IMG/VR virus record: IMGVR_UViG_3300047444_000783
Coordinates: 45,587-109,586 of that record
From: a virus
Reading direction: 5' to 3' (one strand)
DNA length: 64,000 bases
In this document: in pieces, positions 1 to 64,000 of the stretch
Numbering within the stretch: position 1 is the stretch's first letter
Layout: every line of letters starts with the position of its first letter
Program-made: the position numbers and the translations under genes
Notes under the pieces: model-generated
The model's input: the letters and a program-made list of their open reading frames with translations, nothing else
The model's database searches: none
Told to the model about the DNA's origin: nothing

Positions 1-600
1 TCCGATGCCAAGGAAAATTCCGTCTTCCTTGTTATTTCTGATCCTACAGCCGCGGATGATCCAGCGGGCAGCAAACCCGCCAGTATTGATGCCCGCCTCA
101 CCCCAGTTTTCGACTACGAGGTTTTCGAGTGTGACGTCGGAGACGCTACCTGAGTTGATCCCGGAATACCCGATACTCGAGGCGTTCGGTCCGCGGATTG
201 TCAGGTCCGAGACGTGTGTCAACGCGTCGGCGATGTTGAGGCCAATGACCCCCAGGTTGGGGAAGCTGAGAATCGTTGCGCCCGGACCGCTGCCAATTAT
301 CTTGAGTGGCCGACCGTTCGTCGTTAGCCCGGTCAGACACTTATAGGTACCGGCCGGAAGAATGAGCGTGCCGGCCGTGCTTATCTGGTTGATGGCCGCC
401 TGAATGGCCGTCGTCGAGTCCGAAGTTCCGGATATGTCGGCGCCGAAATCGACAGCGTTAAAGATCTCCTGACCGAGCAGCGAGTGGATGCCGATCTTAT
501 CCAGCGCGGCCGATGACCCGTCCGCAAGGATAACCGTGTCCTGGCCAAACCCAAGCTGCAGGTCCTGCTTATACGATGGTCCAAAGATAAAACTTTCCAT
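1..600 (-). CDS. Tailspike / pectate-lyase-like beta-helix protein (3' partial)
   Basis: Not in ORF track. ATG at 600 abuts the stop of 601..4185. Translates MESFIFGPSYKQDLQLGFGQDTVILADGSSAALDKIGIHSLLG...AVDFGADISGTSDSTTAIQAAIN...ILPAGTY (Pectate_lyase_3-type motif); open to the window edge. Confidence 0.85.
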   Translation of the reverse strand, partial: MESFIFGPSYKQDLQLGFGQDTVILADGSSAALDKIGIHSLLGQEIFNAVDFGADISGTSDSTTAIQAAINQISTAGTLILPAGTYKCLTGLTTNGRPLKIIGSGPGATILSFPNLGVIGLNIADALTHVSDLTIRGPNASSIGYSGINSGSVSDVTLENLVVENWGEAGINTGGFAARWIIRGCRIRNNKEDGIFLGIG

Positions 601-3600
601 CTATCGCTGCCTCGTTGCTGGCAAGTACTCCTGATCTGCCAATGGCGCGCGCTGGTAACCGCGCTCGCCCGCCATCGGATACCACTCGACGTCCGACTGA
701 TTCAAGAACACCTTGAACCCGCTCGTGCTCGTGATGACGAAACGGAAGGTCTTGCCCTTCAGCCCTGGCGGAAGAATCAACTCGTACTTGATCCAGCCGC
801 TCGCCGACTGAATCAAGATGGGCGGGCTGGTGTACCGCAAGGATTCATCGACCGATATCTGAACGATGATCGTGCTCGGCGTCTGCGCGGCAATCCACAG
901 CCGACGGATGTATTTCCAGCGCGTGTACCCGAAATCCAGATCGATCGTGTCGTACCGCGTCATCTGCAGCGGATCCGCCAGGAATTCGAACTGATGCGAG
1001 TAATAGCGGAACGGGCTGGCGCTCGAGAAGATCAGCCGCGTCAGTTTGCCGATTGTGTCGGCAAGCAGCGAGAACGGGACGATCTGTCGGCCGATCGTGG
1101 TTATCTGGAGCGTCTGGGTCGTCTGGTTATCGACCTGGACCTCAACGCTTGTCACATCCTGAGTGTCGATCTCGATCTGCAATTGCCGGAGTCGCTTGTC
1201 TCCTGCGTACCCGAGGTTGTCCCAGTCGGTCGGCAGCTTGGTGACCGGCGACCGGAGCGGGATGTAAAAGAAAGTGATTTTGTAGAACTTTACGGCCTGG
1301 CTGCCGTTCGTGCCCTGCACGCCAAGGCTGACGTTGCGGCACTGTGTGTCGTCCGACAGCGGGAAATAGACCGGGCCGCGCGCGCTGTTCGTCAGGCCGA
1401 CGCTCTGGGCAGGTGCCTGGCCGTTATCGAAGCCGGCAAAGAATGGGATGGTCTGCCCCTGCAGGTCGCAGTCGATTACGATCTCGGTAATCTGCTTGGT
1501 CACGCTCTGCCCGCCGAAATCCAGATACGGGGTCGTGAAGCGGATGTTGATCGGAACCCCCTGATCGGTGTTCCCGTTGTTACGCTGATATACCAGACCG
1601 TCAGAACTCCCGCTGTAGAGTTGGCCGATGTCGTCCAAGCGCACATATGACGTGGCCGGCCGGTCCGTCGGTTCCCACCGGCTCAGGTCGAAGTCGAACG
1701 TGATCTCCTGGCGGACGGTATTCTCGTCCGTGTAGGCGTACCAGATCTTCGAACCGTGGTACTCCATAGCCTCCGTGCCTTTATAGAACACGGCGATCGG
1801 CGCCATCGATCCGTCCGGACTGCCAAAGCCGACACCGTCGAATAGCGGCTGGATCGGCAGCGTCATTTTTTCCGAGAACCCGCTTCCGGGTAGCGCGTAG
1901 ATTCCTCCGGCTGCCCGGTAATAGATACGGCCGCGACCGCGGCAGATCGCGTTGCCGAAGAGTCCGACCTCGCTGCCGGTCGGAATCAACTGGAACGAGT
2001 CCGGCGCCGATCCGATCAGGCGGTCGACTGTCGCCTGGCTGAAGACAAATAACTGATCGTCAAGCCCGAACGGCCGGACAATCGGATCCCCGGAACGGGA
2101 GCGGGCCACGTAATTATTAGCCAGAAAGATCTCGGGCGTAAATCGCTCGGAGTACCAAATGCGGTCCTTGTGGCGGCTGTCGTTCGACCATAGCCGGCCG
2201 TTAAAGACCTCCATCGTCACCGGGTCAAACGCGTTCGCGCCGACCCGCGCTTCGGCCACGCGGACGACCGCCGAAAGAGTCGCCGAGACGCTCAGCCGGA
2301 CGTAATAGGCGTCGATGCCGTTAACGCTCGAGATCGCCCAGTCGCTCGGTATATCAAACTCGACCGTCCCGCTCAGCCCGAGCGTCGCCCCAATGTTATC
2401 GGTCCCATCGATCTGGTCCTGTACCGCATACCAGGACGAACCATTCCAGTATTGAACTGTTAATACACTTTGGTTCGTGTTCGCGCCGGCCATGATGACA
2501 AGGATCTGACGGAATAGCTGGTCCGCTCCAATCACCAGCCAACCCCCGCCGCCGAGGTTCGGCAGACTCGAGAGGTCGGCGTATGTTGTCGTGTTATCGT
2601 CGCTGACGGCTGCCGTGACGTCCGTGTACGTGCCGCCAGAGTTGGCGGTCTTCTGGGCGCTCGTGCACGTCTGGCTTGCCAACTGCTCGAGGTTCGCCAG
2701 TTCGATCTGGGTTAGATCTGGAACGTTCCCCTGATTCTGATCGGCTGTGCTGTCCGTAATCGTCGTCGTGCCCGTCCAGGCCGCCACCACCTTCTCAGCC
2801 GCGAACGAGAATACGCTTGTCAGACCGCCTTTCCGGTATAACTCGATGTGCGTTGCCTGCAGATCTCGCGGATTCCGCACGGTCACCGTCGCATTCGTCG
2901 CGTCGACCTCGACCTGCGAAGTCATGACCGGGCTGAAGGGGCTAGTCATGCCCGTCAGATTGTTCCGGTACCGGTAGATCCATTCGTAGTTATTCGCATT
3001 CAGCCCGTTACCGGACTGCATGATCAGGTCGTCCATCCCCAGATTTACGGCCCCGCTGTCATTCGTCTGGATCTGAATCCGGATGCCTGCGACATTCGAC
3101 CAGTTGGTTGTAGCGGTCCCCACGCGAACGAACTCCGATTTCCGGATGAAGATCTGCAGCCACTGCGACGTTCCGGTCGGCAAGTTGGCCGGCTGGAGTG
3201 TCGCAGCCAGCGCCTTGTTGGCCGCCGCTATCTGAGATGGATCAAGGGAATTATTGATCGCCAGTAATTGACTCTGCGACAGCTTCCCGTTCAGTTGTCC
3301 CGGGAATTGGAGTTGCAGCGCCGCCAGGCTGACCGTGCTGGAGAATGCCTGTGGCGCCGTCTGAATTCCTTGGGCCGCCGCGTTGGAGACATCGGCGACG
3401 ATCGACTTCCAGTAATAGTTATGCGCGAAATCATTGACCAGCGGGTCGACATCGAACATTAACCGGACTTCCGTTATGTTGGCTGCCACGTCAACCCGGA
3501 GCGCGATCGAGATGAAATCGTTATCGTCACTGTCGCCGGCGACCGTGAACTTCCCGAGATCGAACGGCGCGATCATCGTCATGTAGCCGGTTGTCGATTT

Positions 3601-4185
3601 GGCGACCGCGAGGCTGCCGGCATACGTTCCCTGGAACGGGTCGGTCGATGATGATGTTACCGTCGCAGCGAACGTCGGCCAGGCCGCCTGGATTGACGTG
3701 TTGTCCGGATATTCGAACAGATCGATCGTCTTGGAAGTGATGGCCGTCTCTACCGCGCTCGCCATCGCCATCGGCCCGGCGATCCCAAAGCCGGTGACAT
3801 TCACCCCGTCATCTTTAACGCGCCGCAGCGAATCCCATACGATCTCGAACGGAGTGACCGACAGATCCGGGCCACCGTCACGCATCGTCAGCGGGTTACC
3901 CGAGAATCCGTGCTCGATCTCAACCCAGTTGCGGAAGAGTTTCGTGCCGGCCCCCTGGTAGGTATGAGGAGTTCCCTGGACGGTGATCCGGCCCAACGAA
4001 TGGACGGGGCCGATGTTCGTGCCATTGACCCGCGCGGTCCCCCCGCGACTCATCAGGAAGCCGCTCTTGTCGGCCGTCATGTTGAGCAGGTTCGGCAGGT
4101 AGCCGTCCGGCAACACGTCTCCCGGGCGACTGATCAGGAGTCCCTTGTTCTCGAGGTCCAGCGTAAATGATTGCGGTTCTGGCAT
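601..4185 (-). CDS. Tail/head-stabilisation protein (tail tubular B / nozzle-like)
   Basis: 1194 aa beta-rich protein with RIWYSE..PE and propeller-like segments; sits in the tail module. Confidence 0.6.
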   Translation of the reverse strand: MPEPQSFTLDLENKGLLISRPGDVLPDGYLPNLLNMTADKSGFLMSRGGTARVNGTNIGPVHSLGRITVQGTPHTYQGAGTKLFRNWVEIEHGFSGNPLTMRDGGPDLSVTPFEIVWDSLRRVKDDGVNVTGFGIAGPMAMASAVETAITSKTIDLFEYPDNTSIQAAWPTFAATVTSSSTDPFQGTYAGSLAVAKSTTGYMTMIAPFDLGKFTVAGDSDDNDFISIALRVDVAANITEVRLMFDVDPLVNDFAHNYYWKSIVADVSNAAAQGIQTAPQAFSSTVSLAALQLQFPGQLNGKLSQSQLLAINNSLDPSQIAAANKALAATLQPANLPTGTSQWLQIFIRKSEFVRVGTATTNWSNVAGIRIQIQTNDSGAVNLGMDDLIMQSGNGLNANNYEWIYRYRNNLTGMTSPFSPVMTSQVEVDATNATVTVRNPRDLQATHIELYRKGGLTSVFSFAAEKVVAAWTGTTTITDSTADQNQGNVPDLTQIELANLEQLASQTCTSAQKTANSGGTYTDVTAAVSDDNTTTYADLSSLPNLGGGGWLVIGADQLFRQILVIMAGANTNQSVLTVQYWNGSSWYAVQDQIDGTDNIGATLGLSGTVEFDIPSDWAISSVNGIDAYYVRLSVSATLSAVVRVAEARVGANAFDPVTMEVFNGRLWSNDSRHKDRIWYSERFTPEIFLANNYVARSRSGDPIVRPFGLDDQLFVFSQATVDRLIGSAPDSFQLIPTGSEVGLFGNAICRGRGRIYYRAAGGIYALPGSGFSEKMTLPIQPLFDGVGFGSPDGSMAPIAVFYKGTEAMEYHGSKIWYAYTDENTVRQEITFDFDLSRWEPTDRPATSYVRLDDIGQLYSGSSDGLVYQRNNGNTDQGVPINIRFTTPYLDFGGQSVTKQITEIVIDCDLQGQTIPFFAGFDNGQAPAQSVGLTNSARGPVYFPLSDDTQCRNVSLGVQGTNGSQAVKFYKITFFYIPLRSPVTKLPTDWDNLGYAGDKRLRQLQIEIDTQDVTSVEVQVDNQTTQTLQITTIGRQIVPFSLLADTIGKLTRLIFSSASPFRYYSHQFEFLADPLQMTRYDTIDLDFGYTRWKYIRRLWIAAQTPSTIIVQISVDESLRYTSPPILIQSASGWIKYELILPPGLKGKTFRFVITSTSGFKVFLNQSDVEWYPMAGERGYQRAPLADQEYLPATRQR

Positions 4186-4186
4186 A

Positions 4187-5968
4187 TTAAGTTGCGTAAA
4201 TTCTCATGGCTACAACTCGGTATACCCCGGTCGCCGGAGTTTGCGGGCTAGCGCTCGGATTTACCCAGGTAACATTGAGTATGTCGGTCCCGGCCCGGAC
4301 TCCAGCAATGCCCACGGCGCCAGCACTTCCCGGCGGCGTGTTGATTATTATCGTGTCGTCCGAACTAAGGCCTGGCACACTGTACGTCTGCTCCGCTACC
4401 TGAAAAGGACCTACGGCGCTTGATATAAGAGTCGGGTTAAAGATTTGGACGTAGTTGATCTGCGCTGCAGTGACAGCGCCTTCCGAGCTGATCCATAGTG
4501 GTCCCCGTATCTTGGTAATGATATTGGCATTGTCGGCGATCTGAACTATGTCGTGGGCATCCGTACCGATGACCTTGTTTTGCAATGCACCGGTGCTGTC
4601 GCGCGCGCCCAGATATGTATTCTTTGGCAGCATCAACTGCTCGGTCAGAACCAACCCCTGCGGAATTCCAATCCCGACATTGTCGTTGAGATAGATGCCT
4701 CGCAGCGAACCAGGAGTGATATCCAGTGGCGTGTTGACGGTAAGCGCATTTATCCCGAGGAACACCTGGCCGTATCCAGCACCGATCCTGATACCGACAG
4801 TGCTGCCGCCGAGGCTGAACATCTGGTTGCCGTCGATCATCGCCTGATCGCCGTTTCCGTTGCCTTCAAGAAGGATGCCGATCGATGACGAACCAAGATT
4901 AAGCAGATTGCCGATGATCTTCAGGTCGGACGTCCATTGCGCGGCAGCAGTAGCGAACCAGATGTGGGTGCCGTTGTACCCATGGACCGGGTCGCTCGTC
5001 ATAAAGTTATTGGCGATAATGATCCCGCCGAGAGTCCCGGCCGTCCTGTTGAACTTAACGATCGCCGTCTTCTGCGCCTCGCAGAAGTTGTCGATAAAGG
5101 TAACCTGGCTGCTGTTTCCCGACGTGTTCCAATTAACGGCGAGCGCGATATCCCATGTCTGGAATTGGTTCGCCGTAACCTTTAAGCCGCCGCCGGCGAT
5201 CAATTCGATCGCGTAATTACCTGTCAGGGCGACGTCTGACGAGAACCCGTTCCCGTGAATCAGATTGTTGCCTTCGTCTCCGCTCCCGGTGTTATTCAGC
5301 CGGACTCCACGGAATCGCGAATTCTGGAACTGGTTGTTCAGGATTCGCATGCCGCTGACCTGCCCGGACTCGATAGCAACGTATTGGCTTTCAAACACGT
5401 TATGGGCAATCACGGACTGCTGATTAGTTCCGGTAATTGGCACTCCGTTGCCAGTCAGGGCGATCGCGGCGCCGGAACTCTGGTTGCCAGTGCTGTTAAA
5501 GATCGCATCGCGAATCTGAAATGAACCCGTCGTCGCAACGCTGAATACGGTGGCCGTGCTTGTCGTCTGCCGAAAGACGCTGACGCCGCGACCGTCGCAG
5601 ATAACATTCAGCGCGGCCTGAGCGTTGAACGCAGGCGATGCGCTGATCATGAACGTCGTAGCTCCGACGATCAGTACGACCGGGCGGTCGATCAGGGCCG
5701 TCGTCGTGAAAGCGTAGTTCCCGACCAGCCCCCGGCAGTCGACGACTCCGCCGGTCGATGGCAGCGCCTGGACAGCCGCCGAGATCTGGACTCCCGCCTC
5801 GGTACCCGTAAAGTCAGCCGCACTGACGTATGCCGGCCCGAGCAGCTTATGGATCCCAAACTTATTCAACGTCGAGACAGTCCCGTCCGCGATCGTCACC
5901 GGGGCACTTCCGAACCCGATCGCTATATCCTCCGCGTAGGACTGTCCGAAGATGAAGGTCTCGCTCAT
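4187..5968 (-). CDS. Tailspike, right-handed beta-helix
   Basis: Asn/Ile-ladder repeats; N-terminus shared with the other two spikes. Confidence 0.75.
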   Translation of the reverse strand: MSETFIFGQSYAEDIAIGFGSAPVTIADGTVSTLNKFGIHKLLGPAYVSAADFTGTEAGVQISAAVQALPSTGGVVDCRGLVGNYAFTTTALIDRPVVLIVGATTFMISASPAFNAQAALNVICDGRGVSVFRQTTSTATVFSVATTGSFQIRDAIFNSTGNQSSGAAIALTGNGVPITGTNQQSVIAHNVFESQYVAIESGQVSGMRILNNQFQNSRFRGVRLNNTGSGDEGNNLIHGNGFSSDVALTGNYAIELIAGGGLKVTANQFQTWDIALAVNWNTSGNSSQVTFIDNFCEAQKTAIVKFNRTAGTLGGIIIANNFMTSDPVHGYNGTHIWFATAAAQWTSDLKIIGNLLNLGSSSIGILLEGNGNGDQAMIDGNQMFSLGGSTVGIRIGAGYGQVFLGINALTVNTPLDITPGSLRGIYLNDNVGIGIPQGLVLTEQLMLPKNTYLGARDSTGALQNKVIGTDAHDIVQIADNANIITKIRGPLWISSEGAVTAAQINYVQIFNPTLISSAVGPFQVAEQTYSVPGLSSDDTIIINTPPGSAGAVGIAGVRAGTDILNVTWVNPSASPQTPATGVYRVVAMRIYAT

Positions 5969-6387
5969 CCCATCCTTCTCATCGCTTGATTGGCTGGCTG
6001 CGTTTTCTGGATCTTCTCAAGCAGGTTTGCCGTCACCCGCTGCATGACCGCCAGATTCTCCCGGTCGCTGAAGTTGGAGTTCATGGTGATATTCATGCTC
6101 TCATCGACGTCCAGGGCGATCCGCCGGTCCTTGTTCCTGGATAGTCTGTTATGAATATCGAGTTGCAGGAGGTACAGCCAGGACATCGCCAGCGGCCAAT
6201 TGGCCATCGGGTAGAACCAGAACAGCACGGCCGCCGCGATCGCTCCCCAGACGGACATGCAGCGTACGCACGTCCAGAGGTAGATGGGGAATCGCTCGCG
6301 CAGTCGCGCGGTAAGTCGGTCCATCGTGAACAACTCGGTAATCCGCCAGGCGGACAGAACAGCAAAGATAATGTGAACAATCTGCAT
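5965..6387 (-). CDS. DUF1360-like membrane protein
   Basis: WRITELFTMD and CVRCMSVW motifs with hydrophobic helices. Confidence 0.6.
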   Translation of the reverse strand: MQIVHIIFAVLSAWRITELFTMDRLTARLRERFPIYLWTCVRCMSVWGAIAAAVLFWFYPMANWPLAMSWLYLLQLDIHNRLSRNKDRRIALDVDESMNITMNSNFSDRENLAVMQRVTANLLEKIQKTQPANQAMRRMG

Positions 6388-8733
6388 TCAAACGGTCCTC
6401 CCAAATTCTCTAAATTCAACCCCAGGTGTTATAAGGCAGATGGTGAGTGTGTTGCCAGGTGTCGCCGCGTAATCGGCGCTACCGGCGAGAAACAGCGGGG
6501 TAAAGCTGGCGCCACAAGATTGGCCATTTTTAATCGTTGGACTACCCGAGAACTCTATGTAAATCATCGCGCCTTGCTGCCAGCCGGTGTGCTCAATGCA
6601 ATGAATCGGGGTGTTGCCAGCGATGACAAATACGATCCCGCCGGTGCCCAGCGTCGTGTTGTTCGCGGCCGTAACCGGAGTTATATCCAGAGAGAACTGG
6701 ACCCGCGCGCGACCGACCGTCAGCCCGCCGTTGAGCGTCGAATGGTTGCCGACAACAAGTCCGTCCTGAATGGTTAAATCCCCGAATTCAGCCTGGGTTA
6801 TTCTGGTCGCCCCGTTGAAAGTCCCATCGGTGTACCCGCCATACGCAGTCCCGTTCAGCGAGATGTTTTCCGCTCCATTCACGATGTTATGGGCGAGTGT
6901 CGTGATCGTGTTTACGTACTGAGTTTCCAGCCAGTTGACCGGAGTCCCAAGGTCTCTAATATGGTTGTTTGTTACGATCAGGGCGAGATATGCGCTGACA
7001 ATAATTGTCGAACTTGCGCCCCCGGTGTTGATGTCCCGCAATTCGCAGTTTGTGATATTCAGCCGACGTCCACCACCGGCCCCCGTATTACCGTGGATCA
7101 CAGTCCCGGTATACTGCGTGCCGCTGATGATCACTCCATCGATGTCATAACTTCCGGACGGCCCGGTCGCACCAGCCCCGTCAACTCGAATAGCCTTATC
7201 CGGATGTCCGTTGTTGTTGATGATCTGACCGCCTTTTAAAATCAGGTCCGAGTTGAAGGCATAGACATCGTAAGGCTGGGCAACGGCAGCGTTCCGGACA
7301 TTATCGATAAAACTGAACCCCGACAGAGTGACGCTCGAAGCATTGCAAATGAGCGCCTGTCCCTGGTAGGAGTTGGCGATAAAGTTAGAGATGGTTATGT
7401 TCGTCGCGTTCAGAGTTGAGATGCCGAATTCTTGAGGCTGAACAGTGAGATTCGTTCCATCGCCGACAACGTTTGAGATTGCCACGCTGTCGATGTCGCC
7501 AGGATTGGCACCGTTAAATTGAATAATTCCTGCGCCGCCATGATTCGAGCGGATATCGCTGATGACAGACTTGTACAGATGGTCGGCGGTGACGCAAAGA
7601 TTTCCACCGAAGCAGTCGAGATCTGCGATCGTCAGACCTTGCGGTGCGAGCGAGGAACCGCCGGTTCGCGTGACATACACACAGTTTACGACCCCGCCCC
7701 CGTTGTTGATCCAGTCGCACTGGTTGTGAATGATCTTTGTCCCGGCCGTATCCACGGTCGCCGTCGATTCGACGAGCACGCCAATGCTGGACAGGAACCA
7801 ATTGTTTTCAATGCTGGTTAAGTTCCCTCTTACTCGGATCGCGGCATGTGCCGCATCCTGGCCACTGGAAGTGATCATCATGTGTTTAACGGCTGACGGG
7901 CAGGCCCAGTTGAACATCTGGATCAGATCGACGTTTTGATCGCTGAATAGGGTCGTGGTCCCCCTACCCTCCCCGACTAGCGTCAGACAGGCATTGATCA
8001 CCCCGACTGGCACGCCTCTACCGACGTCTCCAGGGCACCCGTTGTAATGACAGGTCGACACGGCCTGGGTGATGTAGTACGTGCTTGCCGGAAACTTGAC
8101 GATCCCGGCCGGAGCAATCTCGAGGGTATTGCTGACAGACCCGGCGACCACGAAGTCTACGGCCGCCTGGATCGGCGCCCAGTCGTCGGTCACGCCATCA
8201 CCAACCGCGCCGAACCACTGTGGATAGATGCAGGCGGCTACCCCGGCCGCTACCGGGGCGGTCGTGCCAGCGAAGATCTTATAGAGGCCGGCAATGATCT
8301 GGCCGGCGAACGAGAGCGTTACGCTGGACGTCGACAGGATGGACCCGGGCGCGAACGAGATCGATACGTTGAGCGGAACTGTCGTATTGACCGCAACGGT
8401 TGTCGTCCCGACGCCGAGGTACAGATGCACCGGCTTGGTCGACGACAGTCCGGTAAACGGGTTAGTTGACCATGTTTGAGCACCATGTAAGGACCGCGCA
8501 TCGACGACCCCGCCGGTCGATGGCAGGGCCGCGATCGCCGCCGCGATCTTGAGCGAGGCATCGGCCCCCGCGAAATCCGCGGCGCTCAGGTACGCCGGAC
8601 CGAGCAGCGAATGGATCCCGATCAGGTTCAACGTCTCGGTCGACCCGTCCGGCAGCGTAACGCCGGCGATCGGGCCATGGCCGAACGCCAGGTCCTCCTC
8701 GAAGTTGGATCCGAATATAAATGTCTCTGCCAT
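6388..8733 (-). CDS. Tailspike, pectate-lyase-like beta-helix
   Basis: PQWFGAVGDGVTDDWAPIQAAVD motif followed by beta-helix repeats. Confidence 0.8.
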   Translation of the reverse strand: MAETFIFGSNFEEDLAFGHGPIAGVTLPDGSTETLNLIGIHSLLGPAYLSAADFAGADASLKIAAAIAALPSTGGVVDARSLHGAQTWSTNPFTGLSSTKPVHLYLGVGTTTVAVNTTVPLNVSISFAPGSILSTSSVTLSFAGQIIAGLYKIFAGTTAPVAAGVAACIYPQWFGAVGDGVTDDWAPIQAAVDFVVAGSVSNTLEIAPAGIVKFPASTYYITQAVSTCHYNGCPGDVGRGVPVGVINACLTLVGEGRGTTTLFSDQNVDLIQMFNWACPSAVKHMMITSSGQDAAHAAIRVRGNLTSIENNWFLSSIGVLVESTATVDTAGTKIIHNQCDWINNGGGVVNCVYVTRTGGSSLAPQGLTIADLDCFGGNLCVTADHLYKSVISDIRSNHGGAGIIQFNGANPGDIDSVAISNVVGDGTNLTVQPQEFGISTLNATNITISNFIANSYQGQALICNASSVTLSGFSFIDNVRNAAVAQPYDVYAFNSDLILKGGQIINNNGHPDKAIRVDGAGATGPSGSYDIDGVIISGTQYTGTVIHGNTGAGGGRRLNITNCELRDINTGGASSTIIVSAYLALIVTNNHIRDLGTPVNWLETQYVNTITTLAHNIVNGAENISLNGTAYGGYTDGTFNGATRITQAEFGDLTIQDGLVVGNHSTLNGGLTVGRARVQFSLDITPVTAANNTTLGTGGIVFVIAGNTPIHCIEHTGWQQGAMIYIEFSGSPTIKNGQSCGASFTPLFLAGSADYAATPGNTLTICLITPGVEFREFGRTV

Positions 8734-9827
8734 TATTGAGGCGTCCCCTGCGGTTGCGAAACCTTGTCGTGCACGGCGCTGATCAGCCGGCGGAATAGCT
8801 GGACCCCGAAATCGAATCTCAGCTTGCAGTATTTGGCGCGCGGCAGATCCTGCCCCTCGCCCTGCTTGTTCAGCATCACCATCAGCGTCCAGAACTTAAT
8901 GTACGGGAGCACGAAGTCCGGCACGCGCATCAGATCGTCCAGCCTCGACACGTCATCGATCAGCCGCGTCCCCAGGATCTCGAAGTTCGTCAGACCGGTC
9001 AGCATCTGACGGATGGTCCCCGCGTACGGCCGGCCGTGAGGGAGGACCCCGTTGATTGCCGGGACCCCAATGGAATACCGGAATAAACCGCCCCCGCCGC
9101 CGCCTGGCAGCGTCGCCGAGTAAAAGGTAGTATCGGCCGTCCAGGCCGCGCTCGCGCCTGTAACGGTCACTGTGGCGTTCGCCGTCAACGTTACCTGGTG
9201 GGTTGTGTTGAATCCGCTGATCGTTGTGATCAGCGCCCCGCCGGCCGGCCCGGCTCCGGCAACCGCGATCCGTTTCCCGATATCGTCAGTCGTGAAGGTC
9301 GCGCTCGCGCTGTTGAGTACGTTCGTTGTCGCGTTGATCGCCGCGTCGGTCACGTTCGTCGTCGCGTGCATCATGTACCGAAGGGTCCCGAGGTTACCGA
9401 CCGTTCGGTAGCCTGTTCCGGTCATCACACTCGTCGGCGCCCGGTCCATTTCGAATGTCTTGGTCGACAGTTGATCCTGGTGATACTGCCGCGGGACCCC
9501 CGGGAGCGTCCGCCACTTCGGATTATCGCGATCCAGATTCAGCCGGGTTGTCCGGTAAGTCGCTTTGTTGTTGAAGGCGATCCGGTCCAACTGCATCGTG
9601 AAGTACGGGTCCGCGTAGATCCGCTGGTTTGTCACGCTCTGGACCGCCGCAATCACCTTAATCAACTGTGTTTGCAGCACGAACTCCTTCGCCGCCGCAT
9701 TCAGGTACCCAATGATCTCATCGGGCGACCACAGTCCTGTCGACCAGTCGATGCCTCCACGATTGGAGTAATCCTCCTGCACGAGTACAGCGAGTTGTGA
9801 AAGTACGGTCGCGACGGTTGTGCTCAT
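8733..9827 (-). CDS. Head-tail adaptor-like virion protein
   Basis: WSPDEIIGYLNAA adaptor-type N-terminus; internal Thr/Ala-rich insertion. Confidence 0.55.
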   Translation of the reverse strand: MSTTVATVLSQLAVLVQEDYSNRGGIDWSTGLWSPDEIIGYLNAAAKEFVLQTQLIKVIAAVQSVTNQRIYADPYFTMQLDRIAFNNKATYRTTRLNLDRDNPKWRTLPGVPRQYHQDQLSTKTFEMDRAPTSVMTGTGYRTVGNLGTLRYMMHATTNVTDAAINATTNVLNSASATFTTDDIGKRIAVAGAGPAGGALITTISGFNTTHQVTLTANATVTVTGASAAWTADTTFYSATLPGGGGGGLFRYSIGVPAINGVLPHGRPYAGTIRQMLTGLTNFEILGTRLIDDVSRLDDLMRVPDFVLPYIKFWTLMVMLNKQGEGQDLPRAKYCKLRFDFGVQLFRRLISAVHDKVSQPQGTPQ

Positions 9828-10483
9828 CAGCTTCTATCGACTGTCGAATACTCGTTGCCCGTATCCGCGTTCGGATCACGACTCCAGATCGTGAACTCGG
9901 CTGCGAATGTCCTCTGCGCTTTGTGGCCGGCGATCAAGCGATACTGATCATAGGCTTCCATCGCCTGCTGCAACTCAGCCCCGCTCTCCTTGAACCGCGC
10001 CATGTGATACACGTACATGGTCAACGCCTCGATGTACTCCGCCTCTAGATCGATCACCGTGTTCTCATCGATCGCCCCGGGTTCGTCGAGAGTCGTAAGC
10101 GTCACGTTGTACGCGCCGGTCGGAGTCCGGTCGCAGAACCAGCGGTCGAGGCCGCATGGCGCCCACTTCGTCAGGATCCCGGTCAGGCCGTCCCATAGTG
10201 GGTTCGCCCGGTCAAAATTCTCGATCGAACTCTTTTCGATCTTCTGATTCGAGACCTGAATATTGATGATCGCGATCGCCCCCTCTGGGGTTGACTGGGC
10301 CTTCGCTCCGATCATCGCGTACGTACGTTCGCTCGTCAGTTGCGAGGCCATCAGCGTGAACTCGAGAAACCCCTCGTTCAGCAAGACCAGCAACTCCGAG
10401 CGGGACCAGAAGATCGGGGTCGCCTCCTCTTCAGCGAGACGGTCCAGCACCTGGTCGAGAATCTGTCCGGCGGTCGCGCTCAT
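9827..10483 (-). CDS. Head-tail adaptor-like virion protein
   Basis: FWSRSELLVLLNEG motif, similar to its neighbour. Confidence 0.55.
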   Translation of the reverse strand: MSATAGQILDQVLDRLAEEEATPIFWSRSELLVLLNEGFLEFTLMASQLTSERTYAMIGAKAQSTPEGAIAIINIQVSNQKIEKSSIENFDRANPLWDGLTGILTKWAPCGLDRWFCDRTPTGAYNVTLTTLDEPGAIDENTVIDLEAEYIEALTMYVYHMARFKESGAELQQAMEAYDQYRLIAGHKAQRTFAAEFTIWSRDPNADTGNEYSTVDRS

Positions 10484-11643
10484 ACGTTATACGAGTCATA
10501 GTCGACGTTAAACCAGTCCTGGCCGCCGCCCGGGCCGACGCGGTACCGTTTGTACTGGTAGACCAACTGCATGATCGCCGTACTATCGTCCTCATTCTTC
10601 ATGAAGTTGATATCCCGCTCCGCTTCCTCGATGTACGCCTTACCGAGCGCCGGGTCGTAATAGATTCCGCCGGCGAGCGCCTTGTGGCCGGGCCAGCGCG
10701 CGGCCTCCGCCTTCGCCAGCTTGATCAGCACGTCCGACCGGATCCCGTTCGGCAGGATATCGAAGTCCTCGGCGAGCGGCGGAAAGGAGCGCACATAGAT
10801 GTAGGGGAAGGCTGCGCTCGAGGTTGGCCGCGGCCACATTTCATAGAGCGGGCTGCCGGCCGGGTCCGTCTCGTGGAAGGCCAAGCGCCATGGCATGCTC
10901 ACGACGTTCCGACGCGGGTCCATCCCGTCGAGTAAGGTCTTGGGCGTCGCGATATCGAACGCGTACTGCCGGTCCTGGTTGACCATCGTCAGTAGTTCTT
11001 TGACGTCCTGGCCGAGCGATATATAGACAAGCGTGACCTCGTAACTGTAACCGGTGAGCGCCGCGTACGGCCACGGTACGTTGATCAGCATCCGCGTATC
11101 CGACGTGAAGCCCGTGCAGGTGACGAACGGAGTTAACGCGTTGATCCTAAACTGTCGGCCGGCCATCGAGCTGCCGCCGACCTGGACTCCCGCCGAGTGA
11201 GTGAGGGTCGTGCGTGCACGGAAACTGCTGGAGTTCAGATCGACCGAGATGACGAACACCGCCTCTTCCCCGGCGTTCCGGCCGTCGAGGACCAGCCATC
11301 GGCCTGGCGCAATCCCGCTCATCGATACCGGCTTGAGGTCGATAACTCCGGTCGTTATCGTGCCCTCCAGTAGCGTCGTGTCCACGACGTCGTTGAACGG
11401 CCACACGGTATTCGTTCCCGTGACTACACTTGAAAGCGGAGTAACTGTAACCAGCCCAGCGGTATACGTATTCGGTACAGGGAGGATGTTGTACTTGACG
11501 AGGCCGGACCAGGCGCGCCGCGCCATGATCATCCGCAGGCTGTCGTTGATATCCCGGCGGGCGAACGACCGGTCGTACAGCGGGAATTTTTGCATGACCG
11601 AGTCGGTCATCTGCTGAAAGTTTTCGTATTGCGGTGTCGGCAT
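10480..11643 (-). CDS. Adaptor / tail tubular A-like protein
   Basis: YEMWPRP motif; position in the neck module. Confidence 0.5.
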   Translation of the reverse strand: MPTPQYENFQQMTDSVMQKFPLYDRSFARRDINDSLRMIMARRAWSGLVKYNILPVPNTYTAGLVTVTPLSSVVTGTNTVWPFNDVVDTTLLEGTITTGVIDLKPVSMSGIAPGRWLVLDGRNAGEEAVFVISVDLNSSSFRARTTLTHSAGVQVGGSSMAGRQFRINALTPFVTCTGFTSDTRMLINVPWPYAALTGYSYEVTLVYISLGQDVKELLTMVNQDRQYAFDIATPKTLLDGMDPRRNVVSMPWRLAFHETDPAGSPLYEMWPRPTSSAAFPYIYVRSFPPLAEDFDILPNGIRSDVLIKLAKAEAARWPGHKALAGGIYYDPALGKAYIEEAERDINFMKNEDDSTAIMQLVYQYKRYRVGPGGGQDWFNVDYDSYNV

Positions 11644-11693
11644 ACCATCTTCATTTTAGAGGGTATGTAAAGGCGGGTCTGGCTAGAGGATGG

Positions 11694-12317
11694 TTACTTT
11701 TGAACGCACTCGCTGTCCGGCAGGCACCAGACTGTCCAGCCATGCTTCTGCGCGAAGCGGCAGAACCGGACGCCCATCGAACGCTCAGTCTCGTCGTAGT
11801 TGAAGATCCACCGGGTATCGTTTAAGGACTGAAGGACTTCGGTCTTGATCAACATGCAGCCGACGGCAACCGCCGCACACTCAAAAACGCCGGTCTTCGG
11901 ATGGTCGTACCAGACCAATTCGCCAATATCTTGATCCGTATCGAGATAGGACTGGATCGCGCCAATGGGATCAGAAATCTTCGGTTCTCGCCAGACCAGC
12001 GGATCACCATTATCCCGGTGAACAAGCGCGCCGACAATCGGCTTATCGCATTCCAGCAGTCTGGCCAGGATATCGCGAGGAGTCGTAATGTCGTCGTCCA
12101 GGAAGAATAGATGCGTGGCCTTTAACTCCAGCGCCTTGCGGATTGCCAGATCTCGAGCACCGCGTATCGCGTGTTTCGGCCCGAGCACGAACGACGCGGT
12201 TAGGTATATGTCATTGTGCTCGTCTTCGTGTATTTCTTTGAGCATCCCGATCCGATTGGAATAAACGTCCGGCTCTATCGCGTGGTAAATCGGTTCGGCG
12301 ATCAGGACTTTATTCAA
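11694..12317 (-). CDS. Glycosyltransferase, GT-A fold (family 2-like)
   Basis: THLFFLDDDI DxD motif; GCMLIK. Confidence 0.8.
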   Translation of the reverse strand: MNKVLIAEPIYHAIEPDVYSNRIGMLKEIHEDEHNDIYLTASFVLGPKHAIRGARDLAIRKALELKATHLFFLDDDITTPRDILARLLECDKPIVGALVHRDNGDPLVWREPKISDPIGAIQSYLDTDQDIGELVWYDHPKTGVFECAAVAVGCMLIKTEVLQSLNDTRWIFNYDETERSMGVRFCRFAQKHGWTVWCLPDSECVQK

Positions 12318-12493
12318 AACTCACTCGCTTTCCAGCATTCGGTGCTGCAATATTCCATCATCCATGCCGCCCACCAGTGGTGGCCGGACTTAAACGGCAG
12401 GCCGCCCCAGTACCAGCGACCGCACGCAATGCAGGGCTGAAACGGGAACCATCCGAAGTAACGCCTGTACCAATATCGCCATCCGGTAATCAT
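12314..12493 (-). CDS. Small Trp/Cys-rich hypothetical protein (59 aa)
   Basis: Not in ORF track. MITGWRYWYRRYFGWFPFQPCIACG...YCSTECWKASEF; overlaps both neighbours in coupled fashion. Confidence 0.6.
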   Translation of the reverse strand: MITGWRYWYRRYFGWFPFQPCIACGRWYWGGLPFKSGHHWWAAWMMEYCSTECWKASEF

Positions 12494-12828
12494 GTGTGTC
12501 GCTCACACGTCCGGCCAGCCACGCACGCGCACGTGCGGAATGTCTCGAGCGTCATCAGCCCGTTGACGAACTTGGCCGCCATCAGCCTCAGCGCCTCGGC
12601 CGGCACTTCGTCCTCATTGAAGACGAGGTTGACCTGGAAGTACGTTCCGTCAGACCGAAGCGCCGCAAGTTTGATGTTCGTCGCGAAGGTCGGCGGATAG
12701 TGCGTCCCATCCTCCATCGTGTGGCCGTACTCGTCGACGGCCGGACCGTACATTTTCAACATGTGCCAGCCGGGCGACTCGACGACCTCCCGGACTTTCG
12801 GATGCAGTTCAGGCTTCTCGGATGACAT
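12490..12828 (-). CDS. Hypothetical protein
   Basis: ORF coupled within the operon. Confidence 0.6.
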   Translation of the reverse strand: MSSEKPELHPKVREVVESPGWHMLKMYGPAVDEYGHTMEDGTHYPPTFATNIKLAALRSDGTYFQVNLVFNEDEVPAEALRLMAAKFVNGLMTLETFRTCACVAGRTCERHT

Positions 12829-13858
12829 TGCAGATCCTTTCTACTTCAGCGTCGGTTAACGCGCTGGAGAGCGGGAGGCATAGGCCGCGCTCGCTGATGG
12901 AACGCGCGGCCCGTCCAGCGAATCCTCTTGGCATTGGGAAGAACGGTCGGCACTCTATATTTTCGCGGTCACACGCATCGATCGCCGCATCCCTATTCGC
13001 AGGTATACCCGCAAATAGCCAAGGTGCACACTCCTCGGTTGGTTCGATGCGCGGATACGTCCAGCGCCCGACTCCCGCATCTCGGTAGCGCTTCAAGATC
13101 TCACGGCGCCGCCTGAGCATCTTCGGCATTCGCTCCAACTGAGCGCACAGCACGGCAGCCTGGAGGTCCGTCATGCGCGCGTTCAGCCCATCCAGTACCG
13201 GCACGTAACTCTTATCGGCGATCCCGTGGTTGACGATCAACCGCATGCGTGTGTACATCTCCTCGCTGTTGCAGAGGATTGCCCCTCCTTCGCCGGCGGT
13301 CACGATTTTATTCGCGTAGAATGAAACGACGGAAACGCTGCAATAGAAACTGCCGGGGTATCCGCTTCCGGCAGGTCGGCTTTCATAAGAACCGCCGAAC
13401 GATTCCGCGGCGTCCTCAATCATCTCGCATCGTACGGACGATCGGAGGTCTAAGTCTGCGGCAACAACTTTCCCGTAGCAAGGCGCGACTACCGCATAGT
13501 CAAACGTGCAGCCTTTCGGCGTATAAGCCTGCCAAGTCGCCGGGTATGCGTCCTGGTGCCAAACATCGCCGCCGGTCAGCCGGATAGCGTTATGGACGGC
13601 CGCGAAGGTCATTGCGGGTGCCGCGACCAGGCGGTGCGGTTTGATGTTCGTATCCAGCAGGGCTACCATCAGCGCCATCGTCCCGCTCGAGCAGCAGATC
13701 GCGTACTTCCGCCCGGTGATTGCCTTCAGGCGCTCCTCCGCCTCGGCGACGAACTTCCCCTGCGTGATCCAGCCGGAGCGCATGACCTCGTTGACGTTCA
13801 GGCGCTCGGCGCGACCGATGTCCGGGCGGGCGATCGGGATGCGCGACTTAGCCGCCAT
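12809..13858 (-). CDS. DegT/DnrJ/EryC1/StrS sugar aminotransferase (perosamine synthase-like)
   Basis: SSGTMAL, IEDAAES, SFYANKIVTAGEGG (PLP lysine), NARMTDLQAA. Confidence 0.95.
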   Translation of the reverse strand: MAAKSRIPIARPDIGRAERLNVNEVMRSGWITQGKFVAEAEERLKAITGRKYAICCSSGTMALMVALLDTNIKPHRLVAAPAMTFAAVHNAIRLTGGDVWHQDAYPATWQAYTPKGCTFDYAVVAPCYGKVVAADLDLRSSVRCEMIEDAAESFGGSYESRPAGSGYPGSFYCSVSVVSFYANKIVTAGEGGAILCNSEEMYTRMRLIVNHGIADKSYVPVLDGLNARMTDLQAAVLCAQLERMPKMLRRRREILKRYRDAGVGRWTYPRIEPTEECAPWLFAGIPANRDAAIDACDRENIECRPFFPMPRGFAGRAARSISERGLCLPLSSALTDAEVERICNVIREA

Positions 13859-14048
13859 ACGTCATCTCCGTGATATCTGGGTCACCTATCGGGATGATCT
13901 GGTTCTCGTCCGGGCAGATAAAGCCGCTGCTCGGCGGGTGGACGATAAACGCCCGTACGCCCCCACCTTCCTTCGGTTCCAGATTTATGCCGACATAGGA
14001 CAGGCATTTCGTACATTGAAATTGCGGGATAACGTAGACGCTGATCAT
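13848..14048 (-). CDS. Small hypothetical protein (CxxC)
   Basis: MISVYVIPQFQCTKC; ATGA overlap with upstream stop. Confidence 0.55.
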   Translation of the reverse strand: MISVYVIPQFQCTKCLSYVGINLEPKEGGGVRAFIVHPPSSGFICPDENQIIPIGDPDITEMTYGG

Positions 14049-15079
14049 ACGCCAATCACCTTCTTCCACCGGTCTCTCAGGACGGACCAGGAATGATCCC
14101 GCTCGACGATGGCGCGGTTGGCCTCCGAGATCGTGCTCATATCGTTCTCGGCACACCAGCGGATCTTTTCCGCCAGATCGTCGATGTCGACCTTGTGCGC
14201 CAGACAGTGCGGATTGACCGTTCCCGCATGCTGGTGTTCGGCGGCCTTCACGCATAGTTGATACCCGGGCGTCCAGAACTCGTTCATCGGCTCGGCATCC
14301 GTTGTGATGACCGGCAGACCGCTAGCCATCCCCTCGAGGCCGACAAGCGAGTGACCGTCGTAATGCGACGGATAGATCAGGACGTCTCCCTCGTCGTAGA
14401 GTTCGGCGCGCGTATCGCGGGACCCGTAATCGATCTTGACGTTCGACGGCAGGTTCCCATCGAACTCCGGACAGATCCGGCTAAAGACTTCCTGGCAGCG
14501 AACAAGCAGCGTCGCGCCTGGGACGTCCGCCTTGATGAATCCGCGGATGGTCTCACGCGTCCCCTTGCGGCCGTTCATTCCGCCGGATCCTGCATTGTGA
14601 ATGAAGATCTTTGCCGGTCCCGATCGCTGGATAAACGGGAACTCGTCCAGGTCGACCGGGTAGGGCAGGAAGATCTTGTTGTCTCGCGGTACCTCCTGGA
14701 ACGCCTTATACGATGGGCAGACATACAGGTCGACGTTCTGATAGGCCGGCAGGTTCGGATTGAACGACTCCCACATGACGATCAGAATCGTCCGCATTCC
14801 CAACTCTTTCGCCGTCTTGAACGTCCGATCGCCGAAACCGGTCTCGATCGAGACCAGCGTGTCGATCTTGTCCGTCGACTGCCAGGCCTCGAGGTCCTGG
14901 GGCGCGATCTCCCACTGCTGCAGGTAGAACTCCTCGCCGTTTGCCCATTCGAGTGAGTACGGCCAGTCCGGACCGTCCGGGATCACGAGTTGACGGTTGA
15001 TCCCCAGTTGCTGACGGAGATCGTGGGCCATCGTGCCCAGCCCGCGCTTGGAAAGATATGAGACGATTCCGACTGTCAT
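14045..15079 (-). CDS. Glycosyltransferase, GT-B (family 4-like)
   Basis: DVLIYPSHYDGHSLVGLEGMASGLPVITTD. Confidence 0.9.
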   Translation of the reverse strand: MTVGIVSYLSKRGLGTMAHDLRQQLGINRQLVIPDGPDWPYSLEWANGEEFYLQQWEIAPQDLEAWQSTDKIDTLVSIETGFGDRTFKTAKELGMRTILIVMWESFNPNLPAYQNVDLYVCPSYKAFQEVPRDNKIFLPYPVDLDEFPFIQRSGPAKIFIHNAGSGGMNGRKGTRETIRGFIKADVPGATLLVRCQEVFSRICPEFDGNLPSNVKIDYGSRDTRAELYDEGDVLIYPSHYDGHSLVGLEGMASGLPVITTDAEPMNEFWTPGYQLCVKAAEHQHAGTVNPHCLAHKVDIDDLAEKIRWCAENDMSTISEANRAIVERDHSWSVLRDRWKKVIGV

Positions 15080-15291
15080 ACGCGCTCAGGCCACGACCAC
15101 TGGCAAGGCCCGGTTCCGAAAACAGCCCAGTCCTGGTGCTGACCTTTAGGTCCAAATACGAAAAGCTGAACCTTGCCTTCTACGGTAGGGTCCAACTCTC
15201 TGATGATTGCCGGCGACGTCGTTGGCGCGTACTTACCGTCCGCGCTGCCGGGGTGATGATAGATCACGATTCGTCCTACGCTTGGTTTCAT
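15076..15291 (-). CDS. Hypothetical phage protein
   Basis: MKPSVGRIVIY...WSWPERV; GGAGG RBS. Confidence 0.75.
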   Translation of the reverse strand: MKPSVGRIVIYHHPGSADGKYAPTTSPAIIRELDPTVEGKVQLFVFGPKGQHQDWAVFGTGPCQWSWPERV

Positions 15292-15390
15292 CGGTCCTCC
15301 GAAAAATAAGGCCGACCGCCGGCCGGCCTAGAATAAGCGTCATAAACAGTACGGAAACCGGCCGCACTCCGGACCGCCTGACTCTAACGT

Positions 15391-16317
15391 TCAGGCTGGA
15401 AATTGTTGCACCTGCAAATCGGCTGGCCACTCGGACGGATCGCCGCCATTCTTATCTTCAAGCGAGACCAGCCGGTAGCAATTCGGTGCGAATTCCATGG
15501 GCCGGGACCCTAGTTGTTTAACAAATACCGGGACGCCGGCCGCACGACACTGACGGACGATCGAGCGCGCCCACCCGATATCAAATACCCGTGCGCCTGG
15601 ACCACTCTCGCCGCCGACGATCACCCATCCGATCGCATTGTCGCTCTTGTCGGAGACCATGCAGCTAGTGTCCTCCGAGCACCATTCGCCGCGTAGCGCG
15701 TCCATCGAATGGCCCATGATCTCGAAGTTCGTGAAATCGACCGGGCCGAGCGCCGGTTCGTAACTGACGAATCGGACGGCCGCAGGCGTCTGTATCAGAC
15801 TCGGGATACGCTCGTTCGCCGTCTTCTGGTCTTCGACGGACGTTCCCAACCAGACGTTCGGCAGATCCGCGCCATAGCCTTCACGCAGTGTGAGGCCGTC
15901 GAGCATCCATTCCTGCAGGATCGCCGCCATTCGCTGTGGCCGTTTCGTCAACACCTGAAACGTATGCCAGTGGGCGCGCGCCATCACGGAAAAGACCGCG
16001 CGGATGAAATCCTCCGGCACGTCCTTATGAAACAGATCCGACTGGCTGTTGACGAAGATGCGCCGCGGCTTCTTCCAATGCAGCGGGATCTCCAGTCGAT
16101 CCTCGAGGGTCCGGACGGCGCCCGTCCAGTTCAGCCGTCCGTTCAGGCTATAGACTAATCCGGAGTACGCACGGTTGACCTTCTCGTTCGGATTGTGGCC
16201 CATCCGCCAGCCGTCGCGGATCGCGTAGCAGTTATCGCAACCGGCGCTCACCTTCTGACAGCCGACGACCGGGTTCCAAGTCGCTGAAGTCCATGAAATA
16301 TTGGAATGCTCAGACAT
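15391..16317 (-). CDS. DUF5131 / Gp37-Gp68 family protein (radical-SAM-like)
   Basis: TWNPVVGCQKVSAGCDNCYA, FVNSQSDLFH, WVIVGGESG. Confidence 0.92.
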   Translation of the reverse strand: MSEHSNISWTSATWNPVVGCQKVSAGCDNCYAIRDGWRMGHNPNEKVNRAYSGLVYSLNGRLNWTGAVRTLEDRLEIPLHWKKPRRIFVNSQSDLFHKDVPEDFIRAVFSVMARAHWHTFQVLTKRPQRMAAILQEWMLDGLTLREGYGADLPNVWLGTSVEDQKTANERIPSLIQTPAAVRFVSYEPALGPVDFTNFEIMGHSMDALRGEWCSEDTSCMVSDKSDNAIGWVIVGGESGPGARVFDIGWARSIVRQCRAAGVPVFVKQLGSRPMEFAPNCYRLVSLEDKNGGDPSEWPADLQVQQFPA

Positions 16318-16725
16318 TTATCTTAAGAACTCCTCCTCAACTTCATCGCCTTCATTCGTCACGGTCTCCGGGAGTTGGTACCCATCCGGCAGGCTGAGCA
16401 GCATCAGCGGCCGAGCATACATCCCCTCGACGGCGGCTTTCATCGCCTCTTCGGTGCACGGGTGGAGGCGGAAGACCGCGCCAGGGCCAACGTACTCGGA
16501 GCGCGCTTCCGTTTTCGGTCGGCGCACCTTCGAACCTTTCGGCCGCCAAACATGGTCCACATACTGTGGTTCCGGTAATTCGTATTCGCGCTCCGGAAGT
16601 TCCGGCGTATCGACTCGGAACAGGCAGGCGGTGCCGAACGTCTCCGTCGTCACGTAGCCGGCCGCTTTCGAATGTCCATAAATCTCCACGATCGCGAAGC
16701 CTTTAAAACTCGACTGTTCGTCCAT
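16318..16725 (-). CDS. Hypothetical phage protein
   Basis: Start moved to the ATG with GGAGGACCG RBS. Confidence 0.7.
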   Translation of the reverse strand: MDEQSSFKGFAIVEIYGHSKAAGYVTTETFGTACLFRVDTPELPEREYELPEPQYVDHVWRPKGSKVRRPKTEARSEYVGPGAVFRLHPCTEEAMKAAVEGMYARPLMLLSLPDGYQLPETVTNEGDEVEEEFLR

Positions 16726-16733
16726 CGGTCCTC

Positions 16734-17168
16734 CTAGTAAGTCTCCACCCATTTCAACTCTCGCTGCATGTATTCAGGCCTGTCCGGTACCGGTTCGAAC
16801 TCCAGATCGAGCGCGATCGCCTTCGCCGCATCGTTATCCACCTGAATGACGATTAGCCGGTACCGGTTACGGATTGCCAGATCGACGGCGAAGCGACTCA
16901 TGAATCGTCCGATGCCGAGGCCGCGACGGTCGGGCTTCACGCAGACGTAGGCGGTGACACAGTTCTTATCGATCTCGATCAGCGTGCCGTATGCAATGGC
17001 GCCCTGATCGATCCGGGCCACCCATTCGCTTATGTGCTCCAACCACCAAGAGTCAGTCTCGCCAATCGAGGCCATGATCTCTCTACGTTCTATCGTCTCC
17101 AGTAGCCGGTCGGTCACAACCACCAGATCGTTCTCGATCTGCATGGTCCCCAACTGTCGGCCGGTCAT
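16734..17168 (-). CDS. GNAT N-acetyltransferase
   Basis: VKPDRRGLGIGR acetyl-CoA motif A. Confidence 0.8.
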   Translation of the reverse strand: MTGRQLGTMQIENDLVVVTDRLLETIERREIMASIGETDSWWLEHISEWVARIDQGAIAYGTLIEIDKNCVTAYVCVKPDRRGLGIGRFMSRFAVDLAIRNRYRLIVIQVDNDAAKAIALDLEFEPVPDRPEYMQRELKWVETY

Positions 17169-17674
17169 GCGGGCCTCCTCGCAATGATGATTGCGCACAC
17201 GTGTAGCCGCCGCTTCTCCAGGATCTCGAGGCCGAGGAGTTCCAGTACGTATGCCAGTTCGTCCATGTCGAATACCTGATAATGATGGTCCAAGGTGTTT
17301 GTTGATTCGCCGAAGAGTACACGGTTTAACGTTCGGAAGTCGATATCGCGGGCGCAGTAGCGGTCGATAATCGCGTGGATATCCGGCACCTGGATCCGGA
17401 TTCGCCCGCCAGGCGCAAGGTATTTAATCCACAGCTTAAGCGCGTCATGCCATCGAGTCAGGGCGCTCTCCCGATACGGAACGTGCTCCAGAATGTCGTT
17501 CGCTTCAATCTCATCGACGGTCCCGAACTCGACGCCCGGGAATGGGAACTCAACACTCCCGACGATATCAGGATGGACGTCCGCGTCGTAATCAACGTTA
17601 ATCCAGCGGATGGATGCGGTTGTCGGCCGGACGTCCCGCCCGCAGCCAAGATTGAGGCCAAGTTTTTGACTCAT
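17165..17674 (-). CDS. SAM-dependent methyltransferase (type 11-like)
   Basis: LNLGCG, DILEHV, LAPGGRIRIQVPD. Confidence 0.88.
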   Translation of the reverse strand: MSQKLGLNLGCGRDVRPTTASIRWINVDYDADVHPDIVGSVEFPFPGVEFGTVDEIEANDILEHVPYRESALTRWHDALKLWIKYLAPGGRIRIQVPDIHAIIDRYCARDIDFRTLNRVLFGESTNTLDHHYQVFDMDELAYVLELLGLEILEKRRLHVCAIIIARRPA

Positions 17675-17877
17675 CGGGATTGCCTTCCGTATTTAAACGC
17701 CGGCGGCCCGGTCGCGATCGTTCGCCCGGAGTCCGTGTTGCCGAGGTCCGCTTCTCGCGGCTTCTTCTTGCGCCCACGCGTTTCAGGCTTGCCTTTTTCT
17801 TTGCGGTCCAGAATTCTGGAGAACGCGCCTTCAAAGCCGACGCTACGCTTCATGCTTAAACCAACCTTACGTTTCAT
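17671..17877 (-). CDS. Small basic hypothetical protein
   Basis: Overlaps both neighbours. Confidence 0.45.
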   Translation of the reverse strand: MKRKVGLSMKRSVGFEGAFSRILDRKEKGKPETRGRKKKPREADLGNTDSGRTIATGPPAFKYGRQSR

Positions 17878-19370
17878 ACGTTTTTCAACTTCCAGTCAAT
17901 GCGCGCGAAATCTTCCTCGAGGAAGAGAATGCGTCCGCCCGGGCGGAGCACGCGCTTCAACTCCGCCTCCACCTTATTTAAGATCGCGGCAAACGAGGAC
18001 AGGCAGGCGATCGCGACCACGAGGTCAAACGCCCCATCTTGGAACGGCAGCGATGTGGCATGCGCTACCAGGAATTCGAGGTCGGGTAGCGATTCACGCG
18101 CCTTATCCACCAACTCTGGTATAAAGTCGGTACCGATGTAGCTTTTCGCAAGACGTGAAATCGGCCAACTCATTCGCCCCCATCCGCAGCCAACCTCAAG
18201 CACGTCCTTATCCCGCGCGTGCTCCTGCAGGATCGACATATGCTCTGCCGTGAATTCGTTGATCCGCGCCTGCGGGGTCGTCAGGAACGTCGACGCGTGA
18301 GCGCCGTGCTGCTTCACCCGCGTAGACCAGAACTCGAATGTCGATCTGGCCTCCAGGCCGGAGGCCTCGGTCCAGACGGATGGCGGCAAACCTTCCTCGC
18401 CGTACATGATCGGATCGCGAATCAGATCGCGGAAAGGCTTCGGCATGCACGATTGCTCAGATCCTAATGTGAATATCGGCTGGTAATGCTGCCTCATGAA
18501 AGTATTGATCGCGTCCAAGCTAAGACCTTTCTTCGGCAACTGCTCGAGTCCGCCGTGATTCTGCACGTACTTACGTACGCCGTCGATTCCGCCGACCGAC
18601 TCCCACCAGGCGTTCCCCTCGTCGCGTACTTTCTTGACCTCCGCGTCGTACTCCGGGTAGTCGTTCGACAGCACCTGATCTTCCTTCAGATTGAGCAACT
18701 TCACCGGAACCTTCGAATACATCGCGAATCGCCAGTCCGAGTACGCCGAGGCTTCCTGAATGTAGGCGCCCCATCCAGAGATCAAGCACCGGTCATCCGG
18801 CCCGGCACCGGGCGCACGCGGGAACTTCTCGAATAGCAGGCCGCGTTCTCTTATCATGGCCATGTTAATCAGGACTCCGGTGCCGAGGCAGGCCGGGTTG
18901 AAGTAGAGCGTATGCTCACCGAACGGATACTTTGGCATCGCCGCGTACCAATCCACAGCCTTTAGCCCGGGAGGGCGCAGGCAAGTGCCACTCACTGCGC
19001 CGATTGGGTTATATTTGCCCATCGTGCTTGTCATCACGTCCATCAGGTCCGCCAGCCAGTTATCCGGCAGGATCGTATCGTTATCACATTTGACAACATA
19101 CGGAGCGCCCGCATGCCTACGGAAGAACCAGTTCATGGCTGGAGCGAGGCCGACGTTTTTCGGACTAAAGTGGATATGCGGGCCTATCGCATTCCGCTGT
19201 TGACGCCAGGAGATTTCCTCCTTTAGCCACTCGACTGTCCCGTCGGTAGATCCGTTGTCCCAGATCACCAATTCGATCGGCAGGCCCGGGCTGTAGCAGA
19301 TAGATTCAAGCGCCTGCTTCGAGTACTCCAGCCGGTTGTAAGTCACAAACAGAACCGGTATCGGATTCAT
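17874..19370 (-). CDS. GT2 glycosyltransferase fused to class I SAM methyltransferase
   Basis: VIWDNGSTDGT and KCDND; C-terminal VLEVGCGWG...LPFQDGAFD...LRPGG. Confidence 0.88.
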   Translation of the reverse strand: MNPIPVLFVTYNRLEYSKQALESICYSPGLPIELVIWDNGSTDGTVEWLKEEISWRQQRNAIGPHIHFSPKNVGLAPAMNWFFRRHAGAPYVVKCDNDTILPDNWLADLMDVMTSTMGKYNPIGAVSGTCLRPPGLKAVDWYAAMPKYPFGEHTLYFNPACLGTGVLINMAMIRERGLLFEKFPRAPGAGPDDRCLISGWGAYIQEASAYSDWRFAMYSKVPVKLLNLKEDQVLSNDYPEYDAEVKKVRDEGNAWWESVGGIDGVRKYVQNHGGLEQLPKKGLSLDAINTFMRQHYQPIFTLGSEQSCMPKPFRDLIRDPIMYGEEGLPPSVWTEASGLEARSTFEFWSTRVKQHGAHASTFLTTPQARINEFTAEHMSILQEHARDKDVLEVGCGWGRMSWPISRLAKSYIGTDFIPELVDKARESLPDLEFLVAHATSLPFQDGAFDLVVAIACLSSFAAILNKVEAELKRVLRPGGRILFLEEDFARIDWKLKNV

Positions 19371-20356
19371 TCCCACCCCCACACTGTCTGCTTGATCTCT
19401 CGCGCCTGGACGGCCGCGGCCGGAAGATCGTACTGACTGACGCGCTTCATCGCCCGGTCACGGCAATCCTTATAGAAGTCGTCATCCCCCAGGAGTTGGC
19501 TAACCAACATGCGGATTCCGTCCGGATCGTATAGATCATCCAAATATAGATCAGGAAATAATTCCCGCTGTATATCCAATTCGACGTTCCCGACGCACGG
19601 GATCCCGAGCGCCGCGAATGCAATCTGGTCCCGGCCGGCAGCCGCCGCCGGCATCGGGTGCACGGCAATGTAGGCGCCGGAGATCGCGGCTAGCCATTCA
19701 TACCAGCCGCTGTGTGGGATTTCCTTTGCGATCCGCGTGTCGCACAGATACGGCATCTCGCGATTCTGCTCCTCGTAGCCGGTCGACCGGTCGTGATGCC
19801 AGAGCGGGTATCCCATGCCTTTACAGGCGAGCAGCCCGGTAAGACCGTTCGCACGGCTGTTGTAACTGGATCCGCAGAGGATCGCTCGCTGCTTCTCCGC
19901 CGGATCGATCGACAGCCTGTGCAGTCCACCCAGGTCCAGACAGGTGCGCCACCGTATGGCCGTCCCTTTGCGGCAAAACTGCCCCCATAGCCGAACATCC
20001 CGCTCGTTGTGCGTCAAGAACAGGTGAACCTTGCCAAGTAGTTCGATGAAATCCCTCTGTTCTTCCCACGACCGACCCATCGGCCACGAGGTCTCGGCTT
20101 CCTGGAAGAGCACGACACGCTTGCCGGCATCGGCTAGACGGTGAGCGACGTCCATCCACCGCGATTCGAAAGACTCTCTGATCTTGAACATTGTGACAAA
20201 GATCGCATCGAACTCCATCAGGCGGTCGTACGCGAGCGGGCTAATATGCTCGGTCGCCCCGAACGCGCGCGCGGCAATCTGATCGTTGCAGTTGGGGCTG
20301 CACATCCGATCGATCGGGGCGGTCGTCAGGCGGACGCTCGTGCTACACCACTTCAT
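19367..20356 (-). CDS. Putative GT-B glycosyltransferase
   Basis: GRDQIAFAALGIPCVG resembles the GT-B donor motif; cluster context. Confidence 0.55.
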   Translation of the reverse strand: MKWCSTSVRLTTAPIDRMCSPNCNDQIAARAFGATEHISPLAYDRLMEFDAIFVTMFKIRESFESRWMDVAHRLADAGKRVVLFQEAETSWPMGRSWEEQRDFIELLGKVHLFLTHNERDVRLWGQFCRKGTAIRWRTCLDLGGLHRLSIDPAEKQRAILCGSSYNSRANGLTGLLACKGMGYPLWHHDRSTGYEEQNREMPYLCDTRIAKEIPHSGWYEWLAAISGAYIAVHPMPAAAAGRDQIAFAALGIPCVGNVELDIQRELFPDLYLDDLYDPDGIRMLVSQLLGDDDFYKDCRDRAMKRVSQYDLPAAAVQAREIKQTVWGWE

Positions 20357-20763
20357 GCTTCTCTCTTTGTGAATTTAGCAGACCGCCACATTTCAGCCGC
20401 GCTCAGCATCTCGCCAACGCCGACCTCCTCCGTGGAGTACGAATACGTCAGCTTGACTTTCACGATTCGCGTCTGGACGCACAACGCATGGAACGGCAGT
20501 TCTCCGGAACTCGGTTCGGACATAAACCAGGTGGCCCGCGCAAGCGCGGCCTCGTAGTTGAGCAACTGGAGTTCATCGGCGATACGGCTATAGGTGAGCG
20601 TCTTGATGCCGATCGGACTCTCCGGGAAATAAACTCGACGCCATTGGCCGTCAAGAATCATGCCGCAGTGGACTTCAGGCGAAATGTAACTAGTGCGGGC
20701 CTCAACAATATAGAGATCCTGCGCCCCAGATGCGGCGCCGTAGGTTTTGCCTTCGTTTGTCAT
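20353..20763 (-). CDS. Hypothetical protein
   Basis: Coupled ORF. Confidence 0.6.
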   Translation of the reverse strand: MTNEGKTYGAASGAQDLYIVEARTSYISPEVHCGMILDGQWRRVYFPESPIGIKTLTYSRIADELQLLNYEAALARATWFMSEPSSGELPFHALCVQTRIVKVKLTYSYSTEEVGVGEMLSAAEMWRSAKFTKREA

Positions 20764-21194
20764 AAATCTAAATTCTCCGCATTCGGGTCCGAAATGATTG
20801 ACTGCATGAGTTCCTTAACTTCATCAACCGCCTTCAGGCCGGACGTCTCATTGGGCGAGAAGTGAATGATGTACGTGCGATTCTCGCCGGTCACGCCGAT
20901 CACGAGGATGGTCTCGACGCCGAGCGTCGGGCCGAGCATGCCCTTCAGGAGCGCCCCCAGCGCGTCCCGGTCGGCCTCGAGCGCGAGGTCCAAGGCGGGC
21001 CGCGGTTCAATCAGCCGGTTCATCGCCGTGTCGATCGACTCGTCCCGCTTCTTCATATCCATCGCCTGCAGGATGTACGACATCATCAGGAATCCGCCGG
21101 GAATCAACTGGGGCTTATCCTTGTGATAGTCGTTGATGAACTGGTGGCCCGCGTTGTTCAGGACAATCGCGAGTTCGGGCATCGTCAGAATCAT
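20760..21194 (-). CDS. Hypothetical protein
   Basis: Coupled ORF. Confidence 0.6.
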   Translation of the reverse strand: MILTMPELAIVLNNAGHQFINDYHKDKPQLIPGGFLMMSYILQAMDMKKRDESIDTAMNRLIEPRPALDLALEADRDALGALLKGMLGPTLGVETILVIGVTGENRTYIIHFSPNETSGLKAVDEVKELMQSIISDPNAENLDL

Positions 21195-21454
21195 TCAACT
21201 ACCCAGCCGAGCGAGAGTCGTTCCCTTAATCGAGGCAGGTTTATGGGAATGCACCGAGTCTCCTCGATTTCCATCCGATGGAGTTTCGCCAGACAGATAA
21301 ACGGCTCGCCCCAGGCGTTTGACACCATTCCGACTGGACATAGATGCTGCGCACATACGCGCAAGTCAAATTCGCTCGCGATCTCGCCGGTCGGTGGACT
21401 AACGGTTCTCTTTGGCATGCGCCGCTCCGCCCATTCCACTTGGTCTGGATTCAT
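21191..21454 (-). CDS. Hypothetical protein
   Basis: Coupled ORF. Confidence 0.55.
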   Translation of the reverse strand: MNPDQVEWAERRMPKRTVSPPTGEIASEFDLRVCAQHLCPVGMVSNAWGEPFICLAKLHRMEIEETRCIPINLPRLRERLSLGWVVE

Positions 21455-22377
21455 AACTTCTCCAACTCTTCGGTCATCCGCTGGATTCGCCGATCGTACG
21501 TATGCTCCCGATGGACCAGCCGCTGTCCCTCGACCGCGATCGCGCGGCGCTCGGCCTCGCGCGGGAGGTAGTACTCGATCAGCTTATGCAGCCCCTCAAA
21601 GTCGTGCCACCATACAAGATGTCGGTGATTCTCGAATTCATTCTCGAGGCCTGGCACGTACGCCGCCAGGAAGAATCCGCCGCACGCGAGCGTCAGATAC
21701 ACGCGGTCCGACCAGTAGCCAGGGACATTGTTGACGAAGTTATCGCCGATCACGATCTTGGACAGGTGGCAGACGGCCGCGAACTCGTTACCCCATAACT
21801 GGTGCCCAGGTTCGCCCCACTTCCGGAAGCCCTTATATCGTGCAAGTTCGTCGAACAGGCTTTGCCGGCGCTGCGTGTACGAACTCCCGATGAACGCCAG
21901 ATCGACGCCGTATGTCGACAGACCGTAGCGTATCGGCCTGAAGTCCGCCCGCGGGAGACCGTGCAGGCCCGGCACACACCCCTGGTGGAGTTCGACGCGG
22001 TTGATCCCGTGGAACGCATAGAACTTGTCGGCGTCCGTACCGTCCGTCTGAAAGGAGATATCGGCCTCGGTCGCCAGCGGCATGAACCATTCCCAGTTCT
22101 GCGGGTGCGCCATCCAGTCGAACGACCAGAGGGCGACCTTCATTCGCGTGTGCGCGCGCAGGCTTCGTAGATTTTCAGGTTGGACTTCCGGGGCCTTGGA
22201 GATCAGGAGATAGTCGGCACCGTACTTGTTCGCGATCTCGATGACCGGCTCTTCCTTGAACTCCCGGCGCCGCTGGATCCGCAGGCAGTGATGCCCATTG
22301 CGATCCAGCGCATCGGCGATCCAGTTTTCACAGTAGCCGAAATGTTGGAAGTCGCCATAATAAAGGAAGGTCGCCAT
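21451..22377 (-). CDS. CgeB-like glycosyltransferase (Glyco_trans_1_2)
   Basis: YWSDRVYLTLACGGF...RAIAVEG..HTYDRR. Confidence 0.88.
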   Translation of the reverse strand: MATFLYYGDFQHFGYCENWIADALDRNGHHCLRIQRRREFKEEPVIEIANKYGADYLLISKAPEVQPENLRSLRAHTRMKVALWSFDWMAHPQNWEWFMPLATEADISFQTDGTDADKFYAFHGINRVELHQGCVPGLHGLPRADFRPIRYGLSTYGVDLAFIGSSYTQRRQSLFDELARYKGFRKWGEPGHQLWGNEFAAVCHLSKIVIGDNFVNNVPGYWSDRVYLTLACGGFFLAAYVPGLENEFENHRHLVWWHDFEGLHKLIEYYLPREAERRAIAVEGQRLVHREHTYDRRIQRMTEELEKL

Positions 22378-22386
22378 CGAGCAATG

Positions 22387-22415
22387 GTTTTACGCGAAAC
22401 CTATCGTAGAGTCAA
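22387..22415 (-). promoter_or_regulatory. Sigma70-like promoter of the glycosylation cluster
   Basis: TTGACT-17 bp-TAAAAC, 9 nt before the ATG at 22377. Confidence 0.6.
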
Positions 22416-22446
22416 TTTAATTTCTTAAAGCAGAATAAACGGGCGA

Positions 22447-22485
22447 GAAAATAGCCAGCGGTCGCGTTCTCACCTACCGCTGGCT
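22447..22485 (-). terminator. Intrinsic terminator after the capsid operon
   Basis: AGCCAGCGGT/ACCGCTGGCT stem followed by ATTTTCT. Confidence 0.65.
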
Positions 22486-22489
22486 GTCT

Positions 22490-22735
22490 TTAGTGGTTGT
22501 CTGCGTAGACGACGAGATTGCCGGTTAACGTACCACCGCTCTGAAGGGTAATCGTCTTTCCTGAGATCGTCACCCCTGACGATGCGTTGGTCGTTGGCGT
22601 GAATTCCGCGTTGATAACCGCCGCGTATTCACTCACGAACGTATCACCATTGCCCCATGTCACGTTCGTAATCTCGATCGCCGTACGACCGAAAACGTCG
22701 ACATACCGGTCCGCATTTTCGACTGCTGCTGGCAT
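22490..22735 (-). CDS. Small virion protein
   Basis: Follows capsid genes; AGGAG RBS. Confidence 0.55.
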   Translation of the reverse strand: MPAAVENADRYVDVFGRTAIEITNVTWGNGDTFVSEYAAVINAEFTPTTNASSGVTISGKTITLQSGGTLTGNLVVYADNH

Positions 22736-22793
22736 AGATTGTTCTCCTTTCTTTTAAGAGTGTAAGAGCGGCCCGGTTGCCCGGGCCGGATTC

Positions 22794-23354
22794 TTACCAA
22801 TCCATGTTCATTAACAGCGCCGGGACCTGACCGGCGACACACGCACCGACGACGCGAGCCGCCGGAACGTTCGTGACCGTCGATCCGTCCGCGATAACGG
22901 CGAACTGGTTGTCCGTCGTCGACCCGATCAGGATGTTCGACTGGGCCGTGACGCCGGTACCGACGCACTGCGCGACTCCGCCTACCTGAACCCACGTATA
23001 GAACGCGACGAGCGGTAGCGTGATCGTGAACGGACCCATGACGCCCTGAACCTGCAGGGAACTCGTCGCACCCGTACCATCGTAGTCGGTTGCGAGAGTG
23101 ATGACCGGCACGGTCGTGCCCGGTACTCCGCCTGGCGTAAACGTCAGTGCGTACAGCGGGGCGCCTGCGACAGGAACGACCGTCACGTCGATTTTCACGT
23201 ACCGGATGACGATGTTTCCGTAGCGGACTTTACCGCCGATTGGGTTCTTCGGCGTCAGGTCGGCCTGGTTGTACCAACCCAATGGGCTGATCTGCGGCTG
23301 GGCAATCGCAATATTGCCGTACGTTCCGCCGGGGACTAGACTTGGCTGTGTCAT
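22794..23354 (-). CDS. Capsid decoration/cement-like protein
   Basis: Directly after the major capsid gene; YTWVQVGG motif. Confidence 0.55.
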   Translation of the reverse strand: MTQPSLVPGGTYGNIAIAQPQISPLGWYNQADLTPKNPIGGKVRYGNIVIRYVKIDVTVVPVAGAPLYALTFTPGGVPGTTVPVITLATDYDGTGATSSLQVQGVMGPFTITLPLVAFYTWVQVGGVAQCVGTGVTAQSNILIGSTTDNQFAVIADGSTVTNVPAARVVGACVAGQVPALLMNMDW

Positions 23355-23369
23355 TGTTTTATCCTCCCC

Positions 23370-24356
23370 TTAGCTCAGCGTTGGGATGTTGGTAAGACGG
23401 AAGTTGTACCGTGGGTTCGCCACGATAATATTTCCGGCCCAGAGGTACTGACCACTTCGGTCATCCGAATTGTAGATTTCCTTGAAGCCGGTGAACCCAA
23501 ACTGGTACCGCTTCAGGGTCGAAGTGAAGAACATCAGGTTCTCCTGCTTCGTGTTCATTCCGTACATGCTGCCGGCAGGGGAATACTGGTCGACAACAAC
23601 CTGGGCGCCAATGAAATTGAACGAGCGGAAGCCGGCTTTCGCCACATCCGAGGACTCCTCGTTGAACCGCTGCATCGGCTGCAGTTTGTTGAAGAACCAG
23701 TTCCACGAGTTCTGATCCGATACCAGCATGTCCACATGCTGCACACCGAACCAGCAACTACCCATCGCGAGTTCGACCGCCTTCAGGGAGAAGCCGCTCG
23801 AGAGCGATGCTACGTATCCGTTGGCACCCTGGTTGTTCGTGCCGTTCGATACGCCGAGGTCCGTGCGGGTGATACCGCCGACCGTCGTGAAGAGGGATCC
23901 GTTGTCGAACCACTGATTGAAGCCGTCGACGGATTTCGTGCTGCTGCTCGTACCGAGACCGTCCAAATACATGTCGGTCGCGATCAGCTTCGCCATCTTG
24001 CCAGCCGCGTTGGCCAATTTGCTGCCAACGAACGGGACGGCCTGCATCGGTCCGCGTGCCAGAACGTCGTCCGTGCCGTAGAGCGACACGTTGACGTAAT
24101 AGAACTTCGGATCGACAGCGAATGCTGTGTCAGTCTGAACGTAATCCGTATTGAAGGTTTCCCCGCGTCCGAACGGTCCGCCGTTCAACTCCGCGTAGCC
24201 GATGTTCTGGCGAATTTTGATGCCACCATCGAACTGCTGGCCGTTGTTCGTGCGAATACGAACGAAGACGGGAGAACTCTTGTATACGACGTCCGCTACA
24301 GTGGGGATGATTTTGTCCTGAACTTTTCCGTTCAAGTCTTCCCACGTTAACGCCAT
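23370..24356 (-). CDS. Major capsid protein
   Basis: 328 aa HK97-fold-like sequence (GFRSFNFIGAQVVVD); follows the scaffold gene; strong RBS. Confidence 0.85.
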   Translation of the reverse strand: MALTWEDLNGKVQDKIIPTVADVVYKSSPVFVRIRTNNGQQFDGGIKIRQNIGYAELNGGPFGRGETFNTDYVQTDTAFAVDPKFYYVNVSLYGTDDVLARGPMQAVPFVGSKLANAAGKMAKLIATDMYLDGLGTSSSTKSVDGFNQWFDNGSLFTTVGGITRTDLGVSNGTNNQGANGYVASLSSGFSLKAVELAMGSCWFGVQHVDMLVSDQNSWNWFFNKLQPMQRFNEESSDVAKAGFRSFNFIGAQVVVDQYSPAGSMYGMNTKQENLMFFTSTLKRYQFGFTGFKEIYNSDDRSGQYLWAGNIIVANPRYNFRLTNIPTLS

Positions 24357-24482
24357 AACTTAGTCTCCTTTGAAAAATTTGGGTCTGTCCATGTGACCAC
24401 TGTCGCTAAATCGACGGTCTGACTGACCTTCCGGGCTGGCCGGCCTCGGTTACGGTCGCAAACTAAGTCGTGGCGTTGGTCG

Positions 24483-25364
24483 TTAAAATTTGCCCTCGTT
24501 GACAAGTTCCTGGCCGGCCGCAGCCGCCGCTTCCTGCCACGTGGCGTATCCTTTGTCACCCGTGCCGCCGCTCGTGCGGTTGCGCTCCTGCTCCAGCCGT
24601 AACTCGAGCGGTCCGCGTCCTGGCGCTCCTGGACCACCCGGTCCGCCGCCGCCTGGCACGTTCTGATTCGTGTTGTGCTTTTCAGCCCATTCCTTTTCCC
24701 ACTGAGCGCGCTCGAGTTTCTTGAGTTCGTCCGCGTTCTTGGCCGTGTAGGCTTCGGATAGATCGAGGTTCTTACCGAGAGCCGCCTGATCGTTCGTGAA
24801 CTTGATCAACTCGGTGATCTCGGCCTTCGTCATGCGCTTGCCGAACTTCTCGATGTGGCTGGCCTGGATTTCGTTGATCGTCAGGATCTGGTCGCCGATA
24901 AATCCAATCCCGTCCTGCCATTTCTTATTCAACTCGTCTGGCGTCACGACGCTCTTCAGCCGCTCCTGGAGACCAGTGATGCCGGCGCTGAGTTTCGCGA
25001 TTTCCTTGGATACCGCATCCTCTTCAGCGGGCGTCCGCTCGCCACCGCGGCCCGATCCGCCAGCGGCTTCGAGTTCGGCGATTCGTGCCTGGGCTGCCGT
25101 GACCGCGTCATTCGCCTTCTTGACTTCGTCTTTCCATGCGGTGACAGCGGCATTCGATTTGTCGTAAAAGTCTTTGTTCTTGACGTCCCAATCGGCTTTC
25201 TCAGCCTTCAGGGCATTCGCCTGGCGGGTGTAATCTTCGCGCGACATCCACAGATTCTGAACATCGGCCGGCGCGTCCTCGAGCGTGGCAATCAGGTTCG
25301 CTCGGTACTTCTCGTCCATCTGCGTCTTTTCAAGCTGCTCTTTGAGTTTCGGATTAATTGGCAT
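24483..25364 (-). CDS. Capsid scaffolding protein
   Basis: Coiled-coil with REDYTRQ motif; upstream of the capsid gene. Confidence 0.7.
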   Translation of the reverse strand: MPINPKLKEQLEKTQMDEKYRANLIATLEDAPADVQNLWMSREDYTRQANALKAEKADWDVKNKDFYDKSNAAVTAWKDEVKKANDAVTAAQARIAELEAAGGSGRGGERTPAEEDAVSKEIAKLSAGITGLQERLKSVVTPDELNKKWQDGIGFIGDQILTINEIQASHIEKFGKRMTKAEITELIKFTNDQAALGKNLDLSEAYTAKNADELKKLERAQWEKEWAEKHNTNQNVPGGGGPGGPGAPGRGPLELRLEQERNRTSGGTGDKGYATWQEAAAAAGQELVNEGKF

Positions 25365-25591
25365 GGTCCCTCGCTTCCGGATCCTTCGCGGCCATCTCTG
25401 GCTAAGCGCTACGGACTAACGGCTACGCGTTTAATAAATTAAATTAACGTTTGACCGTCGTAAGGGAGGGTGTTAGGCTGGGGTTCTACTATCGTTCCCT
25501 GGCCGATCGCTCCCACGCGGTCGCCACTGAAAGCGGTCGGCCCGGCAAGGTCGGCCGCTTTTCTTTCTACAACTTTAGGCTAATCGGTCTG

Positions 25592-25786
25592 TCAAGAGCG
25601 GTTCCAAATCTCTGTCAAATCCTGCTTGACGCTCAGGTATGTGGGTGTGATTTTGAGGCGTTGGAGTTGCGTGAACGACAGGATGTACGAGCCGTTCCCG
25701 ACGATGATGCTCGTCAGACCGCCGGATGACGAGTTCGGGGTCGTGTCACCGAAATAGGTCTGACCGAAATAGAAGGCGCCGAACAT
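25592..25786 (-). CDS. Hypothetical protein
   Basis: Short ORF adjoining the GT gene. Confidence 0.5.
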   Translation of the reverse strand: MFGAFYFGQTYFGDTTPNSSSGGLTSIIVGNGSYILSFTQLQRLKITPTYLSVKQDLTEIWNRS

Positions 25787-26515
25787 TTACATACACTCCG
25801 ATGGGCACTCTCTGTGGGCGCGCCACTCATCCGCGTACGGCGCGTCCTCATATCCAATGACGTCCGGCACCCCTTCGGTGTAGTGGACGATCGCCGGGTC
25901 GAGATCGGGCGACGAATGGCCGGCCAGCCAGTTCCACTCCTCCGGCAGCCGTCCGATCTGGCTGTCATCCAACCAGCAGAACCGATGGAGGTCGCGGCCT
26001 GGCAGACTGTTCAGCGCCGTCAGCGTCAGCTTCTGGTGCGCCGGATGCTCGAGATTCCAGAGCATCACCGAACTCCAGTTCTTACGCGCGTACGGCAGTT
26101 GAGGGTCTCCGTCCTTCTTCGTAGGCGTCTGCGGTGTGTAATCGTGCTGGACTACCATCACCGCGTACTGTGGATGCGCCAGTTTGACCAACTCCGCAAT
26201 CCCGCGACGGAAGAGCACGTCACCATCGGTAAAGAGCGCCCAGCCCTTGGCCGGCAGCATCTGTGGTATGAAAAACCGTGCGATCGCATGGTCGGTCGAC
26301 ATCGGCGCATCCGATACGACATCCCAGAGGCGGCCGGACCGTAAAGCCTCGGCCTGCCGCATGACCGTCCGGCGCCAATAAAGGCTTGGGATCATCCGGT
26401 AGTAAAGCGGCTGCACGTCGACCGGCAGTTGCGTGGTGTACAGCAGCGAGTCCTTCGCAACCCTCCAGGCTTCCCGCTCGTGCGCGCTGTATCCGATAAA
26501 GACCGGGAAACTCAT
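25787..26515 (-). CDS. Glycosyltransferase (GT8-like GT-A)
   Basis: VFIGY, ALFTDGDVLF, RKNWSSVMLWN, HYTEGVP. Confidence 0.88.
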   Translation of the reverse strand: MSFPVFIGYSAHEREAWRVAKDSLLYTTQLPVDVQPLYYRMIPSLYWRRTVMRQAEALRSGRLWDVVSDAPMSTDHAIARFFIPQMLPAKGWALFTDGDVLFRRGIAELVKLAHPQYAVMVVQHDYTPQTPTKKDGDPQLPYARKNWSSVMLWNLEHPAHQKLTLTALNSLPGRDLHRFCWLDDSQIGRLPEEWNWLAGHSSPDLDPAIVHYTEGVPDVIGYEDAPYADEWRAHRECPSECM

Positions 26516-26655
26516 TCCGTCGGCTTGGCTTTGAGTGCCGCCCGGGCTGCCTTTAATTCGCCGAGATGACCTGTCTTAGCCAGGATGTCCGATCGAAGCG
26601 CATTGATCAGGTCGTTCAATTTTGCGAGTTCAGCCTGCTTTTCGTCTGCTGTCAT
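26512..26655 (-). CDS. Small coiled-coil protein
   Basis: MTADEKQAELAKL; AGGAG RBS. Confidence 0.5.
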   Translation of the reverse strand: MTADEKQAELAKLNDLINALRSDILAKTGHLGELKAARAALKAKPTE

Positions 26656-28009
26656 GCTTGTTCTCCTTCTTTGACTTTGGTGCGACAACGACATAAAGTT
26701 CGGCGCCGCGGGCGATAATCTGTCCAATCTTGAAAAACTTCTCGAGTTTCTTCCGCCACCAGGCCGCGCCCTTCTGGATCAGGTGCGTATTCCGGCCGTC
26801 CGGCAGTGTCTTGGCCGCCGGTCCGGTATTGATGGTGAAGAATCCCAACTGCCGCACGCAGCGACACAGATCGTCGAGTACGTAGAATAGTTTGTCAGGT
26901 TCGACGTGCTCAAGGACGTCCGTACAAATAACGAGGTCTGCCGATCTGGGCGACTCCTGCTTTCCCGGGATCCCTGGATCGTATTCATAGATGGGAAAGG
27001 CTAGCGCCTTCTGCAGTTGCGACTTCCCGCATCCGTAGTCCAGGACCGAGACCGGCCGGTCACTCTTCTTGGCCAACAGTCCGACCAGTTTCTGTACGGT
27101 CTCGGCATGCTTCCCACCGCCTACCCCGTACGCCAGGTTGTCCCGATGGAGTTGCGCGTTCAATTCTGCGTATTCCGCCGAAATCAATTCTGGCTTGGCG
27201 AACCCGATAACCGCCGGTGTGGCCGGTGCTCCGGACTTCTGCTGGTAATCCTTGGCCATCGCCTGGACGAGGCCTTCACCATAGAACGTCGCCTTAACAT
27301 CTGGCATCTGATCCAACTCGTGCCAGGTCTCCTGCGCGCAGTGCATCACCGAAGAATTTGTGAAATATTCCTTCCCTTTGTACTCCGTGATGGCCCAGTT
27401 CCTAGGTTGATTAGGATGAGCGGCGGCATGATTGCCAACGTCTTTGCGGAAACAGCCGTCCATGCCAAAGATATGAAGTTCAGTGAATCCCATAAAGCGG
27501 GCGATCGTAAGCGCCCTCAGCCCAACACTCGAACCGCCTGTGAGCGCCCACTCGCCAGCCGGCAGCACCCGATGCACGTCCTCGTGTGGCGAGAATACGT
27601 GCCACAGTTTGACATTGGCGCCGTGCTCCATAAGGTGTTCGATGTATTTGGGATGGCACGTCGAGGACGGCAGGTATTCGACCTCGGCATGTGGAAGCCC
27701 AAGCAATTCAACTTTATGATCGCGCGGATCTACTTCGACATGCCAACTTGGGACGATCCCGCGCTCGAGTAAGAACTTGTGAGCGCCCGAACAGGAGATG
27801 ATGAACGGGAAGCCCCGGACCTGTTCCCAGGTCTCGTTGAGAGATGGCCCGTAACAGACGATAGCTACAGGGTCCTGGCGCTTGTCGTAATTCGGCTGGA
27901 TACGTCCAGGCACTCGCGCGGAATTAACGCGCACCTGTTCATCGCGTAGCCAGAGAGGTACCGCGTATTGGACGTCCTGCTTTTCGTTGATATCGAGTCG
28001 CTTGCTCAT
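26630..28009 (-). CDS. MAF/MptE-like (DUF115) domain fused to methyltransferase
   Basis: VAIVCYGPSL...GSSVG...IFGMD; VLDYGCGK...CTDVLEHVEP. Confidence 0.8.
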   Translation of the reverse strand: MSKRLDINEKQDVQYAVPLWLRDEQVRVNSARVPGRIQPNYDKRQDPVAIVCYGPSLNETWEQVRGFPFIISCSGAHKFLLERGIVPSWHVEVDPRDHKVELLGLPHAEVEYLPSSTCHPKYIEHLMEHGANVKLWHVFSPHEDVHRVLPAGEWALTGGSSVGLRALTIARFMGFTELHIFGMDGCFRKDVGNHAAAHPNQPRNWAITEYKGKEYFTNSSVMHCAQETWHELDQMPDVKATFYGEGLVQAMAKDYQQKSGAPATPAVIGFAKPELISAEYAELNAQLHRDNLAYGVGGGKHAETVQKLVGLLAKKSDRPVSVLDYGCGKSQLQKALAFPIYEYDPGIPGKQESPRSADLVICTDVLEHVEPDKLFYVLDDLCRCVRQLGFFTINTGPAAKTLPDGRNTHLIQKGAAWWRKKLEKFFKIGQIIARGAELYVVVAPKSKKENKHDSRRKAG

Positions 28010-29058
28010 GCGTTGAATACTCCAGGCCGCGCTGCCATTTTTTGTGGCGTGAAAGACGCCGGGACCAGTGTGCCTTTCGTCCAGAAGTTGCCCAAGTTTA
28101 CCTGATTATTGTATTCCGTCGTAATCCAACTTGCCGATCTGGCGATGTTTGATAAATGGACTTCGTCGATCAGCCCGTTCCATTCACGGCCCGCTGTCCC
28201 AGGATCACGCCCGATCGTGGTGATGACCGTGCCTGAAACGATGGTCCCGTTTGCTGCGAACGTGCCGTCCGAGGCCGAATTTACATATACCACCAGTCCG
28301 GACACGCTGTCGTAGGTCATGGCGATATGAGTCAAAGTTCCCGTACTCACCGTGTGGCTGCCTGGATCAACAAGCACCGTCCCGGAATTCAGCGTCGTAT
28401 TGACATAGCACGCCATCTTACCCGTGCTCTTGACATGGAGGGCGGCGAAAATAGTATTCGCGGCGTCTTGACTGGTGAGCGGCGTATTGTAAGTAGCACT
28501 GAGCGTCGTGGGGTTAATCCAGCCACTCATCGTGATCGCGGCCGGCTGCGACACGGCAGTCTTATCCATGTATTGAGTGCTGGCGCTGGCAAAACTACCG
28601 GCATTACCGATCTGGCCGGATGCTGATGATGACACGCTATTGTGATTCGTCAGGGTGTTGCCGCCCTGTGATGCGTCGGTACCGGTCGATGGGTCGTGGT
28701 ATACGCCGTAAAAATTAGAATCCCAGACCGACGTGCTGCTGCCGTCTGTGGACACTGCGTTGTCGCCGACAGCCATGTAGACAGTAACTCCGTCCTGGGC
28801 CGTCGGCAGAAGAACCCACATTTCAAAAGCGCCGGTCGCCGCGCTGTACGAAACCAGTTGGAAGGTGAGTGCAACAGTTAGGCCGGAATCTGCGTAAGGA
28901 CGGATATCAAATCCGTCAGTGCGCGCTTTTCCGCCGTTCGCCACAGAGGCGAAATCGGCATCGCCAGCCAGGAAGGGGACCAGCGCCGGGAAATTGGTTT
29001 GAGCAGTCCCCGCCTGGCCTGTCTGGATCCGCACGCCCTTGTAGAAACCGAATGCCAT
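28006..29058 (-). CDS. DUF2341 + LamG/concanavalin-like domain protein
   Basis: GFDIR..FEMWV; WNGLIDEVHLSNIARSASWITTEYNNQ. Confidence 0.8.
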   Translation of the reverse strand: MAFGFYKGVRIQTGQAGTAQTNFPALVPFLAGDADFASVANGGKARTDGFDIRPYADSGLTVALTFQLVSYSAATGAFEMWVLLPTAQDGVTVYMAVGDNAVSTDGSSTSVWDSNFYGVYHDPSTGTDASQGGNTLTNHNSVSSSASGQIGNAGSFASASTQYMDKTAVSQPAAITMSGWINPTTLSATYNTPLTSQDAANTIFAALHVKSTGKMACYVNTTLNSGTVLVDPGSHTVSTGTLTHIAMTYDSVSGLVVYVNSASDGTFAANGTIVSGTVITTIGRDPGTAGREWNGLIDEVHLSNIARSASWITTEYNNQVNLGNFWTKGTLVPASFTPQKMAARPGVFNA

Positions 29059-29062
29059 GAGG

Positions 29063-31465
29063 CTACCCGATGCGGAATAGCCGCATGTAACTGCCGCGCT
29101 GGATCACCATTGCCGCGGTCGTCGTGCTGGCCGCCGCCTGCAATTGGACAACCCCGTTCGTCGAGACGACGAATATACCCTCGTATGTCGCGAAAGTACT
29201 CAAGTACGTTACGGACGCCGGCGCGTTCGACAGGGTCGTCGAACCGGAAGCGGAATCGCCCTTCCATGGTGCGAATACGCCGACGGCCGAGATCGTTGGA
29301 GCCGCCGCGGCTGCGCTCGTCGGCATGAAGATGTAGCCGCGGGTCTGCGCCATCGCCGGGAACGTCAGCCCGAACTTCGTCGGCGCCGAGGTCGTTCCGC
29401 GGTTGAACATGATAAGCGCTTCAATGCGGTATATCTTAGCGGCGTCCACCGAAAGACTCATCCCGCTGATATTCGTCAGTCCTGTCGCGGATATCGTCTG
29501 CACCGTGCTCACAATCACCGTCCGGACCGTGTCCAGGACGGAAACCGTCTGCGAGATGACAGATACGGCCTGCGACAGGACGGACACCGCCTGCGACAAA
29601 ACGGACACCTGCTGCGAGAGGACCGACACAGCCTGGCTTACGATCGATGCCGCATTTGACGCGGCATTAGCGACGGACAGCGCGTTTGAAGCCGCCGTCG
29701 AGACAACCGAGACCGCCTGACTGACGATCGAAGCGGCATTCGATGCGGCATTCGCTACCGACAGCGCATTCGACGCGGCCGTAGAGACGATGGAAACGGC
29801 CTGCGACACGATCGACGCCGCATTTGACGCCGCGTTCGCTACCGACAGCGCATTTGACGCGGCCGTCGAGACGATCGATACTCCCTGCGAAAGCACTGAG
29901 ATCTGCTGGGAATGAAGAGAAAGCGCCTGCGATATGATGCTGATCGCATTCGATGTGACGGTCGCGCTCCCGCTGCCGCCAGTTGCATCGGCAGCCCACG
30001 CCCAATCGTAGTCCGTATTCGTATTCTTCTTGAGGACCTGGCCTGTCAGCCCTCCGGCTAACGTGCTCATCCGCTGGCTGAGAACCGAGTGGGCCTGAGA
30101 TAAGACCGAAACCTGCTGCGAGAGAACGGATACTTGCTGGGAGATAATCGAAGCTGCGTTGCTGACGACGTTGATCGCGGATCCACGATTCGAGATCTCA
30201 TTCGACAGGGCGTTCGATACGATCGAAGCGGCATTCGATGCGGCATTCGCCACAGATAGTGCGTTCGAGGCTGCATTTGATACGATCGACGCGGCGTTCG
30301 ACGCGGCGTTGGCGACGGATAGCGCGTTTGAGGCCGCTGTCGATACGATGGAAACAGCGTTCGATACGACGTTGATCGCGGATCCGCGGTTCGAGATCTC
30401 ATTCGACACGGTCTGCGAGAGAACGGAGTGGGCCTGCGAGAGGACCGAATGCGCCTGCGATAAGACCGATACCTGCTGAGACAGGATCGAGATGGCGTTG
30501 GACAGCGCGTTGGCTATCGAAATCCGATTGGACGTCTCATTCGACAGTGCGTTCGAAACGATCGATGCAGCGTTGGATGCAGCATTCGCGACCGACAGGG
30601 CATTCGAGGCCGCTGTGGATACGATGGAAACTGCTTGGCTGACGATCGATGCCGCGTTTGATGCGGCATTCGCCACTGACAGCGCGTTTGAGGCGGCCGT
30701 CGAAACGATCGAAACCGCCTGACTGACGATCGATACGGCGTTTGAAATGACGTTGTCCGCCGAGACTCGATTAGATATCTCATTGGAAACCGCTTGCGAG
30801 ATCAGCGAGACCTGCTGGGAGATCACCGAAATCGCGTTCGAGAGGACGTTGTCGGCAGATATCCTATTCGAGGTCTCGTTCGACAGGGCATTGGATACGA
30901 CAGAAACGCCCTGCGACAGCACGGAGACAGCCTGGGATAGGATAGACACGGCATTCGAAAGCGTGTCGGCCTGGGCGATCCTGGCGGCCGTTTCGACCGA
31001 CAGCGCCTGGCTGACGACAGAAACCCCCTGGCTGATCGTGTTGTCGGCCGCGACCCGAGCAGCCGTCTCTACAGATAAGGCCTGCGATACGATGCTGACA
31101 CCCTGCGAGAGGACGTTGTCGGCCGCCGCTCGAACGCTGAGTTCGTTCGAAATCGCATCCTCGACGTCCGTGAGGACCTTGGCGGTTATCGAGTTATCGA
31201 TGACGTCGCCGACCAGGATCGTGCGGGCGAACGTGCCTTCCTGCGCGCGGATGATCGTGAATATACCGCCAGACGTATCGGTAACCCGAACGATCTCGCT
31301 ATTGGCCTTCGTCGGTGCCGTGTTGGCTGGAGCGATCGTACAGTTAAACGGGGCAGCCGGGAAGCTGGTCGGGTCGACAGGCGTGAGCGTTGTCCCGCTC
31401 GAGGCCGGCGACGGAGCCGTCCCTACAGTGCTTTGCCCTAAATTCGCATGATTGTCGAACGACAT
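29063..31465 (-). CDS. Coiled-coil fibre protein with Ser/Ala/Asn heptad repeats
   Basis: Phage fibre N-terminus (EIVRVT...IRAQEGT), long SNAASIV/SQAVSVL heptads, GGLTGQVLKK. Confidence 0.7.
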   Translation of the reverse strand: MSFDNHANLGQSTVGTAPSPASSGTTLTPVDPTSFPAAPFNCTIAPANTAPTKANSEIVRVTDTSGGIFTIIRAQEGTFARTILVGDVIDNSITAKVLTDVEDAISNELSVRAAADNVLSQGVSIVSQALSVETAARVAADNTISQGVSVVSQALSVETAARIAQADTLSNAVSILSQAVSVLSQGVSVVSNALSNETSNRISADNVLSNAISVISQQVSLISQAVSNEISNRVSADNVISNAVSIVSQAVSIVSTAASNALSVANAASNAASIVSQAVSIVSTAASNALSVANAASNAASIVSNALSNETSNRISIANALSNAISILSQQVSVLSQAHSVLSQAHSVLSQTVSNEISNRGSAINVVSNAVSIVSTAASNALSVANAASNAASIVSNAASNALSVANAASNAASIVSNALSNEISNRGSAINVVSNAASIISQQVSVLSQQVSVLSQAHSVLSQRMSTLAGGLTGQVLKKNTNTDYDWAWAADATGGSGSATVTSNAISIISQALSLHSQQISVLSQGVSIVSTAASNALSVANAASNAASIVSQAVSIVSTAASNALSVANAASNAASIVSQAVSVVSTAASNALSVANAASNAASIVSQAVSVLSQQVSVLSQAVSVLSQAVSVISQTVSVLDTVRTVIVSTVQTISATGLTNISGMSLSVDAAKIYRIEALIMFNRGTTSAPTKFGLTFPAMAQTRGYIFMPTSAAAAAPTISAVGVFAPWKGDSASGSTTLSNAPASVTYLSTFATYEGIFVVSTNGVVQLQAAASTTTAAMVIQRGSYMRLFRIG

Positions 31466-31966
31466 CTACGCGTGCACCTTTATTAACCCGTTTGTCTGGT
31501 CGAAGGAAATCGCGAAAGACTGGCCGTTTCCTATACTTACGCTAGCACCGCAGTCAATCCAGGAGATGAGCGGTCCGGCCGTCGGAGTCGAGTTGTAGAC
31601 CACGAGATATCGGAACGGTCCGACCGTCCCTCCCGAGGCGGTGAGCGAGATCGGCGCGAGGACCAATCGATACAGCCCGTTGGACTGTTTGGACGAAACG
31701 ACAGTCAGCAGCCTCGAGGAACAATTGACGTACGAAATCTCTGAGATGTCAGACAGGACCGCATTCGTGTTGACCGGCGACGTGGCAGTTAGGGCAAACT
31801 TCAGAGCGTCGGCCGCGAGGTCGTGCACCTTGTTCGCCAGATCCGCCACAAACTGGTTGAACGCGTTGTACTTCCCAACCGGAGGACCGGGAGTCGTACC
31901 GCTCGATGGTATGTATCCCCCGGGGAAATACCCCCCGGGGAATCCTGGGAGATGGCTTCTCGACAT
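31466..31966 (-). CDS. Virion protein, paralog of 39143..39562
   Basis: YNAFNQFVADLANKVHDL...GPFRYLVVYNST; TAATG coupling. Confidence 0.7.
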   Translation of the reverse strand: MSRSHLPGFPGGYFPGGYIPSSGTTPGPPVGKYNAFNQFVADLANKVHDLAADALKFALTATSPVNTNAVLSDISEISYVNCSSRLLTVVSSKQSNGLYRLVLAPISLTASGGTVGPFRYLVVYNSTPTAGPLISWIDCGASVSIGNGQSFAISFDQTNGLIKVHA

Positions 31967-34590
31967 TAGTTCAAGGTCAGCGTGCAGGTTGTCCGGTTGC
32001 CGTTGACGTCGACCGTGCAACTAATCACGTTCTTCGTATCGGCCGGGTCGCGGAAAACAATCGTCGAGGTCCCGCTGCCGGACGTTTTACCTCCAAGGGC
32101 GGATGCGATTAACCTCATAGCCTGGCGAAGGGTTTCATCGGCCCCGCTCGCCCGATCTAGTAAAGCGTCGGCCGCGCTGTTGTTACCAGCCGTCGAGAGC
32201 GAATAGCCGGCCTTGTCGTTATTGGTTCCGACCTTTACCTGTCCGGTCGTCAGATCGACCTGCCCGACGCCGGTTCCCTGGCTGACCTTCATCGTGTCTC
32301 CGGCCTGGGCTGCAGTCTTTGCCTGATCGTAGGCGGCCGTCAGAGCGTAGCCCGTCTTGTCGTTGTTGGTCGTGACGGTGACCCCGCCAGAAGCCAGACG
32401 CGAGGAGATAGCCACGTCGATATTGTCCTTCAGGAGTTTGCCGACCGAACTGGCGGTCGCGAAGTCGCTCGAGGCTAGCAGGTCCTGCCAGACGGTAGCC
32501 GCTACCTGTGCGGCCGTCGGTGCCGTCGCACCCGGGATCGCATCGTACGGCAAGATCGCGAACGTGCTCGTGTTGTCTGGATTCGTCACCCAGGTCGCGA
32601 CCGTCGCAATCTTCGTGCTGCCGACGTATGAGGTAATGAACTTCGCCTGCCCGGCGCCGGTTCCGCCCGTGATCAGAAGAAGATCGTTGCTGTAAAAATT
32701 ATCAGTTGCCGAGGCCGATGCGTCGAGAGTGATCGTCGTCGCGGCTCCCGCCTGCGCGGTATTGCTACGAACGGTCTGCAGTCCCGTGTCTGCGGCGAAG
32801 GTCGCGCGATCGATCGCGCCGTCGGCGATCACGCTCGCGTTCACGCTATTGGCCGCGAGCGATGCGACCTTGACCTGACCGGTCACAAGATCAATCTGGC
32901 CGGCGGCCGTGCCCTGGCTGACCTTCATCGTATCGCCAGCCTGAGCTGCTGTCTTTGCCGGGTCGTAAGCCGAGGTTAGAGCATAACCAGTCTTGTCGAG
33001 GTTCGTCGCGACCGTGACGTTCCCGCTCGCCAAACGACTCGAGATCGCCGCGTCGATGTTGTCGTGCAGCAGCTTGCCGATCGAAGCAGACGTCGAGAAG
33101 TCCGCCGAAGCAAGTAGGTCCTGCCAGACGGCCGTTGAAATCTGGCCGACCGTTGGGGCGCTCGCTCCAGGTACGACGTCGAATGGAAGGATGGCGAACG
33201 TGCTCGTGTTGTCCGGGTTCGTCGCCCATGTGCCGACGGTCGCGATCTTGGTCGCGCCAACATAGGCCGTGATGAACTTCGCCTGCCCGGCGCCGGTCCC
33301 GCCCGTGATCAAGATCATGTCGTTGACGTAGAAGCTATTCGTCGCCGAAGCCCCGGCATCGAGCGTGATCGTCGTGGCCGCGCCAGCCGCCGCCGTATTC
33401 GACCGGATTGTCTGCAGCCCAGTGTCGGCCGCGAAAGTCGCTCGATCGATCGCCCCGTCTGCGATCGCGGCGGCCGTCACGCTATTCGCCGCCAGAGATG
33501 CGACGGCGACCGCTCCGCTCGACAGGTTGATCTGGTTCGCGCCCGTTCCCGAGCTGACCTTCATGATGTCGCCGGCTTGCGACGCTGTCTTTGCCGGATC
33601 GTAAGCGCTCGTCAGAGCATAGCCCGTCTTATCCAGGTTGGTCGCTACCGTCACATTGCCGGACGCCATTCGGGAGGAGATTGCCGCATCGATGTCGTCA
33701 TGCAGCAGCTTACCTATCGAAGCGGCTGTTGAGAAATCGCTCGAGGCGAGCAGATCCTGCCAGACTGCCGTCGAGATCTGGCCGACTGTCGGGACGCTCG
33801 CGCCCGGGACGGAGTCGAATGGGAGGATAGCGAATGTGCTTGCCGCGGCTGGGTTTGTGGCCCAGGTCGCGACGGTCGCGACTTTCGTGCTGCCGACATA
33901 CCCCGTTATAAATCGCGCCTGCCCGGCGCCGGTCCCACCCGTAATGAGAATGATGTCATTGTTGTAGAAGTTGTTTGTTGCCGACGCTCCGGCGTCGAGC
34001 GTAATCGTTGTAGCGGCTCCCGCCGTCGCGGTATTCGAACGGATCGACTGAAGCCCCGTGTCGGCGTTAAGGGCTGCGCGGTTGATCGCACCAGCCGACG
34101 CGCTGACCGTATTCACGCCCAATTGAGCGGTCGCCGTGTTGACGGCCGCGCCAACAATCTGCCGGACGTCCACCTGGGCGTTCGTGATGTACCCGGTTGC
34201 GCTCGCTCCGTAGAAGGCGTCGTAAACGGCCGGCGTCACGACATAGCAGGGCTTGAAGACGTACAGAGCGCCCGCAACGTGAACGTTGATCTCGAGCGTC
34301 CCGACCGTCGATGTATCTGTCGCATCGAGGGTTATATAATAATTGCCAGCCTCTTTGAAGGTCGCCCCTCCCGAGTTTTTGGCCACCGGATCAGCGCTTG
34401 CCTTCGCCAGGCGGATATCGCTCGCGTTGATCGTCAGCGCGTTCTTTTCGGTATTCCCGTCTGACGGATCCAGGAACGGACCGATCAGATGGGTCTGAGC
34501 GCCAGTCGATTGCCGCAAGAAACACTGAGACCATGCTGGCGTCGAGACGGCGCAGAACAAAAGAATCCAGAGTAGCCGCAGTCGTTTCAT
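31966..34590 (-). CDS. Signal-peptide-bearing repeat protein (three ~212-aa repeats)
   Basis: MKRLRLLWILLFCAVSTPAWSQ; repeated ITGGTGAGQ...WQDLLASSDFST units. Confidence 0.75.
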   Translation of the reverse strand: MKRLRLLWILLFCAVSTPAWSQCFLRQSTGAQTHLIGPFLDPSDGNTEKNALTINASDIRLAKASADPVAKNSGGATFKEAGNYYITLDATDTSTVGTLEINVHVAGALYVFKPCYVVTPAVYDAFYGASATGYITNAQVDVRQIVGAAVNTATAQLGVNTVSASAGAINRAALNADTGLQSIRSNTATAGAATTITLDAGASATNNFYNNDIILITGGTGAGQARFITGYVGSTKVATVATWATNPAAASTFAILPFDSVPGASVPTVGQISTAVWQDLLASSDFSTAASIGKLLHDDIDAAISSRMASGNVTVATNLDKTGYALTSAYDPAKTASQAGDIMKVSSGTGANQINLSSGAVAVASLAANSVTAAAIADGAIDRATFAADTGLQTIRSNTAAAGAATTITLDAGASATNSFYVNDMILITGGTGAGQAKFITAYVGATKIATVGTWATNPDNTSTFAILPFDVVPGASAPTVGQISTAVWQDLLASADFSTSASIGKLLHDNIDAAISSRLASGNVTVATNLDKTGYALTSAYDPAKTAAQAGDTMKVSQGTAAGQIDLVTGQVKVASLAANSVNASVIADGAIDRATFAADTGLQTVRSNTAQAGAATTITLDASASATDNFYSNDLLLITGGTGAGQAKFITSYVGSTKIATVATWVTNPDNTSTFAILPYDAIPGATAPTAAQVAATVWQDLLASSDFATASSVGKLLKDNIDVAISSRLASGGVTVTTNNDKTGYALTAAYDQAKTAAQAGDTMKVSQGTGVGQVDLTTGQVKVGTNNDKAGYSLSTAGNNSAADALLDRASGADETLRQAMRLIASALGGKTSGSGTSTIVFRDPADTKNVISCTVDVNGNRTTCTLTLN

Positions 34591-37500
34591 TGTCGGTGTC
34601 TCCTGAAGAGTTCCATTAAAATAGGTGCGATCGGGTTGGTAGCTCCGGCTGGTTTAAACGTCGCGACGTTCGCCAGCCAAGGACCGCTGTTGGAAGTCCA
34701 GGTCGCGGTCGCGGTGCCGCTCGACATCGCTATCTCGTATTGATTCCGCGCATCCTGCATTTGATTGAATCCAGCGCCGATCACTTCGCCACCGTTAATG
34801 TTCGCGCCAAAACCGAGGACGAGGTCACCCGTTGTGGCCGTTGCCGATGCCGATAAGGACGTGCCCGTCCCGTTGTTCGTCCCGGTATGGTCCAGCGGCG
34901 CCGTCTTGTCCGCGCCAACCCACTCGCTGACGTTGACCGTCAGGTAGTAGGGCGTGCTGATACCAGCCGTGTTCACCGTGATCGTGTTGGCGCCACCGGT
35001 GATATTTTTCGCGTAGTTCACGCATCCGATGACCCCGGTAGTCCCGAGATTGAGAATCGCTGACGGGTAGCTGTTTAATTGGCTGTCGGTGATGCTGCAC
35101 GATCCGCCGGCATTGCTCAGGACGCAAGAGGCGTCCGGGCAATAGGTGATGGTGATGATATTCAGGTTCCCTGTAGTCTCAGGGATCGTGAGAGTCTGGC
35201 TTAGCGTCCCTCCAGGGCCGAGAATGATGCTCGACTGCAATTGGACCAGGCAGATCTGGTTGATCACGCAACTCTGGATATACGCGCCGATGCTCCACGG
35301 CGTCGTCCGGGGGTTACCATCCGCGTCCGTCGTGAACGTTGCGGATAGATCTAAGCCGGTGCCTGCCGCAGGGCTGCCTGGGCGAATATGGAAGTTGCCG
35401 GCCGCCGCATTAACAAAGAGCGGATCGGTCATGCCTTCCGCTGTGCCGCATGGGGTGACGCTGCCGGCGTTCAGGTTGTTGCTGCACGTCTGTCCCGCCG
35501 TAGCATCGTTAATCGCATGACCATCCATATAGAAAATGTTGTTTTTAGCAATGACGCCGCTAGGAAGACCAGAGCCAAAGTTGTCAAAGGAGAGCGCATA
35601 GCCGGAGTTATTGAAAAGCGTATTGTTGTAGATAAAGGCTGAAGTGACCGGAGTAGAAGAAACATCAATGCCGTTGAAGTTACCGTAAACAACGTTGTTA
35701 TATGCGGAGTTTCCTGCCCCAAGGCTGATAAGGATTCCGACGCACGTATCGCCTGTCACCGTGTTGTTGCGGATTACGTTCGCATGGTTGGAATGGTAAA
35801 GAACGATCGACTGGCAATAGGTATTCGTGATTCGGTTGCCGTCTATTATCGTATTGTGAGAATCCGTCGTATCGTCGCCTACATAAACGGCATGGTCGAA
35901 CGCTGAAGAATTCGCTCGCCCTGTATCGATGATGTCGTTGTTCAGAATTGAACTGTTGCTAAGATCTCCTTCAATGGCGCTCCCTTCACTGACGTTCGTT
36001 CCATCGCCACCCGCCTTGTAGACCGTCCCATTTTTGACCGTCACGTCAGTCAACGCACTCCCCGGAGGAGCTAGGACGCCACCGCACTGGGCAACGAAAT
36101 GAGCGTTGCAGTCGATATAGAAACCATCAATCGTGATGTGACTGTGGGTCAACAGAAACCCGTAGTGCGTGTTGGCTGGACGGATCTTGGCGGCGTTACG
36201 GTTCGCCGCTTGGATGATCGTCGGCGCACCCATTGAACCAACTGGCGGATTGATGTCCTGTTCGTCGTAGTTTCCATCGCCGACGATGAGCGTGTTACCG
36301 CCGACAAGGCAGCCAACTCCTCCACCAATCGTCTGCCGCGCGTGCGCGTCATCGTTTACTGTCGCCAGCGCGCACGGGTGCGTATCGTCGCCGGTCGTCC
36401 GCACGTAGTAGGTCGTCGCATTCGCAATGAAAGCCCCGGCATCCCAGGCGCCCATGCTCGGACGTGGGTTACCATCGAAGTCCGTGCAAAACGTTCCACA
36501 GAGATTCGTGCCGAACCCGGCGGCCGGGCTGCCTGGATTAACGTGGAAATCGCCAGATCCGGCGGCGGCGAAGAGTGGGTCAGTCATCCCTTCTGTTGGA
36601 TTGCATCCTGGGGCTATATTGAAATTGTTGCTGCAGGTCTCGCCGGAGAAAGAGGTCATCCCATCAGTGTTGATGCCAACACCATTATTCATATAGCAGA
36701 GGTTGTTTTCGATGGTGTTCCCTACTTGAGTGCTTCCTGAAGAACTTCTATAGATGCAACCCCCAGTATTTCCATAGATGGTATTATTCGCGAATAAAAC
36801 ATTTGCAGGGTCGGCATAGAAATTTACCCCGTATCCCCCATTGGTCACACCGGTGATGGTTACGTTGTAAACTTGGGTACCGCTTGTGCAATTTGCTATG
36901 AAAATCCCAACGCGAGGACTGCCATTTATGGAGCTATTGCGCAGAATGTTATTGAGGCCAGCACCAGCGTCGCAGGAACCATTTCTGAACTGGACCGCCC
37001 CTTCTGCGATGTTGACAAACGTGTTGCCGTCGATAGTGTTATCTGATTCCTGAATGTAATAGCCTAGACCTTCATAGTTGTTGTCGAGACCGGCGCAAAA
37101 TCCTCCAATGTCGTGAATATAGTTATTGGTGAATTGGTCGAAGGTAGAACCGTGCGTTCCTGGCCCAAGGTTGTCTGTGACTTCAACCGCATTTGAAGTG
37201 CTGGAGCAGTTCGAATTATCGATGTGTTGAAAATGATGTATCTCTGAATTGACGATATCGATGTGATCGCTGTGGTTCAACCGGAACCCGTCATTCGTTG
37301 CTGGCGTATTCGCCCCATCTTCCGCTATCCCGTCGAATCTGATGTAGGATCTGCTCAACATCCAAATGACGCCAACTCCGCCGGCTGGAAGATTGATCGT
37401 CGGCTTGATGACAGCCATCCGATTATTAACAGCCTTGATGGTGGTTGGGGCACCCATCGAGCCGGACGGAATCGTGTCCGGAATGAGGGTATCGTACGTT

Positions 37501-39140
37501 CCGTCGTTCAGCATCAACGTGTCGCCGGCAAGTGCTGTCAAGCACGCAATCCCGCCCGCAACCGTCTTCTTCGCGTGCGCGTCGTCGTTCGTCGTCGCCG
37601 AGGCGCAGGACCCTGCGTCGGAGGCGGCGGTCGTGCGAACGTAGTACGTCGCTCCCGTATAACCGGCTGGAAACGAGCAGCCGCCGGTATTGACATGCAA
37701 ACGATTTTGCACGTCGAAAGCCGACTGTCCGGCGACATCATTTAATCCGCCAACGGCTGCTCCATGGGGAAATGCGCCAGTTGACGCGTCCCACAACCTG
37801 GCAGTCGTCAATATTCCATTGACATATTCATAAAGAACGTTAGCCCCAATATCAGATCCGCCCAATCCAGCGCCGTGAAGATTAGACGCTGCCGGGATCC
37901 AGGCATAGCATGTACCGAGTCCTGTCGGAGCGGATGTGGATGCGTTCGTAATGTTCGCATTCGGCGGCGCTGGACTATAGTTGGTTCCATTGCCGCTGGC
38001 CACCGTGTAGTTCAGGGTCCAGGTCGTCGTGGCCGTTATCTCAAATCCAAAACTTGACGAGTTGTTAATCGAGAGGCACCCCGTGCAGAAGAATGAAGGC
38101 GACGGCGCCGGGTTCGTACCGGCCGGCGCATCTGCCACAATTCCAATGCTGGTTCCGCTGCCAAACACCGACACGTTCGAGACCTGGGTATTAAGTGCCC
38201 CTCGTGGATAGATCCCCGCTTGATTTGGGTTGATGACGACCGCGTTTTTGATCGTGGTATTGGTCGGGAATGTTCCAGGATTTCGCGAGGCCTCCGTAGC
38301 CCCGTAATAATCGTTCAGCGAAATGTTTCCCAACTCCTGGTTGCTGTCGGATGTGGCCGTCGCTTGAATATCGATCCCGTCATCATTATTCTCCGAGATG
38401 TTGTTTTCAAGGATGTCGCCGCTTTCCGGGTACGGATTGAACGCCGCATCGCCACGCAACACGTTACTGGAGACGAAGCCACTGGGGATATCCGCATACA
38501 ACCTGGAATTCGCGTAGTTCCTCCTGTACGTGTTGTTCGACCCATTCTTTGTGACCACCGCGCTCCGGTGAAAGTAATAAAACTCGTTCTCCTCGATCAG
38601 AGAGTTCGTGATCGCAATGAACAGCAAGTGCTCACAATTGCAATACCGGTTATTGTGGTCGAAAATGTTTCGTCGGACCGTGATGTGGTCCCCGGTATTG
38701 AACGCCAGTAGGTCATCGAACAGCCCGACTCCTGGCTGATCCGCGCTTTGAAAGTGCAAGCCGAGCACGCTCCAGTAGGAGCAGTGAGTCGCGAACATCG
38801 CAAACGTCGAGTTCATTGCAGTCGCGTCGATCAGCGCCTGCCGTTCGTTCTCTGCAACGATTGTCACGGGGTTGCCTGCCGTCCCGTTATGAGCCGTCCC
38901 ACTACAGTCAGCCGAAAGGAACCCGCTATTGCTCCCGTTGTAAGTCCCGTTCCGAAGAGTCAGGGTGTCGCCTGCGGTGATGATTGGGACTGCGTGAGCA
39001 AACGTCTTCCATGGAGACCCTGAAGACGTGCCCGGATTGGCGTCAGAACCGGTGGGCGAGATCCAGTATGTCGTGGCCGAGACTGTCCCCGGCAGCGCGA
39101 TTAAAAACAGGCAAAGTAGAAAGATGATTTTCTTAAACAC
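34587..39140 (-). CDS. Large signal-peptide-bearing protein with three beta-helix modules
   Basis: GTG start gives (M)FKKIIFLLCLFLIALPGTVSA; three ATxYY/W-starting modules ending DIGA / WDAGAF / WSIGAY. Confidence 0.75.
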   Translation of the reverse strand: MFKKIIFLLCLFLIALPGTVSATTYWISPTGSDANPGTSSGSPWKTFAHAVPIITAGDTLTLRNGTYNGSNSGFLSADCSGTAHNGTAGNPVTIVAENERQALIDATAMNSTFAMFATHCSYWSVLGLHFQSADQPGVGLFDDLLAFNTGDHITVRRNIFDHNNRYCNCEHLLFIAITNSLIEENEFYYFHRSAVVTKNGSNNTYRRNYANSRLYADIPSGFVSSNVLRGDAAFNPYPESGDILENNISENNDDGIDIQATATSDSNQELGNISLNDYYGATEASRNPGTFPTNTTIKNAVVINPNQAGIYPRGALNTQVSNVSVFGSGTSIGIVADAPAGTNPAPSPSFFCTGCLSINNSSSFGFEITATTTWTLNYTVASGNGTNYSPAPPNANITNASTSAPTGLGTCYAWIPAASNLHGAGLGGSDIGANVLYEYVNGILTTARLWDASTGAFPHGAAVGGLNDVAGQSAFDVQNRLHVNTGGCSFPAGYTGATYYVRTTAASDAGSCASATTNDDAHAKKTVAGGIACLTALAGDTLMLNDGTYDTLIPDTIPSGSMGAPTTIKAVNNRMAVIKPTINLPAGGVGVIWMLSRSYIRFDGIAEDGANTPATNDGFRLNHSDHIDIVNSEIHHFQHIDNSNCSSTSNAVEVTDNLGPGTHGSTFDQFTNNYIHDIGGFCAGLDNNYEGLGYYIQESDNTIDGNTFVNIAEGAVQFRNGSCDAGAGLNNILRNSSINGSPRVGIFIANCTSGTQVYNVTITGVTNGGYGVNFYADPANVLFANNTIYGNTGGCIYRSSSGSTQVGNTIENNLCYMNNGVGINTDGMTSFSGETCSNNFNIAPGCNPTEGMTDPLFAAAGSGDFHVNPGSPAAGFGTNLCGTFCTDFDGNPRPSMGAWDAGAFIANATTYYVRTTGDDTHPCALATVNDDAHARQTIGGGVGCLVGGNTLIVGDGNYDEQDINPPVGSMGAPTIIQAANRNAAKIRPANTHYGFLLTHSHITIDGFYIDCNAHFVAQCGGVLAPPGSALTDVTVKNGTVYKAGGDGTNVSEGSAIEGDLSNSSILNNDIIDTGRANSSAFDHAVYVGDDTTDSHNTIIDGNRITNTYCQSIVLYHSNHANVIRNNTVTGDTCVGILISLGAGNSAYNNVVYGNFNGIDVSSTPVTSAFIYNNTLFNNSGYALSFDNFGSGLPSGVIAKNNIFYMDGHAINDATAGQTCSNNLNAGSVTPCGTAEGMTDPLFVNAAAGNFHIRPGSPAAGTGLDLSATFTTDADGNPRTTPWSIGAYIQSCVINQICLVQLQSSIILGPGGTLSQTLTIPETTGNLNIITITYCPDASCVLSNAGGSCSITDSQLNSYPSAILNLGTTGVIGCVNYAKNITGGANTITVNTAGISTPYYLTVNVSEWVGADKTAPLDHTGTNNGTGTSLSASATATTGDLVLGFGANINGGEVIGAGFNQMQDARNQYEIAMSSGTATATWTSNSGPWLANVATFKPAGATNPIAPILMELFRRHRQ

Positions 39141-39142
39141 AC

Positions 39143-39562
39143 CTACCCCAATTGCAGTTGAATCAATCCGGTCGGGCCGTTGAACGTCAGCGGCCACGAC
39201 TCAGACTCGTTAAGAAAGACGGATGCCCCGTAATCAAACCAGGCGATCAGCGGATGATTGCTCGGCGTCGCGTTATAAATCACGATGTACCGGTATGGGC
39301 CGACGGACCCGTGTGACGCCTGGAGCGCAAGATCCTTGCACACCAGTTTGTACAGGCCGGCGGTCTGAGTCGATGAGATGACCGTGATATCGCGCGCGCT
39401 GCAGTGCCTGTAGCGGACTTCGTGGATGCTCGAGAGTACCCGATTTAACGGGCTGGGCTGGGTATTGGTGAGCGCGACCTTAAGGTCGTCGGACCCGAGG
39501 TTGTGAACCCCATTGGCGAGATCCGCCACGAACTGCTGGAACAGATTGTAGACGGCCGTCAT
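39143..39562 (-). CDS. Virion protein, paralog of 31466..31966
   Basis: YNLFQQFVADLANGVHNL...GPYRYIVIYNAT. Confidence 0.7.
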   Translation of the reverse strand: MTAVYNLFQQFVADLANGVHNLGSDDLKVALTNTQPSPLNRVLSSIHEVRYRHCSARDITVISSTQTAGLYKLVCKDLALQASHGSVGPYRYIVIYNATPSNHPLIAWFDYGASVFLNESESWPLTFNGPTGLIQLQLG

Positions 39563-39574
39563 TCATCGTCATCC

Positions 39575-40201
39575 TCAGTACGTTACTGGAATCTTGCTCA
39601 ACATCGAATCGTTCGGCGCTACCTGGGGCGGCGGAGACACGGCTTCCGTGTCTCCCTGGACAACTTTCGGGACTTCCTCACGCATGCGCGCGATAAAGCC
39701 CTGAATGAATGGCATAAGCGTCGGATCTTCTTTTCCGATCGGCGGCAACTGCATTTCGATCTGCATTGCCGTATCCATTGCCCCGCCCGTCGATGGGGCG
39801 GCTGGCATCGATGGCGGCCCCGGAGGTGGCGATCCCCCGGGACCGACTGGGCCGGCTGCAGGGACGGGAGGACCGGCGCCCGCAGACGCTGCTGGAGGGG
39901 GTGGACCTCCAGCTAGACCCGCAAGAGCGGCCGGCAAGCCGCCCATGCGTGATTGCAATTCGACGTTGAGACGATCGACGTCCGGGCCGAGAGCCGGCAC
40001 CTGGCGCGCGACCGTCGTGAGTAGCGGCTGCACCTGCTGAATCTTCTGAGTCAGATCCGGGTTGGTTGCGGCAGGTGGTGCTCCACCGCCGAGGCCGGCC
40101 AGGATAGAACTCAGATCCAACGGTCCGCCGCCCGCAGGCTTCATCTGGGCCTGGACGTCCGGCGGTGGTGGAGGCGCTAGACCAACGTCAGGGATGGGCA
40201 T
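39575..40201 (-). CDS. Pro/Gly-rich hypothetical protein
   Basis: ORF in the head module. Confidence 0.6.
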   Translation of the reverse strand: MPIPDVGLAPPPPPDVQAQMKPAGGGPLDLSSILAGLGGGAPPAATNPDLTQKIQQVQPLLTTVARQVPALGPDVDRLNVELQSRMGGLPAALAGLAGGPPPPAASAGAGPPVPAAGPVGPGGSPPPGPPSMPAAPSTGGAMDTAMQIEMQLPPIGKEDPTLMPFIQGFIARMREEVPKVVQGDTEAVSPPPQVAPNDSMLSKIPVTY

Positions 40202-40204
40202 GAA

Positions 40205-40399
40205 TTAGCGACCGCCGCCCTCCGGAATACCGGTCTCGCCGTACTTCGTGCGGACATTCAGACCGTCCGCGCCAGTCTGCAGCGGAGCGTGTGTCCCCGG
40301 AGAATCAAGGAACGGTGCGCGCGGTGCTTCGACCGTGCCCTCTTCGTGGCCCACGAATGCGCCACCGCTTGTCGGAAACTGTACTTTACCGTCAGCCAT
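40205..40399 (-). CDS. Hypothetical protein
   Basis: AGGAGG RBS. Confidence 0.65.
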   Translation of the reverse strand: MADGKVQFPTSGGAFVGHEEGTVEAPRAPFLDSPGTHAPLQTGADGLNVRTKYGETGIPEGGGR

Positions 40400-40422
40400 G
40401 AGAACCTCCTGAATTAGTGAAC

Positions 40423-40635
40423 TTACCGACCGGCCGATCGGCCAGGCCGACGACCACTCTTTTTGGCGAAGCGATTGGCTGTGCTGTGGAGTCGCCCGAC
40501 GGCTCTGCCGAGGCGCTTCGGATCCGCATGGATTTCGTCCGTGCGCATCAGATTCTGCACGTCATCCCGAGTCTGCCATTCGTCATGGTCGGGATCCAGT
40601 GATGACGGCATCGCCACATTGCCCTTCTTCGCCAT
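40423..40635 (-). CDS. Hypothetical protein
   Basis: GAGG RBS. Confidence 0.65.
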   Translation of the reverse strand: MAKKGNVAMPSSLDPDHDEWQTRDDVQNLMRTDEIHADPKRLGRAVGRLHSTANRFAKKSGRRPGRSAGR

Positions 40636-40667
40636 AGAACCTCTCAGACTTTAGAGTAAGCGGACTG

Positions 40668-42632
40668 TCAAGACGGCTTTAACAGACTCATCGGGTTGTC
40701 CGACCCCTTCCCTTTATGGGCTGGCGGGCCGCCGGCTGGAGAGGCGCTCCCGGGTGGAGGCGGCAACTCCGGCATGCCACCGGGCGCGCCACCGCCGGTC
40801 AGTGCCTGCCCAGCCTGGGCGGCCATCAGCCGCTGCGCCTGCTTGTCCTGCTCCTGGTCGAGTTCCTTCTCGACGTTGTCGTACAGGCTTTCCATGTCCA
40901 TTTCCTTGTACAGGGTCTTGCGACTCATGTCGCCAGTCCGGCGCAAGGCCATGGCAATCATCTGGTTGTTCTGCTGGTTGACGTTCAGCATCGTCCCACC
41001 ACCACCGATATCGAAGAAGAAGTTTTGCGCGTGATCCTCGGCTCGTCGCCCGGTCGGTACCATCGTGCTCGTGTTTGCATCGAATACGTCCTGGGAGGTC
41101 ACACCCGCGCGCCCGTACATCCACATACGTCGCGACAGCGTGTAGAACTGCATCTCGTTCGGCACCATCTGGTCGCCGATATCCCGGACGCCGATCTCCA
41201 TGTACCGGCCGCGCAGTCTCATGATCGTCTGCTGGGTTTCCTTCAGCCCCTGTAGGGTGTCGCCCGCTGGCGTGACTTTCTTACGCGCCAACCCATTGAC
41301 GTCCAGAAGCCCTGAATCGTCGTCCATTTCGTTCTGGGCGTACATCCCCATGTTCGAAACGTAGTTCGGGAGCATCGGCGGATTCTGCCATGCCGGCGGT
41401 GACGGTGACATCGGGTTGTATCCGATCTTCGCGTTCGGCATGTTCGGATCCAGCGCATTCTTGATCGCGTCGGAGAACGCGCTATCCGGGAACAGGAATG
41501 GCGGGTTCACCGCCTTTTTAATCATATCGAGGGTCCCGGCCAGGACGGTGTTGACGATGTCCTGAAGCGGGATCTTCGACCGCAACTCGGATATTCCATG
41601 GAACTGCCACGGTACCGGCTTCAGCCGGAGCGCGACGAACGGGAATTTCCCATGCCAGAAGAAGTTCGGACCGTCATACAGCGGATAGAGTTCGGTCCCT
41701 CCGGTGATGATCAGCCGGCCGCGAGGATAGAGCGGGGCGCCGGGCTTCACTTCGTAGTACCAGTTGGTTCCGGGCGTCCCCATCTTCACGATGTTCTGGC
41801 TGGTGTTGATCGAATAATCCTTGATCCAGAATTCTCGATACCATGCCTGAGCAACCGCAGACTCCCCGAATTCTCGAGGACTGCCGACCCACCGCTGCAT
41901 CTGCGGGCTGAGCATGTCGAAGTTCATGGCGCCCGCCTGGCGTGGCCGTTGGAACGGCTTCGCGTAACGGGAGAGCGAATCGTCTGGCTGGACGAACGAA
42001 CCGGGGCCAGGGAAGTTCCGACGGAACCAACTGATGTTCCGGACAGACTCGTATATGCAGCCTTCCCAGTCCTGCAGGTTATGCGCCGGGCCGATCGGGA
42101 TCAGATCGTACGGGCTGAGCGGGTAAAGCTGGAAGTCGCCACGGCCGCCACATAGCTGCTTGTTCCAGGCGATCCGCAGGTATCCGGTCGTCAAATAGGC
42201 GTAAATGACGGCCATCGACAGTTGGAAGTCGATGTCGTTCTTCACCCACCAGGATTTCGTGATCTTTGTCAGGAGTTCGGCCTGGTCGTCCCACGTATCC
42301 TCGTGGGCCTTGACCTCGTAGATCGGCCGGATATCCGTCAGGATCGCGACCGTCTGCTCCATCGAACGCAGGAGGCGGTTATTGACCGGGCTGGCTTTGT
42401 AACTCGGGCGCCGGTTCGGCCACTGGTCGCCCATCAGGTAGACGATATCCTGTGGCAGGTTCTGGATTTCCTTCGAATCGCGCATCCATGCCGACCCCTC
42501 ATCGAGCGCCGCACGTAGCCACGCGCGGCGCCGGGCCGACTGCTGATCGGCAGTCAGATTCGGGTTGAAGTCCAGGAACTCGTAAGGGTGACCTTGGGCG
42601 CTAGGACCCGCCCACGATTGAACGGTTGACAG
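40668..42632 (-). CDS. Portal protein (P22-like); probable CTG start
   Basis: HGKFPFVALR...FHGISE motif, downstream of TerL; frame open upstream of the track ATG to a CTG preceded by GGAGG. Confidence 0.82.
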   Translation of the reverse strand: MSTVQSWAGPSAQGHPYEFLDFNPNLTADQQSARRRAWLRAALDEGSAWMRDSKEIQNLPQDIVYLMGDQWPNRRPSYKASPVNNRLLRSMEQTVAILTDIRPIYEVKAHEDTWDDQAELLTKITKSWWVKNDIDFQLSMAVIYAYLTTGYLRIAWNKQLCGGRGDFQLYPLSPYDLIPIGPAHNLQDWEGCIYESVRNISWFRRNFPGPGSFVQPDDSLSRYAKPFQRPRQAGAMNFDMLSPQMQRWVGSPREFGESAVAQAWYREFWIKDYSINTSQNIVKMGTPGTNWYYEVKPGAPLYPRGRLIITGGTELYPLYDGPNFFWHGKFPFVALRLKPVPWQFHGISELRSKIPLQDIVNTVLAGTLDMIKKAVNPPFLFPDSAFSDAIKNALDPNMPNAKIGYNPMSPSPPAWQNPPMLPNYVSNMGMYAQNEMDDDSGLLDVNGLARKKVTPAGDTLQGLKETQQTIMRLRGRYMEIGVRDIGDQMVPNEMQFYTLSRRMWMYGRAGVTSQDVFDANTSTMVPTGRRAEDHAQNFFFDIGGGGTMLNVNQQNNQMIAMALRRTGDMSRKTLYKEMDMESLYDNVEKELDQEQDKQAQRLMAAQAGQALTGGGAPGGMPELPPPPGSASPAGGPPAHKGKGSDNPMSLLKPS

Positions 42633-42963
42633 AAGGCCTCCGCGCCGGCTCGTCCGACAGGATGATTCGTTTTGCGACGTACGGTCGCGTGACTTCGATC
42701 AGCCGCCGGCAGATCCGGCAGCGGAACGGGATTCGATCTTCGCCCGGTGTATGGTAATTTTCGGCCTCGTACATCGATTGCCGATTCCGATGGCCACACT
42801 TGGGGCTGGGGCAGACGAATACGATGTAATCGGTGCCCGTGTCCTTCTTCTCCATCGCCCGCAGTTTGGACGGGTCGTCCTCGACCGGCACCCACCGCCG
42901 CATCGTCCCGCCGCCCTTGTTCACGATCTTTAGCGCGGTCGTCCGCAGAATGATCTCGCTCAT
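42601..42963 (-). CDS. Zn-finger hypothetical protein
   Basis: CPSPKC and CRIC. Confidence 0.6.
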   Translation of the reverse strand: MSEIILRTTALKIVNKGGGTMRRWVPVEDDPSKLRAMEKKDTGTDYIVFVCPSPKCGHRNRQSMYEAENYHTPGEDRIPFRCRICRRLIEVTRPYVAKRIILSDEPARRPSVNRSIVGGS

Positions 42964-43307
42964 CGGCGGCCTCCCATGTCAAAGACCTTGCCGATCTTAG
43001 GCGTCTTCTTTCGGATCTCGCCGCCGACGGCCTCGAGGTCGGGGTCATCATAGTCATGACGTACCCCGTACTCGCGAGCGATGAACTCCAGGTCTCCCTT
43101 TGAGGCTATTTTCATCGGCTGCCCATCCGGGCGCACGTGCCGGGTTTCGAACGCTTCGAATACCTTGACGGAGATTTTCAGTCCTCCGAGTACCCGGAAC
43201 ATCTTCGCTCCACAGCACGACGGATCGTCGTCATGATTCTGCGAGGAGCAGACGGTGTTTGGCTGGATGGCCCCGCATGTTTCACATTCAAAATCGTGGA
43301 TTATCAT
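42960..43307 (-). CDS. FmdB-like zinc-ribbon protein
   Basis: MIIHDFECETCG...CCG. Confidence 0.65.
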   Translation of the reverse strand: MIIHDFECETCGAIQPNTVCSSQNHDDDPSCCGAKMFRVLGGLKISVKVFEAFETRHVRPDGQPMKIASKGDLEFIAREYGVRHDYDDPDLEAVGGEIRKKTPKIGKVFDMGGRR

Positions 43308-43897
43308 GCGCGTTGCGGCGCCCTGTTGAAGTACGTTTCGATGTAGGCAGAGAATTCTTCCTGACACCATTCCTGCACGGTCTTGTCCGAGTACTCCGCG
43401 GCCTCGGCAAGGCCGCCCTCGAGCGCCCATTCCGGCAGGTCGATGACAACCTGCGTACCAGTCGGCTGGACGCCGCCCGGGCGCAGCGGCGCGCGCGAGC
43501 GAACGGTCGCGATCTGTGCGCGTAACGAACGGATTTCCGCTTCCTTGTCTTTGTTGTCCGTCACGTACGCGAAGATTGCCCCCTTCAGGTCCGGGCCGCC
43601 GGTAAGCACGGTCCCCGTGATTTCCTCGATCGCCTTCTTGGTCTCCGGGTCGATCACGATGTTCATGGCGGCGCGGGCAGCCGGATCCATCACGACCGGC
43701 GCATCAGGCGCCTTATAGAAGTTCGGGTATTTCGTTCGCGCCTGTGCGCGCAACATGTTGAGTTCTTCCGTATCCTCAAACTTGTGGCCGGCGCGACAGT
43801 TCGTGAAGAACTGCCCCGGACGGTCCATCAACGGGTTGACTACCCCGTTATTCAGACAGATCGGGCACGGGTCTTTTGTTGTGATATCGGTCGACAT
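43304..43897 (-). CDS. Hypothetical protein with N-terminal Zn finger
   Basis: CPIC...CRAGH. Confidence 0.65.
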   Translation of the reverse strand: MSTDITTKDPCPICLNNGVVNPLMDRPGQFFTNCRAGHKFEDTEELNMLRAQARTKYPNFYKAPDAPVVMDPAARAAMNIVIDPETKKAIEEITGTVLTGGPDLKGAIFAYVTDNKDKEAEIRSLRAQIATVRSRAPLRPGGVQPTGTQVVIDLPEWALEGGLAEAAEYSDKTVQEWCQEEFSAYIETYFNRAPQRA

Positions 43898-43906
43898 GTC
43901 TCTCTC

Positions 43907-44524
43907 CTATTCTGATTTGGCCGTCAAGGGCAGGTCGGAGAATTCAAGGAAGACGACCGGCGGTTTGAATTTCCGGCCGATGTATTTGCACTGAACGCCT
44001 CCCAGTTGCGGAGAGGTCGCGAACGGATGCTCGTACCGGCCGCCCTTCATTCCGGTCAGGGACGGGCTGTCCAGGCGTAGCCCGCAGGCGGGGCAATTGA
44101 AGACACCGCCGACCATCTGGAGACTCAGCCCGCGGTCGCTGATTTCCGAGCGGATCTGGTCGCGGACGTGCGCGATCTCGGCGATCATCTCAGCGCGGAG
44201 CGCGGAATCCATCTCCTTCGCAGTTCCAACTGCAAGGCCAACTGCAGCGTCTGCGTTGAAAGTTACGCCGTCGCCGACATACGAAACGCCTTCGTCCAGG
44301 CCAAGCCCCATTGCCGACATTTTCGCCATGTTCTCCTGGCTGGTCGGAACCTCAATGTCGGGCTTCGCTCCGGCGATGAACTTACGGGCGCCCGTCTCGT
44401 CCTGAACCCATTGGCCATCTTTCTCCTCCGGCAATTCGGTCCCCGGCAGTATCATCTCGGCGACTGGCGGGCCTCCCGCGGTCCCGCCTTCCTGACTGTG
44501 CTTCTCGTGATCTTTCTTCGGCAT
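43907..44524 (-). CDS. Hypothetical protein
   Basis: AGGAG RBS; CPAC. Confidence 0.65.
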   Translation of the reverse strand: MPKKDHEKHSQEGGTAGGPPVAEMILPGTELPEEKDGQWVQDETGARKFIAGAKPDIEVPTSQENMAKMSAMGLGLDEGVSYVGDGVTFNADAAVGLAVGTAKEMDSALRAEMIAEIAHVRDQIRSEISDRGLSLQMVGGVFNCPACGLRLDSPSLTGMKGGRYEHPFATSPQLGGVQCKYIGRKFKPPVVFLEFSDLPLTAKSE

Positions 44525-44533
44525 GGTCTCTCC

Positions 44534-46531
44534 TTAAAGGTGGTTGTATTCCGGAGTTCCGGAATTCTCCTGTTTGTCAAATAGTGAAAAGTCGGTGTTG
44601 TGGGCGCCGCGGCCGTCATCCGGGAGCGGCGCCTCGTCGAGCATCGTGAACAGGCGTGGATCGAGTTCCATCAGGCAGTAGCAGCAGATCATCGCGCCAA
44701 ACAGCGCGTCGTCGTGCTCACCGCCTGCCGCCTCGAAACGGTCTGTCTGGTCCGGGTTTTCGTTGATGAATGCCTGGCATTCAGAATGGAGTCGAGAACT
44801 CCGGATCTCTACCGAATCGTCGATCAGGAGCGTGCGGAAGCGCGTGATCAGATCGTTCCGCGCTTTCTCGGTACCCGTGTCCCATCCCCAGAAGTTCGTA
44901 AACCGCGACTTCGCAGTCTTATCCTGCCGGCGCCACCGGTAGACCTTCGGGTACCGATGCACATGCAGGATGTTTCCGATGTGCTCGGTCATGTTGTTCG
45001 ACTCGGGCGAAATCTCGCACGTGTTGTACATGTGCCCGAGCGCACAGACCATCTGAGCCAATTCCTTCGGGTTCGCGTACCCGCGGTACTCGACGCACTG
45101 GCGGATCCGTTCGCCCTTACGGCGGGGGACCCGAAAGAACTGGGCTGCCGAGAAGTCCAGTCCGGGAATACCCTTCGCCGGGTCGGATGCCCCGTAATAG
45201 ATCTCCTTGGTTGTCGGCCATTCCCAGATCCAGAGCGGTGCCTGGTTGAGCATGCTCAACTGCTCGTTCGTCAACGGGCCGGTCGCGCTCGCGCTACGGG
45301 CGAAGTACCGGACGAGTAGTGGCTTATCTTCCTTGAAAATCAACTCGCCGGCCCATATCGGGTACCGGACGTCCCGGACTTCGATCTGCGCCAGTTTCTT
45401 TAACGGGAACGCCGGAATGCCCTTAGAGCGGAACGCCGATCGCGCAAACGACGGGTATTCCTGTTCAACCTTCTCGGCATCTCCTTCGGTCGCTTCGAAC
45501 TGCTCGGCCTGCTCTCTCCGCCAGGCCATCTGTTCCTTCGAGATTTCGAACGCATATTGATCGCGGACCTTCGAGGCCAACTCGGTTTCTTCTTTGGTGA
45601 AGTAGAACTGCGACTTCTCGACCTCCGAAGTGAACGGCTTCGAGTACGTCTTTTCCTTCCACCATCCGGCGAATACCGGTTTGAACTGCCCGCGCCCGCG
45701 CATGGCCGCATCCCACATCTTGAGGAACGCGTACTTTTCGCCCGACCCCTTGGCTGTCCCCTCGACCACACAGATGACGTACGGGTTCTTCTTTGGCAGC
45801 GACGGCAGGATGTCCGACGTCAGAATCTCCGGGTGTGTCCAGAGACCGAACTCGGTCGCGTGCACGTTGTGGAGGGTGAAACCTCGAGAGGAACCGCTCG
45901 GCTTGTTCGCCGCGTCGACGAAGAATGCGCTATTCAGACCGGGGTTGCGCATCTGCTCTTCTTTGTCCTTGCGGTTGAATCGAAGGATACCGTCCCCGTG
46001 GTTATTGACCTCGATCTCCGGGCGCATCCACCACGGCAAAAAGCTGTAGGCGAGCACGCTCATATTGAAGATCTGTTTGGAGCGCTTCATCTCGTCGGCG
46101 ATCACGAGCGAGTTCGTCAGACGGTTACATGTCGTTTCCTGGAATAGCGCGCCCTGAACGAGCGTCGACCAGCGGATCTGGCGGGCCTTCAGCAGGAGGA
46201 ACCACGGCGGAAGTCCGGCTTCCCAGGCGGCAACGAATTCGGCCCACAGGATCTCCTGGGTTTCGGTGAACGGGCTGACGGTCTGCAGGCGGGGCGCCTG
46301 CCAATCCTCACCCTTCGTGTTGATGACGAAGTAGTTTTCGAGGTAGTAGCGCTTGCACTGGTGGGTCCGGCCGGTCGCGCGCGCGAGTTCGATCTGGATC
46401 GCGCCGATCTCCTTCTCGGACAGCCGGGCGAGCGTCGCCCGTCGGTCGCCCTTGTTCTCGGCAAGACGGGCGTCCAGGAGTTCGATCAGATCCGAAACGT
46501 ATGCGTCTCGGCGTGGGATCCGCTGTGCTAT
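44534..46531 (-). CDS. Terminase large subunit; probable ATA start
   Basis: Frame open 142 codons upstream of the track start and contains LKARQIRWST (Walker A); VHATEF (Walker B), EGTA coupling motif, GASDPA and HDDAL nuclease motifs. Confidence 0.9.
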   Translation of the reverse strand: MAQRIPRRDAYVSDLIELLDARLAENKGDRRATLARLSEKEIGAIQIELARATGRTHQCKRYYLENYFVINTKGEDWQAPRLQTVSPFTETQEILWAEFVAAWEAGLPPWFLLLKARQIRWSTLVQGALFQETTCNRLTNSLVIADEMKRSKQIFNMSVLAYSFLPWWMRPEIEVNNHGDGILRFNRKDKEEQMRNPGLNSAFFVDAANKPSGSSRGFTLHNVHATEFGLWTHPEILTSDILPSLPKKNPYVICVVEGTAKGSGEKYAFLKMWDAAMRGRGQFKPVFAGWWKEKTYSKPFTSEVEKSQFYFTKEETELASKVRDQYAFEISKEQMAWRREQAEQFEATEGDAEKVEQEYPSFARSAFRSKGIPAFPLKKLAQIEVRDVRYPIWAGELIFKEDKPLLVRYFARSASATGPLTNEQLSMLNQAPLWIWEWPTTKEIYYGASDPAKGIPGLDFSAAQFFRVPRRKGERIRQCVEYRGYANPKELAQMVCALGHMYNTCEISPESNNMTEHIGNILHVHRYPKVYRWRRQDKTAKSRFTNFWGWDTGTEKARNDLITRFRTLLIDDSVEIRSSRLHSECQAFINENPDQTDRFEAAGGEHDDALFGAMICCYCLMELDPRLFTMLDEAPLPDDGRGAHNTDFSLFDKQENSGTPEYNHL

Positions 46532-46591
46532 CGTTCCGCCCTTTAGGGGGGAAGGTCTTACATATCAGCCGGCGGCAACCGGCGTACGAAG

Positions 46592-47041
46592 CTATTGGGC
46601 TTCCAGGCGGTCAATCAATGCGTACATTCTAAACAAGCCTTCTTCGAAGTGCTGCTCTCGCTCTGACTCTGGCGTCAACTCTGTCACGAGCATTTCCTCG
46701 CCGATATCAAACATTTGACCGCGCTGGTACTCACAGTCAAACTTGGCTAGTGCCCCGACCATGACAGCCGCGTGACGTTCATTAGGTGCACGACGATCTT
46801 TGGCGGCAAGCCATTGGGCGACCAGTCTTTCGGGGCGGTTATCTGGATAGACGCATGTCCAGTGGCTGTCGCCGGCCGCGAAATTACGAAATACGAAATC
46901 GCCAGTATGGATCTCGCGGTTGCATGTATGGCACGGATCACCATCAAACCCAGCCTCGATCTTGACCTTTTGACCCTTCCAGCCCGTCCACTTCCAGATC
47001 TCCCAACCTCGATAGATAATCGGCAGCGCTGGCGTGCTCAT
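46592..47041 (-). CDS. Hypothetical protein
   Basis: GGAGGACCG RBS. Confidence 0.65.
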   Translation of the reverse strand: MSTPALPIIYRGWEIWKWTGWKGQKVKIEAGFDGDPCHTCNREIHTGDFVFRNFAAGDSHWTCVYPDNRPERLVAQWLAAKDRRAPNERHAAVMVGALAKFDCEYQRGQMFDIGEEMLVTELTPESEREQHFEEGLFRMYALIDRLEAQ

Positions 47042-47559
47042 TCGGTCCTCCCGCGTTCTTTCAGGATCGTCTTCAGGCCGATCTCCTTCGCCATCGTCTC
47101 GAGGTCCATCGTATCGGTATCGGTTAGAAATCCTTGTTTCTTCAGCAGTTCAAACTGCTCGCGCATATAGAGCGCCTCGTCACTGTTCGGGATGAACGAA
47201 CCGCCGGTCGCAGTCAGCGGCGTCTGCGGATTCACCGGGAGCGCCGGCATCAGCCCGGGCATTGTCCCGGCGACCGACCGCCGCTCGATCTGAACGACCC
47301 GCACGATCAGCACTCCGCACACGTAGAGGAAGGCGGTGGCGACCAGCAGGAATATCGTGGCGACGAAGATCAGGAGCAGGGCCGAGAATGGCGCGCTCGG
47401 GACCGGCGATAGCCTGAGCACCCAATAGCGCTCGACCGGGGGGAAGGTTAGAACGATGATCAGTGCAAGCATCGCCAGGCGCACATACGGCCAGACGGCT
47501 CGACCAGTCCCCCAGACAACCGATCCCACGCGCGCGCCAGCTAACCAGAATTTATTCAA
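47038..47559 (-). CDS. Membrane protein
   Basis: Two hydrophobic helices. Confidence 0.6.
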   Translation of the reverse strand: MNKFWLAGARVGSVVWGTGRAVWPYVRLAMLALIIVLTFPPVERYWVLRLSPVPSAPFSALLLIFVATIFLLVATAFLYVCGVLIVRVVQIERRSVAGTMPGLMPALPVNPQTPLTATGGSFIPNSDEALYMREQFELLKKQGFLTDTDTMDLETMAKEIGLKTILKERGRTE

Positions 47560-47758
47560 TGAAACCCCTTAGATGACAGTTCCGTATCTCTACGCCAACA
47601 ACGCCAGCAGGAACCACGATCATCGGAGAATGCTTAAAAATAAAGCGGCCTCGCGTCGATCCGGTGCGTTCAATTCTCACGCCGTCCAATATCTGTCCGT
47701 CGCTCATCACGTAAGATGGCGGGTCTGTAACATGCTGATATTTAACATCTGCCATCAA
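47552..47758 (-). CDS. Hypothetical protein
   Basis: Coupled ORF. Confidence 0.45.
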   Translation of the reverse strand: MMADVKYQHVTDPPSYVMSDGQILDGVRIERTGSTRGRFIFKHSPMIVVPAGVVGVEIRNCHLRGFIE

Positions 47759-48360
47759 AACATCTCCTCGTTTTCTTCCGTGACTTCCGTCGCCTGGGTT
47801 TCGATGATCTGACGAGAGGCCGGAATCGGGGCACCGCGCTGGCGCTCGTGAATCCGGTCGATCATATCCTCGTACGTCAGTTCGCCCGCTCGAGACCCGT
47901 CGTTGTTATTGATCTGCGTATTCATGTTGATCGCCACCTGCGTGCTTGCCGGCTTCTCGTTCAGCCCCAGGATCTTACTCGCCGCCTCGATTCCCATCGC
48001 AAGGGTTTCCGGGTCGATGATCTTTTCCGTGTGGATCTCGCCCGTCTTTGGGTCGATTCCGACGACAATCTTTTCGCCAGTCAGTAGCGCATCAATGGCT
48101 TCCTCGAGTTGGTTCTTGTCGAGTTTCTTGCGCAGCCGCTTTCTCAGCTTCTCGTTCTCGAGCGCGCTTTCAAACCGCGCGTCCCGCAACGCCATTTGCT
48201 GCTCGACCTCGCAGATCGCGCGACCCCGCTTGACGCTCTCCTGGACGACCGCTGGCGTCACCTGGTCGATCGTCGCAACCTCAACGATCGTCATCTCGTG
48301 ATCGCGCACCATCTTGTACCGGCGCACGTCCACCGACGCCTCGTCGATCTTGGCCGGCAA
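47755..48360 (-). CDS. Possible terminase small subunit
   Basis: HTH-like N-terminus, helical body, ASKILGL motif; upstream of TerL. Confidence 0.45.
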   Translation of the reverse strand: MPAKIDEASVDVRRYKMVRDHEMTIVEVATIDQVTPAVVQESVKRGRAICEVEQQMALRDARFESALENEKLRKRLRKKLDKNQLEEAIDALLTGEKIVVGIDPKTGEIHTEKIIDPETLAMGIEAASKILGLNEKPASTQVAINMNTQINNNDGSRAGELTYEDMIDRIHERQRGAPIPASRQIIETQATEVTEENEEMF

Positions 48361-48396
48361 GTTAGTCTCGTCTTTTCGCCGCGTACCCCACTCCTA

Positions 48397-48804
48397 TTAC
48401 AACTTGGAGTTCTTCTTTAACTGTACATGGTACGCCAGTTCGATGAACCGACGTATTGAATCGGGAGACCGATCCTTAAGCCGCCTCGACTGCAGGTACG
48501 ACCTAACCTGCACGACGCTAACGCCAATCAGCCGGGCCGTCAACTCGACAGGTAACTCCTGATCGACTGACGTTATGAAAGCCCTTAGCCGGCCTGATCT
48601 ACGCCGGCGTTCGGCAATGAACGTGTCGAGGTCGGAGACTTTAAACCGGACGGTACACCCCATCTTGACGTACGGCAGGTACCCGCGGCGCTGCCAATTC
48701 TTGACCGCGTGGAACGTCACGTCCATATAGGCCGCCGCATGATGGACATCGAACAGGCGGGAGTCCATCATGACGATCTCCTCGAGAGACCCCTTCTCGA
48801 TCAT
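48397..48804 (-). CDS. Excisionase-like HTH DNA-binding protein
   Basis: AAAYMDV...VKNWQRRGYLPYVKMG..VRFKVSDLD. Confidence 0.8.
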   Translation of the reverse strand: MIEKGSLEEIVMMDSRLFDVHHAAAYMDVTFHAVKNWQRRGYLPYVKMGCTVRFKVSDLDTFIAERRRRSGRLRAFITSVDQELPVELTARLIGVSVVQVRSYLQSRRLKDRSPDSIRRFIELAYHVQLKKNSKL

Positions 48805-49061
48805 GCACGCTTCGCCGGCTGCTGCGCCATCTCAACCCGGATCTTCCGGCCGAGCACGGGACAATCCCGCATCTGCTCGATCGCTTTATCCGCGTCCACC
48901 CCGTCCTTCAGGGTGACGAAGCCGAAGCCGCGGGATACCGATTCCTCGTCCCGCATGATCTTGACGGCCGCGACCCCGAAGCCGTCCGATTCAAACGCGG
49001 CCTTGAGGTTGTCCTCTGTCGCGTCGTAATTAATATTTCCGATAAACAACTGCTTTCCCAC
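48801..49061 (-). CDS. RRM RNA-binding protein
   Basis: RNP2 LFIGNI and RNP1 RGFGFVTL. Confidence 0.92.
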   Translation of the reverse strand: MGKQLFIGNINYDATEDNLKAAFESDGFGVAAVKIMRDEESVSRGFGFVTLKDGVDADKAIEQMRDCPVLGRKIRVEMAQQPAKRA

Positions 49062-49069
49062 TGGTCCTC

Positions 49070-49378
49070 CTAAGTTTTCTCAACCTTGTCTTCCCGTACC
49101 CGCTTGATATCCTTGAACGCGTTCAGGATCAGCCTCAACTCGCCCGTACCCGAATAATCTTCGATGTCGGCCAGCAAGACCGTGATCTGCTCGACGATCA
49201 GCCGCCCGGCGATCACCCATTTCTGGACCTCGGATTCGTTCGCTGCGTTCGTCTTCGCCCAGGTCTCGCGCATCGCCTGGTACATGCGCATCAGTTGTAG
49301 CAGCCTGCCTTCGAACTCCTGATCGTCCTTAATGGCCATGTCCGTTAGGTTTATAGAATACTTCGGCCTAAATTGCAC
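49070..49378 (-). CDS. Hypothetical protein
   Basis: First gene of the divergent minus-strand unit. Confidence 0.6.
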   Translation of the reverse strand: MQFRPKYSINLTDMAIKDDQEFEGRLLQLMRMYQAMRETWAKTNAANESEVQKWVIAGRLIVEQITVLLADIEDYSGTGELRLILNAFKDIKRVREDKVEKT

Positions 49379-49414
49379 TTGAAATAATTAAACTTAGCGC
49401 GTATCGTGCTCGCC

Positions 49415-49618
49415 ATGTCTGTCAAATACGACGAACCGAAAGCCGGCCAATGGGTACAGCCGGTGAGGAAGGGCTACAAGTTGTCCTGCTGCGATTGCGG
49501 ACTCGTCCACCGTATGGATTTCAGAATCCACGAGGGGCGCATCCAATTCCGCGTATTCCGGCACAATCGCGCGACCGGACAAATGCGTCGGCACATGAGG
49601 AAGAGGGGCGGGTTATGA
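49415..49618 (+). CDS. Small hypothetical phage protein (CCDCGLVH)
   Basis: Cys/His motif; coupled to next gene. Confidence 0.7.
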   Translation: MSVKYDEPKAGQWVQPVRKGYKLSCCDCGLVHRMDFRIHEGRIQFRVFRHNRATGQMRRHMRKRGGL

Positions 49619-49818
49619 GCGCAGAATTTAAGCCGACGAAGAAATATCAGATCTGGTACTACACCGGCGAAGGGTATTCGTTCGAGGAATTCGACACCCA
49701 GGAAGAGGTCGCCCGATATCTCGAAAGTGGCGTTACGTTTGGCCGATGGTTCGCCACGAGACTCCAGGAGTTCGACGTCTATCTCCGTGATTGGGTTCCA
49801 CCGAAGGCGGCCGAGTGA
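49615..49818 (+). CDS. Hypothetical protein
   Basis: ATGA coupling. Confidence 0.6.
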   Translation: MSAEFKPTKKYQIWYYTGEGYSFEEFDTQEEVARYLESGVTFGRWFATRLQEFDVYLRDWVPPKAAE

Positions 49819-50360
49819 TTACGCGATCGCTCAAGCTGGGGCGCCGGGAACACGAGAGTCAGGCCGAGTGGCGGGAGGCCGCTTACTCCGATGACGAGAT
49901 CTACCGGTACCGCCTGGATATAACGTTCGACCCGGAAAATCCACGGACGCTCGTGACGATCGGCCTCAACCCGTCGACCGCGACCGAGAACAAAGACGAT
50001 CCGACGATCCGCGTATGCAAGCGCATGGCAAAGGATCTGGACTGCGGGACCTACCGGATGCTCAACGCCTTCGCCTTCCGGTCGACCGACTACAAGGCGC
50101 TGTTCCGGAACCCGGATCCGATCGGGCCGGAGAATACCCTCGAGTACCTGCGATACTGGTGTGACGGCGCGACCGTCGTCGCCTGCTGGGGCGCTCACAT
50201 TACTGAGCGGCCATGGCGCCACTTCTACCGCGGGAGAGAGATCGCTGCGGCGATTCCAAACCTCCAGGCGTTGAAGGTTACGCAGAGCGGCCACCCGCAT
50301 CATCCGCTTTATCTTCCGGTCGACATCCGCCTCCAGCCATTCGCTTATGCTATCGATTGA
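49815..50360 (+). CDS. DUF1643 family protein
   Basis: YRYRL, IGLNPSTA...DDPTIR, HPLY. Confidence 0.9.
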   Translation: MITRSLKLGRREHESQAEWREAAYSDDEIYRYRLDITFDPENPRTLVTIGLNPSTATENKDDPTIRVCKRMAKDLDCGTYRMLNAFAFRSTDYKALFRNPDPIGPENTLEYLRYWCDGATVVACWGAHITERPWRHFYRGREIAAAIPNLQALKVTQSGHPHHPLYLPVDIRLQPFAYAID

Positions 50361-50394
50361 CCAGTCTGTCAGTATGAGAAACAGAGGTAGCACA

Positions 50395-51339
50395 ATGCGC
50401 GCGATCGTGACCGGCGGCTGCGGTTTCATAGGTTCACACCTAACAGAACTACTGCTCGAGCGCGGCTGGTCGGTCGATGTGGTCGACGATCTATCAAATC
50501 CGGTAGCCCTCCGATTCGACGGTCCGGCGAGCGTTTATCGGCGATCCGCAAGCGACCGCGGGCTGATGGGGACACTCGTACCCGGCGCTCGGGCGATCTT
50601 TCACCTGGCAGCCACCGTCGGGGTCGCGCGCGTGCTCAAGCATCCCGCTAATGTCATCCTGGGAAACATGGCCGCGACTCAGAGCGTCCTGGCCGAAGCG
50701 TTCCGCCATAACGTGCCGGTCTTCATTGCCTCCAGCTCGGAGGTCTATGGCCGGTCGATCATCCCGCTCCTGTCCGAGGAACAGGATACCCAGACGAGTC
50801 CGAACGTTCGGTGGGGTTACGCGGCTGCTAAGGCTGTCGATGAGCATCTGGCGCTCGGCTACGCGCATGACGGCCTGAAGGTCGTGATCGGCCGGTTCTT
50901 CAACATCTGCGGACCGCGCCAGTCAATGACCCACGTCCTCCCGCGGTTTATCGCGCAGGCGCAGGCCGGCGAGCCGCTGACCGTCTTTGGCGATGGCCAT
51001 CAGCGCCGCTCGTTCACCTGGGTCCACGATGCGGTTCGCGCGATCGTCGACCTGATGGACTGCCCGGCGGCGGCCGGCCAGATCGTAAACATTGGCCACA
51101 CAAGTTCTATCTCGATGAGCAGCCTCGCCCAACTCGTTATCGACATCGCAGGCAGTCGGAGCGAAATCCAGTACATGCCGATCCGAGATGCCTACGGCCT
51201 GGAATTCCGGGATATCGAACACCGGCTGGCCGATCTGACGAAGATCCGCCGGCTGATCCACTACAGCCCGACGGTCGAACTGGACGATATGATCCGGCTG
51301 ACGATCGCCCGCACGGAGGCCCATGCAGCACATCCGTAA
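50395..51339 (+). CDS. NAD-dependent NDP-sugar epimerase/dehydratase
   Basis: TGGCGFIGSHL, ASSSEVYG, YAAAK. Confidence 0.92.
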   Translation: MRAIVTGGCGFIGSHLTELLLERGWSVDVVDDLSNPVALRFDGPASVYRRSASDRGLMGTLVPGARAIFHLAATVGVARVLKHPANVILGNMAATQSVLAEAFRHNVPVFIASSSEVYGRSIIPLLSEEQDTQTSPNVRWGYAAAKAVDEHLALGYAHDGLKVVIGRFFNICGPRQSMTHVLPRFIAQAQAGEPLTVFGDGHQRRSFTWVHDAVRAIVDLMDCPAAAGQIVNIGHTSSISMSSLAQLVIDIAGSRSEIQYMPIRDAYGLEFRDIEHRLADLTKIRRLIHYSPTVELDDMIRLTIARTEAHAAHP

Positions 51340-51496
51340 GATCGAACCGGAAAGCCGGGCAACCCACATGCTGTGTCCGGGCTGCAACCTCAAGAGAACG
51401 CTCGCCGAGTTCATGCGGGCCGGTCTCGTGTACGCCTATTGCGCCGTCTGCCGCGCGCGTCAGCCTAAACTTCGCAAACCGATGAAGGTGAATTAA
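51323..51496 (+). CDS. Small Zn-finger protein (57 aa)
   Basis: Not in track; GGAGG RBS; CPGC...CAVC. Confidence 0.6.
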   Translation: MQHIRKIEPESRATHMLCPGCNLKRTLAEFMRAGLVYAYCAVCRARQPKLRKPMKVN

Positions 51497-51718
51497 ATGA
51501 AAGCTGTTGAATTCTGTTACTGGCTACAGGGCTATTTTGAAATACAAGGTAAGGCGGAGCAGCGCGGCACAACCCTGGTACAGGCGCAAGTGGAGGACAT
51601 CCAGAAGCATCTCGCGCTCGTCTTCAAGCACGAGATTGACCCGTCTTACCCGGATCAGCAATCGCTGAATAATATTCATCACGGTGGCATCATTAACGAT
51701 GGGATGATCCGATGCTGA
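51497..51718 (+). CDS. Hypothetical phage protein
   Basis: FCYWLQGYFE motif. Confidence 0.75.
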   Translation: MKAVEFCYWLQGYFEIQGKAEQRGTTLVQAQVEDIQKHLALVFKHEIDPSYPDQQSLNNIHHGGIINDGMIRC

Positions 51719-52032
51719 CGTTTATAGAGCCGGCCGACCGGCCAGTCGTCGAAGGACTTGAAGCGCATGAAGTCGTGTACGCGAAGAACCAGCCCGAGTA
51801 CAATCCGTTGCGTGTTATCCGGTCCAGCGATAAAAGTTGTCGCGTGCTAAGTCGTTGGACACTCACGCCGCAGCAGCGCGCCGAGGTCATGGGCGGCGCC
51901 GATATCTACCTCGAGTTATCCACATTCAAGCATCCGCTCCAGCCCGTCCGTATGGCCGTCGGTGATGACGTCGACCCGGACTATGTCCGTATGGAGTATG
52001 GACTTCCGGACATCACGCCGATTCCAATTTGA
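51712..52032 (+). CDS. Hypothetical phage protein
   Basis: YAKNQPEYNPL motif. Confidence 0.7.
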   Translation: MLTFIEPADRPVVEGLEAHEVVYAKNQPEYNPLRVIRSSDKSCRVLSRWTLTPQQRAEVMGGADIYLELSTFKHPLQPVRMAVGDDVDPDYVRMEYGLPDITPIPI

Positions 52033-52053
52033 CGTTCTACCTACAATAGAACC

Positions 52054-52392
52054 ATGCAGGCAACTGACGCCGTCCAGCACTACAGCGAGATTGACGTCGT
52101 TCTCAGTGGCCTGGTCACCGGGATCATGGCGCTCGGTGCGATCGTCGGATTCTTCATGAAAGAGCGATTTAAGCGCTACGACGCCCATCTGATCCAGGCG
52201 GCGCTCGAGGATCAGAAACTCGCTCTCCTGCAGCAGGCGGTCACCGCCCACGCAGCCGAGGATGACAAACGCTTTACCGACTTGAAGGACTCGCTCGCCT
52301 ATAACACGAAGACCACGACATGGGTTGGAGACTGCGTGATCGCCATGAGAACGGGCGACCCTATTCCACCCAGGCCACAGCAATTCCCATGA
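52054..52392 (+). CDS. Single-pass membrane protein
   Basis: One TM helix plus coiled coil. Confidence 0.6.
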   Translation: MQATDAVQHYSEIDVVLSGLVTGIMALGAIVGFFMKERFKRYDAHLIQAALEDQKLALLQQAVTAHAAEDDKRFTDLKDSLAYNTKTTTWVGDCVIAMRTGDPIPPRPQQFP

Positions 52393-52449
52393 CACCTGGA
52401 TATCGGAGAATTCTGAAAAAGCCTATGTAGGCGCCGGCAGGAGGTTGCC

Positions 52450-54027
52450 TTGAAGGGCCGACCACTCACCGACGGATTGAAAGAGAAGATCGGACAACTG
52501 CGGCGCAACGGACTCACGACGCGTGAAATCAGCGCTAAGGTTGCCATTTCTTTCGGCGCGATCGCCAAGTACTTACGTAAAGCCGGAATTGATCCTCCAG
52601 ACCCCTCGCCCATTTCCTCCACCATCACCGAGATTTTCGACGCGGAATTTGGCGATGACGAGACGTTAGTCGTCACCTGGGCGCAGAATGCGACTCCACC
52701 ACACCATGGCTTCCTACGGGCGCTCCGGGCTTACTGTAAGCACAATCGTGCACGCCTCGTCATTATCCCCGGACGCTATAAGAATCCGACCAGCACCTGG
52801 ACCGCCAGTCAGCAGAATGAGCAATGGTGGAGCGCTGAATTGGTACCCTACCTGTATAACCGGCGCGTGAAGCTGGGTCCGAATATCGCGCTACTCGCCG
52901 ACATCTGCGTGCAGCCTACGGCCGTTAGCCCACTCTCCGGGATGGAAACCCTGTCTCACGGCGAAAGCAGTGTCATCGGGCATCCGAAACTCCAGTTAAA
53001 GACGGTCCCAACTCCCCATCAACGCTCGCCCAAGATCATCACGACGACCGGGTCGGTCACGCGCGCGAACTACACGGACACGAAGGCCGGCAAGAAAGGG
53101 GACTTTAACCACGTCTACGGGGCGGTCGTGCTCGAGCGGTCGGGAAAGAAGTTCTATCTCCGGCACATCAACGCGCGCTCCGACGGCGCTTTCTGCGACC
53201 TCGACAAAGCGTACTTTGCGGACGGGAAAGTTAGAAACGCCGGGCCATACGCCGGCCTGGTCTTCGGGGACGTCCACGTCGATGCGTGCGATCCGGTCGT
53301 GCTCGACGCGACGTTCAACAAACTCGTCAAGCGGCTAAACCCGAAAGTACTCGTGCTGCACGATCTACTGGACGCCTATTCGGTTAATCCCCACCATGCC
53401 GGTAACCCGTTCATCGCGGTCTCGAAACGCCAGAACGATCTCGATAATCTCCAGGACGAGGTCAATCGGGTCATCGGCTGGCTCCAGCAATACACAGGCA
53501 TCCGGGAGACCGTGATCGTTCCATCGAACCACGACGATATGTTCTCCCGATGGATGTCCCGGCAGGACTGGCGAGACGATCCGACGAACGCCGAGTACTA
53601 TCTCGAGACCGCGCTATTTATGGTCCGCGGGATTAAGCATGGAATCAATGGGACGTCGACGCCAGACCCCCTCCAGTACTGGATTGGGCGCGCAAAGCTG
53701 CCGAACGTCCGATGTCTGAAAGCGCTGGAAAGTTTCATCATCAAGGGGATTGAATGCGGACTCCACGGCCATCAGGGACCGAACGGCGCCCGCGGCAGCC
53801 TGCTCAACCTGAGCCGCCTGGGCGTGAAGGTCATCACTGGGCATTCGCATACGCCAGGCATCGAGGCCGGGCACTACAAGACCGGAACGATGACGCCACT
53901 GAGTCTCGAATATACGGGGCCGGTTAGTGGCTGGCTCAATGCACATGTGGCGATCACACCGATGGGCAAACGGGTAATTTTTGTCTGCGTTGACGGGCAT
54001 TTCTGGAAGGATAGAAAAGTTGCTTAA
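52450..54027 (+). CDS. T5 A1-like metallophosphoesterase with N-terminal HTH
   Basis: GDVH, LHDLLD, SNHD, HGH, GHSH motifs; TTGSVT..NY...KAG. Confidence 0.75.
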   Translation: MKGRPLTDGLKEKIGQLRRNGLTTREISAKVAISFGAIAKYLRKAGIDPPDPSPISSTITEIFDAEFGDDETLVVTWAQNATPPHHGFLRALRAYCKHNRARLVIIPGRYKNPTSTWTASQQNEQWWSAELVPYLYNRRVKLGPNIALLADICVQPTAVSPLSGMETLSHGESSVIGHPKLQLKTVPTPHQRSPKIITTTGSVTRANYTDTKAGKKGDFNHVYGAVVLERSGKKFYLRHINARSDGAFCDLDKAYFADGKVRNAGPYAGLVFGDVHVDACDPVVLDATFNKLVKRLNPKVLVLHDLLDAYSVNPHHAGNPFIAVSKRQNDLDNLQDEVNRVIGWLQQYTGIRETVIVPSNHDDMFSRWMSRQDWRDDPTNAEYYLETALFMVRGIKHGINGTSTPDPLQYWIGRAKLPNVRCLKALESFIIKGIECGLHGHQGPNGARGSLLNLSRLGVKVITGHSHTPGIEAGHYKTGTMTPLSLEYTGPVSGWLNAHVAITPMGKRVIFVCVDGHFWKDRKVA

Positions 54028-54296
54028 CCAGTAATTCTCGTGGCTTTGGCCAGTCTCGAGATGCGGGTTACTGTTGGCCCGGCATTTGTTATGACCGGCC
54101 TATTCGATCTACTCGACGATCCTTCGCCATACCCTTTTCTTGGGAGCATGTTTGACGAGCAAGCGTATGATGCCTTATTCCCCGCCGGGATGTGGATCCC
54201 GCGGTTACCATCGGCAGATAGTAACGGACGTTCACTATCTACGGGTAGTTCACGGAACATGAACAACTGTGAATTGTGAACACTGGCTGTGAATTT

Positions 54297-54482
54297 ATGA
54301 AATGTATCTGCTGCGATAAAACATTTGGCGACTACGCGCTCAAAACAGGATGCCTTATCCCGATCACGAGCAAACTCAACCTATTCCCGGGTATCGTCTA
54401 CTGCTGCCTCAAGTGCAACCGCGAGATCCTCGAGGACTGGGTCTACAAGAAGCGGGAGATCGCCGACCTGAAGGTCTCGTAA
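54297..54482 (+). CDS. Small Cys-rich protein
   Basis: CICC...CLKC; stop abuts the end of the tRNA array. Confidence 0.5.
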   Translation: MKCICCDKTFGDYALKTGCLIPITSKLNLFPGIVYCCLKCNREILEDWVYKKREIADLKVS

Positions 54483-54553
54483 CTGCCCCGGCAGGAATCG
54501 GACCTGCGCTTCCGGATTCAAAGTCCGGCGCCTCACCATTCGGCCACAGGGCA
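54483..54553 (-). tRNA. tRNA-Gln(TTG)
   Basis: Cloverleaf; CCGGA-CTTTGAA-TCCGG. Confidence 0.9.
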
Positions 54554-54557
54554 AAAG

Positions 54558-54642
54558 CGGAAGAGCGGGGGATCGAACCCCGATGACGCTCACGCGCCGC
54601 CGCATTAGCAGTGCGGACCCTTACCATTCGGGCCACTCTTCC
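54558..54642 (-). tRNA. tRNA-Ser(GCT)
   Basis: Cloverleaf with long variable arm. Confidence 0.92.
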
Positions 54643-54645
54643 AAG

Positions 54646-54717
54646 AGTCCACGGCCGGAATCGGACCGGCGATAATGGTTTTGCAGACCATCCCCTTAGC
54701 CATTTGGGTACGTGGAC
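54646..54717 (-). tRNA. tRNA-Cys(GCA)
   Basis: Cloverleaf; U73. Confidence 0.9.
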
Positions 54718-54720
54718 AAG

Positions 54721-54799
54721 TAGCCCCTGAGAGATTTGAACTCTCACCCTTTCGGATCCGGGTCTAAGCCGGACGTGTATGCCATTTCACCAAGGGGCC
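54721..54799 (-). tRNA. tRNA-Leu(TAG)
   Basis: Cloverleaf with variable arm. Confidence 0.9.
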
Positions 54800-54803
54800 A
54801 AAG

Positions 54804-54883
54804 TGCCGGCCACGAGAGTTGAACTCGTACCCTTTCGGATCCGCTCTTAAGGCGGATGCGTCTGCCTGTTCCGCCAGGCCGGC
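54804..54883 (-). tRNA. tRNA-Leu(TAA)
   Basis: Cloverleaf with variable arm. Confidence 0.9.
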
Positions 54884-54887
54884 AAAG

Positions 54888-54978
54888 AGGAAGCGGTGAG
54901 ATTCGAACTCACGAGATAGCCTTTCAACTACCCGCCGGGTTTCGGGTCCGGTGTCTTAAACCACTCGACCACGCTTCC
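54888..54978 (-). tRNA. tRNA-Ser(CGA)
   Basis: Cloverleaf, long variable arm, C33. Confidence 0.85.
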
Positions 54979-54981
54979 AAG

Positions 54982-55066
54982 TGCGAACGGAAGGATTTGA
55001 ACCTTCGTAGCCCCAAGGGGCAACAGTTTTACAGACTGCCGTCGTTGGCCGCTTGACTACGTTCGC
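54982..55066 (-). tRNA. tRNA-Tyr(GTA)
   Basis: Cloverleaf with variable arm. Confidence 0.92.
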
Positions 55067-55069
55067 AAA

Positions 55070-55153
55070 TCCCGAACAACAGACTTGAACTGTTACGCCT
55101 TGAAGGGGCACCGGGTTTTGAGTCCGGCGTGTCTACCGTTCCACCAGTTCGGG
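55070..55153 (-). tRNA. tRNA-Leu(CAA)
   Basis: Cloverleaf with variable arm. Confidence 0.9.
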
Positions 55154-55164
55154 TGATTTTTGAT

Positions 55165-55260
55165 TTACAGGGATTGACAATAACTGAGGCGTAATGAGGG
55201 TCGCAAGCGGAGTGAGCGCAGGAAACGGTCGATCATGTGGCGAACTGTAATCTTTCGCAT
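55165..55260 (-). CDS. Putative leader peptide of tRNA operon C (31 aa)
   Basis: MRKITVRHMIDRFLRSLRLRPSLRLSYCQSL; ATG 7 nt after the -10 box; Leu/Ser/Tyr/Cys/Gln codons match downstream tRNAs. Confidence 0.7.
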   Translation of the reverse strand: MRKITVRHMIDRFLRSLRLRPSLRLSYCQSL

Positions 55261-55267
55261 GGGGGCC

Positions 55268-55296
55268 ACTTTAAATCCTTTTGTCCAGGATGTCAA
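55268..55296 (-). promoter_or_regulatory. Sigma70-like promoter of tRNA operon C
   Basis: TTGACA-17 bp-TAAAGT. Confidence 0.75.
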
Positions 55297-55368
55297 GCGC
55301 CTGCGGAGAATCGAACTCCGGATCGTCGTCTTAGGAGGACGCTGCTCTGTCCGCTGAGCTACAGGCGC
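55296..55368 (-). tRNA. tRNA-Arg(CCT)
   Basis: Cloverleaf. Confidence 0.88.
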
Positions 55369-55370
55369 GA

Positions 55371-55441
55371 TACCGAGGCTGGGAATCGGACCCAAATATC
55401 TGGATACACAGGCCAGCATTCTGCCATTGAATTACCTCGGC
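55371..55441 (-). tRNA. tRNA-His(GTG)
   Basis: Cloverleaf; no encoded G-1 or C73. Confidence 0.8.
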
Positions 55442-55444
55442 GCA

Positions 55445-55518
55445 TGCCAGCGGTGGGGTATGATCCCACAGCCCTCCGCTTAAAAGGCGGTTACTCTGTC
55501 CGTTTGAGTTACGCTGGC
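55445..55518 (-). tRNA. tRNA-Lys(TTT)
   Basis: Cloverleaf; A54/T58 T-loop. Confidence 0.85.
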
Positions 55519-55520
55519 GA

Positions 55521-55592
55521 TGCCACGGGTGGGGATTGGACCCACGACGCCCGGCTTTTCAGACCGGCGCTCTACCACTGAGCTACCGCGGC
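55521..55592 (-). tRNA. tRNA-Phe(GAA)
   Basis: Cloverleaf. Confidence 0.9.
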
Positions 55593-55625
55593 AAGCAGAT
55601 CGCGCGGTCATAGACCGCGTCTACA

Positions 55626-55698
55626 TGCTCGAGGGGAGAATCGGACTCCCGACACCCGGCTTATCAGACCGGAACTCTGACCACTGAGTTACTCGAGC
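55626..55698 (-). tRNA. tRNA-Ile(GAT)
   Basis: Cloverleaf. Confidence 0.9.
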
Positions 55699-55700
55699 GA

Positions 55701-55772
55701 CAGGGTGTAGCGGATTCGAACCGCTGATCTTCCGTTAGAGAGACGGAGGACTTGCCGCTAGTCGAACACCCC
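55701..55772 (-). tRNA. tRNA-Glu(CTC)
   Basis: TCCGT-CTCTCTA-ACGGA; T37. Confidence 0.82.
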
Positions 55773-55775
55773 AAG

Positions 55776-55846
55776 TAGCGCCGCGGAGAATCGGACTCCG
55801 ATCATCGGGTTGAAAGCCCGATTGCTTACCCTTGGCATACGGCGCC
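55776..55846 (-). tRNA. tRNA-Glu(TTC)
   Basis: Cloverleaf. Confidence 0.88.
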
Positions 55847-55864
55847 AAAATTATTCCAAAATTA

Positions 55865-55984
55865 TTCCCACGGTGAAGGTTAGCATCGCTCCTAATCCCT
55901 CATCCCCCCGTCAGCGATGATCGGGGTGCCCTTAACGGAGGCGCCTTGTCAGGCTGACACTTGACTCGTGTCTTGCCGTGGGAA
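55865..55984. ncRNA. Candidate 120-nt structured RNA inside the tRNA array
   Basis: 9-bp closing stem TTCCCACGG/CCGTGGGAA plus three internal hairpins. Confidence 0.5.
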
Positions 55985-55991
55985 CTTCAAG

Positions 55992-56065
55992 CGGAGATGA
56001 CCGGATTCGAACCGGCGATATCCTCATCGACAGTGAGGTGCCTTGAGCCGCTAGGCGACATCTCC
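55992..56065 (-). tRNA. tRNA-Asp(GTC)
   Basis: Cloverleaf. Confidence 0.92.
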
Positions 56066-56068
56066 AAG

Positions 56069-56140
56069 TGCGGTAGACGGGAATCGGACCCGCAATCTCT
56101 TCGTTGGCAACGAAGCGCCTTGCCGTTGGGCCACTACCGC
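56069..56140 (-). tRNA. tRNA-Gly(GCC)
   Basis: Cloverleaf. Confidence 0.9.
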
Positions 56141-56168
56141 AAACATGTCTAATCGTACATACTTCAAA

Positions 56169-56239
56169 TGCCTCGAGCGGGAATCGGACCCGCAGTCTCT
56201 GGTTGGAAGCCAGACGGTTTACCACTAACCGACCGAGGC
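56169..56239 (-). tRNA. tRNA-Gly(TCC)
   Basis: Cloverleaf. Confidence 0.9.
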
Positions 56240-56243
56240 GAAG

Positions 56244-56315
56244 TACCCGCGAGGCGACTCGAACGCCTATCATCCTGATTCGTAGTCAGGTGCCTATCCG
56301 TTAGACTACGCGGGC
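56244..56315 (-). tRNA. tRNA-Arg(ACG)
   Basis: Cloverleaf. Confidence 0.9.
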
Positions 56316-56319
56316 AAAG

Positions 56320-56395
56320 CTGGCAGGGTGGGTTTCGAACCCACATCTATTCCGGTTAACAGCCGGACGCATTACCGAATGTTTGCTACCTGCCA
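56320..56395 (-). tRNA. tRNA-Asn(GTT)
   Basis: Cloverleaf. Confidence 0.88.
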
Positions 56396-56396
56396 A

Positions 56397-56470
56397 TCGA
56401 TCCGGTGGGAGTCGGACCCACAACATTCCGCTTTCGGAGAGCGGTGCCCTGTCCATTAGGCGACGGATCG
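56397..56470 (-). tRNA. tRNA-Arg(CCG)
   Basis: Cloverleaf. Confidence 0.88.
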
Positions 56471-56473
56471 CAA

Positions 56474-56546
56474 CTGGGTCATCAGGCTTCGAACCTGAAA
56501 CATCCGCTTTCAGAGAGCGGCGCTCTGCCAGTTGAGCTATGACCCA
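56474..56546 (-). tRNA. tRNA-Gln(CTG)
   Basis: Cloverleaf; T1-A72. Confidence 0.9.
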
Positions 56547-56547
56547 A

Positions 56548-56620
56548 TGCTGTCCCGGGGCAACGATCCCCGAACCTACCGGGTAAGAGCCGGTTGCTCT
56601 GCCAGTTGAGCTAGGACAGC
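56548..56620 (-). tRNA. tRNA-Lys(CTT)
   Basis: Cloverleaf; A54/T58 T-loop. Confidence 0.85.
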
Positions 56621-56836
56621 TTATTCAATATATCCAGCAAGTTCGGCCGTGCAGAACGGACGGTCCGTTCTCTCCAGTTGATACCGGTCGAAAACATCTA
56701 ACAATTTCCGAAAGGCAGTACCATTTTCCCTGTCTTCCAATGAGGCAGTAACGAAAATCATAACCGCCGATTCTACACTCTTCCTGAGTAACCGCCGGTG
56801 GCGGCGCCTTTCCGCTCGCGGCTTCTTCTTTCTCAT
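56621..56836 (-). CDS. Small basic protein inserted in the tRNA array (71 aa)
   Basis: MRKKKPRAERRRHRRLL...; fills the gap between tRNA-Val and tRNA-Lys. Confidence 0.55.
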   Translation of the reverse strand: MRKKKPRAERRRHRRLLRKSVESAVMIFVTASLEDRENGTAFRKLLDVFDRYQLERTDRPFCTAELAGYIE

Positions 56837-56837
56837 A

Positions 56838-56910
56838 TAGCCCCTGGAGGCAACGATCCCCCAACCTCCCGGGTGTAGGCCGGGCGCTCTGCCGGTTGAG
56901 CTAAGGAGCC
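56838..56910 (-). tRNA. tRNA-Val(TAC)
   Basis: Cloverleaf; C33, A54/T58. Confidence 0.85.
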
Positions 56911-56917
56911 ATGTCAA

Positions 56918-56990
56918 AGCCAACGGCCGGCAACGATCCGGCAACATCCGGTTTACAGGACCGGCGTTCTGCCTATTGAACTACGTCGGC
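56918..56990 (-). tRNA. tRNA-Thr(TGT)
   Basis: Cloverleaf; C33, A54/T58. Confidence 0.85.
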
Positions 56991-56993
56991 GAA

Positions 56994-57058
56994 GGTCCAG
57001 CCAGTCTCCAGTAACTACCGTCCTAGGACGGCGCTCTACCAGTACATGGGGCCAGACC
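56994..57058 (-). other. Degenerate tRNA-like element
   Basis: 9-bp terminal stem, TGGTAGAGCG D-arm remnant, CCGTC-CTAG-GACGG arm, no T-loop. Confidence 0.5.
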
Positions 57059-57060
57059 AA

Positions 57061-57131
57061 AGCCACAGCCGGGAATTGAACCCGAGTATCTCGCTTACCA
57101 AGCGAGTGCCTTACCACTCGGCCACTGCGGC
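57061..57131 (-). tRNA. tRNA-Thr(GGT)
   Basis: Cloverleaf. Confidence 0.92.
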
Positions 57132-57134
57132 GAA

Positions 57135-57207
57135 AGCCAGCGGGGAGAATCGGACTCCCGACCTGTGCGTTACGAGTGCACTGCTCTACCAATTGAGCTA
57201 CGCCGGC
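57135..57207 (-). tRNA. tRNA-Thr(CGT)
   Basis: Cloverleaf. Confidence 0.9.
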
Positions 57208-57210
57208 AAA

Positions 57211-64000: not shown

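Follow-up and report, generated by a model that had tools for sequence, protein, structure and literature searches.

The window analysed here, meaning the whole 64-kb stretch of DNA, is the final part of the 109,586-base IMG/VR virus record IMGVR_UViG_3300047444_000783, which derives from an uncultured phage. The first 100 bases of the record occur again at position 109,343, indicating a terminal direct repeat and a complete genome. The portal, terminase, tail-fibre, amidase and T5 A1-like genes identify it as a tailed phage. No close cultured relative of the phage was found, and searches of GenBank phages by DNA and by protein returned no match.

ARAGORN predicts 32 tRNA genes within 54482-58652, every one on the minus strand, and together they cover 20 of 20 amino acids. 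The array is organized as three predicted transcription units (blocks A to C), each with a leader, and leader C heads the final eight tRNAs, which are separated by only 2-3 nt. Each amino acid is served from a single block, the exceptions being Arg, found in all blocks, and Gln, an exception in the window only. The junction between blocks B and C, here called gap C, comprises the following features.

55296-55368, minus strand: tRNA-Arg(CCU), last gene of upstream block B, with its 3' end abutting the -35 hexamer (ARAGORN)
55291-55296, minus strand: -35 hexamer of promoter C, TTGACA (consensus scan)
55268-55273, minus strand: -10 hexamer of promoter C, TAAAGT, after a 17-nt spacer (consensus scan)
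55165-55260, minus strand: leader ORF C, 31 codons plus TAA (stop at 55167-55165), with homologous ORFs at L069:6944-7042 and P0123 residues 27-58
55222-55260, minus strand: proximal part of leader C, codons 1-13, block-B amino acids only, with Arg as CGN
55168-55221, minus strand: distal part of leader C, codons 14-31, consisting of 13 Leu/Ser/Tyr/Cys/Gln codons, four Arg and one Pro
55151-55228, minus strand: C-rich, G-poor stretch of 78 nt (29 C, 10 G), a candidate Rho entry (rut-like) site
55154-55164, minus strand: A-rich spacer of 11 nt from the stop codon to the first tRNA, lacking a hairpin or U-tract
55070-55153, minus strand: tRNA-Leu(CAA), first gene of block C (ARAGORN)
54482-55153, minus strand: block C, with Leu(CAA), Tyr(GTA), Ser(CGA), Leu(TAA), Leu(TAG), Cys(GCA), Ser(GCT) and Gln(TTG) (ARAGORN)

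The minus strand of the entire 110-kb genome has only four perfect sites of the form TTGACA-N16-18-TAnnnT/nATAAT, three of which lie in or near the tRNA array (59017, 57537 and 55296). The gap C promoter is probably an internal, sigma-70-type promoter. Seven nucleotides, GGCCCCC, separate the -10 box from the ATG at 55260, which lies in a C-A context that would suit initiation at the A of the ATG. With the ATG 7 nt past the -10 hexamer in the window and 8 nt past it in the relative described below, the leader C mRNA is probably leaderless or nearly so.

A scan of positions 55296-55070 found no intrinsic terminator (hairpin plus U-tract) in gap C, and the end of block B likewise carries none. 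These results bear out the anatomy proposed in an earlier, sequence-only reading of the locus. The coordinates place the ATG 7 nt after the TAAAGT box, as that reading stated, and the same layout recurs in the relative. The TAA at 55167-55165 and the tRNA start at 55153 give the stop-to-tRNA distance of 11 nt that it reported. The hairpin with a U-tract that it had failed to see is also missing from the corresponding region of the relative, and its description of a C-rich coding stretch matches the 31 C and 17 G of the leader ORF. Rfam covariance models, searched to an E value of up to 10, gave only one meaningful match in the gap, to the flanking tRNA-Arg, along with two at chance level; a decayed tRNA or a known RNA family was therefore rejected. 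A boxA-like antitermination site, sought by eye, matched at 5 of 12 positions and was discarded, as was an antisense promoter, for which the opposite-strand TTGACA is not kept in the relative.

A search with the portal gene identified IMGVR_UViG_3300046543_000595 (G006), a record of 107,420 bases with terminal repeats and a portal that is 70% identical. Its tRNA array (L069) is syntenic, running ...Lys(UUU), His, Arg(CCU), a 152-nt gap, then Leu(CAA), Tyr, Ser(CGA), Leu(UAG), Cys and Ser(GCU). The gap contains TTGACA, 18 nt, TAGGAT, 8 nt, and the ATG of a 32-codon ORF that ends in CTG-TAA as in the window. Its stop is followed by 15 A-rich nucleotides, with no terminator, before the tRNA. Exactly three promoter-like sites occur in the G006 array, at places matching those of the window. 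A second IMG/VR contig (L070) is the G006 phage from another sample.

A profile of the two leader C peptides, run against 1.84 billion proteins, gave a single match (P0123, E = 8e-10), a 58-residue gene call on a 4.3-kb Logan contig; the final 32 residues of this call represent the peptide in a third form. Eleven codons ahead of its Met, P0123 has an in-frame Leu-Thr, the translation of TTGACA, so that a -35 box would lie 33 nt from the ATG, as judged from the translation only. This match has no name, and we found no relatives of the peptide with a named function: none among GenBank phages, and only chance-level matches in the Atlas. Used as a protein query, P0123 matched itself alone, and aligning the peptide to GTDB genomes gave nothing. 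At the DNA level, the exact promoter string had no match in IMG/VR, a pattern for the distal ORF matched nothing there besides G006 and a fragment of the same phage, and a degenerate pattern gave 22 matches in metagenome contigs, all by chance. One pattern match, 40 nt ahead of a bacterial tRNA-Ser, was rejected on account of an in-frame stop just upstream. An 18-mer of the shared tRNA-Ser(CGA) led to no further arrays, the portal alignment in IMG/VR reached only short fragments, and no relatives were found via the 210-residue ORF inside the array. The T5 A1-like protein encoded next to the array has many relatives (52-68% identity); these were set aside as array relatives because their phages are smaller (27-55 kb) and have no tRNA arrays.

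The frame of leader C is kept between the window and G006 despite considerable divergence, with 31 of 93 aligned bases differing, plus one in-frame 3-nt indel. The two halves of the ORF evolve differently. Within the proximal half (codons 2-15), only 3 of 14 residues are kept, as opposed to 13 of 16 in the distal half. The proximal part diverges fast between lineages, and its amino-acid class is retained. In the 13 distal codons whose residues are unchanged, each of the five base changes is at a third position, and third-base identity in these codons (62%) is close to that at identical-residue codons of the portal gene (58%). The restriction of these changes to third positions, in the two DNA sequences available, suggests that the distal half behaves like coding sequence under purifying selection and not like an RNA motif conserved base by base. 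Over the whole ORF, the spread of changes across codon positions is 11:9:11, without bias. Where distal residues do change, Leu, Pro and Gln of the window are all replaced by Ser in G006, and at three conserved Arg positions the synonymous codons vary.

The peptide ends in S-L-R-L-S-Y-C-x-S-L in three of three lineages, which are homologous and not independent, with DNA from two of them (the window and G006). This retention of an exact distal peptide, beyond composition alone, was not part of the sequence-only reading. Based on the comparison, leader C is a real, conserved element. An exact distal sequence is not required of a pure codon sensor, and fits a functional peptide or an arrest peptide equally well.

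The codons of the distal part correspond to the tRNAs encoded behind it. TTG, TTA, CTG, AGT, TAT, TGT and CAA are present and TCG is absent, exactly as had been listed from the sequence alone, and the accompanying claim that seven of the eight downstream tRNAs have a readable codon holds (P 0.02-0.03). The corresponding count in G006 is six of six (P 0.004-0.007). The last seven residues of leader C are all of the block-C class. Leader C is alone among the genome's 1391 six-frame ORFs in having Leu, Ser, Tyr, Cys or Gln at each of its last seven positions; two ORFs have at least 13 of their last 18 residues in this set, and two begin with 13 block-B residues. We also noted a regularity that the earlier reading did not mention: the proximal 10-13 codons specify solely block-B amino acids. 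The resulting two-part layout, block-B class followed by block-C class, is also present in G006 and P0123.

Since the classes were first noticed on the window sequence, the window's own P values are post hoc, and conservation in the relatives is the stronger evidence. We therefore held the 31 changed positions fixed and drew new bases at random in 200,000 trials. The ORF remained open, with its first ten residues in the block-B class and a block-C count at least as high as observed, in 3e-4 of the trials, compared with 0.58 for the ORF merely staying open. The location of tRNA-Gln(UUG) offers a further comparison. In the window this gene is the last of block C, whereas G006 carries it in block B. 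The window leader has CAA in its distal part; in G006 the same site encodes Ser, and CAA appears at codon 4, in the block-B-type part, as well as in leader B. This one event may be viewed as a natural experiment, and it fits a link between leader codons and tRNAs.

The match is looser at the level of decoding. Under strict wobble rules, about half of the distal Leu/Ser codons are readable by phage tRNAs; TCA, TCC, TCT and CTC are unreadable, as is TTA in G006, which keeps this codon though it has no tRNA-Leu(UAA). In the long ORFs of the phage, AGT, TAT, TGT and CAA are each the less used synonym (their frequencies multiply to about 0.005), and no Leu codons are rarer than TTA and TTG; G006 keeps AGT, TAT and TGT. 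Overall, the link between leader codons and downstream tRNAs survives the null models and the comparison of two lineages, and we consider it supported.

Short ORFs conserved in G006 also follow the other two array promoters. Leader A, ahead of tRNA-Pro, Ala, Arg(UCU) and Trp, keeps an A-A-A-R-P-W-P core, and leader B, ahead of a 20-tRNA block, ends in V-P-x-V-T-G. Each is then followed by a strong terminator just 5' of the first tRNA, with a stem sequence that differs between the phages. Compared with random segments, leaders A and B have codons for more of the tRNAs in their own blocks, reaching 18 of 20 tRNAs for leader B of G006 (P = 2e-4). Crude ribosome-masked folding of the two leaders revealed no conserved antiterminator, and attenuation is consequently unproven even for these terminator-bearing units. 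Leaders A and B are supporting context, not proven attenuators.

The leader C transcript has an unusual composition. In each phage, no other 78-nt window of the tRNA array is as rich in C and as poor in G as the one in its distal part (28 C and 10 G in G006), and a C/G ratio of at least 2.5 occurs in only 0.2% of genome windows. G-ending distal codons number 3, compared with 7 expected (P about 0.03 in each phage). Folding of the 108-nt leader gives an MFE of -11.7 kcal/mol, a value equalled or bettered by 161 of 200 shuffles. Folding z scores of +0.9 and +1.6 in the two phages indicate that the leader is less structured than most shuffles. Foldings of the window and G006 contain no conserved duplex within leader C or between it and the tRNA. 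A hidden terminator formed with tRNA-Leu was rejected, given that the two phages have different predicted leader-tRNA pairings, which score no better than those of shuffles. The composition and low structure are what a Rho entry site would show, making this stretch a candidate and lending indirect support to the Rho-dependent control suggested in the sequence-only reading. The same features also follow in part from the use of Leu, Ser and Arg(CGC) codons.

So, what might an element with the observed anatomy, conservation, codon-class split and RNA composition do? We tentatively favor, at somewhat under even confidence, a translated and probably leaderless ORF that acts in cis as a sensor with a Rho-type output. 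In the mechanism that we infer, from translation and leaderless initiation through stalling and Rho to the direction of control, the ORF would be translated first on the transcript of the last eight tRNAs and would serve as a cis-acting sensor, not as a protein gene. Ribosome dwell on the distal codons would track the supply of Leu, Ser, Tyr, Cys and Gln tRNAs, with the demand made mostly via rare or wobble-read codons. A slow ribosome would mask the Rho entry site and allow RNA polymerase to proceed into the tRNA genes, while a fast ribosome would depart at the stop, expose the site and let transcription end early. On transcripts that read through from block B, the ATG would be internal and lack a Shine-Dalgarno sequence; these RNAs would go untranslated and be terminated at gap C.

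A Rho-dependent output is the most likely one because there is no terminator hairpin and because the distal ORF is unstructured, C-rich and G-poor. Taken alone, the Rho step is perhaps correct, and we regard it as distinctly doubtful. Neither leaderless translation nor Rho can be presumed of the host, and the Rho model is limited by the prospect that an RNase P cut at the first tRNA would detach the Rho-loaded leader from the polymerase. The sequence-only reading had also put forward ribosome-gated tRNA folding. The spacing makes this unlikely as a general output, as a ribosome at the stop would end a few nucleotides short of the tRNA and reach at most one gene. A broader reading extends the sensor to the entire array as a three-part, ribosome-read feedback on tRNA supply, in which each unit is headed by an ORF sampling the codons of its own tRNAs, leaders A and B act through hairpin terminators, and leader C is a leaderless ORF that hides a Rho site. 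We consider this possible and, as a whole, doubtful. If true, slow reading of the matching codons would be needed for each block to be made, as might occur when host tRNAs are cut or depleted during infection.

Could leader C instead be an ordinary small phage gene, its tRNA match a coincidence? The 31-32-residue peptide is strongly basic and might act in trans, with RNA or the ribosome as possible binding partners. Conservation of the exact distal sequence speaks most strongly for a peptide with its own function, including a TnaC-like arrest peptide: the C-terminal sequence is kept in all three lineages, three Arg with varying synonymous codons included, and third positions change at the genomic synonymous rate. 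Other small ORFs also occupy gaps in the array. These other ORFs are unshared between the phages, however, whereas leaders A to C are common to both. The main point against a peptide with its own function is that the substitutions are chemically non-conservative and class-preserving. Leu/Ser, Pro/Ser and Gln/Ser changes, and the fast-evolving proximal half, stay within the tRNA-block class, where protein chemistry predicts otherwise. Together with the rare or wobble-read codon choice and the lack of any family or of a homologue with a named function in our searches, this leads us to view a gene acting in trans as unlikely. The idea that the frame is incidental, with gap C as a non-coding spacer that pairs an internal promoter with an unstructured C-rich stretch serving as the Rho-dependent terminator of block B or as a processing region, draws on the array's top C/G window in both phages, the low structure, the absence of an Rfam family, and the lack of an intrinsic terminator at the end of block B. 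The even codon-position spread (11:9:11) agrees with it, and survival of an ORF by chance is not rare (P(open) = 0.58). A nucleotide-level need for pyrimidine-rich RNA would likewise enrich Leu and Ser in this frame. It would not explain the conserved AGT-TAT-TGT, which is not pyrimidine-rich, nor does a spacer account for an ATG that stays 7-8 nt past the -10 box, a stop and frame kept across an in-frame indel, silent changes in the conserved half that all fall at third positions, or amino-acid classes kept far above random-base expectation (3e-4). We judge the spacer to be rather unlikely.

A translated leader might also have an output other than Rho, with nascent-peptide arrest at or near the stop protecting the 5' end of the transcript from decay or timing RNase P/RNase E processing of the first tRNA. 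The C-terminal motif is indeed kept right up to the stop, and the A-rich spacer of 11-15 nt would leave a terminating ribosome a little way ahead of the tRNA 5' end. Such an effect could act on at most one tRNA of eight, however, and no structural element joins the ORF to the tRNA in both phages, as the pairings differ and score like shuffles, so this version is quite improbable. That a chance ORF simply lies beside a real promoter was already disfavored and strikes us as very improbable. Short ORFs are common and the original pattern was found post hoc, but the ORF is kept in three lineages, has the sole such end among the 1391 ORFs, and its classes survive divergence. We return to the cis-acting sensor and compare it with known systems.

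In the attenuators of amino-acid operons (trpL, hisL, leuL, pheL, thrL and ilvL), a leader-peptide ORF contains cognate codons and ribosome speed is the sensor. Leader-peptide transcription attenuation of such operons has been modelled (PMC1183508). Leader C is similar in being a short ORF at the head of the transcript with codons cognate to what the operon supplies. It differs in preceding tRNAs, so that the sensed molecule would be the product itself, and in sampling several amino acids once or twice each with no run of a single residue. Its start is probably leaderless, and it has no terminator/antiterminator hairpin. Leader C would work much as leader-peptide attenuation does, but it lacks the pairing that defines an intrinsic-terminator attenuator.

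Rho-dependent control by leader ORFs is exemplified by tnaC-tnaA, mgtL-mgtA, and the speFL and toiL types. Such control has been reviewed (PMC12360218). As in the tnaC/mgtL type, leader C is a short ORF that ends beside an unstructured C-rich, G-poor RNA of ~ 70-80 nt (rut-like), and a ribosome held near its end would hide the candidate Rho site. A conserved C-terminal peptide motif is a further feature shared with TnaC. Unlike in these systems, the rut-like stretch is inside the ORF and not after it, the tRNA genes start 11 nt past the stop, and no ligand is implied. Another parallel is the mycobacterial Cys 'ribulon', in which leaderless polycysteine short ORFs control downstream genes by pausing at limiting codons, the stalled ribosome opening an RNA duplex that conceals the ribosome-binding site belonging to the next gene (bioRxiv 10.1101/834739). 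Leader C would share a sensory short ORF, predicted to be leaderless, as the first cistron; the genes after it are untranslated (tRNAs), and no duplex that hides a ribosome-binding site was found. Leader C may be a variant of ribosome-mediated control, with a mechanism that we offer as a proposal only.

In the full-text literature, a search whose bounds leave most subscription-journal papers outside, no phage or cellular tRNA genes turned up that are described as being under the control of a leader ORF. If the proposal is true, leader C would be the first case found of attenuation-type sensing on tRNA genes, and a direct feedback loop. It would give a simple readout of tRNA depletion in infection, which bears on how hosts defend themselves by cleaving tRNAs and on how phages take over translation, and the terminator-less unit C would represent the same logic wired to a different output. 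To our knowledge, almost nothing is known of how phages control their own tRNA genes, and why some phages carry a near-complete tRNA set is unsettled.

The tRNA clusters of T4, T5 and other phages are interrupted by internal promoters and small ORFs. We know of no such cluster, and our literature searches found none, in which an ORF has codons matching the tRNAs that follow or is kept as a conserved leader. In T4, the segB gene sits within the tRNA cluster (PMC2330249). Like the T4 and T5 clusters, the array of the window is broken by promoters and short ORFs. Apart from the leaders, its gaps hold ORFs of 71 and 210 codons, and those of G006 hold one of 51 codons.

Leaders A and B, each comprising a promoter and a short ORF at the head of a tRNA block, are both conserved in the relative G006 (IMGVR_UViG_3300046543_000595) when the window is compared with L069, the G006 locus that carries the syntenic array. 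The array features considered here are:

Window 58653-58850; L069 3830-4009: leader A, with promoter, short ORF and strong terminator just 5' of the first tRNA
Window 58329-58420; L069 4166-4255: tRNA-Trp(CCA), 90-92 nt long
L069 4256-4368 and 6103-6192: G006 gaps of 113 nt and 90 nt without a called tRNA
Window 57561-58193, minus strand: 210-aa ORF within the array, with block A on one side and promoter B on the other
Window 57284-57545; L069 4690-4972: leader B, with promoter, short ORF and strong terminator just 5' of the first tRNA
Window 56621-56836, minus strand: 216-nt gap between tRNA-Val and tRNA-Lys(CUU), with a 71-codon ORF
Window 55847-55990, minus strand: 144-nt gap between tRNA-Asp and tRNA-Glu(UUC)

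The leader A ORF retains a core of A-A-A-R-P-W-P in both phages, as the leader B ORF does V-P-x-V-T-G at its end, and the terminator stems of both leaders differ in sequence between the two.

Given that tRNA-Val and tRNA-Lys(CUU) adjoin each other in G006, the 216-nt gap and its 71-codon ORF represent an insertion into the array. The N-terminus of this ORF is very basic. The 210-aa ORF has a strong GGAGG ribosome-binding site, and neither a PHROG match nor an IMG/VR relative was found for it; its place in G006 is occupied by only a 51-codon ORF. No ORF or tRNA was called in the 144-nt gap, which is closed by a tandem AATAATTTTGG repeat and is equivalent to a spacing of 78 nt in G006. Both G006 gaps contain T-arm-like sequence (GGTTTCGAATCT in the 113-nt gap) and may hold decayed tRNA genes. 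tRNA-Asp and tRNA-Leu(UAA) are not detectable in G006, and an additional tRNA-Pro(CGG) is present. In both phages, tRNA-Trp(CCA) has a long extra arm, which is unusual for tRNA-Trp.

Beyond the array, three further features were noted:

Window 54276-54482, plus strand: Cys-rich 68-aa ORF, convergent with the array
Window 52450-54027, plus strand: T5 A1-like 'DNA transfer' protein
Genome 1-100 and 109343-109442 (window 63757-63856): direct repeat at the termini, 100 nt or longer

The Cys-rich ORF stops directly against the 3' end of tRNA-Gln(UUG), with which the array closes. Because the minus strand has no intrinsic terminator after the array, transcripts of the array would continue antisense into the Cys-rich gene. 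Relatives of the T5 A1-like protein number in the hundreds, with identities of 50-68%. Those that could be read come from much smaller phages (27-55 kb) in which tRNA arrays are absent, and the gene therefore seems to move between phage groups. IMG/VR lists record IMGVR_UViG_3300047444_000783 as 'linear'; based on the direct terminal repeat, the phage genome looks complete.
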